The notes under the pieces were generated by a model that was not told the DNA's origin, searched no databases, and was given only the letters and a program-made list of their open reading frames with translations. 64,000 nucleotides of DNA, from positions 2,394,948-2,458,947 of the forward strand of contig MU057651.1 of assembly GCA_013265495.1 (NCBI GenBank). The letters are read 5' to 3'. The position numbers and the translations under genes were made by a program. The DNA comes from Vicugna vicugna. Its lineage: Eukaryota. Below, piece after piece: positions 1 to 64,000 of this stretch. How positions within the stretch are numbered: the first letter of the stretch is position 1; the number at the start of each line of letters is the position of its first letter.

Positions 1-222
1 ACAATAAATAACAAATTTGGTCCTCCTGGGCCGGTAATGATATTTTTATAAATCTTTGTAATGCTGTTTTTAAAAGGATCAGGGTCTGCGCCCGTCTGAT
101 ACTCCAGCGAGGGCTGGAGGAAGCAAGCGCATCATTGTCATGAAGTGGTCCAGGCTTCCTTGTCTCCCATCTCACGCGTCGTTTGTTCTCCGCTAACACC
201 CTTCTTTTCTCTCTCTCTCCAG

Positions 223-276
223 ATAACCTGAGGACGATGGACGCGGATGAGGGTCAAGACATGTCCCAAGTTTCAG
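223..276 (+). CDS. IKZF1: IKZF1 exon 2 (first coding exon; ATG at 237-239; MDADEGQDMSQVS-G)
   Basis: (CT)n tract and AG at 221-222, ATG in strong Kozak context (A at -3, G at +4), donor CAG|GTGAGA at 277. The 40 coding nt translate to the Ikaros N-terminus. Confidence 0.97.
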
Positions 277-1464
277 GTGAGACCTTGAGGGACCCCTCGC
301 TCCACGGGGCCTCTGGACCTCAGGCGCTCGCCGCGTCCCGGGGCAGGAGGAGGGCTGATTGTGCAGAATGAAAGACCGAGATGGGATTGGGGTCAACGCT
401 CAACGTCAGCTCCTAGACAGGATCCCAGTGTGGGAACCCGGGTGATGACATGAGGGCTCCCGTTCAGCCTGAGCACCGCTGGGCAAGGTTCCAGTGAGGC
501 TGGGTCCTCCTGGGGAGGGACGATGACTCAGTGGTCGGCCCTAGACCCCCAAACACACGCCAGTGGAGGTGTCCGGAAAAGAGTGAATGGTGGGAGGGAG
601 GAGAAGGCAGCATGAGACATGCATCTCCGTATGTTTACTTCGGGCCATGTTGGATGTAGCTCTTCCCATCATGGGAGACCCAGGACCGGGGTCGGCGGTC
701 GTGGGGTGAGCCCTGGGCTGGACCACAGCCGGTCACATTCGGCGACTCCGAGGAGGGTGGGCCACCAGCCAGTCCAGCCGGGCCTGCCCGGCCCCCGGAT
801 TTTCAGGTGTAGGGACCCCAGGGCTGTCAGCAGCCTCGGGGCTTCCAGCATCTCATATGTTAGGGCCTCGGGCTCGTGGTCAGTCCCAGGTGGGCCTCTG
901 GGCAAGAATGACGTGTGTTGTCCTCCGGGCGGGGCCAGCCTGTGCCCACGGGTCCCCAGGTTGCTCCTGAGGTCTGCCTCGCGGGCTGAGTCGGTCCTCA
1001 CGATGGAGACCAGGACCGCACGTGTGGTGTTCAGGAGAGCAGAGGCCGGTCCCCCCCACCTGGAGACCACAGCCATCCCCCTCCTCCTCTGCCTCCCGGC
1101 CACCCGCTCCCATCATTCCGGGCTTTGAAAAGACCAAGCAGAAGGCTGGCTGTTCACGGTGGCATCGAGGCGCTTGGTGGACAGTTGGCAACAGTGAAGA
1201 CTGGCCCTCAGGTTTCACATTATCTGTATCACCTCAAGTCGTGTTGGAGGAACTTGCTCGAGACACACCTCCCCTCCCACCTGCCCGAAGTATTTCAACA
1301 GACGTTCCCGGCAGCGTTGGGACCTCCACGCCCTCGTCCATACAGCTCTTAACAGGGAGGGTGGCGTGAATGTAGTTGTGTGGAAAGACACCCAAAATGT
1401 ACGTGAGAGTGAAAGAAAAACAGGGTGTTTCAGGATGCTGTGCAAAGTATGATCTCATTCTATC

Positions 1465-1622
1465 TTTTTTCTTTTTTTAAGGATTAATTTTGATTTTTCG
1501 AGGGGGAGGTTCATTTATATATACATTTTTAAGTTTATTTTTTCAGTGGAGGTGCTGGGGGTGGAACCCAGGACCTCGTGCATGCTAAGCACGTGCTGTA
1601 CCGCTGAGCTCCACCCTCCCCC
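1465..1622 (-). mobile_element. tRNA-derived SINE, Vic-1-like (camelid)
   Basis: Reverse complement of a GGGAGGGTGGAGCTCAGCGGTACAGCACGTGCTTAGCATGCACGAGGTCCTGGGTTCC head (Pol III A/B boxes) with an A-rich tail. Confidence 0.9.
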
Positions 1623-3701
1623 TCGTGTGATCTTATTTAAAATGGAAACGAATCGTGCACACACACAGAGACGCTTTGCACACGCCTGCACATACATGTC
1701 AGAAACACGGGCTGCTAACAATTGCTTAGGAAAATTCTGGAGTGCTATGTATTTAATCTGGACCTCCTCTCGGAAGACGGGATGGAAGGAAAGGATGGCT
1801 TATGGTAGGAGGGAGGGACACTGGCTTTTTGTCTTCTGCTTTTCAGCATGATTTGAATTTATTTCCCTTAAGCGCATCCTTTTTAGAAGTACAGGACATC
1901 AAACTATCGAACACAAAAACAAAAACAAAAGACCTTTGACTCTTTGAAGCCCCTGGTCCTGCCCCAGGGAAGTGGGTTCCAACCCCCGGGATTGCAGACC
2001 ACGGCGCGCGGTGATTGGAGTGTCAGAAACACGGGGCGCTAACCATTGCAAAGGTGAAGAGAGACCCCATCATGGTTTCTGTTCTCCTGCCTACACTTTG
2101 CTTCCTCCTGGGCAACTTCTAAGCTGGCATCTTGCACGTTGCCCGTAAGAGGAGACCCTGAATCGGTTTACGGAAAAAAAATAGATTTTTCTAGGTGGGA
2201 CCCTATAAAATTGCAGCCACCAGAGCTGAAGGATTTTTCCAGCGTCAGCAGTGTCGTGGCGGTCCACCTGCTCCGTGCAAAACAGTCACTCGAGAAACAG
2301 AGAAATACTTCGTATCTGACTTTTTTATTCAATCTACCGGGTTCTGTCTTCCCTGAGGTTTGCCCTGCGTGTGGACTGAGCCCTCATCTTGCAGATAATA
2401 GACACTCGATAAACATTTACCGCTCTGTCCCCTCCAGTGTTGGGACAATGCCATGAAATGGGCTTGGAGGGGAGACGAGACATGCTTTCCTTTAGGGCAC
2501 ATCTTGTTCGTTCTTTTGGTAAGTTTTTCTTTCTTTCTCAGGACTTTATCCAAATAATTTATTCCACGAGTGCGTGATTTTTTTTGTCGGGGTTTCTCAG
2601 GGAAGAGCCGACCTGTGGGAGAATGGGATTGTGAGATGTGAGTCAGCGCCCCATCCCTGCCTCTGCCTCGGACCCCAGAGCCTTTGCCTGGCCTCCTGGA
2701 CCACTGTGGTGGCACCTGGAAAAGGAGGGGCTGGAGCCGTTTCATCTTAGAGGGTCCCCGGGTCCCGTGGCCCTAAAGCTGGGATGTTTTCTGAACGGCA
2801 GTGTGCTGTGTTTGTTGGAAGCAGGAGACAAGAGATGCTGTGTGTAGCCCTGTGCCATCCGACCAGGGACGTGGTGGAGTGAGTCACGATGACTGAAAGC
2901 GTCTGTTGACCAAACACTGCCCTCGGCGTTTGACTCCTTCCGGCTTTTCAAGACCCCATTGAAGGAGATGCTGGTCCCAGCTTCAGTTCGCAGGGCGCTG
3001 GGCCTCGGAGAGTTTCAGTAACTGAGCAGAATCCCGGAGGGGGGGCCAGACAGGGTGCTCTGGGCAGGCTCCCCACCTCTTCTCTGGAGCTGAGAGGCTC
3101 TTTTCCGAACATTTTTATCCACCCCCCCAGGGATTGCGTTAACCTGGGTGATTGTAGATTGTAAAACTTCACACACTAGGGACACAGGAGCGACAGGTGC
3201 GTTGTAGTCTCCGTGAGAAATTATCTGTTGGCTGTTGATGAGATAACTAGACAACTTTCTCCTCTGATTTCTCCAAAACACGTCTCATCGGTAAGGCTGC
3301 CTGTGACACGTGGGCAGCAGGGGAAGTAAATACAGACCGGCAAGAAGTTCCTTTCATTTTTCTAAGAAGTCAAAAGATACTGGGCTTCGTAAGTGAGTGG
3401 CTCTACCTGCTCGGCGCCTTGCCGTCTGCAGTTCTGTGCATGTCGCGGCGCGCACGTGTCCCTGGGGAAAATGTGTCTGATTTTGCAGGACGTCACAGTT
3501 TACAGAATCATCCCATGAGCTGCCTGGGTATATCAGCATTCACGCATCATGGTTTTTCATTCTCACAACGGCCCTGGGAGCGAAGAGCCAAAATCACGTT
3601 CTGCAGCCTCATTTCACTCTTGAGGACAGAGTCTTAAAGAGGCCAGTGATTCCGTGTTCCCACCAGAGCCAGCTCGGAGCTGTACCCCAGGTCAGCTAAT
3701 T

Positions 3702-4150
3702 TCTAGTCGCAGTGTTTTTTTTGTTTTTGTTTTTGTTTTAATAGACTTTTTTTTTTTGCTGTTGGCTTCTTTTTTTTTAATTTTTTAAAATTTTTTTCCT
3801 TGTTACACTGTTGGGTTTTTTAAATAGATTTTTTTTTTTGCCACTTGGTTCTTTTCTAAACATTTTTTTCTAGTCACAGTGGTTTTTTTTTGTTTGTTTT
3901 TAATAGACTTTTTTTTTTTTTGCTGTTGGCTCTTTTTTTTTAAATTTTTAAAAATATTTCCTAGTCACACTGTTGGGTTTTTTAAATAGATTTTTTTTTT
4001 TTGCCACTTGGTTCTTTTCTAAACATTTTTTTCTAGTACAGTGTTTTTTGTTTGTTTGTTTTTGTTTTAATAGACTTTTTTCTTTTTTTTTTTTCGTTGG
4101 TTTTTTTTTTTTAAATTTTTATAATTTTTTCTTTTTTCACTTTTTGGTTT
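3702..4150. repeat. T-rich higher-order tandem array (A-B dimer, period about 165 bp, about 2.7 copies)
   Basis: tctagt(c)acagtg-type starts recur at 3702, 3869 and 4032; cct(a/t)gt(c/t)acactgttggg recurs at about 3798 and 3959. Confidence 0.9.
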
Positions 4151-4246
4151 TTTTAATTTATTTTTATTTTAATGGAGGGACTGGGGATCGAACCCAGGCC
4201 CTCGCGCATGCCAAACCCACGCCATGCCCCTGAGCTGCGCCCTCCC
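4150..4246 (-). mobile_element. Vic-1-like SINE whose tail adjoins a tandem array
   Basis: aatggagggactggggatcgaacccaggccctcgcgcatg...tgagctgcgccctccc, the same family as the other copies. Confidence 0.88.
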
Positions 4247-5475
4247 GCTCTAGTCACACTGTTTCACTATCTGGAATGGGTCAACCTGATTTAATAACTT
4301 GACTTTTTTTATCTTTTCTCATCTCCCTGTGGTTTTGCATTGTAAGCACTTATGTGGGTAAATTTGTTTAAAAGCAAGAAATATGGCTGCTTCTCGTGAA
4401 GGTTTTGACTAAGTGGCCGACATTCGCCGTGCAAATCTCCAGCCGTTAAAGGGTCTGAGGGTCACTGGGTACAAAAGCCATTCGTGTGTCAGCAGACAGT
4501 GCTCAGACTCTGGGGCTTTTAGGCAAATCAGAGGACCTGCTAGAAGGCATCACGGAGTGGCGGCGAGGTGGGTGACAGCAGGGCACATGGTGGGCACCTG
4601 GCTTTTTGTGACACATGAGAAGCAGGGGAAGTAAACATAAAGAGCAGAGAAGTTTCAGTCATTTTCCTAAGAGGTAAAATATACCACACTTCCTAAATTA
4701 GTGGCTTTAGCTGCCTTCTCCAGTTCTGACTTTCTGCCGGGTGCATGGCACACCTGTGCCAAGACGGACAGTCCTGTTCCTCCTCGTCCCCGGGCGCTGC
4801 TCCTGCGCGGGGAGCCCCGATCGATGAGCCCGACCCGGGGCCTCTTAGAACCATTGTTCCTTCTCCTCCCCCGTGTGGTCCCAGAGGAGCGGCTGGGCTG
4901 AGCTGGCACCTCGTTCCGCGCCGGAGCCCCTCCAGGCTGAAGAGCACGTCCAGCACCCTCGACACGCTGTCGCTGGTCTTGTTCGTAAACAGCGGGTCAG
5001 CTCAATTTGCAGGAAGGTTCGTGGGCTGGATTTGCACATGCACGGAGCAGAGAGACAGCACTCCCTCCCCGGATGAGCGCCGGTTCTCTCTGCTCAACCC
5101 TTGGCTCCTGCAGGCTTTCGTATCCGAGCTGACCCCAGAGTTCTCCAAAGTTATCACCCACCGAAAGACCGCGATAAAGAAACACAGCCATGCCACTGAG
5201 TGCCTGCACCTGTGGCTCCCACCCACCTGTAATAATGACACTGGTTCATCGTAAAGGCACGTGTGCGCACCCCACACTCTGCATGTTGAGTCATCGGGTC
5301 CTTTTGTTAGGCTGGCGTGGGTCTCCAAGGCCAGCTTCGGGGAGGGGTCTTCGTGGAAGTGAGTGGCCTGGGTCTTCGCTCTTCCAGCCCCTCCAGCCTA
5401 TGATGCCCCCACCGTGCACAGAAACCTAGTTTCATATATTTGAACTTCAGTGTGAGATTATTCCTATCCCAAAAA

Positions 5476-5528
5476 GGAAGGAAGGAAGGAAGGAAGGAAG
5501 GAAGGAAGGAAAGAAGGAAGGAAGGAAG
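5476..5528 (+). repeat. (GGAA)n microsatellite
   Basis: 9 perfect GGAA, then AGAA, then 3 GGAA. Confidence 0.95.
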
Positions 5529-5771
5529 AGAGAAAGAAAAAAAAAGTTTCGTATATTGAACTTCTGTGTAAGATTATTCTTACCCAAGAAAAGCAAAAAG
5601 AAGTCTTCAAAGTAGGAAAACCCTTCCTCTAGGAAATTATCCGGAAAAAAGGGTTGGCAGGTGGTTCACGTGCATCCCTCATTCTCGTAATCAGAGCTTT
5701 CTTTTCCCCATTTTTGAAATGGGTGAAAAGTGAGGCCAAGACTTTAGCTATTGCTACTTAAGAAAAAAAAA

Positions 5772-5875
5772 TTCTTCTTATTGCACTGTAGTTGATTTAC
5801 AATGTTACTTTCAGGCGTCCAGCAAAGTGATCCTGTTAGACACAGACACAAATGTGTATTTTCTTACCAGAAAAG
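5772..5875 (-). mobile_element. L1 3' end fragment (L1MA-like)
   Basis: ttattgcactgtagttgatttacaatgtt...tttcaggcgtccagcaaagtgat matches the antisense L1 3' terminus as recalled. Confidence 0.7.
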
Positions 5876-7626
5876 TAGCTATTTCTACTTTTAAAATCAT
5901 CTGTTTAGGGCATTGACGGTATCATGGATGCAACGCGCAGTTACGAGGCGTGAGCGTAACACGGGGACTTTTGATCAATTCCTCTCTGGCCTCTGGTTTT
6001 CCCTCGGAAGGAGCTCAGAGCCCGGCCCCGTCTTTAACAATTCATCTTGCATCGGCCACCCAAGTGCGCCCGATGATGCTGTCTCTGAAAAGATGCCAGT
6101 TGAGGTGACGACCGTGGAGCTGGAATGTGCAAGTGTGACGTGCATTTGCTAGGCAACGCGATGCCATCCCGCAAAGCATCGCCTTGGTGCCTGGCGGGTC
6201 CTGTTTCAAATGATTCCCGGCAGGGGCGTCTCCTGGGCTGGGGACCCTCGCCCGGGTCCCGCCCGTCCTCTGACGGGCTGATCCTGGTCTTGCGGGCGGT
6301 TTAGTCAAACACACGGGAATGGCTCCCTCTGCCTCGCTGTGTCTGCTGGGCCTCATTTGTGTGCCCTCCTGCAGGAACGGGTGTCCGCGTGGAAAGCGCC
6401 TTTTGTGCGTGAAGCCACGTGGCCAGCCCAGCCGTCAGACACGTGGTCCCAGCCTGTCACTTCGTACGGACCTTCATGTCAACCGGCCTTCCCCAGCGCC
6501 CCGATGGGCTGTTCCGTACCCACCCGGGCTCCACTCCATCTCTTCCCTTGCCCGTGGTTTACGTCTCCCAACTCGATTTTAGGTTTCATCTAGGTTAGAA
6601 GATGCCGGAGGCTCAGCTTCGAAGGAAGCAGGATATTTGGTACCAAGTCCCCGATTCCCAGGAGTGGGAGTGAGGTTCCCATTTGGGGAGCTTCTGCAGA
6701 CACGTTTTCTCATTCAGGCGTTTTGCGTTTGGCAAAATCCTGCCGGCGAAGGATAAGCCACTTCCCTGTGGGTTCTGTTTTGCTTTCGTGTTTCGTGGAC
6801 TTTCTGTGCAGGTGGAGGGGAGATCGTGTTCCGGGAGGCGTGGGGTTGCCTGGGCTTGTTCCTGTCTCCCCGAGTTCATGGAATTAGGCAGCTGGCAAAG
6901 TGCTCCCCAGCTTTTGGGGAAAAAGAGGGGTGTGGACCCAGAACGTGGAGCCCTGAGCAGGACGCCTGGAAAGCAAGCTAACGTGAGGATGTAGGGGCAG
7001 GTCTGCAGGAGGGGGAAAGTGGACCAAAATTCCAAAGATGCTTTGCACCCAGGCGTAAACCTTCCAGGAGTCACACGACGGTGATTACTCAGCCAGCAAA
7101 GGCCGGCTGGGGGGATGTCCACCGCAGTGCTATCTCCCCCCCGCCAAAAAAGATGTAAAAACAATCAAAGGTCAAAAGCAGAGGAAAGATTTACATAAAG
7201 GATTCCACCGACATGGGCAATACAGTTGTGGTCACGGGCACAGAAGGGTGTTGATGAGAATGTCTGAAAAACGACATTCATTGCACAAATTCAATACATC
7301 CCTGAGCGTCTTCGTTGATGTGAAATTACACGTGTGCGTGTGCACACATACACACGCACCAGAATTGCAAGCGTGGTCATCGTGCCGGGGTCGCAGCGGA
7401 TTTAGCTGGCTTTCGCGTCTGTGTTCTCTTGTCTGGGGGCTCGGCAATGACACTGTTTTATGAAAAGGAGAATGGATGCTGACCCCCACGGGGAGGCATT
7501 CACTCCGTCCAGCAGTTCATGCCGTCCCCTCGAACCCGGGGTCTCCCTGCCGGTCCGTGCGCAGTGACCGCCACCCTCCGGGGTGACCGCGTCCCCCAGA
7601 ACTCAAGCTCTTCCTTGTGTCCACAG

Positions 7627-7746
7627 GGAAGGAGAGCCCTGCTGTCAGTGACACTGCGGACGACAGTGAGGAACCCATGCCGGTCCCCGAGGACCTGTCC
7701 ACCACGTCCGGAGGGCAGCATAATTCCAAGAGTGAGAGAGGCATGG
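7627..7746 (+). CDS. IKZF1: IKZF1 exon 3 ([39 protein letters not shown]; contains PEDLS CtBP-binding motif)
   Basis: ccacag| acceptor and |gtaagt donor, 120 nt, phase 1-1. Peptide matches Ikaros residues 14-54, including PEDLS. Confidence 0.97.
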
Positions 7747-8269
7747 GTAAGTGGCCCGGCCGCGTCCCCTGAGCTGTGGACCCTTTACATCCTCCCAGAG
7801 AGAGTGGTCAGGTGGCGTGAGTCACCTGACCTGGTGCTTCCCCTCAAACCCCGAAATACAGGTCAGCAGGACGGGAGACGCGGCTCAGCGTGTCCCCGAG
7901 CAAAGTGACCGAGTCGGGGAGCCCCAGCCCCCTAGCTGGGGTCGTCTGTCCCCTGGTCTCTGCAGGAAGACATGGGTGGTAGACTGTGAAAAGTGCACAT
8001 TTCAAGTGTCCTGGCAAAAGAGCTTTCATTTTTGGAGCTTTGGTTTTAGAAGCAGCCGGATCTGGCCACCTTATGTTAACCTCTCTCATCCTTGTTTCTT
8101 CAATGTCCAGTTGGACCAAAACCAGAAAATCTGATAAGCAGACATTTCTTAATGTGAAACATAGGCCCAGATAATCTCGGCGAGCGGACACTTATGTCTC
8201 TTTTCCGTATTTGCCATCTCGCCCACCGCCCCCCGCCGTTAACTCACCTGTGCTCCGTGTTTAGAAATC

Positions 8270-8380
8270 TTAGAAGAAAACAGAGGCCCAGAGAGGTTGA
8301 GCGAATTCACCAAGGTCAAACAGCAGAGCCAGAGTCAGACTCAGCTTCTGACTCAAAGACCAGTTTTCACTCCATTATAC
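8270..8380. mobile_element. MIR fragment
   Basis: aaaacagaggcccagagaggttgagcgaattcaccaaggtcaaacagc...tctgactcaaagacc (MIR core). Confidence 0.7.
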
Positions 8381-8465
8381 CCCGTTCTCCTCAGCTCATG
8401 AGTCAACAGTTCCTTGAAATATCTGTTGTTGTTTTGTTTTTTTTTAAGAGAGAAAAAAAACTGTC

Positions 8466-8599
8466 GGGGAGGGGGTAGCTCAGCGGGAGAGCGCGTGCTT
8501 AGCATGCACGAGGTCCTGGGTTCCGTCCCCCGGCACTGCCTCCAAAAATAAATAAATAAACCTAATTCCTTCCCTCCAAAAAAACAAATAAATAAAATA
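8466..8599 (+). mobile_element. Vic-1-like SINE
   Basis: ggggagggggtagctcagcgggagagcgcgtgcttagcatgcacgaggtcctgggttcc...aaataaataaacctaattcc plus A tail. Confidence 0.9.
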
Positions 8600-11334
8600 G
8601 AGCAGGGGTCAGCAAATGGTTAAAAAAAAAAAAAAGATTGAAGACACTGCGGTATCGGGAGCCATTTATTTGCAGAAAAGAGTGTCCTGAAGGGTTCACA
8701 GGTGGAACCGAGGCAGAACAGATCCATATGTGGATCGGCCGCGTGAGACCCACAGCCAAGCGGGGTGGCACATGTGACGTTTTCAGGGTTATGATCACCA
8801 CCAGAGTGCTTTTCCGACGCGACATGCTGATGCAGTAACCAAGAAACGGATTTTGTAGGTTTTCATGCGTCTTAGAAACCACGTAGGTTTTATGCACAAC
8901 GGTTCTTTTTTTTTTTTTTGAAGTTAGCTCTACAATTAACTGTACAAACAGGCAAGGCTGATGGCTAAAGCCATTGGGTGTAGCTGAATTAAGTGAATAA
9001 GTGCCTTTGCAAATCGATTTTCCCCGCTCCAAGTGGCTGCTGCCGGTGGGAGGGTCGGTGGGAGAAAGGGTTGGGAGCAGGGCGTGGCCTTCTGCTCTGC
9101 TCCGTGCACATCATTTCAGGGACACGGAAGGCCAAGCTTTGTTGTAACTGATGCTTTTATTTCTAAGACTGTCTTCTGTCTATTCCGAGAGAGGCTGGTT
9201 TTTATGACAGCTACAAAGTTTCCCGTCAAAACCCATTTACATAAATTCAAAAGTCAAATGTAAAGAGAAGCATTAAGCCGATGGTGGTGCGTGTTCGTGG
9301 TAAACATTTGCAAAGGCGGCCGGTGTTCAGTGCCTGAGACGACTGGTGAGGTGGGTCCCTCCCTGTGTCCCTGCATATCGGGCAGCAGACACGCCCCCCT
9401 AACCCTGGACAGACAGAGGGGCCGGGGGACCAGAAGCCGGGAGAGATCGTGCGCACATGTAGCCACGAACCCTTTAAAGGAACCAAAGCCGAGGCGTCAG
9501 AGGGAGGGCTCCAGGGGTCATTAGGGAGAAACTGGGGTGCCTCACCCCAAAATCCCCGCAGGGCTTGGGCATCCTTTAGAGAACTGAAAGTCGGGCCGAT
9601 TCCTGGAGAGTGAAAGGCGCGCGCTCGCTCACCATCCTTGCGATCACCCGCAGCGCATCGCCCCGTGCGGACTTCAACTTGTGGGCTCTTTGCCCAGTAA
9701 GAGGCCGTCAGGCCCCTGGTGGGCGCTTCTGCGGGTCCCCAGGCCGCGCTCTCACGGTGACACTCCGGCCAGGTCCTTCCTAATGCTCACCCGGCGCCCG
9801 TGTGGCCGTGGGGCTGGGGCTGGCCTGTGATGGCCAGCGGTCCCTTTCCCAGTGCCCCCCACCCCGGCCCCGCGTGACCTGTCCCCACGCACGTCTCTGG
9901 TCAGCGCCAAGTTCATACAGAAGGAACTTCAGGGTGGCAAAGCTCCAAACACCCGAGAAATCTCTTTTCTTGGCTTGTAAGGAGAGGTTGCCGGAGCCAC
10001 ATGGACGGGCAGGGAAAGCCCTTTGACAGATTCGGGGGGGGGGCAGGTGGCAAAGGAGAGATGGACCACCGCCTGGAGACCAGAAAGCACAGAAGCCCAG
10101 AGGACGCCCCGCAGCAGAGGGCGGAGGGGTTTGCGGGGACAAGCCAGCAAGGGAGGGCATTGCAGAGAACTGGTGTGTGAGAAACCATCCTTTGCAGGAA
10201 GTCAGCTAACTCCTGCACGTGGTCATGGGTTGGTTGTTAAGGTAATGCATGAGCCGGAGCACTGAACAAATTGATGCATGAGGTGCCAGGACGCAGATTT
10301 TAGAGCTCGGGGAGTTAGTAGATTGAAGGAAAAGGAAGTGCGCTTGCAGCCGGGTTTCGTCAGCTCCACGGGGAGCAGGCAGAAGGCGAGAGGGGTGTCA
10401 GAGGACAGAGCGCAGGAAGCAGAAACTCCTCCCTGCGGAGGAGCAAAGAGGAAGGACTGGGAAGGAGGCAGGGTGTGTGCAGGGGCGGGGAGGGCAGAGG
10501 GAAAATGGAGCTGACAGTCCCCTCCCGCTGAGCCACCCCCCACCCGCCCTCATTTTAAACCGGCAGCCGGATCCAAACACGTCTCACAGAGTGGCTTAAA
10601 TGGAAAAAAAAATGCAAACCTGCTTTGCTGAAGATGGAATACCAGACAGCCAGGAAAAAGGACGACAAAGGGCAGAAAAAGATCTTTCAAAGATTTGTGA
10701 GCATCGTAGCCTCACAGGAGAGACGGGAAAGAGGGTGGGCGCCCAGCAGCCCAAGGAGAGGAATTCAGCTGCTAAGAAAGTCTGAGCCACAGAAGAATCA
10801 AACCAGAAACAGAGCCAGGAAGGCCAGGGGGAGCTAGACTAGGGCAAGACCAGGAGAGAGATGGCGGGGCCGGCTGGCCCCAGACCCAGGTTCAGGTCTC
10901 GGATGCCCGCTATTCCAGGAGAAATTTCCACCAGAATGTCCCAGGAACAGCGAGAGGCCAAACGCTGGTAAAAGGTGGGGAAGCATTTGGTGATGGTAGA
11001 ACGAGAAAAGAGATGTTTTTGAAAGGCGAGGAGCCCTCGTTATCCGTTTTACACCAATCTAATCTCAACCAGGAGAACAGACCGGAGAGTCAGGAGCAAG
11101 ATGTCAGGGAAACAGTGGGAATCAACCCTTTAAGATTGTGGGGCAGGGGTGGGTGCGTCTTAGGGAGGGTGGGCCATTCCCAGAATGAGGAAGGTGATGG
11201 TTTTGCACCTCAAGGCTTCCCCCGGTGTTGAAGAAATTTAAAAAAAAGATACAGGAGAAAAGAGGTGAGAGAAATAAAACCAGGCCAAGGCTGCACCCTC
11301 GCGGGGCTCCAGTTTCTTCCAGTAAGAGAAGCAA

Positions 11335-11450
11335 GGAGCTGAATTGCAGCGTGAAGACTTTGAGTTAGACACGGGGGAGAACTTCCCGGCAGGGAGGGCG
11401 TTAGTCATCGGGGCAGTCTCTGCTTCGTGAGACGATGGCTTGTTCCTCTG
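11335..11450 (+). mobile_element. L3/CR1-like ancient LINE fragment
   Basis: gctgaattgcagcgtgaagactttgagttagacacgggggagaacttccc...agggcgttagtcatcgg resembles the CR1/L3 motif ttgcagcagg..atttaggttagac..aggaagaacttcc. Confidence 0.55.
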
Positions 11451-11810
11451 AAGTGGTCTCTTTAGGAATGAGAGAAATCTCACCTCTCTGAAGTGGTCGT
11501 GCGTGACTCTGGCGGCAGCTGGGGATGTCCGTGGCGGCCTCTCAAGGCAACCCCAGCTTTGCTCCGGCAGCCTCGGCAGGCGTGCTCGAAGAGGGGAAAA
11601 TGGGTTCAGATTTCTTCTGCCAGGCGGTGACCAGGGGCTCTTCAAAGCGTCTCGAGCATGAATCATGTCCGGGCTGGCGTCCGGTAGAGCAGATAAATGT
11701 CGTGAGCAAATAGTAAACCTTTAGTGATTTTCTTCCTCAGCCAATAGCCCTTAAATTTCTTTCTTCTGCATTGCATACATTTTTGCCCGTTACTGCCTTC
11801 ATCTCCCTTT

Positions 11811-11925
11811 TTCTTGTTTTTACCTTTTTTTTTTATTTTAATTTTTTTAATGGAGGGACTGGGGATGGAACCCAGGACCTCGTGCGTGCCAAGCATGCGC
11901 TCCACCGCTGAGCCACACCCTGCCC
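11811..11925 (-). mobile_element. Vic-1-like SINE with target-site duplication tctcccttt
   Basis: Family head on the minus strand; tctcccttt occurs at 11802-11810 and 11926-11934. Confidence 0.88.
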
Positions 11926-12944
11926 TCTCCCTTTGCTTGTATGGGTTTCCGGGTCTTAAAATTGAGCAAGGCCCCCCCATGCCGGGTCCCCAGTGTTATC
12001 GGGGAGCACACAGACCTGCAGAGGAGGCTGTGGGCTGGCTGGTTCCAAACCCAAGTCAGGACGTGGATAATGTGGGAGCTCCCCCCTCCCCTAGGACTGT
12101 AGACAGCAGGCCAGGCTGGGGGGCTGGGTGGGCAGCAGCAGAGGAGCCAGGGAGAGGCCAGACGTGGAGAAGGGAGATCAGAGGCCGGAAAGGCGGATGG
12201 CCACCCTGCGAGAGAAGACGGGCAAGGTGCGGACTGGGGGTGGATTTATAGGGAGGACCTGGGGGCGGAAGCTCTTCAGTGCCGTGGGTCTGAAAGGGAA
12301 AGATGGTTCACACCGGCACCGAGGGGGCAGCTGCGTTAGCAGGAGGCCAAAGACCGAGGCTGATCTGGGGTCGAACGAGGCTCCCCACGTGGCTTGGCTA
12401 CACAGATGGATACTTGAGATGAGCTGGTGCAGAGGGAAGCATGAGGGTCAGCTTGAGTTTGAATGCAGGGGGTATACCTGCCATTTGTCCATGGCTGTCA
12501 CCTTCTGGAATGTCCTTGTGCCTCTACTCACGGACGTGCCCTGTCCCAGAGTGGGGAGGGGACCCCCATCATTTCTCCGGGCTTTGCTGTGGGACCTGAT
12601 TCTGCAGGTCGCGTCCCCCAGCGTGGTGTCCGGAGCCCAGCTCCGCACTCCTGAGCATTCTTGAACCTGAATTAGCACCTGTCATCTCCTTCCCTTCGAA
12701 GGGTTTGACCACAGTGCCGTTCACCCTGGCAAACATGCTAAGAAAAAAAAAAAAGTAGAAAAAAAATCTGGATTTTCCTAACTTCCCTCCACCGACCCCC
12801 GGAATCCAGGAAAATGATTAAATGTGTAAAAAAAAAAAAATACTTTTTCTCTTTTGGTCCATTCACTTGAAGTAAAAAAAAACCCTTCATTCGGTCATGA
12901 CTTTGAAGACTGAAGTGTGAATTCGTGCATTCTTATTGATTTAC

Positions 12945-13005
12945 TTTTAATATTATTTTATTGAGTTATAGTCAGTTGGCAATGCTGTGCCAATTGCCAG
13001 CGCAT
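12945..13005 (-). mobile_element. Short L1 3' terminal stub
   Basis: ttttattgagttatagtcagttggcaatgctgtgccaattgccagc, similar to the other L1 3' ends in the window. Confidence 0.6.
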
Positions 13006-16000
13006 TTTCAATCGGTGATTCTGGTGCCAGATTTACTTTCATCTTAAAGCTCCAGGCCGGATACGGAGACAGTTCCGAGGGCCGTAAGGCTCCTCCGCGG
13101 CCCGGGGAGCGGGGGACGCTGGAGAGGTTTTCACGATGGAAAACAGCGGGCTTTGGTCTCACGGGAGACGGGGCGGCTGGCTTTTGAGCACGGATGCTGG
13201 GCTGGCTTATCTCATCAGCAGTTAGAGGAAGCTGTCCCTATCTGTGTGGCGCATCTCCTCTGAACCGACAAACCCCGTGTGAGCTCGGGAGGAGCATTAT
13301 CTTGCAGCATCTGAGCGCTGGCTGCAGCTGAGCAGGAGCGCGTTCGGATGCGCTGGCAGCCGTGAGGGCGTCTCCCAGACCTTCATCCAGCGCTTGGGCA
13401 TCCTGGTGTCCAGCATTCTCATTTCCCTTTGAGGGATCCCTACAAACGTGTCACTTAGACGCCGGTGCACCTCCCTGTGTTACTCCCTGGGTCCTCCTAG
13501 TTGAAGACTTCTGCGGTGGATTTGATGGAGTAGGTCTGAAAACCCGCGTGCTGTTCAGCCTGCGCTGCCCTCATCCCGGGATGTCACCACGGCAGGGCCA
13601 AACCAACATGATGCCGGTTGCAAACATCAGCCGTTGCTTAAAAAAAAAAAAAAAAAGAGAGAGAGATACAAAGTAGCTTTCTTGTTTCCCATTCGAAAGT
13701 AAATGTCACAGGTTTTTGTGACCCCTGTTTTGTAGGTTAGTGCAGAACGTTTGGAAAACATCGTCTTTGCAGAACATGGTGACATGTAGGTACACTCAAA
13801 ATTAGTGACCGTGGGCTGGGTCACGTACCGTCCTGTCCTAGGATTCGGTGTAGACAGGTGGCACCGGGCAGCCGAGGCTTAGAAACATTCCTTGCAGAAA
13901 AATGAAACTGATGTGCACGGGCGCGCGCGTGTGTGTGTGCGTGTAGTAGTTGACAAGGGACGGCAGTTGGTCCCTTACAGGGGTCCCTCTGTGCCTGGGA
14001 CCCAGCGGTGGGGACGGTCAGTCCCTGGTTCTGCTGGCGCCGCCTCGCTGGCCCCGCCGGGCTCCTTCCCTGCGCGGTGACGGAGGCACCTTGTCCGTCA
14101 CCTTGAAATAGGAAAAGGGCCAAGCAGGTGGGTCACAAGGTAGATGGTCGTTCACACAGGCCTCCGTGGAGGTGAGCGTCACCTCCAGCCGGCAACTGGC
14201 TCCCAGAGCGGCTGCAGCATTTGGAGCCTGGGTGGACGCCTGCCCGCAACACCTCCTGGCGGGTGACTTGTGGTGACCCCACAAAACGCCTGCATCTCCT
14301 AAGAAAGCAAACACGGGCAGCAGCCATGGGCAGTGTGGCAAGGCCCCCGAAGGGTCTCAGCCGACATCAGGTGCTTCCCAGCGGCTGGAGGGACTGGGAC
14401 ACAGGGCAGGACCTGGCTGGAGGACCAGGAGGGGTGCGCGGGGCCGAGGGACCTACGCCTGGCTCTGTCCTGTCGTCCCAGGGCCAGCATGTCCCAGCCT
14501 GCCTGTACCTGGAGGGCAGGGACCAGGCTGCTCTGAGCCCCGCTCCCCTCACTGCCCAAGCTGAGTTCACTGTGCAGATATGGTTTGTATCGGCTTAGCG
14601 TTTGGTCCACACTGTGGCTTCTCCGGCCCTTAAGAAATGAGGACATCCTGCTGATTGGGCCCTTTGCTGAGCCTTGCGGCTCCAGGCAGGTGAAGCTTGG
14701 GGACAGATGTCCAGGCCGCCGTCCTGCACAGCAGGGCGGGATCGCACCTCCTCGCTCTCGGGGACTCAGAGGTTCCTTTGAAGCATGTGGACAGGAAAGG
14801 CTCAGACCTCGCTGGGCTGGGGAGTCGGGGGAGGATGGGGGAAGGTCGGGGGCCGGGGGACTTAGGGGGTTGAAGTTTGAGCCAGGGCAGAGGAGGTGAG
14901 TCACATTCTGACCTCAGGAAGCCAGAGGTGGGTGGGCGGAAGGGCAGGGGGTGGGTGGAGTCTGCAGCCGGCCCTGGCAGGGCTCGTAGGGGACCCCTCA
15001 AAATGTTTCCTCTGGGGGACAACCCTTCACACTTGCCGGCTGGAAAGATCGCGCTGGTGACCGCTGGCCAGGAGGCCGCGGCACAGAGGGCTCTCCCAGC
15101 AGTGGCCGCGGCGTGTGTCCACGCCGTCAGTGTGGACGCAGGAGGGACACGGCTGAAACTCCTCCGGTGGTGGCGGGGGCGGCCGCGATCGGCTTGAGCA
15201 GAACCAGAAATGCACAGGGGGTCGGGGTGACCTGAAAGTCGGGGGACGGTTTGTAGCCAAGGAGCTGTGTGGAAGGCAGGATGTGCGTGCCGGGGGTGGG
15301 GAGCCCCTTCTATCTGTGCCAGGAGGTCAGTGGGAGGGACTGGCGCACCAGGGCCTTGGGGACAGTTGCATGTGATTGTCTGGAAGAAAAAGCAAGGAAG
15401 GAGGCAGAGGGGGAGTGGATTCCGGTGCAGTTTCTGGACAGAAATGCTGTGTGGAAGTCATGGGGACAGAGGGTTCAGGGAAGGCGAGAAGACAGGGTGG
15501 GTGGAGGGTGCTGGGAAAAGGTGCTGGCAGGAGATGGGTGGTGATGGATGTCCCAGACGCAGCCAGGTCTAAACGTAGGGGAGCCTAGCCTGGTGAGGGG
15601 TGGAGCACAGACAGGCAGAAGGCGACCTTAGGGATGAGGACATGAGGGGACGAGAGGTGGGAGCAGGCTGAGGGCCGAGGGATGTTTTCCGGGTGACCTG
15701 TGTGAGAGGGGACCATTGAAAGATGCTGGAGGTTCCAACAGGAGTGGGGCTGGGGACCCCACCTTGTCCCAGCCTGGCCTGTGTCCCCAGCTGTCGCCCT
15801 GAGCCTCTCCCTCCTGCCTTCGGTCTCATTCCGCAGTCGCAGGGAGCAGGGGCCCCCCATGTCCCTCCTGCCCAGCGGCGTGTCTGCCCAGGGTGGCCCT
15901 CGCAGAGACAGCGCCCCTCCGGGGTTTGCTCAGAGCGTCCCCGCCACCTGGGCAGCCCAGCGTCCGGAACTTAAACTGCATTTAAGGTCCCTCCAGGGGA

Positions 16001-17321
16001 TGATTCCAGGCCCCTGTTTCTCAACGGGCCCAGTTGGTCTCTGGGCAGAGGGACCTTCATTGGTTGAGACTGTCCCTCCCACTGGGGGGGGCTGTCACCA
16101 CCCATGTCACCCCCCCACCCGGGTCCTCCTGACGCCCCGAGGCCCCCACGCACTTCCCAGCGGAGAACCCAGATTGCAGCCCTCCCCTCCCCCCACCGAA
16201 CCCAAACGCCCCATCGTCACATGGTTCAGCGTGTCCCCCGCACGTGAGCGTCACACTTTGTGGCTCACGGTCGAAGAATTTTTAATACAGTCTGTTGTGT
16301 CCCAGAATCTGAAGAATGGATTTTTTTTTTTTAAGGGAATCACCTTTAAAAAAAAATGGGACCAGGAGAAAAAATCAAAACATTGCCGCCTGGCCTTCCC
16401 AGCCCGGCTCCAACGGAGCACGTTAACTGCAAAAAGTTGCCCATTTTGACAAACAGAAACCAGAAACCAGAAACGTTAAACCTCGTTGTTGTACTGAGGC
16501 CAAGAAAGACGGATTCTGAGCTACGCGAGCCAAGAAGACACACGGTGTTTTCTGTCCTAGGTTTTTGGTCCCCATTTTATTTTCGGCTGTGTTCCATCTG
16601 TGTTGAAAGAATGTTGAGGTCTGTGTGTTAAACAGCCAACCGACATTTCGGTAACCTTCCTTCTACATGGGGTTTCAGAAAGAAATGGAAAAAAAAAAAA
16701 AGAGAGAGAGAAAGATTCTACACTGTGGTTGCCAGTTGCCACCTGTCCTGCTGGCTGGTTAGAACATTTTCTGATTTGGGAAGTGTGACTATAACCCAGA
16801 AAAAAAAAAAAGAAAAAGAAAAAAAACGCTTCCCCTCCTTTTATGCAAAAGCCAAGAGGTTTGAGCAGGCAGGGCTGAGCCCTAACCATCGCCCTGTGAA
16901 GTTTCCACGGCCCTGGTTTGGTGCGATGAAAACACTGGGCCGGGGCCGCCGCGCCCCCAGGAAGCGGCCTTCCTGGATTCACAGCCACCCCCCGGCCTGG
17001 GGAGGGTGGAGGCCGGGCTGCTGTTCCTGCCAGATACACCCAGCACCCTGCACGGTCTTCGCAGGAGCTACAGTTACCGCAGATCTGCTCAAAATTGTGA
17101 CCCCTTGGCCTGCTAGGAGGTGGGGGGCCGGGCGGGGAGGCGGAGCTCACAGGAAACTCAGGAGGGAGTGTGTCAGGTCCCTGAGCCGGGGCAGGGGGAC
17201 GTGCCCACTGTTAGACAACCTGCCAGGCTCCCGTCCACCTCTCAGAAGCCTGGAACCCTCTAAGGTCGAAAGGCTTGACGGCACGGAATACGGGCAAATG
17301 CTGTCAGTTAGGAATTTTATG

Positions 17322-17381
17322 TTTTATTTTATTTTATTTTATTTTATTTTATTTTATTTTATTTTATTTTATTTTATTTTA
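17322..17381. repeat. (TTTTA)n pentanucleotide microsatellite, about 12 copies
   Basis: Directly visible. Confidence 0.95.
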
Positions 17382-18782
17382 AGAGCTGGTTTATCTGCAT
17401 GTACAGTGGAAGCGAGAGTTGATTCCAAGTGGCTCTGGACGTGTCAGACCGACTAGACTGTCCGGATTCATAAGGAAGGCACCGCCTTAAGGCACGTCAC
17501 TTTTGTGGCTGGGGGAGTGTGACCAGGAAAGGCTCCTATGTCTCATTCATGAGACATGATGATTATTCCTACTGTGGTTCTTCGGGTTTGAAGAATTTTA
17601 AAGGCAAAGCAAGGCTGGTCTGCATTCTCTTAAGACGTTGCTAAATCACAATGATTTTTTTCCGGGAAAATCCTGGCCTCGCACTGTCCTTCGAAACGTG
17701 GCCTTGAACTTGGTCTTCTCCAAGATATTTCTGTATCGAGATCCTTGGGTGAGACGTGTGTGCGGATCTGGGGGGCGACCTCGTCCGTGTCCCTGAGTGT
17801 GCGGTGGTTTTGCCACGACACGTTTTCTGCAAAGACTCAGAGACCCGTGAGGGGCTCACTGCCACTGAGGGACCCGCCTCAAAGCACCTGACCCTGACCT
17901 TGGGGCGGCTGGGTTCAGTGGAGAATCCGGTGCCCTGTTTCCAGGAGGGAGTCCAGCTCGCTGCAGGGAGCTTCGGGCGCCCTGTCTAGGGTGTGGCCCC
18001 TCCAGGCCCCCGGCCAGTAATTTCCCTGCAGGGGATGCGGCCCCAGGCTGCCCATTTCCACGGAAACCACGCGGGACTGATTCCCGGAAAGCCTGGAACA
18101 GCCAGTGTCGGCGGGGGCGACGGACGGACGGCCCCCAGCCCGGGGTCCCCGCTGCGCCGAACAGCGCGCGGGGCCGAAGTGGCCTTTCTCATTTTCCGGG
18201 ATGAAGGACTGTCACACTCGAGGTGAAGCCCCGCAGAAATGAGAAAGGGACTTTTACGAACGCCCTGCAGGCCAGCGCCGTGATGGTCCGGGCTATGATT
18301 CTTGGAATCGGGCAGAAGTTGGCAGCTTTCGCAGTTTCACTGCGCTCTCCAGTTAAACAGGGTAACCATACAAACGCGACCTCGCCGGTGGCCCCAGAGC
18401 GCTTTCCGATGGCTTCTGTCCCCTCTCATGGTAAATCAGGTCTGTTTACTATTACCCGGTGTGGCCCCACTTTAGTTAATCTGAGCATCGTAGTCCAAGA
18501 CGTCTCGGGGACGCTTGTCATCAGCAGACGGTGCTGTGGTTTTAAGTGAAGTGGTTTTAATCCCAGAAGATAACCGGGTCGTTGGGCCGTTGTAAACCCT
18601 GCACTCACAATCATACAGCAGTATTGTTATTACTAATGTGTGGGCTTTTGATGTTTCAGTGTAGCTGTAGGTGCGAAAGATTCTGTTCAGGGCCGTGTGT
18701 GTGTTCACTTGTCTGGTTTCCCCATTTCTACATCTATTTCTTGTTACGGATGGAGCACCTCCATTAAAAATAATAGTAACAC

Positions 18783-18920
18783 GGGGAGGGTGGAGCTCGG
18801 TGGTGGAGCAGGGGCTTGGCACGCACGGCGTCCCAGGTTCGATCCCCGGCACCTCCGTTTAAATAAATAAATATACTTAATTACCTCTCTCCCCGCCAAA
18901 AAAACTAAAAAAAAAAAAAA
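18783..18920 (+). mobile_element. Vic-1-like SINE inserted in a MER33-like element
   Basis: ggggagggtggagctcggtggtggagc...ccaggttcgatccccggc...ttaattacctc plus A tail. Confidence 0.88.
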
Positions 18921-19053
18921 TAGACAATAGAAAAATCTTCAAATACTTACGTGCTGAACAACACACCTGTTTAAGAAAAAAAGAAAGAAAAATGACACCG
19001 GGTGGAATTAACTTGTATATATTTTATTTAACTCAGTATTCCCCAAATATGAT

Positions 19054-19118
19054 CTATTTTTTAAACATTTTTTATTATTTATAATCATTTACAATGTTGT
19101 GTCAAATTCCAGTCTTCT
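19054..19118 (-). mobile_element. 65-bp 5'-truncated L1 3' stub with 11-bp TSD ccaaatatgat
   Basis: ccaaatatgat at 19043-19053 and 19119-19129 flanks a T-rich tract plus ataatcatttacaatgttgtgtcaaattccagt. Confidence 0.8.
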
Positions 19119-20286
19119 CCAAATATGATTTAAACATGCACTCTATATAGACAATCGTTAATGAGTATTTTACCCCCCCTTTTTTTTTTTGTACTGAGTC
19201 TTTGCAACTCAGTGTGTGTTTTGTGCTGACACACATCTCAGTTTGGAACGGCCGCGTTTCGAGTCCTCAGAGGCCACGCGTGTCTGGGGCACCCTGTTGG
19301 ATGGGGCGGACCCACGGTTGTGTAGACAAGTGTGCCATGATGTCCCAGGCAACCTTTTCTGACACTTAGCCAGAAACTGGGTACTGGTCGGCTCCCTAAC
19401 GTGGTTTTAAAATCGGCTTCATCTTCAGAACACTTTCTCAACGCCCCCCAAACGGATGTGAAATTGGGCCTTCGCGTTCGGGCTTTGGCCATCTCTGATT
19501 TATGGAAAAATCTCGCTCCAGCCTGACTGTGTCCATCGTTTGGACTTATTTGCTGTCGCTCTTTGAAACCAACCTCAGTTTTGTAGACGCCTGATGGAGT
19601 ACAAAATCTCAAGAATAGAGCAAAATGTAATTTTTTAGCCTAGAAGCTGAATTGCGCCCAGGAACACGTTGTTTTTAGTTTTTGTTTTCATCCCTTCAGC
19701 TTATCCTGCTGCACCCGCCATGGCGGTTTGGGGGAGTGGGAGGCCCCTGTGAATTTTTTTGAAACCAGGCAATGGTTTTATGGACACAAAGCAGGTCCCA
19801 CCAGAGGGGCACCGAGTGACCAGGTCTCCGAAAACGGGCACCCTCCCCTCTGCGCCATCGTTTGCAGCAACTGTGGGGATTGCCAGCTTCTCGATCACAT
19901 CCCAAAATATGCTTCTGTGACCCGAGGAAGCCACGAAGCCGAGGTGGTAAAGCAGAGGCTTTTTCTCTCTTTTTCTTTTTCTTTTTTTCATTTTAATGGG
20001 GGAGAGGGAAGTGGCCAGCCTCCTGCACCGCATCCTGAGAAACCCAGCCTGGTGTTCCGTCTCGGCACACGGGTCCCGATGCCCATGCATGGGCCCCCCC
20101 CCACCGCACCCGACCGAGCTGAGCTGGGGGCCCAGGACCCCAGCCTTCCTGTGCAAGGCCGCCCCGTGCCTGCTGACCGGGGGACAGCGTGCGCTCCTGT
20201 GGCCGCGGGCTTCCTGAGCGTGCCGCGGCCCGCGGCCGCAGGCCGGGCGCTGGGCTCTGGTTGCGCCGCTCTCAGTGTCTTTGCAT

Positions 20287-20426
20287 CTTTTTTTCCCCTC
20301 TTGTTCTCTCCATCTTTCTTTCTTCTTTCATCTTTCCTTCTCTCTCTCCTTCCCCGTCTCTCCCCCTTCTCCCTCCCTTCTCCTTTCCTTCCATTCCTGC
20401 CTGTATTTCTTCCCTCCTTTCTTTTA
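20287..20426. repeat. Pyrimidine-rich (CT) low-complexity tract
   Basis: About 140 nt, almost entirely C/T. Confidence 0.85.
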
Positions 20427-22679
20427 ACATTGACCTTGGAAACAATTTCACCAAGATTCTCTTACTTGGGGCCAAGGACCGATGATGGAGACCTTTTAGC
20501 TCAGGAACAAACTAAAGAGGTTTCAAGGAAAGGCTGCTCGGGCACCCTGGGGCACCACACACCCGCGCGATGGGGACCCCGAACTGGGAGTGTGGACGGC
20601 GGTGCAGAGAAGACGGCGCCACCCAGGTCTCCAGGTCACTGCTCTGGTCTTTCGCTGCTTGTAAAGCGGGACAGACGGGGATCCCCTGGTTGCTTGGCAA
20701 CAAGAACTACCTCTCCGCACAAGACGGCTGTACCAGGGAGGCAGCGTCATGGTGACAGGGAGCACACCTGGCTCAGCTGAGTGTTGGCGGAGGGAGGCTG
20801 GGTGGCGGGCGGGGCTGGGGGCCAGGACGGCGCCCCCCGGGCCCACGTGCCCGGAACACGCCCTTGGGGGAATCCAGGCTTTCCCATCACCCACACTCAC
20901 TTTGCAGTCCCCACCCCCCACCCCCATCATGCCCCTTGAAGCCCCAAACACGATACTTGAATATTTGAGGCAAGGCCTGTTTTTCCTTTTAGAAACAGTC
21001 CAGAGTCCGTTTGGACCCCCAGACCTTTGCACACGGTGTGGAATGAATCCTGGGGGGGCTATTGCTTTGTCCAAAAACAAGGTTTAATGGTAAAGTAGCG
21101 AGAATTGTTTTCTGGGTCAACATCTCAGTTCGCCCTGAAAGACGACCTTGTGGACGACAGTGGGTCTAGCTCGCTGCAGGGTTTGGAGCAGCCGTGATGG
21201 GGGCAGGCGTCCCCGGCCTCCGCAGCCGTCATCCGCAGATGCACTGCCCTTGTCCCCGAGCGCGTGCTGTGCGGGGCAGTGCTGGGAGCGCCCCTTAACC
21301 CGCTGGCTGGGTTGGGACAATGACCGTCTTGCTTCCCCTGCTCCATCAGCGCTCCACGTGCAAAGGATGCCGCGGGGCCCGTGGGTGACGCCTCCGTGTA
21401 ACCCACATGAGGGCACCGGGCTCCCTGTGCCTGGACCTTGTGCGCAGCTGGACTGCTCCACCCCTGCAGGCAGCTCTTCTGAGATGGCTTTCCCACCCTG
21501 GTACCACCGTGGGGGAAAAGCCAGAACCCTGATGAGCTCAGATCACACCAGATCCAGTGGATTGTGAAAATCCTCTTTCTCGGGGCTGTTCGTGAGACTG
21601 GCTGGAGGGGTAGAAAGTCTCTGGGGAGAGCTGAGAGTTCAAAGTCAAGCTTTTCGCCATCAAGTAGCAGTAATTAACACACAGGGAAGGAAGCAGTGCT
21701 TACACAGTCGAGGGGGGAAATAAAATGCCACCTCGAAATGTTAAATCGAATATACACGGAAAGTAAGAGGGAAACGAATGTTTCCAGTTGTGCTGCGGAA
21801 TTACACTTTGCTTTGCAGAGTCTGGCCTTCTCCGGGCCCTTAAGAGACAAATAACCTGGATTAAGAGCATCATGGGGATCTCGGAGACCATTAGTGTGCC
21901 CTCCGGTGACGCACCGTCTTATTCAAATGTGTACAGGTGTAGATTATGAGTTCCTTTTTCCCTCTTCAGTCTTGAACGTTGGAAAGGAATCGCAAAGTTA
22001 ATTGGCACATTAGTGAAGATGCTAGTAGCTTCAGAGCGCCACCCCTGAATCGGTTCCCAGCTTCCAGCCGCTGTCATGGGGAGTCAAATGCGTGAGAAGT
22101 GGGGTCCCCAAGGGGTGGGCCAGACGGCAGGCACCTGCAGGGGGACCTTGCACCCCGTCTGCGGCGGGTGTGCAGCCAAGGGACCGGCCCAGCTTCTGAG
22201 CGGGGTCAGCATTCCAGGGCGCAGGGGAGCAAGCCAGCTTTGGAGGGTCGGTTAATGAGGAAAATGCTTTGTAAGTATCTCCTTTGTCCCAGGCACCCCG
22301 CGAGACACAGGGGCGACCGAGAAAGGTTGGATTCAGGGGCTCCAGGGGTCTACCTGCTGGTGGGAGGGAGGAAGGGTGCAGCTGAGCAGAGAGGGGAAAA
22401 AGTAAAAAGGGGAAAAACACAGATAAACTGTGTTCTTGTCCCACAGGCAGTTCTGCCGGGGTGTGGAGTCTGCTACGTAACCGTGAGCATGTTGGCCCGG
22501 TTGCACTGAAGTTCACGGCGCCTTTTGTTAACTGCAGTAGGTCCGTTCCCCGAGTGAAAAGACGGATCTGTGTGCATGTGAATGAAACGAGGAAAATTTA
22601 GGGAAGGTTCTGATTTAGGGAGGACCCCTTCCTCCACCCCCCACACCCGCAGAAGCAGCCATGCACACAGATTTTGTTT

Positions 22680-22955
22680 TTTCATATAATTTTTAAAGTT
22701 TACTTTCCATTAAAATGTTGGCCATGTTCCCCGTGGTGGGCAAAACATTTTTTTAAATTGAAGTGGAGTTGATTCACGATGTGGTGTTAGTCTCAGGTGC
22801 ACAGCAGGGTGATTCCGTTATGCATTTATATATATATATCGTTCTTTTTCAGACTTTTTTCCATGATACGTTATCACAAGCCATTGCGTGTTGTTCCCTG
22901 TGCTGTAGTCGGTCCATGTTGTTTGTGTCTTTTATATGCAGTAGTTGTGCCTGTC
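22680..22955 (-). mobile_element. L1 3' end fragments (L1MA-like)
   Basis: ttttaaattgaagtggagttgattcacgatgtggtgttagtctcaggtgcacagc...gttccctgtgctgtagtcggtcc. Confidence 0.8.
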
Positions 22956-25900
22956 GGTTTGATCCATGCTCTGTTGCACGGACGGATTCCCATTCTCACA
23001 AAACCCCCCAGACAGAAGCCCCCTGGGCGTCATGAGCGCGGCCTTCAGCATCCTTGCCAGACACCCCATGAGATGGCCGGTGTGCGGTTTAGGGAGACAC
23101 TGGTTGTTAGAAAGTCCTTGAACGGATCTGCTTCCGTCCGGAGCCGTCCCTGCAGCAAATGCAGCATCAGTAATTTCTCCGGAGCACGAGGGTCCTTCCA
23201 GCCACTGGGGACAGTGAAACTAGCCCCCCTGCACACCCCCTTCTCCTGGCCCTTTCCTGGTTCCCTCGCGTGGGATGCGATAAACACGGGACCACGTCTC
23301 CTTTGCTTCCCCGTGCTCTCACACTCCCCTGGGCATCGCTCAGTGTGCCCACGTCTCCCGGAACCCAGCCCGGAAGGACCTGGCTGGCCTTGGACGAGGA
23401 AGCCTTTGTCCTGGTGTCTCCCCAAGAGGGTGTGAGGGAAGGCGGCTTGCCGAAGCCGGCGTGTGATCCAGCAGGGCTCGCCGCTCTTGGTTTACAAGCA
23501 CGTGGGCCTCAAACGCATCTTCTGTGCTTTGAACATTCCTAGTCCAGCTCCAAAGGGCAGGGAGCCGCGTGGAGATAGAACCTTCCAGGCTCAGACGCCG
23601 ACTGCCCCTCACGCAGGGTGTGCGTGCACGCGCTCGGGTTGGCTTCGTGCAGCCCAGACCCAGGTAGGCGGCCGACCTGGGCATTGTTCTCGCAGGGACA
23701 GCTCTGAAGATGCCTGCGCCCCTCATCTTGCCTCTCTGCCTCTGGTGTTTGGATTCTCAGGTCCTGTTTGGTGCAGTGTCCGGGTCTTTTTGGAACGCAC
23801 GTCTGTGCCCAACGCAGGCTTGGTTGCAAATGAGAGCATGGCTCCCCTTTCCATGCTTGGCTCCACTGCACCTTGATGCAAAGCCCGCTGAAAATGTAGC
23901 CTTTAAAAAAAAATTCAGATGATTTTTTTGAAGATGAAATTAGCATACTTGGGCTGCCAAGGATGCCACTCTGTCCCATCCCTGGCCCTGCTGTCAGGAC
24001 AGCTCGTATAAAAGAAATCGGTCCATGACGGTTTGGCAGCCAACCACGCCTGAGGTCAAAAAGCCTTACTTTTAAACCGTTGAAAACAGACTTTTTGCAA
24101 GTTTCTTAAAAGGGGCAAAGCTCACACCGTGCATCGAAGCGAGCGCAGAAAAATGCGCCCCTGGAGCGCGCCTTCCGCCCGCCTCTATCCCCGGTAAAGA
24201 TAGTCTTAAAAACCGCCGAGTCTGTCAGACCTTCAGTTGAGTTGAATTTTGACTTTTGCAAATGGAAATGCTGCCTTTGAGCAAACGGATCAGCTCCTGC
24301 GATCCCGAATTTCCGCAGCTCTGATGAAACGCCTGGGGTCGATATCGCGTCGTTTGGCGAATCGTGTGCGCGCGGGAGATACACCATCGCGACGGAAGGA
24401 TTTCCTCGAAAGCTCAAGGGAAAGGGAGACAAGGTGGGAGGCGTGCTTTACGGCACCAGGTGTGTGGACGGTCTTGCTTGTGACGGTTCGTGCAGGCGTC
24501 ACCAGTGGGACCGCTTCCCGACGCTGTGGGTCAGGAAGGCTCACGTACGAAGACCCTCAGAGGAGCAGGGAGGGGAGGGATGGAGACATGTCTCTCTGCC
24601 ATTGAAGAATGCGATTCATTTAGGAAGAACAGAGAAAACAAAGGCGAGAGACCAGCCTCCAGGATTTCGCTGTGAAATGCCAGCGGCGTTTGTGAGAGAA
24701 TTCCCATCTCAGAGGGACGTATCTGTCCACTTGCCCACCCACCTGGGCTGCGCCCCCCAGACTGTTCAACAGGGAAAGAAATTCACTTCTTGAGTTTGTC
24801 AGAAAAAAAAAATTAATAATAACTTCTTTGACGTCTTCAAATGGCTGTTCAGGGTCCACGGAAGGGACTCAGGGGGGTCCTCACAGGACAAAGGAAAGCA
24901 GTGATGCTGAGCGACAGTGTGAGACGCCCCGCACTTCGGCTGGGAGCAAAAATTCTCACCTTGAAAAGAGAAAAAAGAGAGTGGGACGTGTACATTAAGA
25001 AACAGATACTTGGGGCACCTTCTTGGAGGTGAAACACCTCTGTAAGGTGTTGCTTGCCCGATCCCACAGCGCCACGGACAGGACAGGACTGCGGTGGTTT
25101 TGAAGCCTTGGGCATCATTCGCAGTGGCGGCGGGGGGGCTCTGCGCACGTGGCGGGGGGCCCGGCCACCGTCCGGATTCGGGCAGGAGCAGACAAGGAAA
25201 ACGAGAAAGGAAGAAAGCAGGGCTGGGGCTGGCCAGGGCAGAGCAGCCTCAGAAGGGAGCCGCCACGTGCCGCCCAGTGACGGTACCCACCCGCGGGAAG
25301 AAATGCACCCGCGTCGCGCTCTGCGGATGCTGGCTTTGCTCCTGGATAACGTCCGGTCGGCTGGAGGGAGGCAGGGGGCCCGGTGGTGGGGACAGGTGGG
25401 CAGGGGGCATCTCCCCTCTCTCTCTCTCTCTCTGTTTCCCTGGATAGCCGCGTTCCCAGCACGTTTGCAGACCCCAACCGCGCCTCGAGGGGGCGGGCAG
25501 TGCCCAGAGTCATCCCGCCTCCCCAGGCCGGGGGGACGGGGTTGCTTATGCAGGTAACGAGGTTGAGTGACTGATCTCAGATCACACAGCCTCAATCTTT
25601 CAGTCTTTTGACTCTCGGTTTTAGCGTTTCAGTTTAAGCCTGTGTGTTTGTGAGCTAGGTCACCAGGTGAAACTCAAGGTTACCAGCTGAGTGGCACCTT
25701 GGACAGCCCTGTCCTGCCGTCCAAGTGGGGCTCGGAGGCAGGGAGGAGTCCACAACAGCCGAGGGGCAAAGTCAGCTTTGATGGAAAGCGTGTAGGCTTT
25801 TTGGAAGACGTGAGCAGACTTTCAAGAGGCTGATGGAGAGAGGACTGGGTCAGGGGACAGAACCGTGGGCCGGGGAAGTGTCCCCGTGGCTCCAGGCTCT

Positions 25901-28075
25901 GCGTGGTCTGGCCTCAGACACAGCTTCCCGGAGACGTGTTCCTGAGACAGTCACAGCCGTGGGGGTGACGGCGAGTGGGCTGAGATGGGGGGTGTCCCTG
26001 GCTTTGCCTCCCCCACCAGTGACTGCCAGTTTAAACCAGCGAGTCTCTTGCCTTTCCTCAAGACATCTTGTGGCCTGTGTCCCCCGGACTGGAACCCTAT
26101 CCCATCGAGGGCGTTCATGCTTCTATTTTAAGCCATGTTGTGGGATCTGTGTGCAGTAACTTTGGGGTGCATGGACCCTCCGGGCAAAGTTTGAGTCGAG
26201 ACTTTGGAAACAAGGCGGCTTGTCTTGTTTATTTTGGAAAGTCATCCAGAAAGAAGGTTTGGAAATACGAAATCTGGGGACAAGACTCCATGTGAGAAGC
26301 AAAGGAAACAGTCCCCAGGTCAAATTGAGGCGTTGGGCAGAGCAGACCCTGGGTAATGGATGCAAATGGCAGTGATGGGGGGACCCTGGCGGGGTGAGTC
26401 CCCGGGGCAAGCACGTGGCTTTGAGGCCACCGCCCCTCCTCCCCGAGCATCCCGGGGGCGCCTTCCTGGGGTCCCAGCTGTCACGGCCACGCTCTGTTTC
26501 TCAGGAAGGCCGTGCAGACCCCCCCTTGTCACCACTGTGGCCACCTCCGTTGGTTTTCACGGTGGAGATGCCCGCGTGACTTTCAGGGCGCATCTGGGGA
26601 CTGAGAGAAGTGAGCAGGTGGCACTTCTGAGCCCCCAGGCTGGGGACCCTCCCCGCTGACCACCAGAGAGCGTCTGCTTCCAGGTGACTCTGCAGCAGGA
26701 GAGAGACCCCGCCACGGGACTGGGGGGCCGGCAGCCGGGAGGGCAAGGGGGCTGCTGAGAGCCACCACACCCACCCACCCCTGACGCGGCCTTCCCACCT
26801 CGCGCAGATGACTGCCTGCTTCTCGGCCGTTAGAAACGTGCCAGTGAAGTGCAAAAACACTTGCGCTGTTAGATTTCCCATCATCTTCTGTTCTTTCATT
26901 TCCTCTCGCTTTTGCATCATTTACTCATAAGCGGAGATCTTTGGGGCGATGGCACAACCGCCGTGTGTCAAGCTGGGAGAAGAAATCTTGGGGCCGCTGG
27001 TGTCACATCGTCCCCGGGGGCCGGCAGGTCACAGCGGGCCCAGCCCGGACAGCGCGCTGGCCACCAGCAGTTGGAGAGAGGCAGGTCTGTGGTTGGCTCA
27101 CTGGCTGTTAAGGACCTGCTTTTAAAAATACCAGCTGTCTTTCTAGCATGAGGGGCTGGTGCTTTCACACGACGGCTAGCTGATCCATTCAGGCTGTGCG
27201 TGCGTCTCTGAACAAAACCAACCAATCGGAAACTTGCTGAGTTCTGATTTGAGCGTCTTAAAATTCCCAGCACATCACAGATGTCCATTAGCCACCTTCC
27301 CTTTTTTGTCTCTTAGTGGAAAAGACCCAAGCTTTTTTTTTTTTTGTCTCTTAGTAGAAAAGGCTCAAGCATTTAGCTCCTTCTGGTTTGATGACGAGAA
27401 AGGGGTGAATTTAACCACGTTAGGAGCTGCTACGGCTCATTTTTAAAAGTCACTTTATGGCCAGGAGAAATCGTGTGTTTTCATAACCTCGATAAACTCA
27501 GTTTTGCATGGTTACCCCTTCAGGTTGAAACACATTTCATTTCATCATTTCCCAGAAGGGGCACTGAATCCACCCATTTCCTGTTTTTAATCTCAGAATG
27601 TTCTGTGTTTCCTCCATGTCTGCTTTCCTGGCAGCAGGACCCTGGAGGTGATCGACAGCAACCCCTTTGGTGCTTCTGTAAGATCGTGCATGCTTTGCAC
27701 GGAGCTGTAGTCGCACCTGCAGGCTCTTTGCACAGGACTGGATGTGCGAGGAGAGCGGGCTGTCCCAGCCGCGCGTGAGACGGGGCAGCGAGCTGCTGCA
27801 GAAGCTTCTGGAACCCCTGTGATGGCTGGGCCTGATCCCACATCTGACACTCCTATTTGTGCTCCCAGGCCCCCTCGGCCAACATCCCCTTCCTCTAGAA
27901 TTTTCGGGGAAGGAGCATTCCTTTGTGACCAGATTTTTCAGCTTACTCAAGCCCTCTGCATGAGAAATCTTTCTAGAAACTGCTGGACACCCTGAGATCC
28001 TTATAAGAATATCTTGAAAATACTCTCACCTTTTCTTATGAATTCAAGCTTCCTTTCTTTTTTGCTAAGAATAAC

Positions 28076-28430
28076 CTTTTTAAATTATTTTTGAAGTGCA
28101 GTCAGTTACCATGCGTCCATTTCTGGTGTGTTATCACCATGTCCCCGCCATGCACATACACACATACATTCCTTTCCATCTTCTTTTTCATTAAAGGTTA
28201 TTGCAAGATATTGAACATAGTTCCCTGTGCTCTGCAGAGACTGCTTTTTTTTTTAAAATCTATTTATATATTTAGTGGCTAACGTTTGCAAATCTCAAAT
28301 TCCCAAGCTTACCCCTTCCCACCCCTTTTCCCTGGTAACCATCAAATTGTTTACAGTGTCTGTGAGGCTGTTTCTGTTTCTGTTTCGTAGGTGAGTTCAT
28401 GAGTGTCCTCATTCTTTGCAGCCTTGGCTC
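28076..28430 (-). mobile_element. L1 3' end
   Basis: ttttgaagtgcagtcagttac...ggttattgcaagatattgaacatagttccctgtgc...ccctggtaaccatcaaattgtt. Confidence 0.85.
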
Positions 28431-28934
28431 TGATGTTGCAGAGCGACCACTGGCGGGCACGCACTTTGCAAACTGTAACCCCGTGAGCCGGGGTGGGGGT
28501 GGGGGGGTCTGTTACCAGTTACTCCTCCCGCAAACAGTCCTCAGGCCTGCCTGCCTGCAGCGTCGTGGGTGATGGCTTCCAGGTTTCCGTAACGGTGCAG
28601 GTGGCAAATGTGTACTCCTCTTGGGGCCAGAAACTTCCCGATGCCCTGGTCCGACCGGGTCGGTCCCGAGCGTCGCTTCAGAACCTGTCATTGTGTGTAA
28701 AGAGCTTATCACTGGTCCCTACGTGCCCCTGGCTTTGGATTCCCTTATCTGTTGGGAGGCCATTTTTGGCTTCTTCCTCCACCTGCTCATTTGCGACTTC
28801 GAATCTGCTGGGTGTTAAGATAAGGAAGAGCCATCTCCTCTTGCCACAACCGTGCAGGAGGTGAGGGGACAGACGCCCCCGGGGAGGGCAGAGGGACTCA
28901 CCGAGGAGTAAACACATGCATTGGAGTTCAAAGT

Positions 28935-29150
28935 TTTTTTTGGGTTTTTTTTTTTTTTTGTATTATAGTCGGTTACAATGTGCATCGATGTCTGGTGCAC
29001 AGCATCGTGTTTCAGTCACACTCGCACGTACATATATGTTCCTTTTCGCATTCTTTTTCATTCCAGGTGACTGCAAGGCATTGCGTATGCTTCCATGCGC
29101 TCTACAGAAGACACGTGCTGTGTCTCTGCTGCATGTGCAGTATTGTGTGT
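28935..29150 (-). mobile_element. L1 3' end
   Basis: T run followed by tatagtcggttacaatgtg...tctggtgcacagcatcgtgtttcagtc...ttccatgcgctctacag. Confidence 0.8.
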
Positions 29151-32023
29151 CTGCGGGCCAGGTCAGCGGGAGATGCTCGAATTCCCACGGTTGCATTTTT
29201 GAGTTTTTCGCCCTCCTTGGTCTTCATTCAGACCCTTTCCACTTAAGTTTTCATCGTGTCGCTTAGACCTGAAGCCCCCGCTTAGACCTGAAGCCCCCGC
29301 GTCGAAATGAAAGGCTGGCGATCGTTCTTTATCTGATGGGCAAATACGTCTTCTTATGACCTTATGAGAAAGGTCATTATTCTCGGCCCTCAGCTTGACA
29401 GATCTTGGGTGAAACTTTCCGTGAATTCCACGCCGTGTCTGTTTTTCCATCTTATCGACGTTTAGACTTGTGAATACCTGTGTTTCCTGAAAATATGCCC
29501 CTTAGGCAGGCTGTGGCTTCCCCAATCCCTCTTCCCTGCGGAGAAGGTAGAATCTTGCTATAAAAGGCCCCGGCTAGGGGGGGCTGGGGGTGGGGAGTCG
29601 CGGGAGTCGTGGGGTCACCGGACGGGCACAGGGCCGTCCTCTGCGTCTTTGGAAGCTGCAGTCCCGCGTTCCCAGGCATCCAGGCCTCCTGAGAGAGAGA
29701 GGACCCCGACTCTCTTTCCCTCGGCTCCACCATCCCACGCCGTGCTAGCCTTCAGGCCCTCGGCCACCCCTGCCCCTCCGCAGGGCGGGCCTGGAGCCGG
29801 TCACCCACCCGCCTGCACACGTCCGTCTGGCCTTGAACTCTGGCTGGGTTTCTGCGCCGTCTGCACTGCCCCTTGGTGGGGAGAAGAGAAGGAAGTCTGT
29901 CCAGCCGTCACGCGCGGGGCTCTCTGATGTCACCAAATGCAGCAACTGACATGGAAGCCAGTCCTCTAATGGGGACACCGAGGCCAGAGTGTGGGGGCCT
30001 CAGCCTGAGACGGGGTCTGTCTGGCCTCAGCGGCTCCGTGGTGGGTCAGTGAGCCTCCAAACCTGAAAGTGTCAGCCCTCCTTTGTGTGTTTCTCTGTCT
30101 GTTACAAGGAGGGACACCCGCTCCCGCCAGGGACCCAGCCTGACCCAGAGCCAGGATGCAGGGGGTCGTGTTAAAACTCTGAGTGACAAGGAGGCAGGGC
30201 AGGCGGAATTCCCTCCGGGAGCATCTCCCGTGGACGGACGGCGCTGCCCCGTGTTTGTCTGAAACTCAGGCTACAAAACACCAGGTCTGTCCTTCGTGCC
30301 TGCGAAGAGCTCCTTCTCGGATGCTCCGGCCCCGGGAAGAGATCGGTGGTCCTCCCGGCCCGGTGCCCTCCAGAGCGGCCGGACGTGAGTGCTCTGAGCC
30401 GACAGCTCACTTCACTGAAGGGATGAGCCTGGGGAGGGTGCAAGGGGCTGGGCGGGAAGGAAGGAGGGAGGCAGTGCAGACCCCCGCTGTGGGCGGGCCC
30501 CCACCCCTGCAGGGCCCCTGGGCGCCAGGCTGAGCGCGCTGCCCCGCCCTGGCCGAGGGCTGCCCGGCGGAGGGCCAGCATCCCCGGTGTCCGAGACGTG
30601 GAACCAACTGACCAAAACCCAAGGGACCCTCTCGAGCACGCCTGCTCTTTGTCCTGGGACTAGAAAGGACGCTGAGAGGAAATAGTGCCCTGGGGAGAGA
30701 CTGTTGTCCGAAGGGTGGGTGTGGCCGCCTCCGCGGCGCAGAGAGATGTTGGATAAACTGAAGTGTGCCTGGGGAGGGAGACGCTGTGTCTTGGTTTTAG
30801 GTGGCGTGCTTGGGCTGGCCATGTCCAAGGCGTCCTGGGGAGATGGGACCGGTGTGCGGTGCACAATTCAGCCAGGAAGCCTGGAGGATGGGATGTGGAG
30901 GGGGCCAGGCCGGGCCGGGCCTTGGGTGGGGATGGAGACTGGGGCCTCGCCCCTTCCAGAGCTCTCCTTTCCCCTCTCCAGGGAGAGACTCACGTGGGTC
31001 TCTGGGCTGAGAGGACTCTGGGCCACGGCAGCCGTGGGCGGCGGCCGGGTGTTCAAGGCTGTCGGGGGTGGTCAGGGCACGACCGCCCGCCGGCTGGGAG
31101 GCCGGCCCGCAGGACAGAGGGTGACGCGCAGGACAGCCACCCCCAGGCCTGCATCCCCGCGCCGGCCCCGTCAGCATCCCCAGCGTCCCGTGCCGGGATG
31201 CGGTCCAGCCCCCAGGCTGAAGGGGCCCCGGGTCCCCTCGGGACCCTGTCTCTCTCGTGCTGGATGCACGGCAATGCAGCGTGTTAGCTTGCAGGGAGAA
31301 CTCGAAAGGACCGGCCCTGGGAGGGGACCAGTCCGTGGAAAGTCTCGAGAGATAACCAGTGGGTTTCCACCAGAACAACAGTAGTTCGTGGAGAATAAGG
31401 ACGAGGGAGCGCGGTGCGTTCGTTTTCAAACCCACCCCGCCAGGGAGCTTTCCATCTGAGCTCGGGGGGCAGGACAGGCTGAGGGGCCCCGCCGGCCCGC
31501 ACCCCCTCGCCACGTGCCCCTGGAAATGCCAGATAAGGATTTTTGTCTGAGCAGCCTCCAAGCTCGTCCGGCGGGAATGGCGCGTTATCTCCAGGGACAG
31601 AAGATGCCGCAAGCGGGTTCACCCGGTTTCTGGCCTGTTTCTCCCTAGACTTCATGTTTTTCCCTCTTTGCCTGTTTTGTTTTGAAACGTCGCCTTTGGA
31701 GGCCCAAGCAGGGTCCACCTGAAGACACCTACACTTCCTGAAGTTGCTTTGGCTCCCAGCTCCAGAATTAAACGTGTGGCCACGGGGCAGGGCGGTCCCG
31801 CCGTGTTGTCACGCTGGCTTCTGCCCACGAGAGGAGGTGGCAGAGCGGCCTCCGAACTCGGGGGGGCTTCCGGGTCTGGGACCGTGTAGGGCCGACACAC
31901 AGGTGACCTGGGACGGCGTCCCCAGCCGGCCGACTGAGAGCAGGCCTGTCACTGTCCGGCCAGGCCGCCAGCCGGGAGATGGTGCTGGCGTGGGAGCTGG
32001 AGTGGGGGCTTCTCTGCAGGGGA

Positions 32024-32240
32024 GGGTGTGTGAGTGTGTAGACTGTGTGTGTGCACTGTGAGTGTATATGTGTGTGTGTATATGTGAGTGTGTGCGTGTG
32101 TCCATGTGTGTCTGTGCGTGTGTATGTGTGTGTGTGCGTGTGCCTGTGTGTGTCCATGTGTATTAGCATGTCTCCGTGTATGTGTGTGCGTGCATGTGTG
32201 CGTGTGTCTGTGTCTGTGCATGTGAGCATGCGCACGCACG
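32024..32240. repeat. Degenerate compound (TG)n / purine-pyrimidine tract
   Basis: About 215 nt of tg/cg/ta alternation. Confidence 0.92.
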
Positions 32241-35200
32241 CCCCGCGGAGCGCCAGCTGCAATTCCTGCCGGGCTGCGGCCGTCACTGCTCCGGCGCCTC
32301 GGCGTTCGGCGGGGCTGCCACTGGCTTCCTCTTTCCCGCATCCCTGTATTTCGTTATTCGCCTGCTTCCCCTTCTGGGCTATTACAGAGCAGCCAGGAGG
32401 ATGTGGAAACGCAGTTACGCTATGACACAGGCCGCAGTGTCACAATCGGGCTGGCGGCCTGCATCCCGGAGGTTTCTGGATGAGGCGGGAGGAGGGAAGG
32501 GGGCAGAATGCAGAAGTGGGGCTCTGGAAACCCAGGTTCTGGCGAAAGCTGGAATGCTTTTCCCCTAAAGCCCAGAGTTTCCCATTAACGGGCTCCCCAG
32601 GTGGCTGCAGAAAGCTGCAGGCGTGTGTTTCTGCTTCAGGACCTGGGGTCCCTCGGAGGGGGCTTCCCGAGCCAGAACCCCCGACCCTCTGTCCCCCAGG
32701 CCTCCCCGCGGGCTCCTGGCTTCCTTCCGTCCGTCTGCAGGGCGTTGGTCTCGTCTGCTCCCCTGTGCCTGCCTCCCCTCCCGCAGCGTCTCATCCTGAC
32801 ACCTGCCCAGTGCCCACCACGAGGCGCCCTGAGCCTCGACGGCTCCCTGTGGCCTGGGGACCCCATCTCAGCTTCCAGAGACCTCCGGACCCTGGGACTC
32901 TCTCCCCCTCCACATCCTGAACCCCTGGGAGGACCCCTGCACCCACACTCCTGCCCTGCGTGCCCACTGGGCCGCCTTCTTGCCTCTCGTGTTGAACGCT
33001 GTCCTGCTTGGGGTCCAGGCAGGGTCGCCCGTCCCGCCAGGCTCTCCCCACGCTGGACACGACCCTGCTCCCAGGAGGGCCCTCTGGGGCTGGTCGGAGC
33101 CCTGCCCGCTCCCCCGGGCTCTGCGCCCACCCTCTGTGATGCTGGAACACAGGCCACCCGTTGAAGGCTGGGGGCCGTCACAGCTCACGGGCGGCAAAAG
33201 CCAGGTCAGCCCTCAAGGGACAGCAGAGGAAGGTTATCTCTCTGGGACAACCCTCTCATCTGAGCCCTCACATCCGGTGGGTACACATGGCGCCCTGGAC
33301 TGGCCCAGGCGAGCCGGGGGTCGCAGACGTCCAGGAGGGAGGGGTGCACCTGCGAGCCTCACGACCGGGGCCCCCCCTCTGCCCCGGTGCCAGCAGGCGG
33401 CCTGTCTGAGCCCCGTTTCTCCGTTTGCAAAGTGGGGTCCGGGTGTCCTCATGGGGCTGCTCCAGGGAGGGAGGAAGAGGGGTTCCGGATGGCACTTCTC
33501 ACAGTGACCGTGCCCGGTGACAGCTCACCGAGGGTGGGGCACATCTGGGGGTGGGGGCCAGGTCGCCCTGCCCCGAGACGTGGCGCGCTCGGTGTGGCGT
33601 GGACTTGAAATGGGAAGAATGCATGACCTAAACTGGTCCTGCTCACGTGTTTCTCAGTAAACACAGCTGAATCATAAAGCTGGGCGGGCGGGGGTGGGCA
33701 GGCCAGGGAGAAGCGGGGGACCTTCCTTATTTCAAAGAAGTGTGGCGTGAGGGGAGGGCCGGGCTTTTGGAGAGGCCCTGATCCTAGGAAACAGCTGACA
33801 CCTACCAGGAACACCGCGATGCCTCAGGTTCTTCCCGAGAGGCGCGGGGATTCGGCAAAGTCCCGGCCGCCGAGGGATGAGGGAGGCCTGTGACGCGTCC
33901 GTGGCCCGTGGCCGCCGGGCCCTCGCCCCTCCGAGCGCACGGAGACCTGGGCCAACCTGTGTGCCGGGGCCACGTCCGAGGGGACCGGGCCTGTGGCCTG
34001 GTGACTGTCTGGGGTCGCAGAGATTCCGGGAAGCAGAGGGAGGCGGGGCCAGGGGTGCCTTGTCCACATCCATCTCATCGTCCTGGGGGTGGGTGGTCAG
34101 CGCCCTGCCCTGGACCGGCGCTCTGCGGGCGAACAGTGCTTGTTGGACGTGGCTCTGAAAGTCAGGCCATGATGAGAAGCGGGGAGGCAGGAGAGGAGAA
34201 AAGAAAGGGGCAAGCACGAAAGACTTCCTTCAGGGAAGAGCAGAAAGTGCAAAGTGTTGGCATCTGGCTCCCCAGGTTTGCAGGCGTTCCCACCGGATCC
34301 TGGAGAGCTTGACGCTGCCCCGTGCCTGGCTTTGTGTCTCCCCACTGTGTGCAGGATGCTCCCCGGTTTAGAAGCGGGGGGAGCAGGGGCTTCACTGCCG
34401 GGCTGGGTTGGGGGCGGTGTGACCGGCGTGGGGAGGGGGAGGCCCGCCGGTGCTCAGACCCGGGCACTGCTGTCCTGTGGGGTGCGAGTCCCCGTGAGAG
34501 CAGGATGGTTACGCTGGAGACTTGCACTGAGCTGCCTTGCTAGATCTGCATGACCTTTGCCACTGGCACGTGCACACACGCGCGTGGACACACGCATGTG
34601 CGCGCACACGGCTGAGCCCTGGTGCACAGCCCGAGGCGCCCACCCCACCGCGTGCAGGCTGCGTCCTGGCCGCTGTCCCGGCCTCCCCCAGGCCCTCCTC
34701 CTCGTCTGCTGAGTCACCTTCTGCCTGGAATTCTGGCAGGGACCCCCTCCGAGCTTCTGGAAGGGAGGCCCAGCAGGGGACCCGCCCTCCGTGTGTCCTG
34801 AGGGAGATTACTGTATCTCTGGCCTCCCTGACGCAGGGCCCGGGCTCCTGGGATCTTGGGGGCTTGACAGCGTGCCAGCCGCGGGGACGGGAGGGCATGG
34901 CCGGGGTGCTTGCGGAGTCCGGAGGGCAGCCTGGAGGAGGCGGCACTGTGGGTTACCGCCGGCAGTCCTCCCCGGGCCCCTTCCACAGCCGAGGGCAGCC
35001 CACCCTGTGCCTCCTCCGTGTGTGAAAGGCTCACATTGGCGACCGTGCAGGAGGCCGGGCATGTTTGACAGCCAGAGCACCCCCTTTAGTTGGCAGGGCT
35101 GGATTTCAGCCTGAGTGCTCCAAGAGCCAGCACGGGAAAGCCACATCTGCCACGTGTGCACAGTCACACTCACTGATGCGCGTGCCCGCAGACGCCCAGA

Positions 35201-38200
35201 CGGCCGTGCACCACCTGTCCCCCATCCCTCCTCTCCATGTGGCTGGGGAACCCCAGCCCCACGGCCACGGGGAGCACCCCTGGTCCCCCTGTCCTCACGG
35301 GACCTCGACATCGGAAGGCGGTCCCCACTGTCCTCCGCCGGGCCCCCCACCCGGCCACACCGGCCATGCTCCTGCGTGCGGCCTCGGTTAGCTGGTAGAG
35401 GTTCCCTCCCTTGCTCTTCCGGCCTGTCTGACCCACTGTGTTTTTATTACTCCCTCCCTGGAGCAAGATTTGGAACGGAAAAACAAAATAAAGCTCGAAT
35501 TTTCACCTGTCCCCAGGCCCTCACGGGGTCTCCACGTCCCCTGGTTCATGATAAGACCTTCGTGGCTTCTCATTACGTCTCCAGCACCTCGGTTTCCTTC
35601 AGCCCCTGTGTGTTGCCTGAAAATGTCCTTTTCTTCTCTCTTTTCAGAGAACTCGGTTTTCTTGCTCTGGTTTTTTTAAATTTTTTTTTTCATTTTCTCC
35701 TTTTCCTGGTTTTCTTTAAATTGTAGAAGCTGGGGGTCAGTTTTAGACCCTTCATCTTGGTGTTTCCGTAGACTGGCTCTCTTTGAATAAGTAAATGCTG
35801 TTTTTACCCTCCCCCTCCCCCTCCCCCAAAAGAAATTTTTCTTCAAAAAATTAAAGGAAAAGGCAGGAAGGGTGTAAGATTCAGAACACATCCCTAAATC
35901 TGTTTTCACGTGCAGATACTTCCCCCGAGCAGTGGTGGGCTGTGTCTAAGCAGGTGGTGAAGGGAAGGTTCCTGAGGGCATCCACGCCGTGACTTACGAG
36001 GCCGTCCCCTGAACAGAGCATCCTTTGCGAATCTGCCGTCTTCCTCTTCAGAAGGAGAGTCTTTGCTTTTCAGTGCCCCCCTTCTAAGTTAGAGATTTAT
36101 CATTCAGAGCTTGTCCATGTTCGCTGTGCACAATTAAAAGTGTGTTGATGAAACACAGACAGAACAGGACGGGTGCTCAGCTGGGCTGTATCGAGACGGA
36201 GGATGGAGTTTGGCTCATCCCCATCGTCTGCCCGTCAGGGCCCCCGTTCAGTCCCGTGTGTGTTCCCTGCTCGGGACCGCAGACCCGACAGCTGTAATTT
36301 GAAGTAAAGCGAAGTTGATTTGGGCCATTTTGTTCCGTTCCACCTGAAGCCACCCAGCTCGTCCCTCCTCCTGGTGGTCAGCCTGAGACCCCTGTGCGGG
36401 TGGGTGAAGGCCTTGAAAAGGTCACTCGGCCCCTCTCCCCGGAGGCAGGCGAGGACCCACCAGGGTGTTTGGGCGTCGGAGGGGAGCCCTGCGTCTGAGG
36501 GCATGGCCGCCCCTCCCTCCCGGAGGCTGATGAGGGTCCAGGTTCAGAGACGGCTGGGATGCCATGGGCCCGAGGCAGAGGCATCCAGGGGCCGTGTCAG
36601 AGCACAAGCGCGTGCACGCGCAGGCCACGTGTGCTGGGATGCGCACACCCGAGTGCCGGTGGCCGCTGGCTGCTGGCCGGAGCGCTGGCGAGAGTGACTC
36701 CCTGTTACTGGCTTGACCGGGCGCCCTGGGAGCCGCACCCAGAGGAAATCAGATTCTTTCGGCCTTACCCCTTCCAAGCCCTGCTTTAATGCACGTGGAT
36801 TTCTGAAAATGTTCCGGAACGGTGGCTGTCTTCCGAGGTCACAGTAAGGAGCTGGCCAATTCGATGACCCTGGGGTGAGCCCCGTCTCCTGTGCAGGAGC
36901 AGAGGAAGTGGGGAGAGAGGAGCCAGTGCCTGGAGCCTCTTCATCTGAGCCCAGAGCTGGGCTGCAGACACAGCCGGCCCAGAACCGGGCACGGCGCGGA
37001 GGGAAGGAAGGACGCGGGGCGGGTTGGAGCCCAGCACATCCCCGCAGTCGGGGACACCGGTGCGTCACGGCCTCCTTCCTCACGAGCACCCAGCGGTGCC
37101 CCGTGGTGCCAGGGCCGTGCAGGACCCCGGGCCGGCTCGGACGCCGGGGCCCCTGGAGTCTCAGGGAAGGGGCTGGCCGAGCGGGAATCGGGGTGTAACT
37201 GGTCCAGCTCAAGAGTCTCCCCGCACCCCGGGGCTCCGTGTCTGGGGGTCAGGCTGCAGCTCCCCTTTCTGTGAGTCTGGAAGGGCACCCGCTCCTGGTG
37301 CGAGCGATCAGGAGGCGTTCACGCTCTCCTCGGACAAAGCTGGGAGCTCCCCCAGCACAGCAGGCGCCTTAAGGACAAGCACCCCCCACCCCTAGCAAGG
37401 TCCAGGGGTCTGGACCTGGACCTCTCCTTTGCCGCCTTCTCACCTGGGGACCCTCTCGCTGGGGCCGTGACGGGGGAGGGCGCCAGTCCCTGCAGTGCTA
37501 CCCCTGCAGGCGTTCCAAGGGTCCCGGCGGACGGACCCTCACAGCCTAACGGGAGGCTAGCGATCTGCCCGTGACCGCTGGGCTCACCCGCCTTGACGAG
37601 TGCGTGGGGAAGTCAGAGCGCCTTTCTGCCTTCTCCCAGATTCAGATCTGCGTGTGATCGCCACCAGATTTCCACCGCGATCGCCAGCATCTTGAACGTG
37701 GGACAGACCTCCTCTCTCCCATTTTGAGAACAACAAATGTTTCGGCACAAGATCTGGAGTTGTAAGCTGGGCTGTGATGCGGGGCGCATCAGCCCCGGCC
37801 CGGCCAGGGCTCCCCGCCCCACGTGAGCGAGCAGAGGGGCAGTGCGGCCGATTCGAGGGCTCAGCAGGCGCGCGGGCGCCGCCCGGGCCAGGGCACTGGG
37901 GCCAGCCGCTCCGGGAGAGCGCGTGGCGGGTGACCTAGAGGTGGCCCCCCTCGCAGGACCGTGGCGAGGGCTGCAGGGGGTTTACGGAGAGTGCTCCCCG
38001 AGTCCCTGATGTTTGCAAAACCCCAGGCCAATGATTGCCTCCCAGCAGGTGCCGGGCTGACGAGACAGAGTGAGGGCAGGATGGGGAGGGACGGGGCGGA
38101 CACGACAGGATGGGGCAGCTCCTCGCATCCTTCTGCAGTGCGCGGAAGGAGCACCAGCGAGAGGGACTGGCTCAGTTCGCCTCTTCCCCAGGGAGGTGCC

Positions 38201-38504
38201 GAGACCTGATGGTTACAGCTTTGTCTTGTGTTTTTTATTTAAGCTCTTTGTAATTTTAACAGCGTCAACTCTTGAGGGCAACCACTTTCCATTTAATTCC
38301 AAGTCTCCCAAACCAAACAACTAATTCTCTTGGAAAAACAAAATTAACAATTCGCATTCAGCGTCTAAGGATGCCCTGTAATGCTATTTATATCAAACAG
38401 TAGTGGGGGGAAGGGAAGGCGTTCCGACTGAACTCTGTGTGTTCAGGGCTGTGACTTGGCCCCCCAAGACCTCTGCACTTGAACGCTTTTGAGAAAGGCA
38501 CCTT

Positions 38505-38652
38505 TTGTTTATTTTTTAAATGTGTATTTTACTCATTTGTTTTATTTTTAGGTGGGAGAGGTAGTTAGGTTTTGGGTTTTTTTTTTAACGGAGGGGCTGG
38601 GGATTGAACCCAGGGCCTCGTGCACGCTAAGCACGCCCTCCACCCTCCCCCC
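38505..38652 (-). mobile_element. Vic-1-like SINE, head partly deleted
   Basis: ggaggggctggggattgaacccagggcctcgtgcacgctaagcacgccctccaccctcccc, preceded by a T-rich tail. Confidence 0.85.
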
Positions 38653-40069
38653 TAACGCAGCTTTGAGATGAACGGTGTTCACGTCTCGCCCTGTCGCTCC
38701 TTCACTCGTCCGACGGTGGACCAGTGACCAGAACGCCTCCCTGCGTTGCTCCCCGTCACCAGCACGCACGGCCCGTCGCGGAGGGGCTCCTTGGAGGTTG
38801 CCCAACTCCCCTGTCAGGGATCTCAGTGGTGTCCCAGGGAAGTGGGGCTGTTCCGTCACCTAACTGGGGAATTTTATATTCTGCCGTGTGTTGTGATGGC
38901 TGTGATTTTGAAAAGGTCAGCGCCTCCCTTCGCCTCCCCCTCCTTGTCTGCGATGGCTTGGCGCCCCCATGACCCAGAGCGACCGAGATGCCAGAAGTCG
39001 ATACAAAAGGCTGCAGCTCAGTGCAAAGGTCGCTGTGAAGTCAGCATCACCTGGACCGCAGGTGCACCCAGGGGGGCCCCGGGCGACGGCTCTGTGGACG
39101 GGACACGGGGTAGCGGCGGTGTCATTTGGATGATCACAGAACAAGGTTTTGTTAGCAAATAATCGAGGTTCTTCAGGGAATAGCTTTGGAAGTGTAGCCC
39201 AGACTATGCTTCCCCATTATCCTAATATTTTGATAAATTCTTCACGGTTAAAAAAAAATGGCGGGGGAGGATCTTTGGCCAGAGAAGTTTGGAAAAGACT
39301 GGTTTTAAGCAAATCTGAGTAGGTCTGTGTCCTGCAGGAAACTCTTAATACAGTGGGTCATACAACACGTTTAATTGAGCAGCTACTCTGTGCACGTAAC
39401 TCAGTCGCTGGGGTGTCACTTCTGCAGGGAAGACGGCATGTGTGTGCGCGTGCGCGTGCGTGTGTGCAGATCTGTTAAGTCTCAGGACACAGGCACACGC
39501 GGGAAAGCTCTGACCTACAAAACGGAGCAGAAACTTGGAGATCTGAGGTGATGATTGCATTTAAGGGGGCAGCTGATAAAGACGACCCGCGGAAATCGGT
39601 ATTTCGTTTTGAGGGGGACGGAGACACTCATGGTTCCCCCACTCAATACGTGGCTTGAACGTTTTCTAAATTTTCTGCAAACACCTTCTAAGAAAAAGCT
39701 CCTTGGGGAACCCCGGCTGTGCGGACAGCCTGTGACGGTTCACACAGCTTTTGAAAAGGCAGGTGCCTCCCGGGAGAAGCTCAGGTGTGATGCTGGGATC
39801 TGGGGCCCACCTGTCCCAGGTTGGCTGGCGGGTGTCCCAGAGTTCTAGAATGTTCCGGGTTGGCGGTCCCAAGACCCCCAATACACCAGAGGGGGCTCGC
39901 CATCTGCGTGATTTAATGCCGTGGGCGCGGCCCTCCGGGAAGTCCAGCCCTGTTCCTGAGTAATAACACATTCCTTTCAAATAATAATAATAATGCTTTC
40001 TTTTAAACTCTCGCTCCCCCTCTCAGACGCTGCTACAGCCCAGTTTTCTCTTTTCCTTCTTTATTGCAG

Positions 40070-40129
40070 CTGCCTATGCGGCTGACGGCTTTGGGGATTT
40101 TTGTGTGATAATTCCCAGTTCTTTCTCTC
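40070..40129 (+). CDS. IKZF1: IKZF1 alternative 60-nt exon 3B (IK-H-type insert; AAYAADGFGDFCVIIPSSFS)
   Basis: Long pyrimidine tract plus ttgcag| acceptor and |gtaagt donor, exactly 60 nt, phase 1-1, no stop. Resembles the human 20-aa insert VTYGADDFRDFHAIIPKSFS as recalled (about 12/20 identical). Confidence 0.85.
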
Positions 40130-40347
40130 GTAAGTATACACTTTGCATCTGGAAAACGGTCACGTGTATTCATCTCATACTCGTGTCCATCCTGTAAATA
40201 TTGTGAATGCATGCTTTTCCATCACCCGCCTTCATACTTGATTAAAAAAATGAGATAAATTAAATATCGACCATGCTGTTCACTGAAACGTCTGCCGTCA
40301 GGAGCATGACAATACAAGGAGGTATGTACGCAAGGTTTTAGACTGTT

Positions 40348-40503
40348 AAAAGCAAGGGGAACACTGCTCAGTATGTTGCAATAACCTCTAATGAAAAAGA
40401 ATGTATAAACAAATGTATGTGTGTATGTGCATGACGGGGACATGACACTGTGCACCAGAAGTTGACACATTGTAACTGATGGTCCTTCAATTAAAAAAAA
40501 AAA
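40348..40503 (+). mobile_element. L1 3' end with poly(A), about 220 bp downstream of exon 3B
   Basis: ggaacactgctcagtatgttgcaataacc...tgtgcaccagaagttgacacattgtaactg...ttcaattaaaaaaaaaaa. Confidence 0.82.
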
Positions 40504-41544
40504 TGATGGGTGTAGAAAGCATGCCTTTTGTGGCGGCAGGGTGGTAACAGTGAGGGCAGAAGTGACAATAGTATTAACAGAATTATTGCTCTGCAAATGC
40601 TGTTAAACCGTCTTGTTATTAATGTTCTGATTCTCTGCTTTTTTGTGGATGGAGTGCGGTGCTGAGGGCCGGACTTCCTGACACCCTTAAGCAACACGAC
40701 GTGCTTTCAAGATGCATTTTACATGCTTGTAGGGTGGGAGGCAGAGACACACCCTCCCCCTGTGGCTCTTCAGTGCTCATTTCAGAAGTGAGAAGGGACA
40801 CATCGCAGGGCTTCGCGGCCGTTAGCCCGTGGTCCCCGCCCCCCGAGCAGCGGCCGGTGGGACCTTCCTGATCTGAGCTGTCGGACCAAAAGCAGATGTT
40901 GCTTTCATTTTGCCTTTTTAGGTTTGAGAGAGGGCGATAAATACATTTGGGCAACATCCCTAAAGGAGTATTTGAAGGAGTGAGGAGTGCTTTTTCTAAA
41001 AGGTGCAGGGAGCCGGGTGCTTAAAGCAATGCAAGCGGGTTGCCCCCTTTAGGACTCCAGACTCTGCATCAGGGAATTTTGCATTATCATAAGGCAGCGT
41101 GAGAAGGCACATGGTGCGTGTTAATACCGTTCACAGTACACACTGTCCTAAAAGATGTCAGTAACAGTTAAGACAGGTCTGTGACATCCCGGTGATCAGA
41201 AACTCTTTGGTACCTGCAAGGTTTTGCACTGTCAGCCTGAGCCGTCTCGTTTTCTCATAACCTCGATTGGCTGCTTTTCCAGTCTGTAAAAGTTGCAGAG
41301 ATCTTTCTCTTCCTCATGTCTCTGTGAGTTCGCTGAAAAACAACAGCTTCATGTTTACTGTGAGACGTATGCGTAAGTCTGTATAAATGTGCATGTGTCT
41401 GCGTATATGTGCGAGTGTGCCTATACGGTGACTTAAAACACCACGGTACCAGGGCAGAGAAATAATCTCAATTTCGAGACGGACAGTCACGTTGCAGAAA
41501 TGAGAAAAAGTCAAGTGCGCTTGAGAGTAAGCTAATACCAGAGC

Positions 41545-41711
41545 GGGGCGGGTGTTGCTCAGGGGCAGAGCGTGTGCTTAGCATGCACGAGGTCCTGGGT
41601 TCCATCCCCAGCCCCTCCACTTAAAAAAACAAGCAAAAAATTAATTTAAAAAAATACATAAAGAAACCTAATTACCTCCCCGCTCCAAACATAATAATAA
41701 TAATAATGAAA
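41545..41711 (+). mobile_element. Vic-1-like SINE
   Basis: ggggcgggtgttgctcaggggcagagcgtgtgcttagcatgcacgaggtcctgggttcc...aaacctaattacctcccc...(aat)n tail. Confidence 0.9.
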
Positions 41712-42225
41712 GAGCAAGGTGATACCTTCCAAGACGCGTTTGCATTAAGTCTGAGGAAGGCTCGGGCATCTGGCACCATCGAAGCTGACCCTCTGGTGAA
41801 AACCTCAGACCCCACTTTACGGCGTGGACAGAGACACAGGGTCTGGAGGCGTTGCAGGTGACCATGTTTTGATTCACTGCCTGTCTCTATATTACACAGT
41901 TGGGTTCACAGGGTATAAGCACCCCTTTGTCTCCTTCTCCATCCCCTCCCGGGTACCCGAATTGTAACCCTCCCCCTCCGCACTCCCCACTCCCCCCCAC
42001 CTCCCGCCCCCAAACAGCAACCCAGCTGTTCTGGGGCCAACATCACCACCTAGAGGTCACGGTGGAGAATTACCCTCCTGACCCCTCATCTCTTTTTCTT
42101 ACTACTTGAAAATTGATAACACAAACTGGCCACCTCTTTTCGCTACCCCCCCCCGATTTCACTCCACTTAAAAGCTTAAAACGTCAAAGAAGGGTAAACA
42201 TTTTTTTTTCAGCAGCCAAACGTAT

Positions 42226-42463
42226 CTTTTATTTTTTTTTTACTGAAGTATCATCAGTTGGCAGTGCTGTGTCAGTTTCTGGTGCCCAGCGTCATGTCCC
42301 CGTCATACGTGCACATACATATATTTTTATATTCTTTTTCATTACAGGTTACTACAGGGTGTTGACTAGAGGTCCCTGTGCTTTGCGGGAGGACCTGGTT
42401 GATCTGTTTGATACATAGCAGTTAATGTCTGCAAGCTGTAAATTCCCAGTTTATCCCTTCCCA
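42226..42463 (-). mobile_element. L1 3' end
   Basis: ttttactgaagtatcatcagttggcagtgctgtgtcagtttctggtg...aaattcccagtttatcccttccc. Confidence 0.82.
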
Positions 42464-42489
42464 AGCTAGCAGTTCTCCAATGAATAGGA

Positions 42490-42775
42490 AAAAAATATTT
42501 TTAAAAGATGAAGAAAAGATTTGCAAAAGAAGAAACTGACAAGGGCGGGATTTCCATAATATATAAACAGCTCACACAGCTTAATAAGAAAAAACAAAAA
42601 CAAAAACTCAGTCCAAAAATGGGCAGAAGACCTAAGCAAGCAATTCTCCAGTGAAGACATACAAATGGGCCACAGGCACATGAGAAAATGCTCAGTGTCG
42701 CTAATTGTCAGAGAAATGCCGATCAAAACTGCAGCGAGGTGCCACCTCACGCCGGTCGGAACGGCCATCCTTCAA
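42490..42775 (+). mobile_element. Degenerate L1 ORF2 fragment (C-terminal region)
   Basis: The antisense ORF 42466-42768 ([46 protein letters not shown]) is the typical antisense reading of L1 ORF2; the sense strand resembles EKIFA...REMQIKTT..YHLTP. Confidence 0.9.
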
Positions 42776-45700
42776 GAGGATAAACGTATTTCTAATCATG
42801 CATCTCTGCAAGGAGAAAGAACCCTACATTTCATAAGTTAGAATAAATGGTTTTATGAGCCTTAAAAATGCTTAAAAGTCTTCCTAAATCCGTTAGAGGC
42901 AGCGCAGAAACATGGCTTCACCTGAAAGCTTCATTCTGTTACCCTCATTCAGGCTACACCTTAAATATTGTTGTTGCATTCAATGTGTTGCTGGGTGGTG
43001 GCCGGTGGCCGGAATATTTCTGTTTCTTGTTTTGCCGTTGAAAATATTGAGCAGTCCAGGTTCACATGGCCTCAACTCGTACTGCAGAGCCAGTTGGGGA
43101 ATGTCTTTTCAATGGGAAAATGCAGTCTGAGTTCCAAATATTTACCTGAGCAATTAAGTATAAAGAAACATTCTAAAAGGAAAAAGAGAATGAAGGGGAG
43201 ACACCATCCATTTGTAAGGCGGGGGCTGCACTTTGCGTTAAAACGTTTTAATCGTTCGTGACTGCACGCGATGCTTGGCGGCAAATCTGGGCCTCTGGCC
43301 CCGCTGACCCAGAATCACCCGGATTCTGCAGAATCTTCCGTGCCAAACTTGCCCATGTGCTGAGGTTCCGGGGCCGGGGGCGGGGAGGGTGCCCTTAAGA
43401 CCGTCCTGTTACTAACACCATCGCTGTGAACGCGGCCTCTGAAACATACGCCGGCGAGACTTTAGTTTTTCCTAATTCTGAATTGCTTCTGTGAAGGAAC
43501 GTGGCTTCGGCTCAGGGTTTGAAGACACCCAGTCTTCGCGTGATTAAATAGTGACACGGGACCCTGTCCGTCAGCTCTCGGTAGTCAGAGGGAGAGCTGC
43601 CGGGTTAGACGCGAGCCAGGGTGGTCCAGAGTTCTCCGATCCGTGTTCTGTGTTTCGGCACCTTACCGAGCCGGACATTTTTCTAAGCGGTGGGGGATGA
43701 AGTTATAAAAGATTTAAAAGCATGACCCTTCGACTCAGGAGAGTGTAACATTTCACAGACGCTAAGCAGCTTGGGGTCCAAGGAGATGGGGCGGAGGGAG
43801 GGGTCTGGGAATTGGGAGGAGGCTGACATCAGCCCTGGCCACTTCCCATGGGGACAGCCGCCGTGGGGTGGACCCAAGTTGAGGGGGACTGACTCATTCC
43901 TGAAACTGACACACAGCCCCGGGGCGGGTCTGAAGGGAGGAGACTGAAGGCCTGGTCACATGGCCTTCTCAGCGAGGGGAGTCAGAAGCCAGCCTGTCCC
44001 TTTGGCTGGGCCCCCGGGCGTCTGCTTACGACAGTGCAGGGGACGGGCAGCTCAAATTAGTCCCCCGCGTCGCCTCGGGCATCCGTCCCCTCTCCCCCTT
44101 CCCTGGTCCGGGCAGCCGCTGGTGCCTGACTTCTGCAGCTTGTGTGCCTCAAAATCATGGGTACCCCCGGCACCCAGATCCACACAAGTCACACGCAGGG
44201 ACAAGGGCCAGCCCTCTGCACACGAGCGCCCGTCCCTTCTGCGGCTCCTTGAGTGACAAGCTGCCTGCAGGGGAGCCTGCCAGCCAGGCTTGGACGAAGC
44301 CACCGCCTTGTGGAGGCCACCCCTCCTTCACCCCACCTCCTCCCTCCCTCCTGGAGCCTGCTTGCTCGAGATGCTCGGGGTCTCACCCCTCTTAGCGCGA
44401 GGCGTGTTTCTCTGAGTCCCGCACGTCCCGTCCCCTCAACGTCCCCGGGGACCGGCTTCTGTGTCCCTTTGATGTCCTTCCTTCCTGCTGACCCTCCTGG
44501 GCCGTGCTCGCCTGTCTTCGAGGAGGCGTCCTGCCTGGCCAGTGCAGGAGACCCGGTTGTCCACTAACCCAGGCCCCCAGATGGCATCTTCCGCCCTCTT
44601 TTCTTGGACCACACCGCTGCCCTAGCTCTCCGTCCCCTAAAACCCTCAAAGCCATTTTCACGCGGACATAAGTGAAGCCAAGAGACCCCTGTCCCAAGCT
44701 CACGTGTCCAATGCGTGCACTTCAATGCAGGTGGACCTGGCTCGTGCGTCTGTGAAGTTCGCCTTTGGAGGCCTGGACTGTGTCTGCCTCGTGTTAGGGT
44801 AGTTATACGCCCGGATGTCTGTCATCTCCAAAATTATAAGCCTGTGGCCCGTTTGCTCCTGCTCGTCGGATGAGAGACCCCGTTTTTGCAGACACCCTCC
44901 CTGATGGGCAGAATCAGGGCCTAGTTTGCATCTGTCCATGGAGATGGACACATCTCTCCCCACATGGAGGGAAAACTCGCACGTGCTTGCAGCGGAAATG
45001 CCGGCAGCCACATGCTCCTCACCTGTAACCCCCGCAGGCGTCCTGTCCCCTCTCTCACCTGCCACAGAGCTGCCCCATCGTGCCCTGGCATGGCGTCTCT
45101 TGTAAGGAGCCCTTGGTCCAGCCCCTCTTATGTATGGTCCCTTGATCTGGGGGGCCACGCTCTGGGGGTCGGTCAGCACACTTTTTCTCGGAAACCTAGA
45201 ACATCACAGCATCCTCAACTTTATTCTTCGAACCTTGCCTGTTCCTGCAATTTACAACCAGCTCCCCCCACGCCTTTCCATCTCCTAGCCTCTTTTTGGT
45301 TCTATTAATACAGTTTTCTCAGAGAAGATGTCGCCTGGCATGGTTAATGGCAAAGACATGCCTTCAAGAACCGCTGGTCAGATGACGGACGGGTGTCAAT
45401 CTTCTGGCTGGAGGGCCCCTGGGATATTTAAGGCGACTTCTGTCCTGCCCTTGGCCGTCTCTGTCCTCGTCCCCTTCCCTCCTGACACCCGTCCCCTCCT
45501 CTGCCAGCATGGGAGATGTCAGCACTCAAAGCCCGCCGCTGCGTCCCTGCAGCCTGCTCCCTGCTCCTCCCCCGGAAGGCGCCACGCCGTCCCCGACGTC
45601 ACAGGCCACAGGGCGCCCCGAAGGGTCACAGAACACCTGTCTGTCTGAATAAGGCAGGGCCAGCGGGGGTCCCTGGCAGGTGAGCCTGTGCAGATGTGCG

Positions 45701-46349
45701 TTTGGGGGAAAGCAGGGGCCGGCTCTGTGCGGAGCCGAGCGGAGGACCATCCCGAGGGGGCTGTCCGGGCGCTCGTCCACCTGCCTGGGCCTAGTCCCCC
45801 AGCTACAGCCCCGCGTCTCGGCTCTGGTAGCTCACTCCACTGGGCCCTGCGAAGGCCCCATCTCATCTTTAAAAGCCAGCCGATGGACTGATTAAACGTA
45901 GTCCCGGGCTAAGGGGTGCAGAGGTCTTTTAGGTGTAGAATTAGCCTCCACCTGAGAAGCTAACCAGCACGTGGCAGAGAACGCGAGTCTGGAGAGCTCA
46001 GAGCTCAGACCGAGGCCGGGGGCATCCTTGGCTGTCTGGTCTCCCTTCTCCGCCGTGTCTGCAGGACTCGGTGCCTTGTCTCTGGAGGCCGGGGGAGGTC
46101 AGCAGGCGGCCGCTGAGATGCAGGCCGCTCCTGGGAATCTTGGACGTCTCAGGACAGTCTGCCGGGATGCAGGGATCGCACGGGAACAGGTGGCCCTGCA
46201 GTTCTGGAATCTTCTTGCCCACAGTGAGGGCTGTGGTCCAGCTCAATGGTTCCATTCACGCATTTGTCTGCAAGTCTTCTCTCCAGAGAGCTCGGGGGAA
46301 TCCTGGGTGGGAGAGCAGATGGGAACGCGGGCGCAGGAGCCGCTCCCAG

Positions 46350-46470
46350 CTCCGCCGCTGTGTGACCCCAGGCAAGTTGCTCGACGTCTCTGTGCCGGAG
46401 CTCCTCCAGCTGTGAAATGCAGTAGCAGTGCCTCGCTTATAGGGCTGTTGTTAAATATTACGGGGTTCAA
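46350..46470. mobile_element. MIR fragment
   Basis: ctgtgtgaccccaggcaagttgctcgacgtctctgtgcc...ctgtgaaatg...cctcgcttatagggctgttg. Confidence 0.7.
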
Positions 46471-46519
46471 TATTACAGTGCGGTGGCCATTCCTGGGGTG
46501 AGGCGGACGCCCCTTCTGT

Positions 46520-46930
46520 GGAAACGTGACGTCACGTGCCATGCTGGTCAGTGTTGTAAGCTCACTCGGCATCTCTTCACCCACTGTGTCCCCTCAGTGC
46601 CCCCACTGGACCATGGCTGACAGTTACCCCATCGTTTTTACAGATGAGGAAACCGAGGTATAAAGAAGCTACGAGGCTTACCCAAGATCCCAGAGCTTAT
46701 GACGAGTGGAGCTGGGAGGAGGGTGTAGCTCAGGGGCAGAGCCCGTGCCTTGCGTGCATGAGGTCCTGGGTTCCATCCCCAGCACTGCCCTTAAAATAAA
46801 TTAAAATATAGACCTAATTACCCATCCTCTACACCCTCTGCCAAAATAAAAAAAAAAAAAAAGAGAGAGAGAGAGAGAGGAGCTGAGATTCCAAGCCAGA
46901 AACTGTGGCTTCAGAGTCTGGGCTCTGGAC
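46520..46930. mobile_element. MIR (opposite orientation to 46350-46470) split by a SINE
   Basis: tttttacagatgaggaaaccgagg...cttacccaagatcccagagct..[SINE]..gagattccaagccag...ggcttcagagtc. Confidence 0.72.
46714..46879 (+). mobile_element. Vic-1-like SINE nested in a MIR
   Basis: gggaggagggtgtagctcaggggcagagc... with an A/(GA)n tail; ggagctg is present on both sides (TSD). Confidence 0.88.
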
Positions 46931-46985
46931 TTCCCCAGCATGAGGCATGTGTTGAGTGAAATGAACCTGGGGGGGAGTTACTAAC

Positions 46986-47170
46986 ACAGGTTCCCTCCCA
47001 TCTGAGTGTCCGTTGGAATCCTCTGGGGGCTTCGTGGCAACGCCAGGGCGGGGCCCACCCCTGGGGTTTCCGGTTCAGTGGGTCTGGGGTGGACCCACGA
47101 GTCTGCTCCTTGGGCAGGATCTCGGGAGATGCTGGTGGTGGTGCCCGGGGACCACGCTCGGAGAGCCCCA
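46986..47170. mobile_element. MER5A-like hAT-Charlie MITE relic
   Basis: ggaatcctctgggggctt...gggcccacccctggggtttccggttcagtgggtctggggtgg...gatgctggtggtggtgcccggggaccacgctcggaga follows the MER5A layout. Confidence 0.75.
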
Positions 47171-47865
47171 TGATTCACAACGTTGGGCGAAGGTTTTGTC
47201 ACCGTGGTTCCTGTCGGTCCCGTTGGTTACTTTACTTGGCAGAGTGTACCTACTTCCTCTTACTAATCTTACTGACTCTGATGGAAATGACGGCTTTCAG
47301 CGTGACTACAGGTTATCCCAACCAGCGTTGGATTCAGCCATGCATCAGCGTTTCAGAAGAATGCAAATCAAATGTCTTGTTTCCTTTACCAAGAAAAATA
47401 CGTGCATGGCGTGAATCATGACCCTGACTGTGACGCTGGGGAAACAGAGCAGGGTGGATGGTGGCTACTATACTCGGTGGGAGGAACCCTTCGCCCCACA
47501 CGTGCACAGGTCTTTCTTGTTGAAAAGCTAGCCGAGACCTCTTACGTTCACAAACCATCCCCGTCAACCCTTCAGGAGCTGGAAGAAAACCTAAGAAATC
47601 ATGGGTCTGCTTTAGGACACATGGCTTATTATCATTATGTGATAAAAGGGATGGAGAATGATGGTGCATCAAAGAAACGAAAGAACAGAACTCTTTCAGG
47701 AATCCGTGGTCAGAAATCTGAGCATGCGTTCACTGGGTTGTGTCCCTACGTTTATCAATCCATGAAACAAACAAACAGAAAAGGTAGCAGCGGAAAGTGA
47801 GGTTTTTTTCAGGCTTGATAAGCACTTTCTAGGGATTTTTGCCAAACAAGGTCACACACACCTCC

Positions 47866-47985
47866 GGGACGCTGTCACCCCATATGGGCCAAATGGCTCA
47901 CCCTTAAGAAAACAGAACCGAACGAAACGGGAAGGGACTGATACGCTGAAATCCACTCCTCAGACGTTTCCACTGAGAAGTCATG
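47866..47985 (+). repeat. 120-bp direct repeat, copy A (upstream of exon 4)
   Basis: 108/120 identical to 49325-49444 by manual alignment, with no gaps. Confidence 0.95.
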
Positions 47986-48387
47986 ATCAGTCCTCACCTG
48001 TTGATGGGAGTGGTGCTTTTGGCTCACAGAACTTGGCCTCAGGCCACTCCGGAGGTGCTACAAGGTTGTCCCTGTGCACCCGGTGACCTGAACGTGTTCA
48101 GAGGTCCCCCAACTTGAAAGCGAGACTTGATAAAACGGCGTTTTGTGCATTTTCACACTCTGCCATTCAGCCCTTTGGAAAGGACAGGCGAGTGGTCCCG
48201 AACCCATGACATCTCCCGGTGGGTCGCTACGCCCGGAGCTCGGGGCCACGGTCGCACAGGTTGCACGGTCACCCCTGCTGTACGTTTAGAAGCCCTCTGC
48301 TTCCACTGGGTCGTTCTTTTTGCTGTTGTGCTGTTTTGCCTTGTTCCTGCGATGACACTGAGCGGCACCCTGTGTTGTCTCTTTCAG

Positions 48388-48648
48388 CCGGTAATGTTAA
48401 AGTAGAGACTCAGAGTGATGAAGAGAATGGGCGTGCCTGTGAAATGAATGGTGAAGAGTGTGCAGAGGATTTACGAATGCTTGATGCCTCGGGAGAGAAA
48501 ATGAATGGCTCCCACAGTGCCCAAGGCCACAAAGCTTTGTCAGGAGCCGGAGGCATTCGACTTCCGAACGGCAAACTAAAGTGTGATGTCTGTGGGATAA
48601 TTTGCATCGGCCCCAATGTTCTCATGGTCCACAAGAGAAGCCACACGG
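48388..48648 (+). CDS. IKZF1: IKZF1 exon 4 (VKVE SUMO site K58; zinc finger 1 [21 protein letters not shown])
   Basis: ctttcag| acceptor and G|gtaagg donor, 261 nt. Overlaps ORF 48219-48737, which contains the Ikaros F1 sequence. Confidence 0.98.
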
Positions 48649-49324
48649 GTAAGGCCTGGCGTAGACCCTCCGTTGGCGGCCTGGAGAGGTCCGTGGGGTG
48701 TAGCAGAGGAAATGCCCTTTTCAGCAAAGTGTTCTGATCCTGTTGCCAACTGACTGGCAGCATAGCAGTGGCTCCCAGTCAGAGCGAGGCGTAGCTTTCT
48801 TATCCTACATGAGCAATCCGAACCTGAAATCCACCCTCCCTGGCACCATACCCAAAAAGACACCTGGGTTGTTGATTTCTTGGGTCTTTTTCTTTTTTTC
48901 TTTTTTCTTTTTCTTTTTTTTTTTTTTGTTTCTGTTTTCCGTTATTTTAATATGATCTCCATCCCATAAAATTGTACTGCGAACTGGACGGTGGTCGAGT
49001 TTTTTAAATTTGATGAGGCTTTCTGGCAGCCAGTTCTGTTTAATGTTTCGCTCCTGGCTCTGTTTGGGGAGCTGGGAGTCACCAATCTGGCAGGCCAGGG
49101 AGGCGGCCTGGGGGCCAAGACTGGCTACTTCAGCCCACTTTTCCCTTCTGTGTCCACGTGCTGCTTTGAGGTGACAAAAACAAATACTTACTTCAATTTG
49201 ATCAGAACAAAAAAAAAATCAATTCAATCCTACAAAGTTAAAGCCATAAAACAGAACAGGAAAGGTAACAGCCTCACGCGAGCTCTGTCGAGGGCCGTGA
49301 GGTTAAACCCGCTGGACAGCGGCA

Positions 49325-49444
49325 GGGACGCTGTCACCCCACATGTGCCAAATGGCTCACCCTTAAGAAAACAAAACCAGATGAAACGGGAGGAGACTGA
49401 CACGCTGAAATCTACTCCTCAGACTTTTCCACTGAGCAGTCATG
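49325..49444 (+). repeat. 120-bp direct repeat, copy B (downstream of exon 4)
   Basis: 108/120 identical to 47866-47985. Confidence 0.95.
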
Positions 49445-52400
49445 GGTCAAACATGCATTTTGGGGAGGGATGCAAATGAACACGGCTTGAGTTTTAGAAG
49501 CACGAGTTGAATGAAGGAATGGCCACAAAATTCAGTCTTTCAGGAAGTGCTCAGTTTCTCCGACGGCTTATCCTGCAGCGGGCGAGACTTCCAACGAGAC
49601 TGCTTGCTTGCCATCGCTTTTCACCTCAGATTGGTAAAGAACTTAACACCCAAAGCCCCCATCTAGTAGATGATGTGATGGAGGTTTTGCACGTATCAGA
49701 GAATACAGTATTCTGTGTCCAAAAACAAACAAGGGAGAGAGCCTCGTGTCTGATGGCTGCGCCCAGGCTCCTGAGAGGTTCTCACATTGGGGGCTGGATA
49801 TAGCCAGGGTCTTGGTTCTGTCCCCTCCTCGTCCCCCAGTGTGCAGTCCTGGTGGCTGGCCTGTCACGTTCTTTTCCACCGGGACTGTCAGGTCATCCCT
49901 GATGGCACTGGAGAGTCTTCAAAATACAGTATCAACAGGTCACCTTCTCGCCTCTTACCTTTAACTGCCTGCACGAGGTGTCTTTTGAGTTGAACAGAAA
50001 CGTTGCCCTTCTGCCCTAAAACTTTTAAAGGGGGCAAAACACAATCAATTCGCCAAGTCCAGTGGTCACTGAGAGCTTGGACATAAAACACGCCCTGATA
50101 CATTGCTGCCTACGGGATGGCATTGCAGGTCAGCACAAAGCCGGTGTCTACCACTGTTCTCCACAAGAGAAGGGCAAAAAAAAAAAAACAGATTAAAAAG
50201 CAGACTTTAGAGGCAAAACAAACTTTAAAAGATGTCCCAGGGACGTGAGGAGGAAGACTTGAAAATCACAGCTTCGTACAAGTCTTATGTGGGGATAGAC
50301 AGGTTTCTGATTATCAGGAAATGAAGCAGGAATTCAGAAAATCCATTGAGCCCAAATACCGATTTGTCCAGAAATGCAGATCATTTTTTAATTTGAATCA
50401 GGAGGTTCCCCCAGACGACGGCCTGCTGGCTGTCGTGCAGCTGGAAAACCTGTAAAATACATTTATTTTCAAAAAACATTCATTTTCAATAAAAATTTAA
50501 GTTCTACAGCCAAGCAAGCCTGACTTTCCCTAACGTGCCCCTTCACCCTCCAATTACCCGGTGAAGTAGCCCTGTCACGTCCAGCCCCACGTGACGCTCC
50601 CACGAGCATGGTCAGTCTCCCCCCACCCACCCCGTTTTGTAATGAGGTGGAAATTAGGGTGAAGGTGGGTTTCCCGGTGATGGACACTTAACAGAATACA
50701 CCGGGAGCCACGCTAATACACTCCTGACGGAGGAATAGCCTTCACAAATGAATTACTTTCCTGCTAATTCATGTAAAGCCTGGCTGTACAGTGAAAATTC
50801 TCTTAAATAAATATTTGATCAATGAATGAAATCCTGGCATACGAAATGGCCAGAATATAATGACTGCCTGCCTGGATTAAACAAAAAAAAAAAAAAAGAA
50901 GAAGAATTGCATTTAATGAATTAACCTGCCAAGTACGGATATGCAGAGAAGCATTCGCTGCTTGCCGCCTTCTCCTCCCCAGGTGGCAGCTAAGCGGCAA
51001 GGACAGGCCAGTAAATCCCAGAAACACGGACATACACAACAGGTTTATGGTTCTTGCCTTGATTTCTGGGTTAAAAAAAAAAACTGAAACAGAGAACCTC
51101 TAAATTCTCTTCCCAGTGTTTTTCCCCTCATGTAATTACGGAGTCAGAGTGTAGAAATATCTTGGCCAAACTTGGTTTGAATAAACAGACGTGCTAGAAA
51201 GCTTTCCGTTTTCCTGGCATCTGAGTGGAAGACACGAGAAGCGCATGCTTTGCTCCTCAGCGACTCCGCCCTGGCCCCTCTAGGCCTAAAAGCACCCCCA
51301 GAGCAGCGCTTCTCAAAGCTTCAAGTCTTCAAGAAACGCAGACTCTGATGCAACCCCAGAGGATGCCGGGGTGCACAGGCTCAGAGCATCCGTGGGCGGC
51401 GGGGCACGCGCTTGGGTAACGGACCGTGCACAGCGTGACTTCAGGGGGCTCTTCGTCTGGGAGCTTAGGGGCCACCTTACTTCCCCCCCGAAGCCGGGAC
51501 CTGCACCTGCCGGTCCCCGGGTGTCCTTCCCGGATGCCGGGGCGGTGTCCCATGTCGCCAGCTCCGTGAGGGTCCGTTGGTGCCACCATTTCACTTCCCC
51601 AGGCTGGCGGCTCAGTTTCAATTTTTTTGAAACCCAAGCATAATCGTAACTCCTGCCCCCCAGCCTCTTGGGGTTAGTGGGAGAACCAGAGGCCAGAGAC
51701 GTAGGAAGCAGCTTGCAGGGCAGGGGAATCCCTGCCAGGCGGAGATCCAAACTTAATTTCCTAAATGATCTGAGTTTTAACAATAAACGCCAAGGAAAGT
51801 GTCCGGATTATGGTTAGTCTGGGCTGCCCGGAGCCCCCTCGGTCCCCATCTATAAGGCGACAGGGCGCAGTCACCATGATTTATAAACACAGCATCGGAC
51901 TGGAATGCTGCTCCGAGGCGTGGCTGCGTTAGACCCAAGCGAATTCTTGCAGTTCCGTGTACTTTGTTCAATTCACCTTCTTCTCGTACACGCCCAGAAG
52001 TCCCATGATGACTGTCTTTTTTGACCCCGTGAAGTTATTTGCAGGAGCTGAACCATCCTTACAGAGAGTCCCCGCCACTTGGCAGCTCTGTGTAGGGTCC
52101 CTAGGGTGAAAAACTGAATTTTGAATTCATGCCATGGAAGTCCTCATCCCACGTAAATAAAACGGAATACAGCCTTGGAGAAACTGGATGTAACTTGGCT
52201 GCCGTGAGCAAGCTGGCCACCTGCAGGAGGGAGGCGGCTGGCCAACGAGAGCACGACAGACAGACGGGGCCGCGTTCTGCCCTCAGGCTCCAGGGCCCGG
52301 CTCCCTTTTCCTGCTCGCACCTGCAAAGGGAAACCCCCTCGGGGGTTTGTCACTTCGGGGAAGGCTCCCTTCAGGGGTCCCCGAGCCTCGTGTAGGGATT

Positions 52401-53881
52401 CAGGCCAGCACAGGCAATCAGAAACAGATTTCCAGGAAAGCTTGCCAGGCAAGGCACCAGTTACAGACTGACTCAAATCAGAAGACAGATTTCACTCTCG
52501 AAGAGACGGTCCCCTCTGTCTGTCCTTCCCGCCCTGATTTGCAGAAGGGGCACCCGGCTGTCACGCCCTGTCCTTGCTGTCCCCGCTGACTCTCTGTCCT
52601 GCACAGACCCCCGGCTGCACTGCAGGTTGTCCCTGCAGCCATTAAGCCAGGCGCCCAGCACGGAGGGAGCCCTCGACGGTGCGTGCGGGTCACGCCACGC
52701 CACGCTGGCCACCAGGAGTGTCCCCCATGCTCAGCATCAGCATTTTCATGGCATGGGGTCTCCCAACGTCCCAGGCCTCCCCTCCCAGAGTGAGTGGTTG
52801 GAGGATCCATCAATTTTCCCGTGACTCAGCTCCCCAGCCCGCTTGAAAGTTAAAATGAGGCTAAGCATGAAATTCAGGCACCAAAACAGACTGTTAAAAT
52901 TTAACCTGGCACCTGTTTTAATAGTACCAGTATCCGTCTGCTTAAATTGCTTTGGATGGGTTCTGTCTTGTTCCCCAAAATCATATACATTAATTGGGGA
53001 AATGGCTAAATATACATTTTAACACATCCTTTTTTTTTACCCCCCCCCCCGAAGGAGAAACTGTCCTAGGGAAATGCCTTTTCATGGAATCTCAACACCA
53101 GACAGTGTGGTCCTTCAGACAGCTCTTCTTCTAAAAAGAAAAAAAAAAATACATTTGGTTTTGAAAGAGCTTAGGTGTTGACTGACTGAGGACCAACGTA
53201 CCCCCGTCTTCAGTGAGAGTTAACAGAAACACTCACCGACGTAGATTCCAAGAGCTGACTCCTTTGCAGCATCCTTTCCTGTTGGCAGACACACATTTAC
53301 CACTTGGTCACCGTGCAGGGTTTGGGGACCCGAGATTCCAGTGGTTTGGGTCTTTTTGCTTTTTGGGGCCTTTTATATTTTTTATTTATTTTTTATTTTT
53401 TATTTTTTTGGTCCCCACTCCAGCGGCGTCACCCCTGCGAGGACTCTGAACCAGTAATTCGCATCTCTTAGAAATGCATTCTGAAAATGCAACTGTCCTC
53501 AGTGGCTATAGGGGGACCCATGAGACCTTAAAGGTCTGGGGGGACCCCGAATGAAGCAAAAAGCCAGGCATGTCCATGCAGCTGGGGTTTAAACGCACCT
53601 TCGTGGGGAGGTGAGGGACATTTCTTTGGACGATGCAGAGCCTCCCGGCCCCTCAGCTTCTCGTTTCATTCGCTCTCTCTCCCTCTGTGTCTCTTTCCTG
53701 TTCGCCCGCGTAGGGACAGACAGGTAATGGAGGAGAAATTGAAAGGGAAAAAACAGGGAAAATGTAAATGAATTGAACTTATTATAACTGCTATAATGAA
53801 GTGGCTTTCATTTAAATATAAGAATGTAACGCTGAAATGAACTTCTGATCCTGAAATGCATTTTTAATGAGTTCCCTTTTT

Positions 53882-54023
53882 NNNNNNNNNNNNNNNNNNN
53901 NNNNNNNNNNNNNNNNNNNNNNNNNNNNNNNNNNNNNNNNNNNNNNNNNNNNNNNNNNNNNNNNNNNNNNNNNNNNNNNNNNNNNNNNNNNNNNNNNNNN
54001 NNNNNNNNNNNNNNNNNNNNNNN
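53882..54023. other. Assembly gap (142 N) in intron 4
   Basis: Run of N. Confidence 0.99.
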
Positions 54024-54057
54024 AAACGTAGCAGTCACTTTATTTAAATGAGTTTGA

Positions 54058-54624
<567 letters not shown>

Positions 54625-57014
54625 TGAGTCTCACCTCAGAGAAGAGGCCTCGTCCTTGTCAGGTGAGTGGATTTCCCTTGCAAAGGCTTTTTTCCCGGCT
54701 CCGCTTTTGCGGCCCAGGCCCCCACGGTTCCCAAACACAGCCCTGGACGTCCAGCATCAAGCCACCCGCAGTGCTTTCACACGGAGTCATCACCGGGGTC
54801 ATTTTCGCCGCAGAGGTGACGGAGACGAGGGCTGGGGGCCGCCTGGTACCTGAGGGCCCGCCCCACCTGGGCCTGAGTCTCATTGTCACACCGGAGGCCG
54901 GGGGGACTTCAGCAGGAGAGGCCAGCGGCGGGGGCTGTTACCAGATTTTAGGAAACGCATCTGGAAAAATCAGAGCCTCAGTGAGGTCACAGGAAGGCCC
55001 CACAATTTTCAAAGCACCCCAGCCTGTGAGCACAAAGCCACCGCTGAGCAGATGCGATCATGTCACCTCCCCTCACCCACACACACACACACGCACACAC
55101 ACACCCCAGGGATATCTGACGTCACCGCCTTCGGGCAGCCCTGGGGGCAGGGGGTGGCGGGTCCTTGGGGAAGGTTTGTCCCCCAAACATGATGAGAGTC
55201 ATCAGTGCTGGGGTTTGGGGGCCCCTCCCCGGGCTCCACTTCCTTGTCACGTTGACCGAGCTCCCCATGGAGCTTTCGGGCACCACGACGCGCACACGCG
55301 TCAGAGGGGACAGCGGGAGCACGGGGAGGGGACAGCCGGTCTTGGGCGGGAGGCATCCGGGGAGACGTCCGCTAGAAAGAGGGGCCTGAGTCCGTGCCCA
55401 CAGGTGAGTTTCTAAAGCTGGCTTTTGGGAAAGTTCCAGACGGACGTGGAATTCTGTGAGTGAGCCTGGAGGTGACGGTGCAACATGGCAGTGACACGTC
55501 AGTGCTAGACAGTGTGTGGCAGGCAGTTAATGAGCATCATGAAAACGAGATGTTCCTCCCGCGCGTGGCGCCTGCAGGGGGTCATCGGGGGCTTTGCGGC
55601 CCCCCCAAAGGGGGACAATTTGCAAATGTGCACGTGTGGGCAGGGAGGAGCATGCCTGCTGTCCTGCCAGAGGTGAGGGGGTGCAGAGAGCTAAGTGACA
55701 GACAGGTTCAGAGAGGCCACAGATGTGACAGTCACGTGGTCTGTGTGTGGAGCCTAGCGGGCGATCCTGGGACTAGACTGTCACACGGACCACTCACACG
55801 GAGTCACATCCACACCTTCGCAGGGGACGGTAACTCCACACTGGAGCTGGCAGGAAGCACGCCCCCCCCACCTTTGGGAGAAAATCCGATGACATCTGGG
55901 TTTACCCCGCTTTGCAACAGGAATCTCTCCTGAGTATCAGTCCTCCCCCCTTAACGCGATGCCTCCCCCTTCGCTGTCCTGCCATGACACTGGAAGCATC
56001 TAAGGCAGTGCTGTGGGCCATCCTGGCTCCCTCACGTCATCCGGGCAGGCCGGCCCCGGGTGTGGCCAGTGTCTGGAGCCGTCACACGAAGCAGCGGTCG
56101 GCCTCGGACAGTTTACTTCTATCATGCATCCACGGATGAGCTGATAACTGTGGCTCCAGGGCTGCTGGCGAGCCTGCCGTCTGAGTGGACCACTGGCACA
56201 CTACACGATGCTTCCTCTAGAACGAAGTGGGGACTCCAGCCTTTGTCTGCAGAGCCAGACGGGGTCGTATTCTGTTCCGTGGTGCACTGGCCGCACCCCT
56301 GTTCCGCTACAAACCACAACCAGCCGGGCCGCTTTTCCCCCAGCGACCGGTGGTGGCCTGAGATCCCCACGCCCGTAACAAGAGGGGCCTGGGTGGCCTG
56401 GGAGGGTGGAGTTGCAAGCTTAGCTAAAGACTTTCTTTCCTGCAGAAGAGTGGATATACTTTGGTTACTGCAGTTCAGTTGCTTCCAGTGAACGTCTTAC
56501 GTTCCAGAGTTGAAATCAATCACATAATCAGGAAAAAAAAAATGTGCCTTTAGACACCAGGCCACGTGTACAGGAATTTGCTAAAGTTACAGCCTTTCTA
56601 GGAAAGGACGTTGAGTGGGTTAGTTAACAGTCAGTTAGTGTCCAAAGGCCGCACTCAAAAAATTGTACAATTTTAGGCAACATTGTTTATTTCAATGTTG
56701 TTTCTCTGACATTTGGGATGAAGTGCTTTCTCCAGATAAAGAAAAATCCGTTTTTCCTTCTCTTAAATGTTCCAGATTTGGGGTTTTGTCTTAGTCGGCT
56801 TAAACCGGAGCTTCTGTCCACCTAAGGAAGCTATTTAACCAAACAAGCTTTGGCTAATCTGTTTTACCAAACGTTCCCCATTTGGGGGGCATTGATTTTT
56901 ACATAACGCTCTCAAACATGTGACATCTAACAATAGGAGAAGGAAGTAAAAGATGCTGGTTTTGGATGGAAATGTGTGTCTTATAAGAAACGGAAGGTGC
57001 TTTAAAACCCTGTC

Positions 57015-57234
57015 CTGGCACCGCTCAGTACCGTGGCCACTACCAGATGTGGTGTTTAATTTTACATTTTAATCAATTAAAACGAACGGGAATGTAAACT
57101 TCAGTTCTCAGGGACACCAGCCGTCCTTGGAAGGCACGGCAGCCACGGCTGGCTGGCGGCCACATCTTGGCGTCTTGGATGGTGCCGGGAGAGGACACGG
57201 CCATCCACAGGGTACGTTCTGTTGGACAGCGCTG
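57015..57234. mobile_element. MER3-like hAT-Charlie relic
   Basis: gtaccgtggccactaccagatgtgg...aacttcagttctcag...cagccacggctggctggcggccac...gttctgttggacagcgctg terminal sequence. Confidence 0.72.
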
Positions 57235-57848
57235 ATCCAGAAGCCACGCCATCCTGAAGTTCTTTGGGGAGCAAAAAAAAAAAAAAAACAGAGTGTTTCC
57301 AAGATAGGAAAAGAAAAACACATTTTGGAAGCCAAATGCTCATGTCCTTAAAGTGTGTTTGTCCACCGAGGGTTTCTTGGAGAAAGACCTGAACGCCTTG
57401 GAGTTGAAGTCACCTTGGGTGCCTTAGATCCGGCACCAGTGTCACGCCAGACCTGGCCCAGGATGGGAGTCCGACTCTGGGGGGGACCCATGCATCCGGC
57501 CGAGGCGGGGGCGGTCCTGGCGTCTCTGCCCTGTTGCCCAGCACCCCGGGGACAAACCCCGCGTTTGCTTCCCCCACGTACAGAGCGACCGAGTCGGACA
57601 GTGGGCACAGTAAGATGACACAAGGATCACGGCAGTTCCTGGTACAATCGGGGGCCCCCTGGGTACTGACATTTTTAAATTCAGTAATTCTGACCGAGTC
57701 CTTCATGCTTTGAGCAATCAAGAGCAGAGTTAGTTCTGTTATGCTGCACTTTGCGGACTTTTTAGTGGTCACTGTATGGCGTGCCTTGCCCGTGACCCGT
57801 GACGCCGACCCTTAACGGGGCTCCTAAACGCACTTGTGTCTCCCGCAG

Positions 57849-57974
57849 TCGGCAAGCCGCACAAGTGTGGATACTGTGGCCGAAGCTACAAGCAGCGGAG
57901 CTCTTTGGAGGAGCATAAAGAGCGTTGCCACAACTACCTGCAGAGCATGGGCCTCCCGGGCACGCTGTACCCAG
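57849..57974 (+). CDS. IKZF1: IKZF1 exon 6 (zinc finger 4; [41 protein letters not shown])
   Basis: ccgcag| acceptor and CAG|gtaagc donor, 126 nt. Matches Ikaros F4. Confidence 0.98.
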
Positions 57975-58189
57975 GTAAGCGGGCGGCGGGGACGGGGACG
58001 CCCCCCGCACGCCGCCGGGGGCAGGGCCACCTGCCGTCCCCGCGGGGGTCGGGGGAAGCTTGGGCCGCTGGGCGCACACTGCGCCTTCCAGCCTTCCAAG
58101 CCCTCATCCCCCACAAAGGGCGCCTGGCCCGAAACCCCCGCGCTCTGGAAATCTGGGGAAGCCTCTTGAAAGCTTGGGAATTTTTTTTT

Positions 58190-58322
58190 TCTGATTTTTT
58201 TTAATGTTATTTATTTCTTTTTGGTGGCGGGGGAGGTAATCAGGTTTATTCATTTGTTTATTTTAATGGCGGTGCTGGGGGATGGAACCCAGGACCTCGT
58301 GCACTGAGCTAGACCCTCCCTC
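58190..58322 (-). mobile_element. Vic-1-like SINE with an internal deletion of about 20 nt
   Basis: ggtgctgggggatggaacccaggacctcgtgcactgagctagaccctccc lacks the central tgctaagcacgcgctctac segment seen in other copies. Confidence 0.85.
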
Positions 58323-60687
58323 CTTGGTTTTTATATTTTTTTAAACCTGGAGCAGCAATTGCTTCTTTGTGCTTTGTCCTCAAAATAAGGTCTGAAGTCT
58401 TGGTTTGAAGACTGTTTTTCTCATGAGGTGGGTCGCATGAGAGCTTTCGGGCTGTCTTTTCACGCGTTGGTACGGAACGTGGGGTGCCCGTGTTGGGGGA
58501 CCCTGAGCATCTGCAGGGTTGTGGCTGTCGCAGGGGGCAGGTTGCCTTGGCCCCCTGGGCACGAATGCTTCTCTGTGCGACGCATCACCAGATGACACTT
58601 GGTTCTCATCTTAGACGATGTGAAGTGAAAGATGTCGAGACAGAGAGTTGAAGGAGGCTGGATTTACTCAGAAAGGTGGCAGGTGTCCTCAGAGACACCT
58701 TCCTAACTTCCTAAGACATAAGAACCTTCTGAGCAGGTCAGGGGAAGCTAACCTCTTTCAAGACACGACTCATTTAGCCCGACCCCTGGAAAAGCCATCC
58801 TTGGACCGAGGGGTGGACGTTCAGTCAACAGCGGAGAATTTATCTCGTCTTATTCCAACGTTCTGACTTGAAAAAAAAAAAAAGACTCAGAAAGGAAAAT
58901 CCAGCAGGCAGCTCTTGGAGGATTCTTTTTAAATTTCAAATTTTATTTCATTTTGCTCTTCGGTAAAATACACATAACATGAACTTACTATCCTCACCGT
59001 TTTTAAAGTCTACTTCAATGCTCTGAAGTACATTCGGGACCGCTCGGGTTACCAACAGCAGACAGGAGCGGACGGAGAGAGTGGTCAGAATTAGAACGAG
59101 TTGTAAAAATCGAAGTCCTGGCCTCGAGGGAACTGTGATCATGGCGCTGTCCCCCCCTGCTGATCTGCCTGAGACCTGGGGCTAACAGGTTTCTCTGGGC
59201 CTTGATCTTCTTACCTGTAAAATGGGCAGATTCCGTTACGTTACCATTTAGCTTCCTTCAGAGTCCCAGGTCTATTTCTGGAATGGAAAGCTGCTGAAGG
59301 TTTAGCTGAAGAGGAAACGCTAGACGTTAAAATCATCAGCATCGCTGGAATAATGTGTGGCCAGATCCTAGGGCTGGAGGCTGAGGGATGAGGGACTAAT
59401 TACGTTCCTTTCAAATAAAATGTGAACAATCAGATATTGTCTTTGTAAAAAATAAGTTAATGGGTCTTGCGAGTAAACGTTTAAATAAGCCATTTATGTC
59501 CTCAACAGAAATTCGCTGAGGACTTATTACCGAAAATACCAAGTCCTAGCGAATACAATAATCTGAATTTCCCCCTTAAACTGTACACGTGGACTTGAGG
59601 AGACAAAGTGGCCCCGAGGCCCAGAGGGGGTTGGCCTTCTCCATCGTTCTCGTTGCCAAGGTGACAAGCCGTGACATCACAGCAGGTTGGAGAGGTTCCC
59701 CCAGAGGACAAGCAGAGTTGGTTTCACCAAGACCCAGATTTGAGGCCCGTCTCGGAATCTGCTTCGACCACCGTGACCCAGGGCTCATCCCTTAGGAGGA
59801 TGACAGTTCCCGCCTGGGCCAGCCCCACGGAAAGGCTGTGAGAGGGGCGTGGGGGCAGAGGCTCGCACCATGCACCTGGCTGAACATTCACGCTGAGGCT
59901 GCCGGATGGACCCCGAAACTGGGTTCTCCCCCCTGAGCTGCCCTGTCAGGAGTGTACACATTAGATGTCACCCTCCCGCTGGGATCCATTTAACCCTAAA
60001 CCATGCAGTCATTCTCTCTTGGTGACCCGACAATTGGAATTCACACAAGGGAGCTGCATCCTAGACTCAGACCACGAGCAGGCTCCCCGCGCGCAGGTAC
60101 TGCTGGGTGAGACTCTCTCCGGCAAGCACTTTGGTGCAAGTCCTACCTGACCACTGGGGACTCGGGGCCCCAGTGGGTGGGGTCTTGCGGGGCCAGGGCA
60201 GGTTGACCCCTGCCCTCTGTGTGTTTCCCATCCCCCGGCCTCTCCATGACCCCCAAGACCAGCCCCCATGAACGCTCAGGTGGACGCTCCCAAGGGCTCT
60301 TCCCTCTCCAGTCCGCCTTCGGTTGAGGCCACTCTTTTGGTTTAAGTACAAACAGGGAGGAAAGATGTCACTTTTCTGAATACAATTTTTTGTAAAAGGC
60401 TCTGGGTGATCTGTTAGTATTTCCTAATGTCTTTACGGAAAATATAAGCTTCCTTTGAGCCTAAGGCGCCCGGCTTGTGTTGCCAGCCCTTAGAGGGAAA
60501 TTCATCAGAGGCTGGGGCAGCTATGGTCGGTGGGCTTTGGGCTCACTGTCCCTCACTGTGGTGGCTCTGAGGGTCTCAGCTCTCAGCAGGGCCTGTGCCC
60601 TGGCAGACAGGAAACCCAGCTGGAGGGGCTGTGGGCTCCCTGGGCAGGCCACCATGCCCCACTTTGCAGAGAAGGTAGACACATTAG

Positions 60688-61182
60688 AAGGCATATTAAC
60701 ATAAGTTTGTTTTCTATACCTGTGAGTCTGTTTCCATTTTGCAAATAAGCTCATGTGTATCATTCTTACAGATTCCACACATAAGTGATCTCATATGAAA
60801 TTTGTCCTTCTCTGTCTGACTTGGTATGACCATCTCCAGGTCCATCCATTGCTGCAAATGGCATTATTCTTTTTCATGGCTGCGTAGTATTCCATTGTAT
60901 ATACATACATACCACAACTTCTCTATTCAGTCATCTGGTTACCAAAGGGGAAAGGGGTGGGGGGAGGGGTAAATTGGGAGTTTGGAATTAGCAGATACAC
61001 ATTATTCTATATAAAATAAATAAACAACAAGGTCCTACTGTATAGCACAGAGGACTATATTTAATACCTTGTAATAACTTATAATGAAAAGGAATATATG
61101 TATAACTGAATCACTATGCTGTGCACCAGAAACTAACACAACACTATAAATCAACTACAGTTCAATTTAAAAAAAAAAAAGA
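60688..61182 (+). mobile_element. L1 insertion with 5' inversion (twin-priming structure)
   Basis: About 60690-60936 is antisense L1 3'-region sequence; 60937-61182 is the sense 3' end with poly(A). Degenerate TSD: agaaggcatattaa / agaacgtattaa. Confidence 0.8.
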
Positions 61183-62394
61183 GAGAGAACGTATTAATTT
61201 GATAAGTCAAAACACAACCAGTGGAACTGAATTCTATAGATTTAGTACATACCCCTCCTGTAAATCAGGGTGTGGGCTTTTGCGTTCGCCCACTTAATAG
61301 GAAACACACACTCCCAAAGCGGAAAAGTCGCACATACCATTGGTAATAACCAATTTGAAATATATTTTTAGGCGACATTCAGAATGAGGCAATGAAGACA
61401 CAAAAATTTTTAGCAACGATCTTAGCGGGTAGCGTGCAGGGCATGGTGAGAAGTCCAGCAAAGCATCCTGAGGCGAGACCGAGCACAGGGGAGCCTGCAG
61501 ACACGGCACGTGCGTCCTCCGGAATCTGGGCCGGGTTTAATGTGATATCGATTTGTCCATCTTAGTAGAATATTGGCAAGTGTATCTGGAAAAATAAATG
61601 AGGGAAGTGGCATTTTTTTTTAAAGAAGAAGGATGATGCTATATGAAAATGTAGCTGTGTCACAGACATCTTTGAAGAACACAGACAAATCAACGCTTGA
61701 GACGGGTAAACCCTCCAAAGACCCCGGGGTGAGTCAGCACATCCTGGCTGAGCCAGGAGGAAGCACACAGCAATGCGGTCCAAGTGGACCCTTCAGAACC
61801 GGTGTCAGAAGAACTGACTGGCCGTTGGGAAGACAATATCAGTTTCCATTTCTTGCTTCTTACACGTGAGGATCCACTGCAGGGAGATGACAGAGTTATC
61901 TTTCCAGAGATCCAATCAAGAAAGCTGGGATGCAGCCGGACTGTGCGGGATTCAAAGCTGTGTCCGCAGTTCTGGAAAGAAAGGGAGGATTCAGAGAAGT
62001 AAGGCTGGGCTGGAAACACTCCCTGAACCAACGCCCGCCTCCCCAGTTTCACGATTTCCTGCTGGGCGGCGTCATTGGGTCTTCGGTTGGCTGTGTGTTC
62101 AGGGCCCCGGAGCTCTGGGCCCTCTCCCCGCGTTGCCGGGAGTCGGTGAAGCATCTTGGTGGCCACGTGCCTTCTGCATCTTAGTTTGTGGTGCTGGTCG
62201 TTAGAATGGGGCCCTTACATCACGTCCAGCTCTGAAAGTCCTTTGATCCTCAAGATTGCTGCTGTCCGGATGGACTGGATCGGTGCCTGGGGGGAGGATG
62301 TGAGAAGTTGAGGGCTGATCAGACCGATGTCAGTTCGAACGCTGGGCGAGACCGAATCCTCTCACTGTAAGTGCTTCTAAACCGGCCTCTCTAA

Positions 62395-62553
<159 letters not shown>

Positions 62554-63221
62554 TAAACGTTTGCTGTCCCTTAAAACCACCACCACGCGGGTGCTTTTAG
62601 CCTCAGGCCGTAATGAGTGGAGGGTAGAAGAGAGGGAAAAAGTAGCTCCTTTTTTTAAAAAAGCAAAATTTGGTAAGCGTACCATTTTGGAATTCATTTT
62701 TTTTTCCAATAGGCTTCTTAAAAATAACAAACCTCCCTCCCAAGGATTTTTTTTTAGACGTGGGTTTGCAGCGTCCGGGGAAGTCACCTGTGGGCGCTGG
62801 GTGTCCACCTGGGGGAGCCCGGGGTGCTGCGCACAGGGCTCGGACCCCCCCCCGGACCTGAGCAACCTCTCTGAGCATCAGGTGCCCATTTTTCACAAGA
62901 AGCTCATAATATCCCCACATGGGCGACTTTGGAGGTTTAAAGGGCAGAGCGTCGCAGCAGCTGGCCCAGGAGGTGCCCGGTAAAGAGGAGACACAGCCAT
63001 GGTGGCTGTTCTCACCACCGCGTCTCTCCCAGTGCCCGGTGCCCGGTGCCCGGTGCCTTCAGGGCGGGGCAGCCCTTGCCTCCAGGGGCTTGTGTCCACT
63101 GTGGGTGACAGACACACGCACCATTCGCCCCCATGCAGGCCAGACACTGGAGTGCAGGCAGCAGGACACCTGGGCAGTGGAGGGGAGGCGCGGCCACCTG
63201 CCTGCACTACCACCGTGGCCA

Positions 63222-63340
63222 AGGTACTCAACCTCTCTGAGCCTTGGCCCCCTCTTTACGCATCTCACAGGGTTTTGTGCACACAGATGAACAGCAAGGC
63301 TGTGAGAGCATTTAGAAACCCTCAGTGTGATGATAATACC
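63222..63340. mobile_element. MIR fragment
   Basis: gtggccaaggtactcaacctctctgagcct...ctcacagggttttgtg...atgaacagcaaggctgtgagagcattt. Confidence 0.6.
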
Positions 63341-63366
63341 ATGAAGATAATGTGGAAAGTGGAGCA

Positions 63367-63513
63367 TGGGGGCGGGTCATGTCCAGGGGAGAGGACCGTG
63401 GGGAGAGGGTCATGCCCAGGGGAGAGGACCATGGGGGGAGGGTCATGCTCAGGGGAGAGGACCGTGGGGAGAGGGTCATGCCATTGGGGGAGGGTCACGT
63501 CCAGGGGAGAGGA
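63367..63513 (+). repeat. 33-bp G-rich minisatellite, about 4.5 copies
   Basis: gggtcatg recurs at 63374, 63407, 63440 and 63473, followed by a truncated unit; unit is approximately gggagagggtcatgcccaggggagaggaccgtg. Confidence 0.93.
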
Positions 63514-64000
63514 TTAGGACTCTGTTGCAGAACACTTTTACGAACCACCCACCGGCCAGATAGACAGTGCCAGGAGACCCCACGTGGATGGCAGCCCGTG
63601 CGCCGTGAGCATGAGGCGGGCGGTCCATTTCCCCAGCAGGGCAGGAGGGAGGTGACCCGCGGGGGTGGGGTCTCAGGTGGCCAGGCTGCGGTGAGAAGGC
63701 AGTGGTCCCCGGCTCCTCCCCGATGTCCGCTTGGTGATGGTGGTGGGGAACCTATAAGGTGGTATGATTTTGCTCAGAGGGGCATACATTTTTGCTTTAT
63801 TGACACACAATCTCTGAATAGAGTGTTTGAACTTGGGCATGAGTGTAGATAAGCTCCCTCACCATTGTGTCGTCAAAGAGCTGATGCTCTGAGATACCCA
63901 GACACAGGTGCATGTGACCGACAATGCCCATCAGGAAAGGGACAGCAGTGCTCAGCATTGCTAACTGCTGTCTTGAGTCCACGTGGCGAGGGTGGGAAGA

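Follow-up and report, generated by a model that had tools for sequence, protein, structure and literature searches.

The window, by which we mean the whole stretch of 64,000 nucleotides analysed here, carries exons 3, 4 and 5 of IKZF1, the gene for Ikaros, which is a master regulator in the development of lymphocytes. A short cassette, exon 3B, lies between exons 3 and 4 and is the subject of this report. The features to which we refer are the following:

7627..7746, + strand: IKZF1 exon 3; it ends in phase 1, with a G that opens a split codon
40044..40069, + strand: polypyrimidine tract and acceptor gcAG of exon 3B; the tract is conserved from pelican to mammals
40070..40129, + strand: IKZF1 exon 3B cassette; 60 nt, phase 1-1, flanked by AG and GT
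40130..40137, + strand: donor site of exon 3B, GTAAGTAT; invariant in 9/9 genomes compared
40130..40330, + strand: conserved downstream intronic block, including UGCAUG at 40208-40213; delimited by the divergence between the window and Dasypus
48388..48648, + strand: IKZF1 exon 4, zinc finger 1; 261 nt, phase 1-1, starting with two codon bases
54287..54454, + strand: IKZF1 exon 5, zinc fingers 2-3; 168 nt

The peptide of exon 4 matched Ikaros proteins with E values down to 1e-47. That of exon 3 is near-identical to the RefSeq Ikaros proteins of Camelus and Vicugna, with a single difference (DDSEEP vs DDGEEP). When the whole window was compared with the IKZF1 locus of the alpaca, the identity was 97.5-99.5% by segment and about 98.5% overall. 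The 1-kb region around exon 3B is about 92% identical to Camelus ferus and C. dromedarius, and the identity to red deer around the exon is 70-76%. The original prediction had taken the DNA for that of a probable camelid, and the high identities to alpaca and Camelus confirm this. Judged from these alignments, the window is from a South American camelid and is not identical to the alpaca reference. An exon identical to that of the window is present in the genome of the alpaca (L004 44883-44942) and also in run X15, on a contig of genomic type whose flanks have alleles of the alpaca type. X15, which by its label comes from the species of the window, has these alpaca-type alleles at 39881, 40147, 40162 and 40163. 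The differences of the window from X15 and alpaca reflect either different Lamini species or deeply diverged haplotypes.

The exon has the layout ...ttttctcttttccttctttattgcag / 60 nt (40070-40129) / gtaagtat. Its acceptor is preceded by a tract in which 21 of the 22 positions at 40044-40065 are pyrimidines, followed by gcAG; the sequence ...gccttctttattgcag of this tract has been preserved between pelican and mammals. When exon 3B is read alone, frames 1 and 2 contain stops and the frame set by exon 3 is open. The spliced translation of exon 3, exon 3B, exon 4 and exon 5 has no stop and stays in the Ikaros frame throughout; the join of exon 3B to exon 5 (40129 to 54287) is likewise in frame. 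Inclusion of the exon turns the junction codon Ala into Ala...Pro and adds the insert peptide (A)AYAADGFGDFCVIIPSSFS, so that in the spliced frame the insert reads A-AYAADGFGDFCVIIPSSFS-P. The coordinates, the length, the splice sites and the open frame had all been predicted, and all are confirmed. Thus the exon combines the features of the exon 3B class, namely a place in the intron that separates exon 3 from exon 4, a length of 60 nt in phase 1-1, homology and canonical splice signals. A join to exon 5 also occurs in a Bos taurus isoform (P0499), in which exon 3B is spliced straight to exon 5 and the zinc finger 1 exon is skipped (...IIPNSFS-RERPFQC).

Protein searches retrieved 73 database proteins with the 3B insert, in 29 distinct versions. 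The carriers among placental mammals include ruminants, horse, rhinoceros, carnivores, bats, primates, colugo, elephant and armadillo, together with many rodents, among them five cricetids (annotated), guinea pig, beaver and marmot; for mouse, the original prediction mentions that Ik-H is reportedly lacking. Beyond the placentals the insert is found in opossum (Monodelphis), echidna (Tachyglossus), many birds, turtles, lizards and snakes. The amniote consensus of the insert is VAYGADGFRDFHAIIPKSFS. Over the 73 proteins Ala5 and Phe11 are invariant, and Gly4, Arg9, Asp10, His12, Ala13, Ile15 and Pro16 are nearly so. A gene model of the bat Rousettus (P0007) has a 3B-like peptide joined to exon 4. 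At the level of DNA, the exon of the window and its flanks align with the orthologous position in alpaca, two camels, red deer, armadillo, vole, a molossid bat and pelican. The acceptor tract and the GTAAGTAT donor are common to the genomic 3B copies of deer, armadillo, vole, molossid bat and pelican.

The presence of exon 3B in placentals, a marsupial, a monotreme, birds, turtles and squamates indicates that it dates at least to the ancestor of the amniotes. The view that the exon is ancestral and no human novelty therefore stands, and the exon is older even than Boreoeutheria, as the carriers in Afrotheria, Xenarthra and the non-placental groups demonstrate. In the frog and fish Ikaros proteins that were sampled no 3B-like segment was seen. 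At the junction of exons 3 and 4 in the sampled fish only Labrus has an insert, which is small and unrelated (ACIISTNASISQNINDA). The teleost Ikaros isoforms labelled X2 (P0161, P0204, P0177 and others) are 30-60 residues longer than those labelled X3. In three passerine models (P0379, P0380 and P0463) and in Tachyglossus (P0455) an extra coding insert is located between exon 3 and exon 3B; an example from a bird is ...AAYFSVLRKPPSTSSFPG.

Outside the camelids the exon is under strong constraint. The pN/pS ratio of exon 3B is 0.05-0.29 among deer, armadillo, vole and pelican (Nei-Gojobori). Between armadillo and vole the exon differs at 3 of 60 sites and the flanks at 139 of 370 (p = 4e-8); between deer and armadillo the values are 6 of 60 and 127 of 384 (p = 1e-4). 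These comparisons point to strong purifying selection on exon 3B in most lineages.

An exon of this kind has been described before. A 60-bp insertion "referred to as exon 3B" was reported in 2013, when GenBank did not contain it as an exon (PMC3706598), and Ronni et al. (2007, J Biol Chem 282:2538) is cited for the human Ik-H isoforms (PMC7239353, PMC13299819). Current RefSeq and Ensembl-derived protein sets contain exon 3B in dozens of species. Exon 3B is hence an already known, ancient alternative exon, which is widely annotated. The human exon 3B of Ik-H (also called Ik+) is like that of the window in gene, intron, 60-nt length, phase and place ahead of zinc finger 1. For the primate peptide we used the inserts of two New World monkeys, Saimiri (P0391) and Cebus (P0466), which read VTYGADDFRDFHAIIPKSFS. 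The insert of the window is identical to them at 12 of 20 positions; an identity of about 12/20 had been predicted for the human insert. The residues Y, AD, F, DF, IIP and SFS, which were expected to be retained, are indeed common to the window and the monkey inserts. The 8 of 20 residues that differ include Gly4Ala, Arg9Gly, His12Cys and Ala13Val, so that the exchange of His for Cys, with the gain of a cysteine, was also correctly foreseen.

The annotation of the camel family is uneven. Four isoform models of the dromedary, X1-X4 (P0514, P0518, P0517 and P0427; accessions including XP_064338421 to XP_064338427), have AAYAADGFGDFRAIIPNSLC between exons 3 and 4. Here the orthologous exon is annotated as coding and is spliced in the order exon 3, exon 3B, exon 4. 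The dromedary insert has in common with the window the residues Ala1, Ala4 and Gly9, which go back to the camelid stem. It differs from the window by 6 nucleotides and 5 amino acids: the dromedary has Arg12, Ala13, Asn17, Leu19 and Cys20, the window Cys12, Val13, Ser17, Phe19 and Ser20. The closest annotated species is Vicugna pacos (X1/X2, XP_072811605 to XP_072811608). Although its genome contains the identical exon, exon 3B is missing from the listed protein models, in which exon 4 follows exon 3 immediately. The exon is likewise omitted from the listed isoform models of C. ferus and C. bactrianus. The expectation that annotation would easily overlook the exon holds for the species nearest to the window and fails for the camel family, since dromedary X1-X4 carry exon 3B and the listed alpaca models do not; outside the family it is contradicted by the dozens of species in which the exon is present.

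The outcome of the analysis is to this extent a corrective one. Exon 3B is not specific to primates and needs no general rescue from annotation; it is present in public protein sets of species as far apart as lizards, birds, elephants, cricetid rodents and the dromedary. A small new point comes from the camelids. By comparison of the peptides, their copies are among the most diverged of all, which is a minor new detail, and the annotations of alpaca and Bactrian camel omit the exon although the DNA is intact.

The camelid peptides are 6-7 positions off the amniote consensus (13-14/20 kept), a distance that is equalled only by Molossus (7) and a worm lizard (6). Birds, turtles and echidna are off the consensus at 2-4 positions. 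Four of the camelid changes, Val1Ala, Gly4Ala, Arg9Gly and His12Arg, are placed on the stem of the family. The Lamini further have Arg12Cys, Ala13Val and Asn17Ser, and Camelus has Phe19Leu and Ser20Cys. In total the camelid tree contains 9 nonsynonymous and 2 synonymous changes, compared with 0N:3S in the deer lineage (Fisher p = 0.027).

The 9N:2S count was obtained by hand parsimony with deer, armadillo and vole as outgroups. It replaced a strict relative-rate count for the camelid stem with Molossus as the one outgroup, which gave 2 vs 2 in the exon, because Molossus has two of the changes convergently.

The direct comparison of the two camelid branches gives a similar picture. Between Lamini (the window) and Camelus there are 5 nonsynonymous changes and 1 synonymous change, with a pN/pS of 1.55, a value above 1 that is not significant. 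The exon differs at 6 of 60 sites (10%) and the flanks at 160 of 2895 (5.5%); the rate of the exon is not significantly higher than that of the flanks (p = 0.11-0.15), and it is not lower. The open frame by itself is weak evidence of constraint, because it survives 9-11 random substitutions in 82-86% of simulations. These tests on camelid substitutions rest on 11 changes in 60 nt, with P-values of 0.03-0.15, and relaxed constraint in camelids is therefore suggestive and unproven. What the comparisons suggest is that the camelid insert has lost visible constraint; the splice signals, the length and the frame are kept.

The original prediction had seen the intact camelid copy as evidence of an exon under constraint, and had named a substitution rate equal to that of the flanking intron as the finding that would speak against it. 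Constraint holds for amniotes at large, where the non-camelid pN/pS ratios are low and the exon is far less diverged than its flanks. It fails for the camelid copy, which changes as fast as the flanking intron or faster; the intact copy can hence not be used as an argument for constraint.

Our preferred explanation is that the window contains at 40070-40129 the camelid orthologue of IKZF1 exon 3B, the Ik-H cassette, whose peptide no longer shows visible constraint in camelids. We regard this as very probable. The exon stems from the ancestor of the amniotes or from an earlier one, and most lineages have kept it under strong purifying selection. In camelids the near-invariant residues Gly4, Arg9 and His12 have been replaced, and Lamini and Camelus have each drifted further. 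The exon would be spliced between exons 3 and 4, or between exons 3 and 5 when exon 4 is skipped. Its inclusion would add 20 residues to a disordered region just N-terminal of zinc finger 1 and leave the frame unchanged.

The same substitutions can be viewed in another way. GC-biased gene conversion, CpG effects in a region rich in GC, or else positive selection may have produced the camelid changes in an exon that is still used, an account which we find possible but doubtful. Of the four nonsynonymous changes on the stem of the camelids, three lead from weak to strong bases (T>C, A>G, A>G), and the Lamini cysteine arose via CAT>CGT>TGT, that is at a new CpG. The bias extends to the flanks, since within 400 nt on either side of the exon (39670-40529) 33 stem changes are weak-to-strong and 17 strong-to-weak; the GC content of the window is 47-65%. 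However, the two changes that are specific to Camelus are both C>G and neutral for GC content, the sites are far too few for a formal test, and the pN/pS above 1 lacks significance. GC-biased gene conversion that fixes mildly harmful changes, relaxed selection and adaptation could each underlie the drift, and the data are too few to separate them.

The intron around the exon bears on the question whether the cassette is still in use in camelids. Downstream of the exon the divergence between the window and Dasypus is 20-26% in the first 200 nt and 39-48% further out. This block contains the RBFOX-type motif UGCAUG, 79 nt downstream of the 3B donor. The motif is found at +79/+80 in camelids (Camelus and alpaca), deer, armadillo and vole, and at +94 in pelican. 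Molossus, the other lineage in which the 3B peptide has diverged badly, has lost the motif. Regulated cassette exons typically have conserved flanks like these. With a conserved UGCAUG within about 300 nt downstream, exon 3B is a candidate for an RBFOX-type regulated cassette, which we offer as a lead only.

These flanks also weigh on a less favorable reading, in which the camelid exon 3B is a decaying relic that is rarely or never included and evolves neutrally, and in which so far no stop has arisen and no splice site has decayed. The pN/pS of 1.55 between Lamini and Camelus, an exon rate at or above that of the intron and the replacement of residues which are near-invariant across amniotes would all be expected of such a relic. 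So would the listed alpaca and Bactrian/wild camel isoforms without the exon, and an open frame is no obstacle in view of the high survival in the simulations. On the other hand, neither camelid lineage has altered the acceptor tract, the AG, the GTAAGTAT donor or the 60-nt length. The 100 nt nearest to the exon are less diverged between the window and C. ferus (5/100 upstream, 3/100 downstream) than the exon itself (6/60), the downstream UGCAUG is kept, and four dromedary RefSeq isoform models contain the exon. Taken together we consider a relic unlikely. It is extremely improbable that the 60-nt open stretch arose by chance as a pseudo-exon with no relation to Ik-H, and the alignments rule this out: only its small size and the stops in frames 1 and 2 would fit, and they are opposed by the syntenic place between exons 3 and 4, by the base-for-base alignment, across both splice sites, to the annotated 3B exons of eight other genomes, and by the 13-14 of 20 residues in common with the amniote consensus.

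We also searched RNA data for the exon. The words of exon 3B occurred in none of the indexed RNA runs searched. Small RNA runs of a related organism contained 7-12% of the words of the 601-nt stretch 39800-40400, and the words of the exon were not among them. At about 40340-40495 the window has a SINE-like element, which ends in a tail rich in A; it probably explains the matches of these runs to the stretch. Three raw RNA runs had 0 reads on the stretch and hence provide no test of inclusion; the one contig that covered the exon, from run X15, is of genomic type. The kept splice signals, the conserved flanks, the UGCAUG and the dromedary models lead us to infer that exon 3B is probably still included in camelids.

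To our knowledge, nearly all work on the Ik-H isoform has been done in human cells. Ronni and colleagues reportedly found in 2007 that the insert alters the preference of the long isoform for DNA sites, and through dimerisation also that of its partners. In a later article the insert is reported to modulate Ikaros DNA binding and the interplay of isoforms in human cells (PMC13299819). An AlphaFold2 model of the fragment from exon 3 through 3B to exons 4/5, computed with the help of 36 orthologues, had a mean pLDDT of 40 and one of about 30 over the insert. The region of the insert is thus modelled as disordered, and we draw no structural inference from it.

For the camelid cassette, a changed function of the insert may be surmised. 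We advance only tentatively, as a rather speculative view, that an exon which was near-frozen over about 300 million years of amniotes has been released from peptide constraint, or pushed by GC-biased gene conversion, only in the camel family, and that, where it is still spliced in, a camelid Ikaros of the Ik-H type may behave differently. The findings are relevant only for the annotation of camelid immune genes and for the question of which residues of the insert are essential. Within the camelid inserts two cysteines were gained independently: Cys12 of the Lamini by CAT>CGT>TGT (40103-40105), and Cys20 of Camelus by TCT>TGT (L002 12029-12031).

Follow-up and report, generated by a model that had tools for sequence, protein, structure and literature searches.

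Introduction

A mechanism by which insertions are templated, of the synthesis-dependent microhomology-mediated end joining (SD-MMEJ) or MMBIR type, has been described (PMC2943611). Direct duplications and templated insertions of this class are also found as germline variants, the templated insertions being typically short and the search for their templates being confined to 100 bp (PMC8421209). The case presented here lies in IKZF1, of which exon 4 encodes zinc finger 1 (PMC5865415). Human T cells produce transcripts without this exon (PMC12896614), and its germline deletion in the mouse is harmful, with B-cell development being impaired (PMC5865415).

In the window, i.e. the whole 64-kb stretch of DNA that was analysed, exon 4 stands between two direct repeats, A in intron 3 and B in intron 4. 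Copy A compares with the described events in having a template close by on the same chromosome and the same strand and an empty ancestral site in six other loci, and in having come with a small loss of target sequence (about 17 nt under the 120-nt core). We read the pair, with a probability of about 0.78, as the result of a single templated insertion of ordinary intron-4 sequence into intron 3, neutral since then and with no demonstrated role.

Materials and methods

Orthologous loci were searched in a protein collection, using as queries the exon peptide and a 172-aa open reading frame that covers exon plus intron, and the contigs of the matches were retrieved. Across the intron-coded part, neither protein search gave a match above about 73%. 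The intron-bearing loci of IKZF1 exon 4 are L027, which is red deer (Cervus elaphus, GCA_002197005.1), and the read assemblies L001, L002, L013, L014, L019, L020 and L023–25. L012, L015 and L018 align with the window in the exon and far downstream only, and are too distant to inform. The site of A is spanned by six loci representing five sequence types (L002, L019, L020, L023, L024 and L027). A maximum-likelihood tree was made from 2,509 aligned intron and exon columns, with the columns of the insert itself left out.

Results and discussion

A repeat search and blastn both identified A and B (Table 1) as ungapped direct repeats on the same strand, with 108 of 120 positions identical and a start-to-start spacing of 1,459 bp, exactly as the earlier note had described them. 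Within the 64-kb window, the self-BLAST match has an E value of 1.8e-42. The 12 mismatches comprise nine transitions and three transversions, corresponding to a K2P divergence of 0.109, and A and B agree without interruption over at most 27 nt. A third copy of the unit is lacking from both strands of the 64 kb (self-BLAST with 500-bp flanks, word size 7), and the window contains no inverted copy. The pair is a true direct duplication and no assembly artefact, which the earlier note had also considered unlikely.

The exon between the copies is delimited by an AG at 48386-7 and a GT at 48649-50, and its translation is Ikaros zinc finger 1. A ends 402 bp upstream of it and B begins 676 bp downstream, in agreement with the roughly 400 and 680 bp given previously; the length, phase and identity of the exon agree as well, and the coordinates bear out that the repeats bracket the exon whose skipping yields Ik-2. 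The exons for fingers 2-3 and for finger 4 follow downstream, near 54.3 and 57.9 kb. A run of 142 N bases is located at 53882-54023, about 270 bp upstream of the zinc-finger-2-3 exon.

Table 1 Features around IKZF1 exon 4, in positions of the window
Feature	Position	Strand	Description
Intron-3 patch	47757..47791	+	A/G-rich, resembles the intron-4 patch; orthologs in L002, Cervus, L024, L019 and L013
Spacer between patch and A	47803..47865	+	Ancestral intron 3; aligns at about 85% with L002; ortholog alignments end at 47859-47868
Copy A	47866..47985	+	Derived, lineage-specific copy of B in IKZF1 intron 3, from the repeat search, the empty orthologous sites and the sharing of B's lineage-specific changes
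IKZF1 zinc-finger-1 exon (exon 4, 8-exon numbering)	48388..48648	+	261 nt, phase 1-1; 84-98% identity per 40-nt window among four mammals
Lineage-specific insertion between exon and B	48824..49219 (L019 as reference, about 400 bp) or 48738..49219 (others, about 480 bp)		Jump in the alignment
Intron-4 patch	49241..49273	+	Ancestral, 51 nt upstream of B
Copy B	49325..49444	+	Source, ancestral intron-4 sequence; orthologous in L002, L027, L023/24/25, L013, L014 and L001; conservation equal to intron background

Copy number in other mammals, a point which the earlier note had left to be checked, differs between the two sites. The alignment of intron 4 with the window begins around 49220 and continues through B, which has orthologs in seven or more other mammal sequences, red deer among them. 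At the orthologous site in intron 3, A is absent from six of the six loci that cover it: their alignments end where the spacer ends and restart at 47984-48036, with 17-64 nt in between. The tree groups the window as the sister of (L002,(red deer,(L023,L024))) with a support of 100/100, which for the window is compatible with a basal even-toed ungulate; L019, L013, L014 together with L020, L012 and L015 fall outside this clade. A is missing from the sister clade as well as from L019 and L020 among the outgroups, and was thus gained on the window's own branch.

Two of the compared loci show peculiarities of their own. In L013, about 140 bp (2819-2959) correspond to window positions 47775-48295; this part of intron 3 measures about 400-520 bp in the window, L002 and deer. 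By its alignment, this short intron is a separate deletion which spans the site of A, so that L013 is uninformative for A. The exon-4 peptide of L001 is 99% identical to that of the window, with only about 91-93% identity in the exon DNA and about 65% in the intron; the low DNA identity indicates that the high protein identity is due to constraint or convergence and not to close kinship.

The direction of copying can also be read independently of the tree, from shared derived changes. A and B agree with each other and differ from at least four of six B orthologs in 18 columns of the core, about 11 of which are of the substitution type, including a shared 1-nt insertion. Private changes within the core are few, five being found in B only and four in A only, and the 90% identity between A and B compares with 72-79% between B and its orthologs. 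Because A shares the changes specific to the window's B and has few private ones, it is a copy of B made in this lineage only and late on the branch, after most of the branch substitutions. According to both the change counts and the K2P distance of 0.109 against a terminal branch of 0.21, around 30% of the branch follows the duplication. The event would then be very roughly 15-25 My old, near the camel-llama split, by a divergence estimate in which the window is assumed to be camelid.

The ancestral empty site reads approximately ...CACACCYNN GGGGGCTGGATTACGTG ATCAGYACTCACC..., or, with the junction given as a slash, about GGGGGCTGGATTACGTG/ATCAG. In the window, the core replaces about 7-17 of these ancestral bases and leaves the flanks untouched. 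The spacer upstream is orthologous intron 3, which places the beginning of the duplicated tract at about 47860-47868. At the ends of A, flanked by CACACCTCC/ and /ATCAGTCC, neither a target-site duplication nor a poly-A or simple-repeat tail nor TIR or LTR ends are found, and A and B gave no tRNA or Rfam match (Rfam at E<=10, ARAGORN). The empty site does resemble both ends of the core. On the left, the target GGG(G)GCTG or GGGGGCTG, i.e. the left part of the replaced segment, resembles the start of the core, GGGACGCTG; on the right, the target GTG/ATCA resembles the end of the core plus the flank of B, CATG/GGTCA (ATG/G(G)TCA). Both resemblances are imperfect and are read from the empty sites of other species. 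From these microhomologies at the ends, together with the lack of target-site duplication, tail and TIR, we infer that A is a templated insertion which arose during break repair or replication.

The sharp boundaries and common orientation of a unit that the earlier note could not name might also bring to mind two independent insertions of an interspersed repeat family specific to this lineage. We regard this as scarcely credible, as B is found in its orthologous place in mammals that are only distantly related and thus predates the lineage, while A carries about 11 of the derived changes specific to the B locus without any family-consensus pattern, which two independent insertions cannot give. 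The 64 kb contain only the two copies, and these lack the hallmarks listed above as well as a tRNA-like head. Searches with 20-22-mers gave 0 exact matches in viral and metagenome collections, a weak argument, as host DNA is rare there. The earlier note was right in not recognising the unit as a known repeat: no dispersed repeat is recognisable in it, and B is ancestral intron.

Dispersed elements do occur elsewhere in the window. A tRNA-Ala-like SINE family, which resembles the camelid SINE, is represented by five heads (46718-46791; 1546-1618, -; 8468-8544, +; 11851-11923, -; 41547-41620, +), and its members have an A-rich tail and a AAACCTAATTACC box. The copy at 46718-46873 lies within an old MIR-like element and is missing from all orthologous loci; the ortholog alignments break off at 46717 and continue from 46874, and their subject coordinates overlap, which is the pattern expected of a target-site duplication. 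Its head, the only tRNA-like hit near the repeat pair, belongs to an unrelated SINE.

As to the course of the event, we propose that some 105-120 nt of B were copied into intron 3 in the same orientation, now 1.46 kb upstream, once the lineage had separated from the other even-toed ungulates in the sample, and in about the last third of the branch. In intron 3, a 3' end that was broken or had stalled would have annealed to the start of B at a short imperfect microhomology (GGG..GCTG), synthesis would have copied B as far as ...GTCATG, and rejoining would have taken place at a TG/TCA microhomology. Such a course would belong to synthesis-dependent microhomology-mediated end joining or to MMBIR-type template switching. 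An RNA-templated version of the insertion is possible, and so is homology-assisted ectopic repair. Afterwards, both copies would have drifted neutrally to their present divergence of 10%. Some observations speak against this model: a tract of 105-120 nt taken from about 1 kb away exceeds the typical length and distance of Pol-theta or MMBIR events, the microhomologies are short, imperfect and in part reconstructed from other species, and pure microhomology does not account for the similar patches that lie roughly in register upstream of both sites.

The distance between the sites may have been smaller at the time. Between exon 4 and B, the ortholog alignments skip from 48737 (48823 in L019) to 49220, and the other loci advance only 19-175 bp there. 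Due to this insertion at 48.7-49.2 kb, B is 676 bp from the exon instead of about 260 bp, and if the insertion is the younger event, the two sites would have been about 1.0-1.1 kb apart when the copy was made. The left end of the inserted segment is T-rich (48880-48927), and an A-run is present at 49209-49218. Apart from the T-tract, it shows no repeat elsewhere in the window. It may be a reverse-strand retroelement fragment.

The precise right junction, where the end of B meets the ancestral sequence downstream of the A site, is also what a history in two steps predicts. Here, a tandem duplication of about 1 kb, reaching from the site of A up to the end of B, would have doubled exon 4 transiently, and a deletion would then have left the terminal 120 nt. 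Selection against a doubled zinc-finger-1 exon would favour such a secondary deletion. However, two precise events are invoked where one is enough, and nothing next to A is left over from a second exon copy or from additional intron, so that we consider this history unlikely.

The similarity upstream of the repeats, which the earlier note had called patchy, is statistically real, as 0 of 1000 dinucleotide shuffles of the window sequence reach the score of the two patches. It is not part of the duplication, however, since each patch is ancestral in the intron where it lies. They are low-complexity, A/G-rich 30-mers placed roughly in register, at 74 and 51 nt from the core. Together with the likeness of the empty site to both core ends, this register and the ancestral state of the patches would fit an ancient paralogy of introns 3 and 4 comprising patch, spacer and core. 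The core of intron 3 would then have been lost early, and what homology remained would have guided its restoration from B in this lineage, by ectopic gene conversion or by gap repair. Against this, the corresponding segments of the two introns show no similarity above shuffled sequence in L002 and red deer (731 and 494 of 1000 shuffles, respectively, reach their score), and the spacers are unrelated. An origin of this kind is in our view quite improbable. Judging from the alignments, the patches are a pre-existing A/G-rich resemblance, which may be due to chance or may be a trace of very old paralogy, and which may have favoured pairing of the two sites in the course of the templated insertion.

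Direct repeats on both sides of an in-frame exon that is naturally alternative (PMC12896614) invite a functional reading. Identical protein-binding or RNA-binding sites on the two sides could loop out the exon and increase skipping of the Ik-2 type, or the repeats could serve as a substrate for recombination or single-strand annealing (SSA) which deletes exon 4 in certain cells or alleles. More specifically, copies present in camelids only and bound by a self-associating RNA- or DNA-binding protein might shift the ratio of Ik-1 to Ik-2, or rare somatic SSA might give clones with a hard-wired Ik-2. Both the general and the camelid-specific version are, in our judgement, very improbable. Looping out of an exon by binding sites on either side is an established splicing mechanism. 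B, however, has no conservation peak: in a four-species profile, it scores 0.44, 0.61, 0.73 and 0.60 per 40 nt against about 0.42-0.75 in the flanking intron and 0.84-0.98 in the exon. B was therefore rejected as a conserved intronic regulatory element, its conservation being equal to that of the surrounding intron and CCAAATGGC not being conserved. The two copies have also changed at equal rates (four changes versus five).

The earlier note had further suggested that the YY1-like CCAAATGGC, present in both copies, forms paired sites which loop the exon. In the window, this motif is found twice where 1.04 occurrences are expected, and 31 of 100 shuffles reach two. The orthologous B sequences lack it and have CCAACTGGT, CCAGATGGT, CCCGATGGT or similar instead. 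The motif is thus new to the lineage and occurs at chance frequency, and the supposed pair of sites consists of one ancestral and one young copy, which speaks against the suggestion. Pairing within the pre-mRNA is not to be expected either, because the repeats are direct. Since human makes transcripts that lack exon 4 and six loci from mammals other than human lack A, no evidence ties A to skipping.

The proposal of recombination or SSA held up in one respect: a deletion of 1,459 bp between the copies would remove a single exon of 261 nt in frame. The substrate, though, is a poor one. Non-allelic homologous recombination (NAHR) and SSA call for long, near-identical homology of hundreds of bp, and the pair offers 120 nt at 90% identity with an uninterrupted run of at most 27 nt, on which homologous recombination in mammalian cells is inefficient. 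Gene conversion between the copies, also raised in the earlier note, has left no recognisable tract in A or B; the mismatches are spaced at random, and an identical run of 27 nt is obtained with P = 0.47 in a run-length simulation. The arrangement has moreover persisted long enough to diverge by 10%, and germline loss of exon 4 impairs B-cell development in the mouse (PMC5865415).

Conclusion

The repeat pair is an ordinary example of a known mutational process, and nothing indicates a function. Its value is that of a clean and datable germline templated insertion of which the source, the empty site and the junctions are all recoverable; beyond this, it has little significance. A tempting link from intronic direct repeats to the control of Ikaros isoforms, which the data do not support, is hereby removed. 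More generally, a repeat that cannot be recognised as a transposable element may be no more than a unique intron sequence copied locally. If another camelid has the empty site, A would become a small phylogenetic marker within Camelidae.

Among known systems, Alu-Alu exon deletions are similar in that repeats of the same orientation lie in both flanking introns and that recombination between them would remove the exon. Alu elements, however, are about 300 bp long and high in copy number, with documented deletion alleles, whereas A and B form a single 120-bp pair at 90% identity for which no deletion product is known. The focal somatic IKZF1 deletions of human B-cell leukaemia share with the hypothetical A-B deletion the loss of zinc-finger exons at the DNA level in the same gene. 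As a rule, they take out several exons at once, and illegitimate RAG activity at cryptic signals, rather than direct repeats, is regarded as their cause; the loss of exon 4 alone is not known to be one of the common types. Intronic repeats that promote skipping or circular RNA likewise occupy both introns around an alternative exon, but they need inverted copies that base-pair, and A and B are direct.

The closest likeness is to templated insertions of the SD-MMEJ or MMBIR type. Compared with the catalogued events, the tract of A (about 105-120 nt) and the distance to its template (about 1-1.5 kb) are larger, the microhomologies are imperfect, and with 10% divergence accumulated since, the mechanism is read from its traces. 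In common with them, A has a nearby template on the same chromosome, ends free of target-site duplication and poly-A, few target bases lost, and possible short microhomologies at both junctions.
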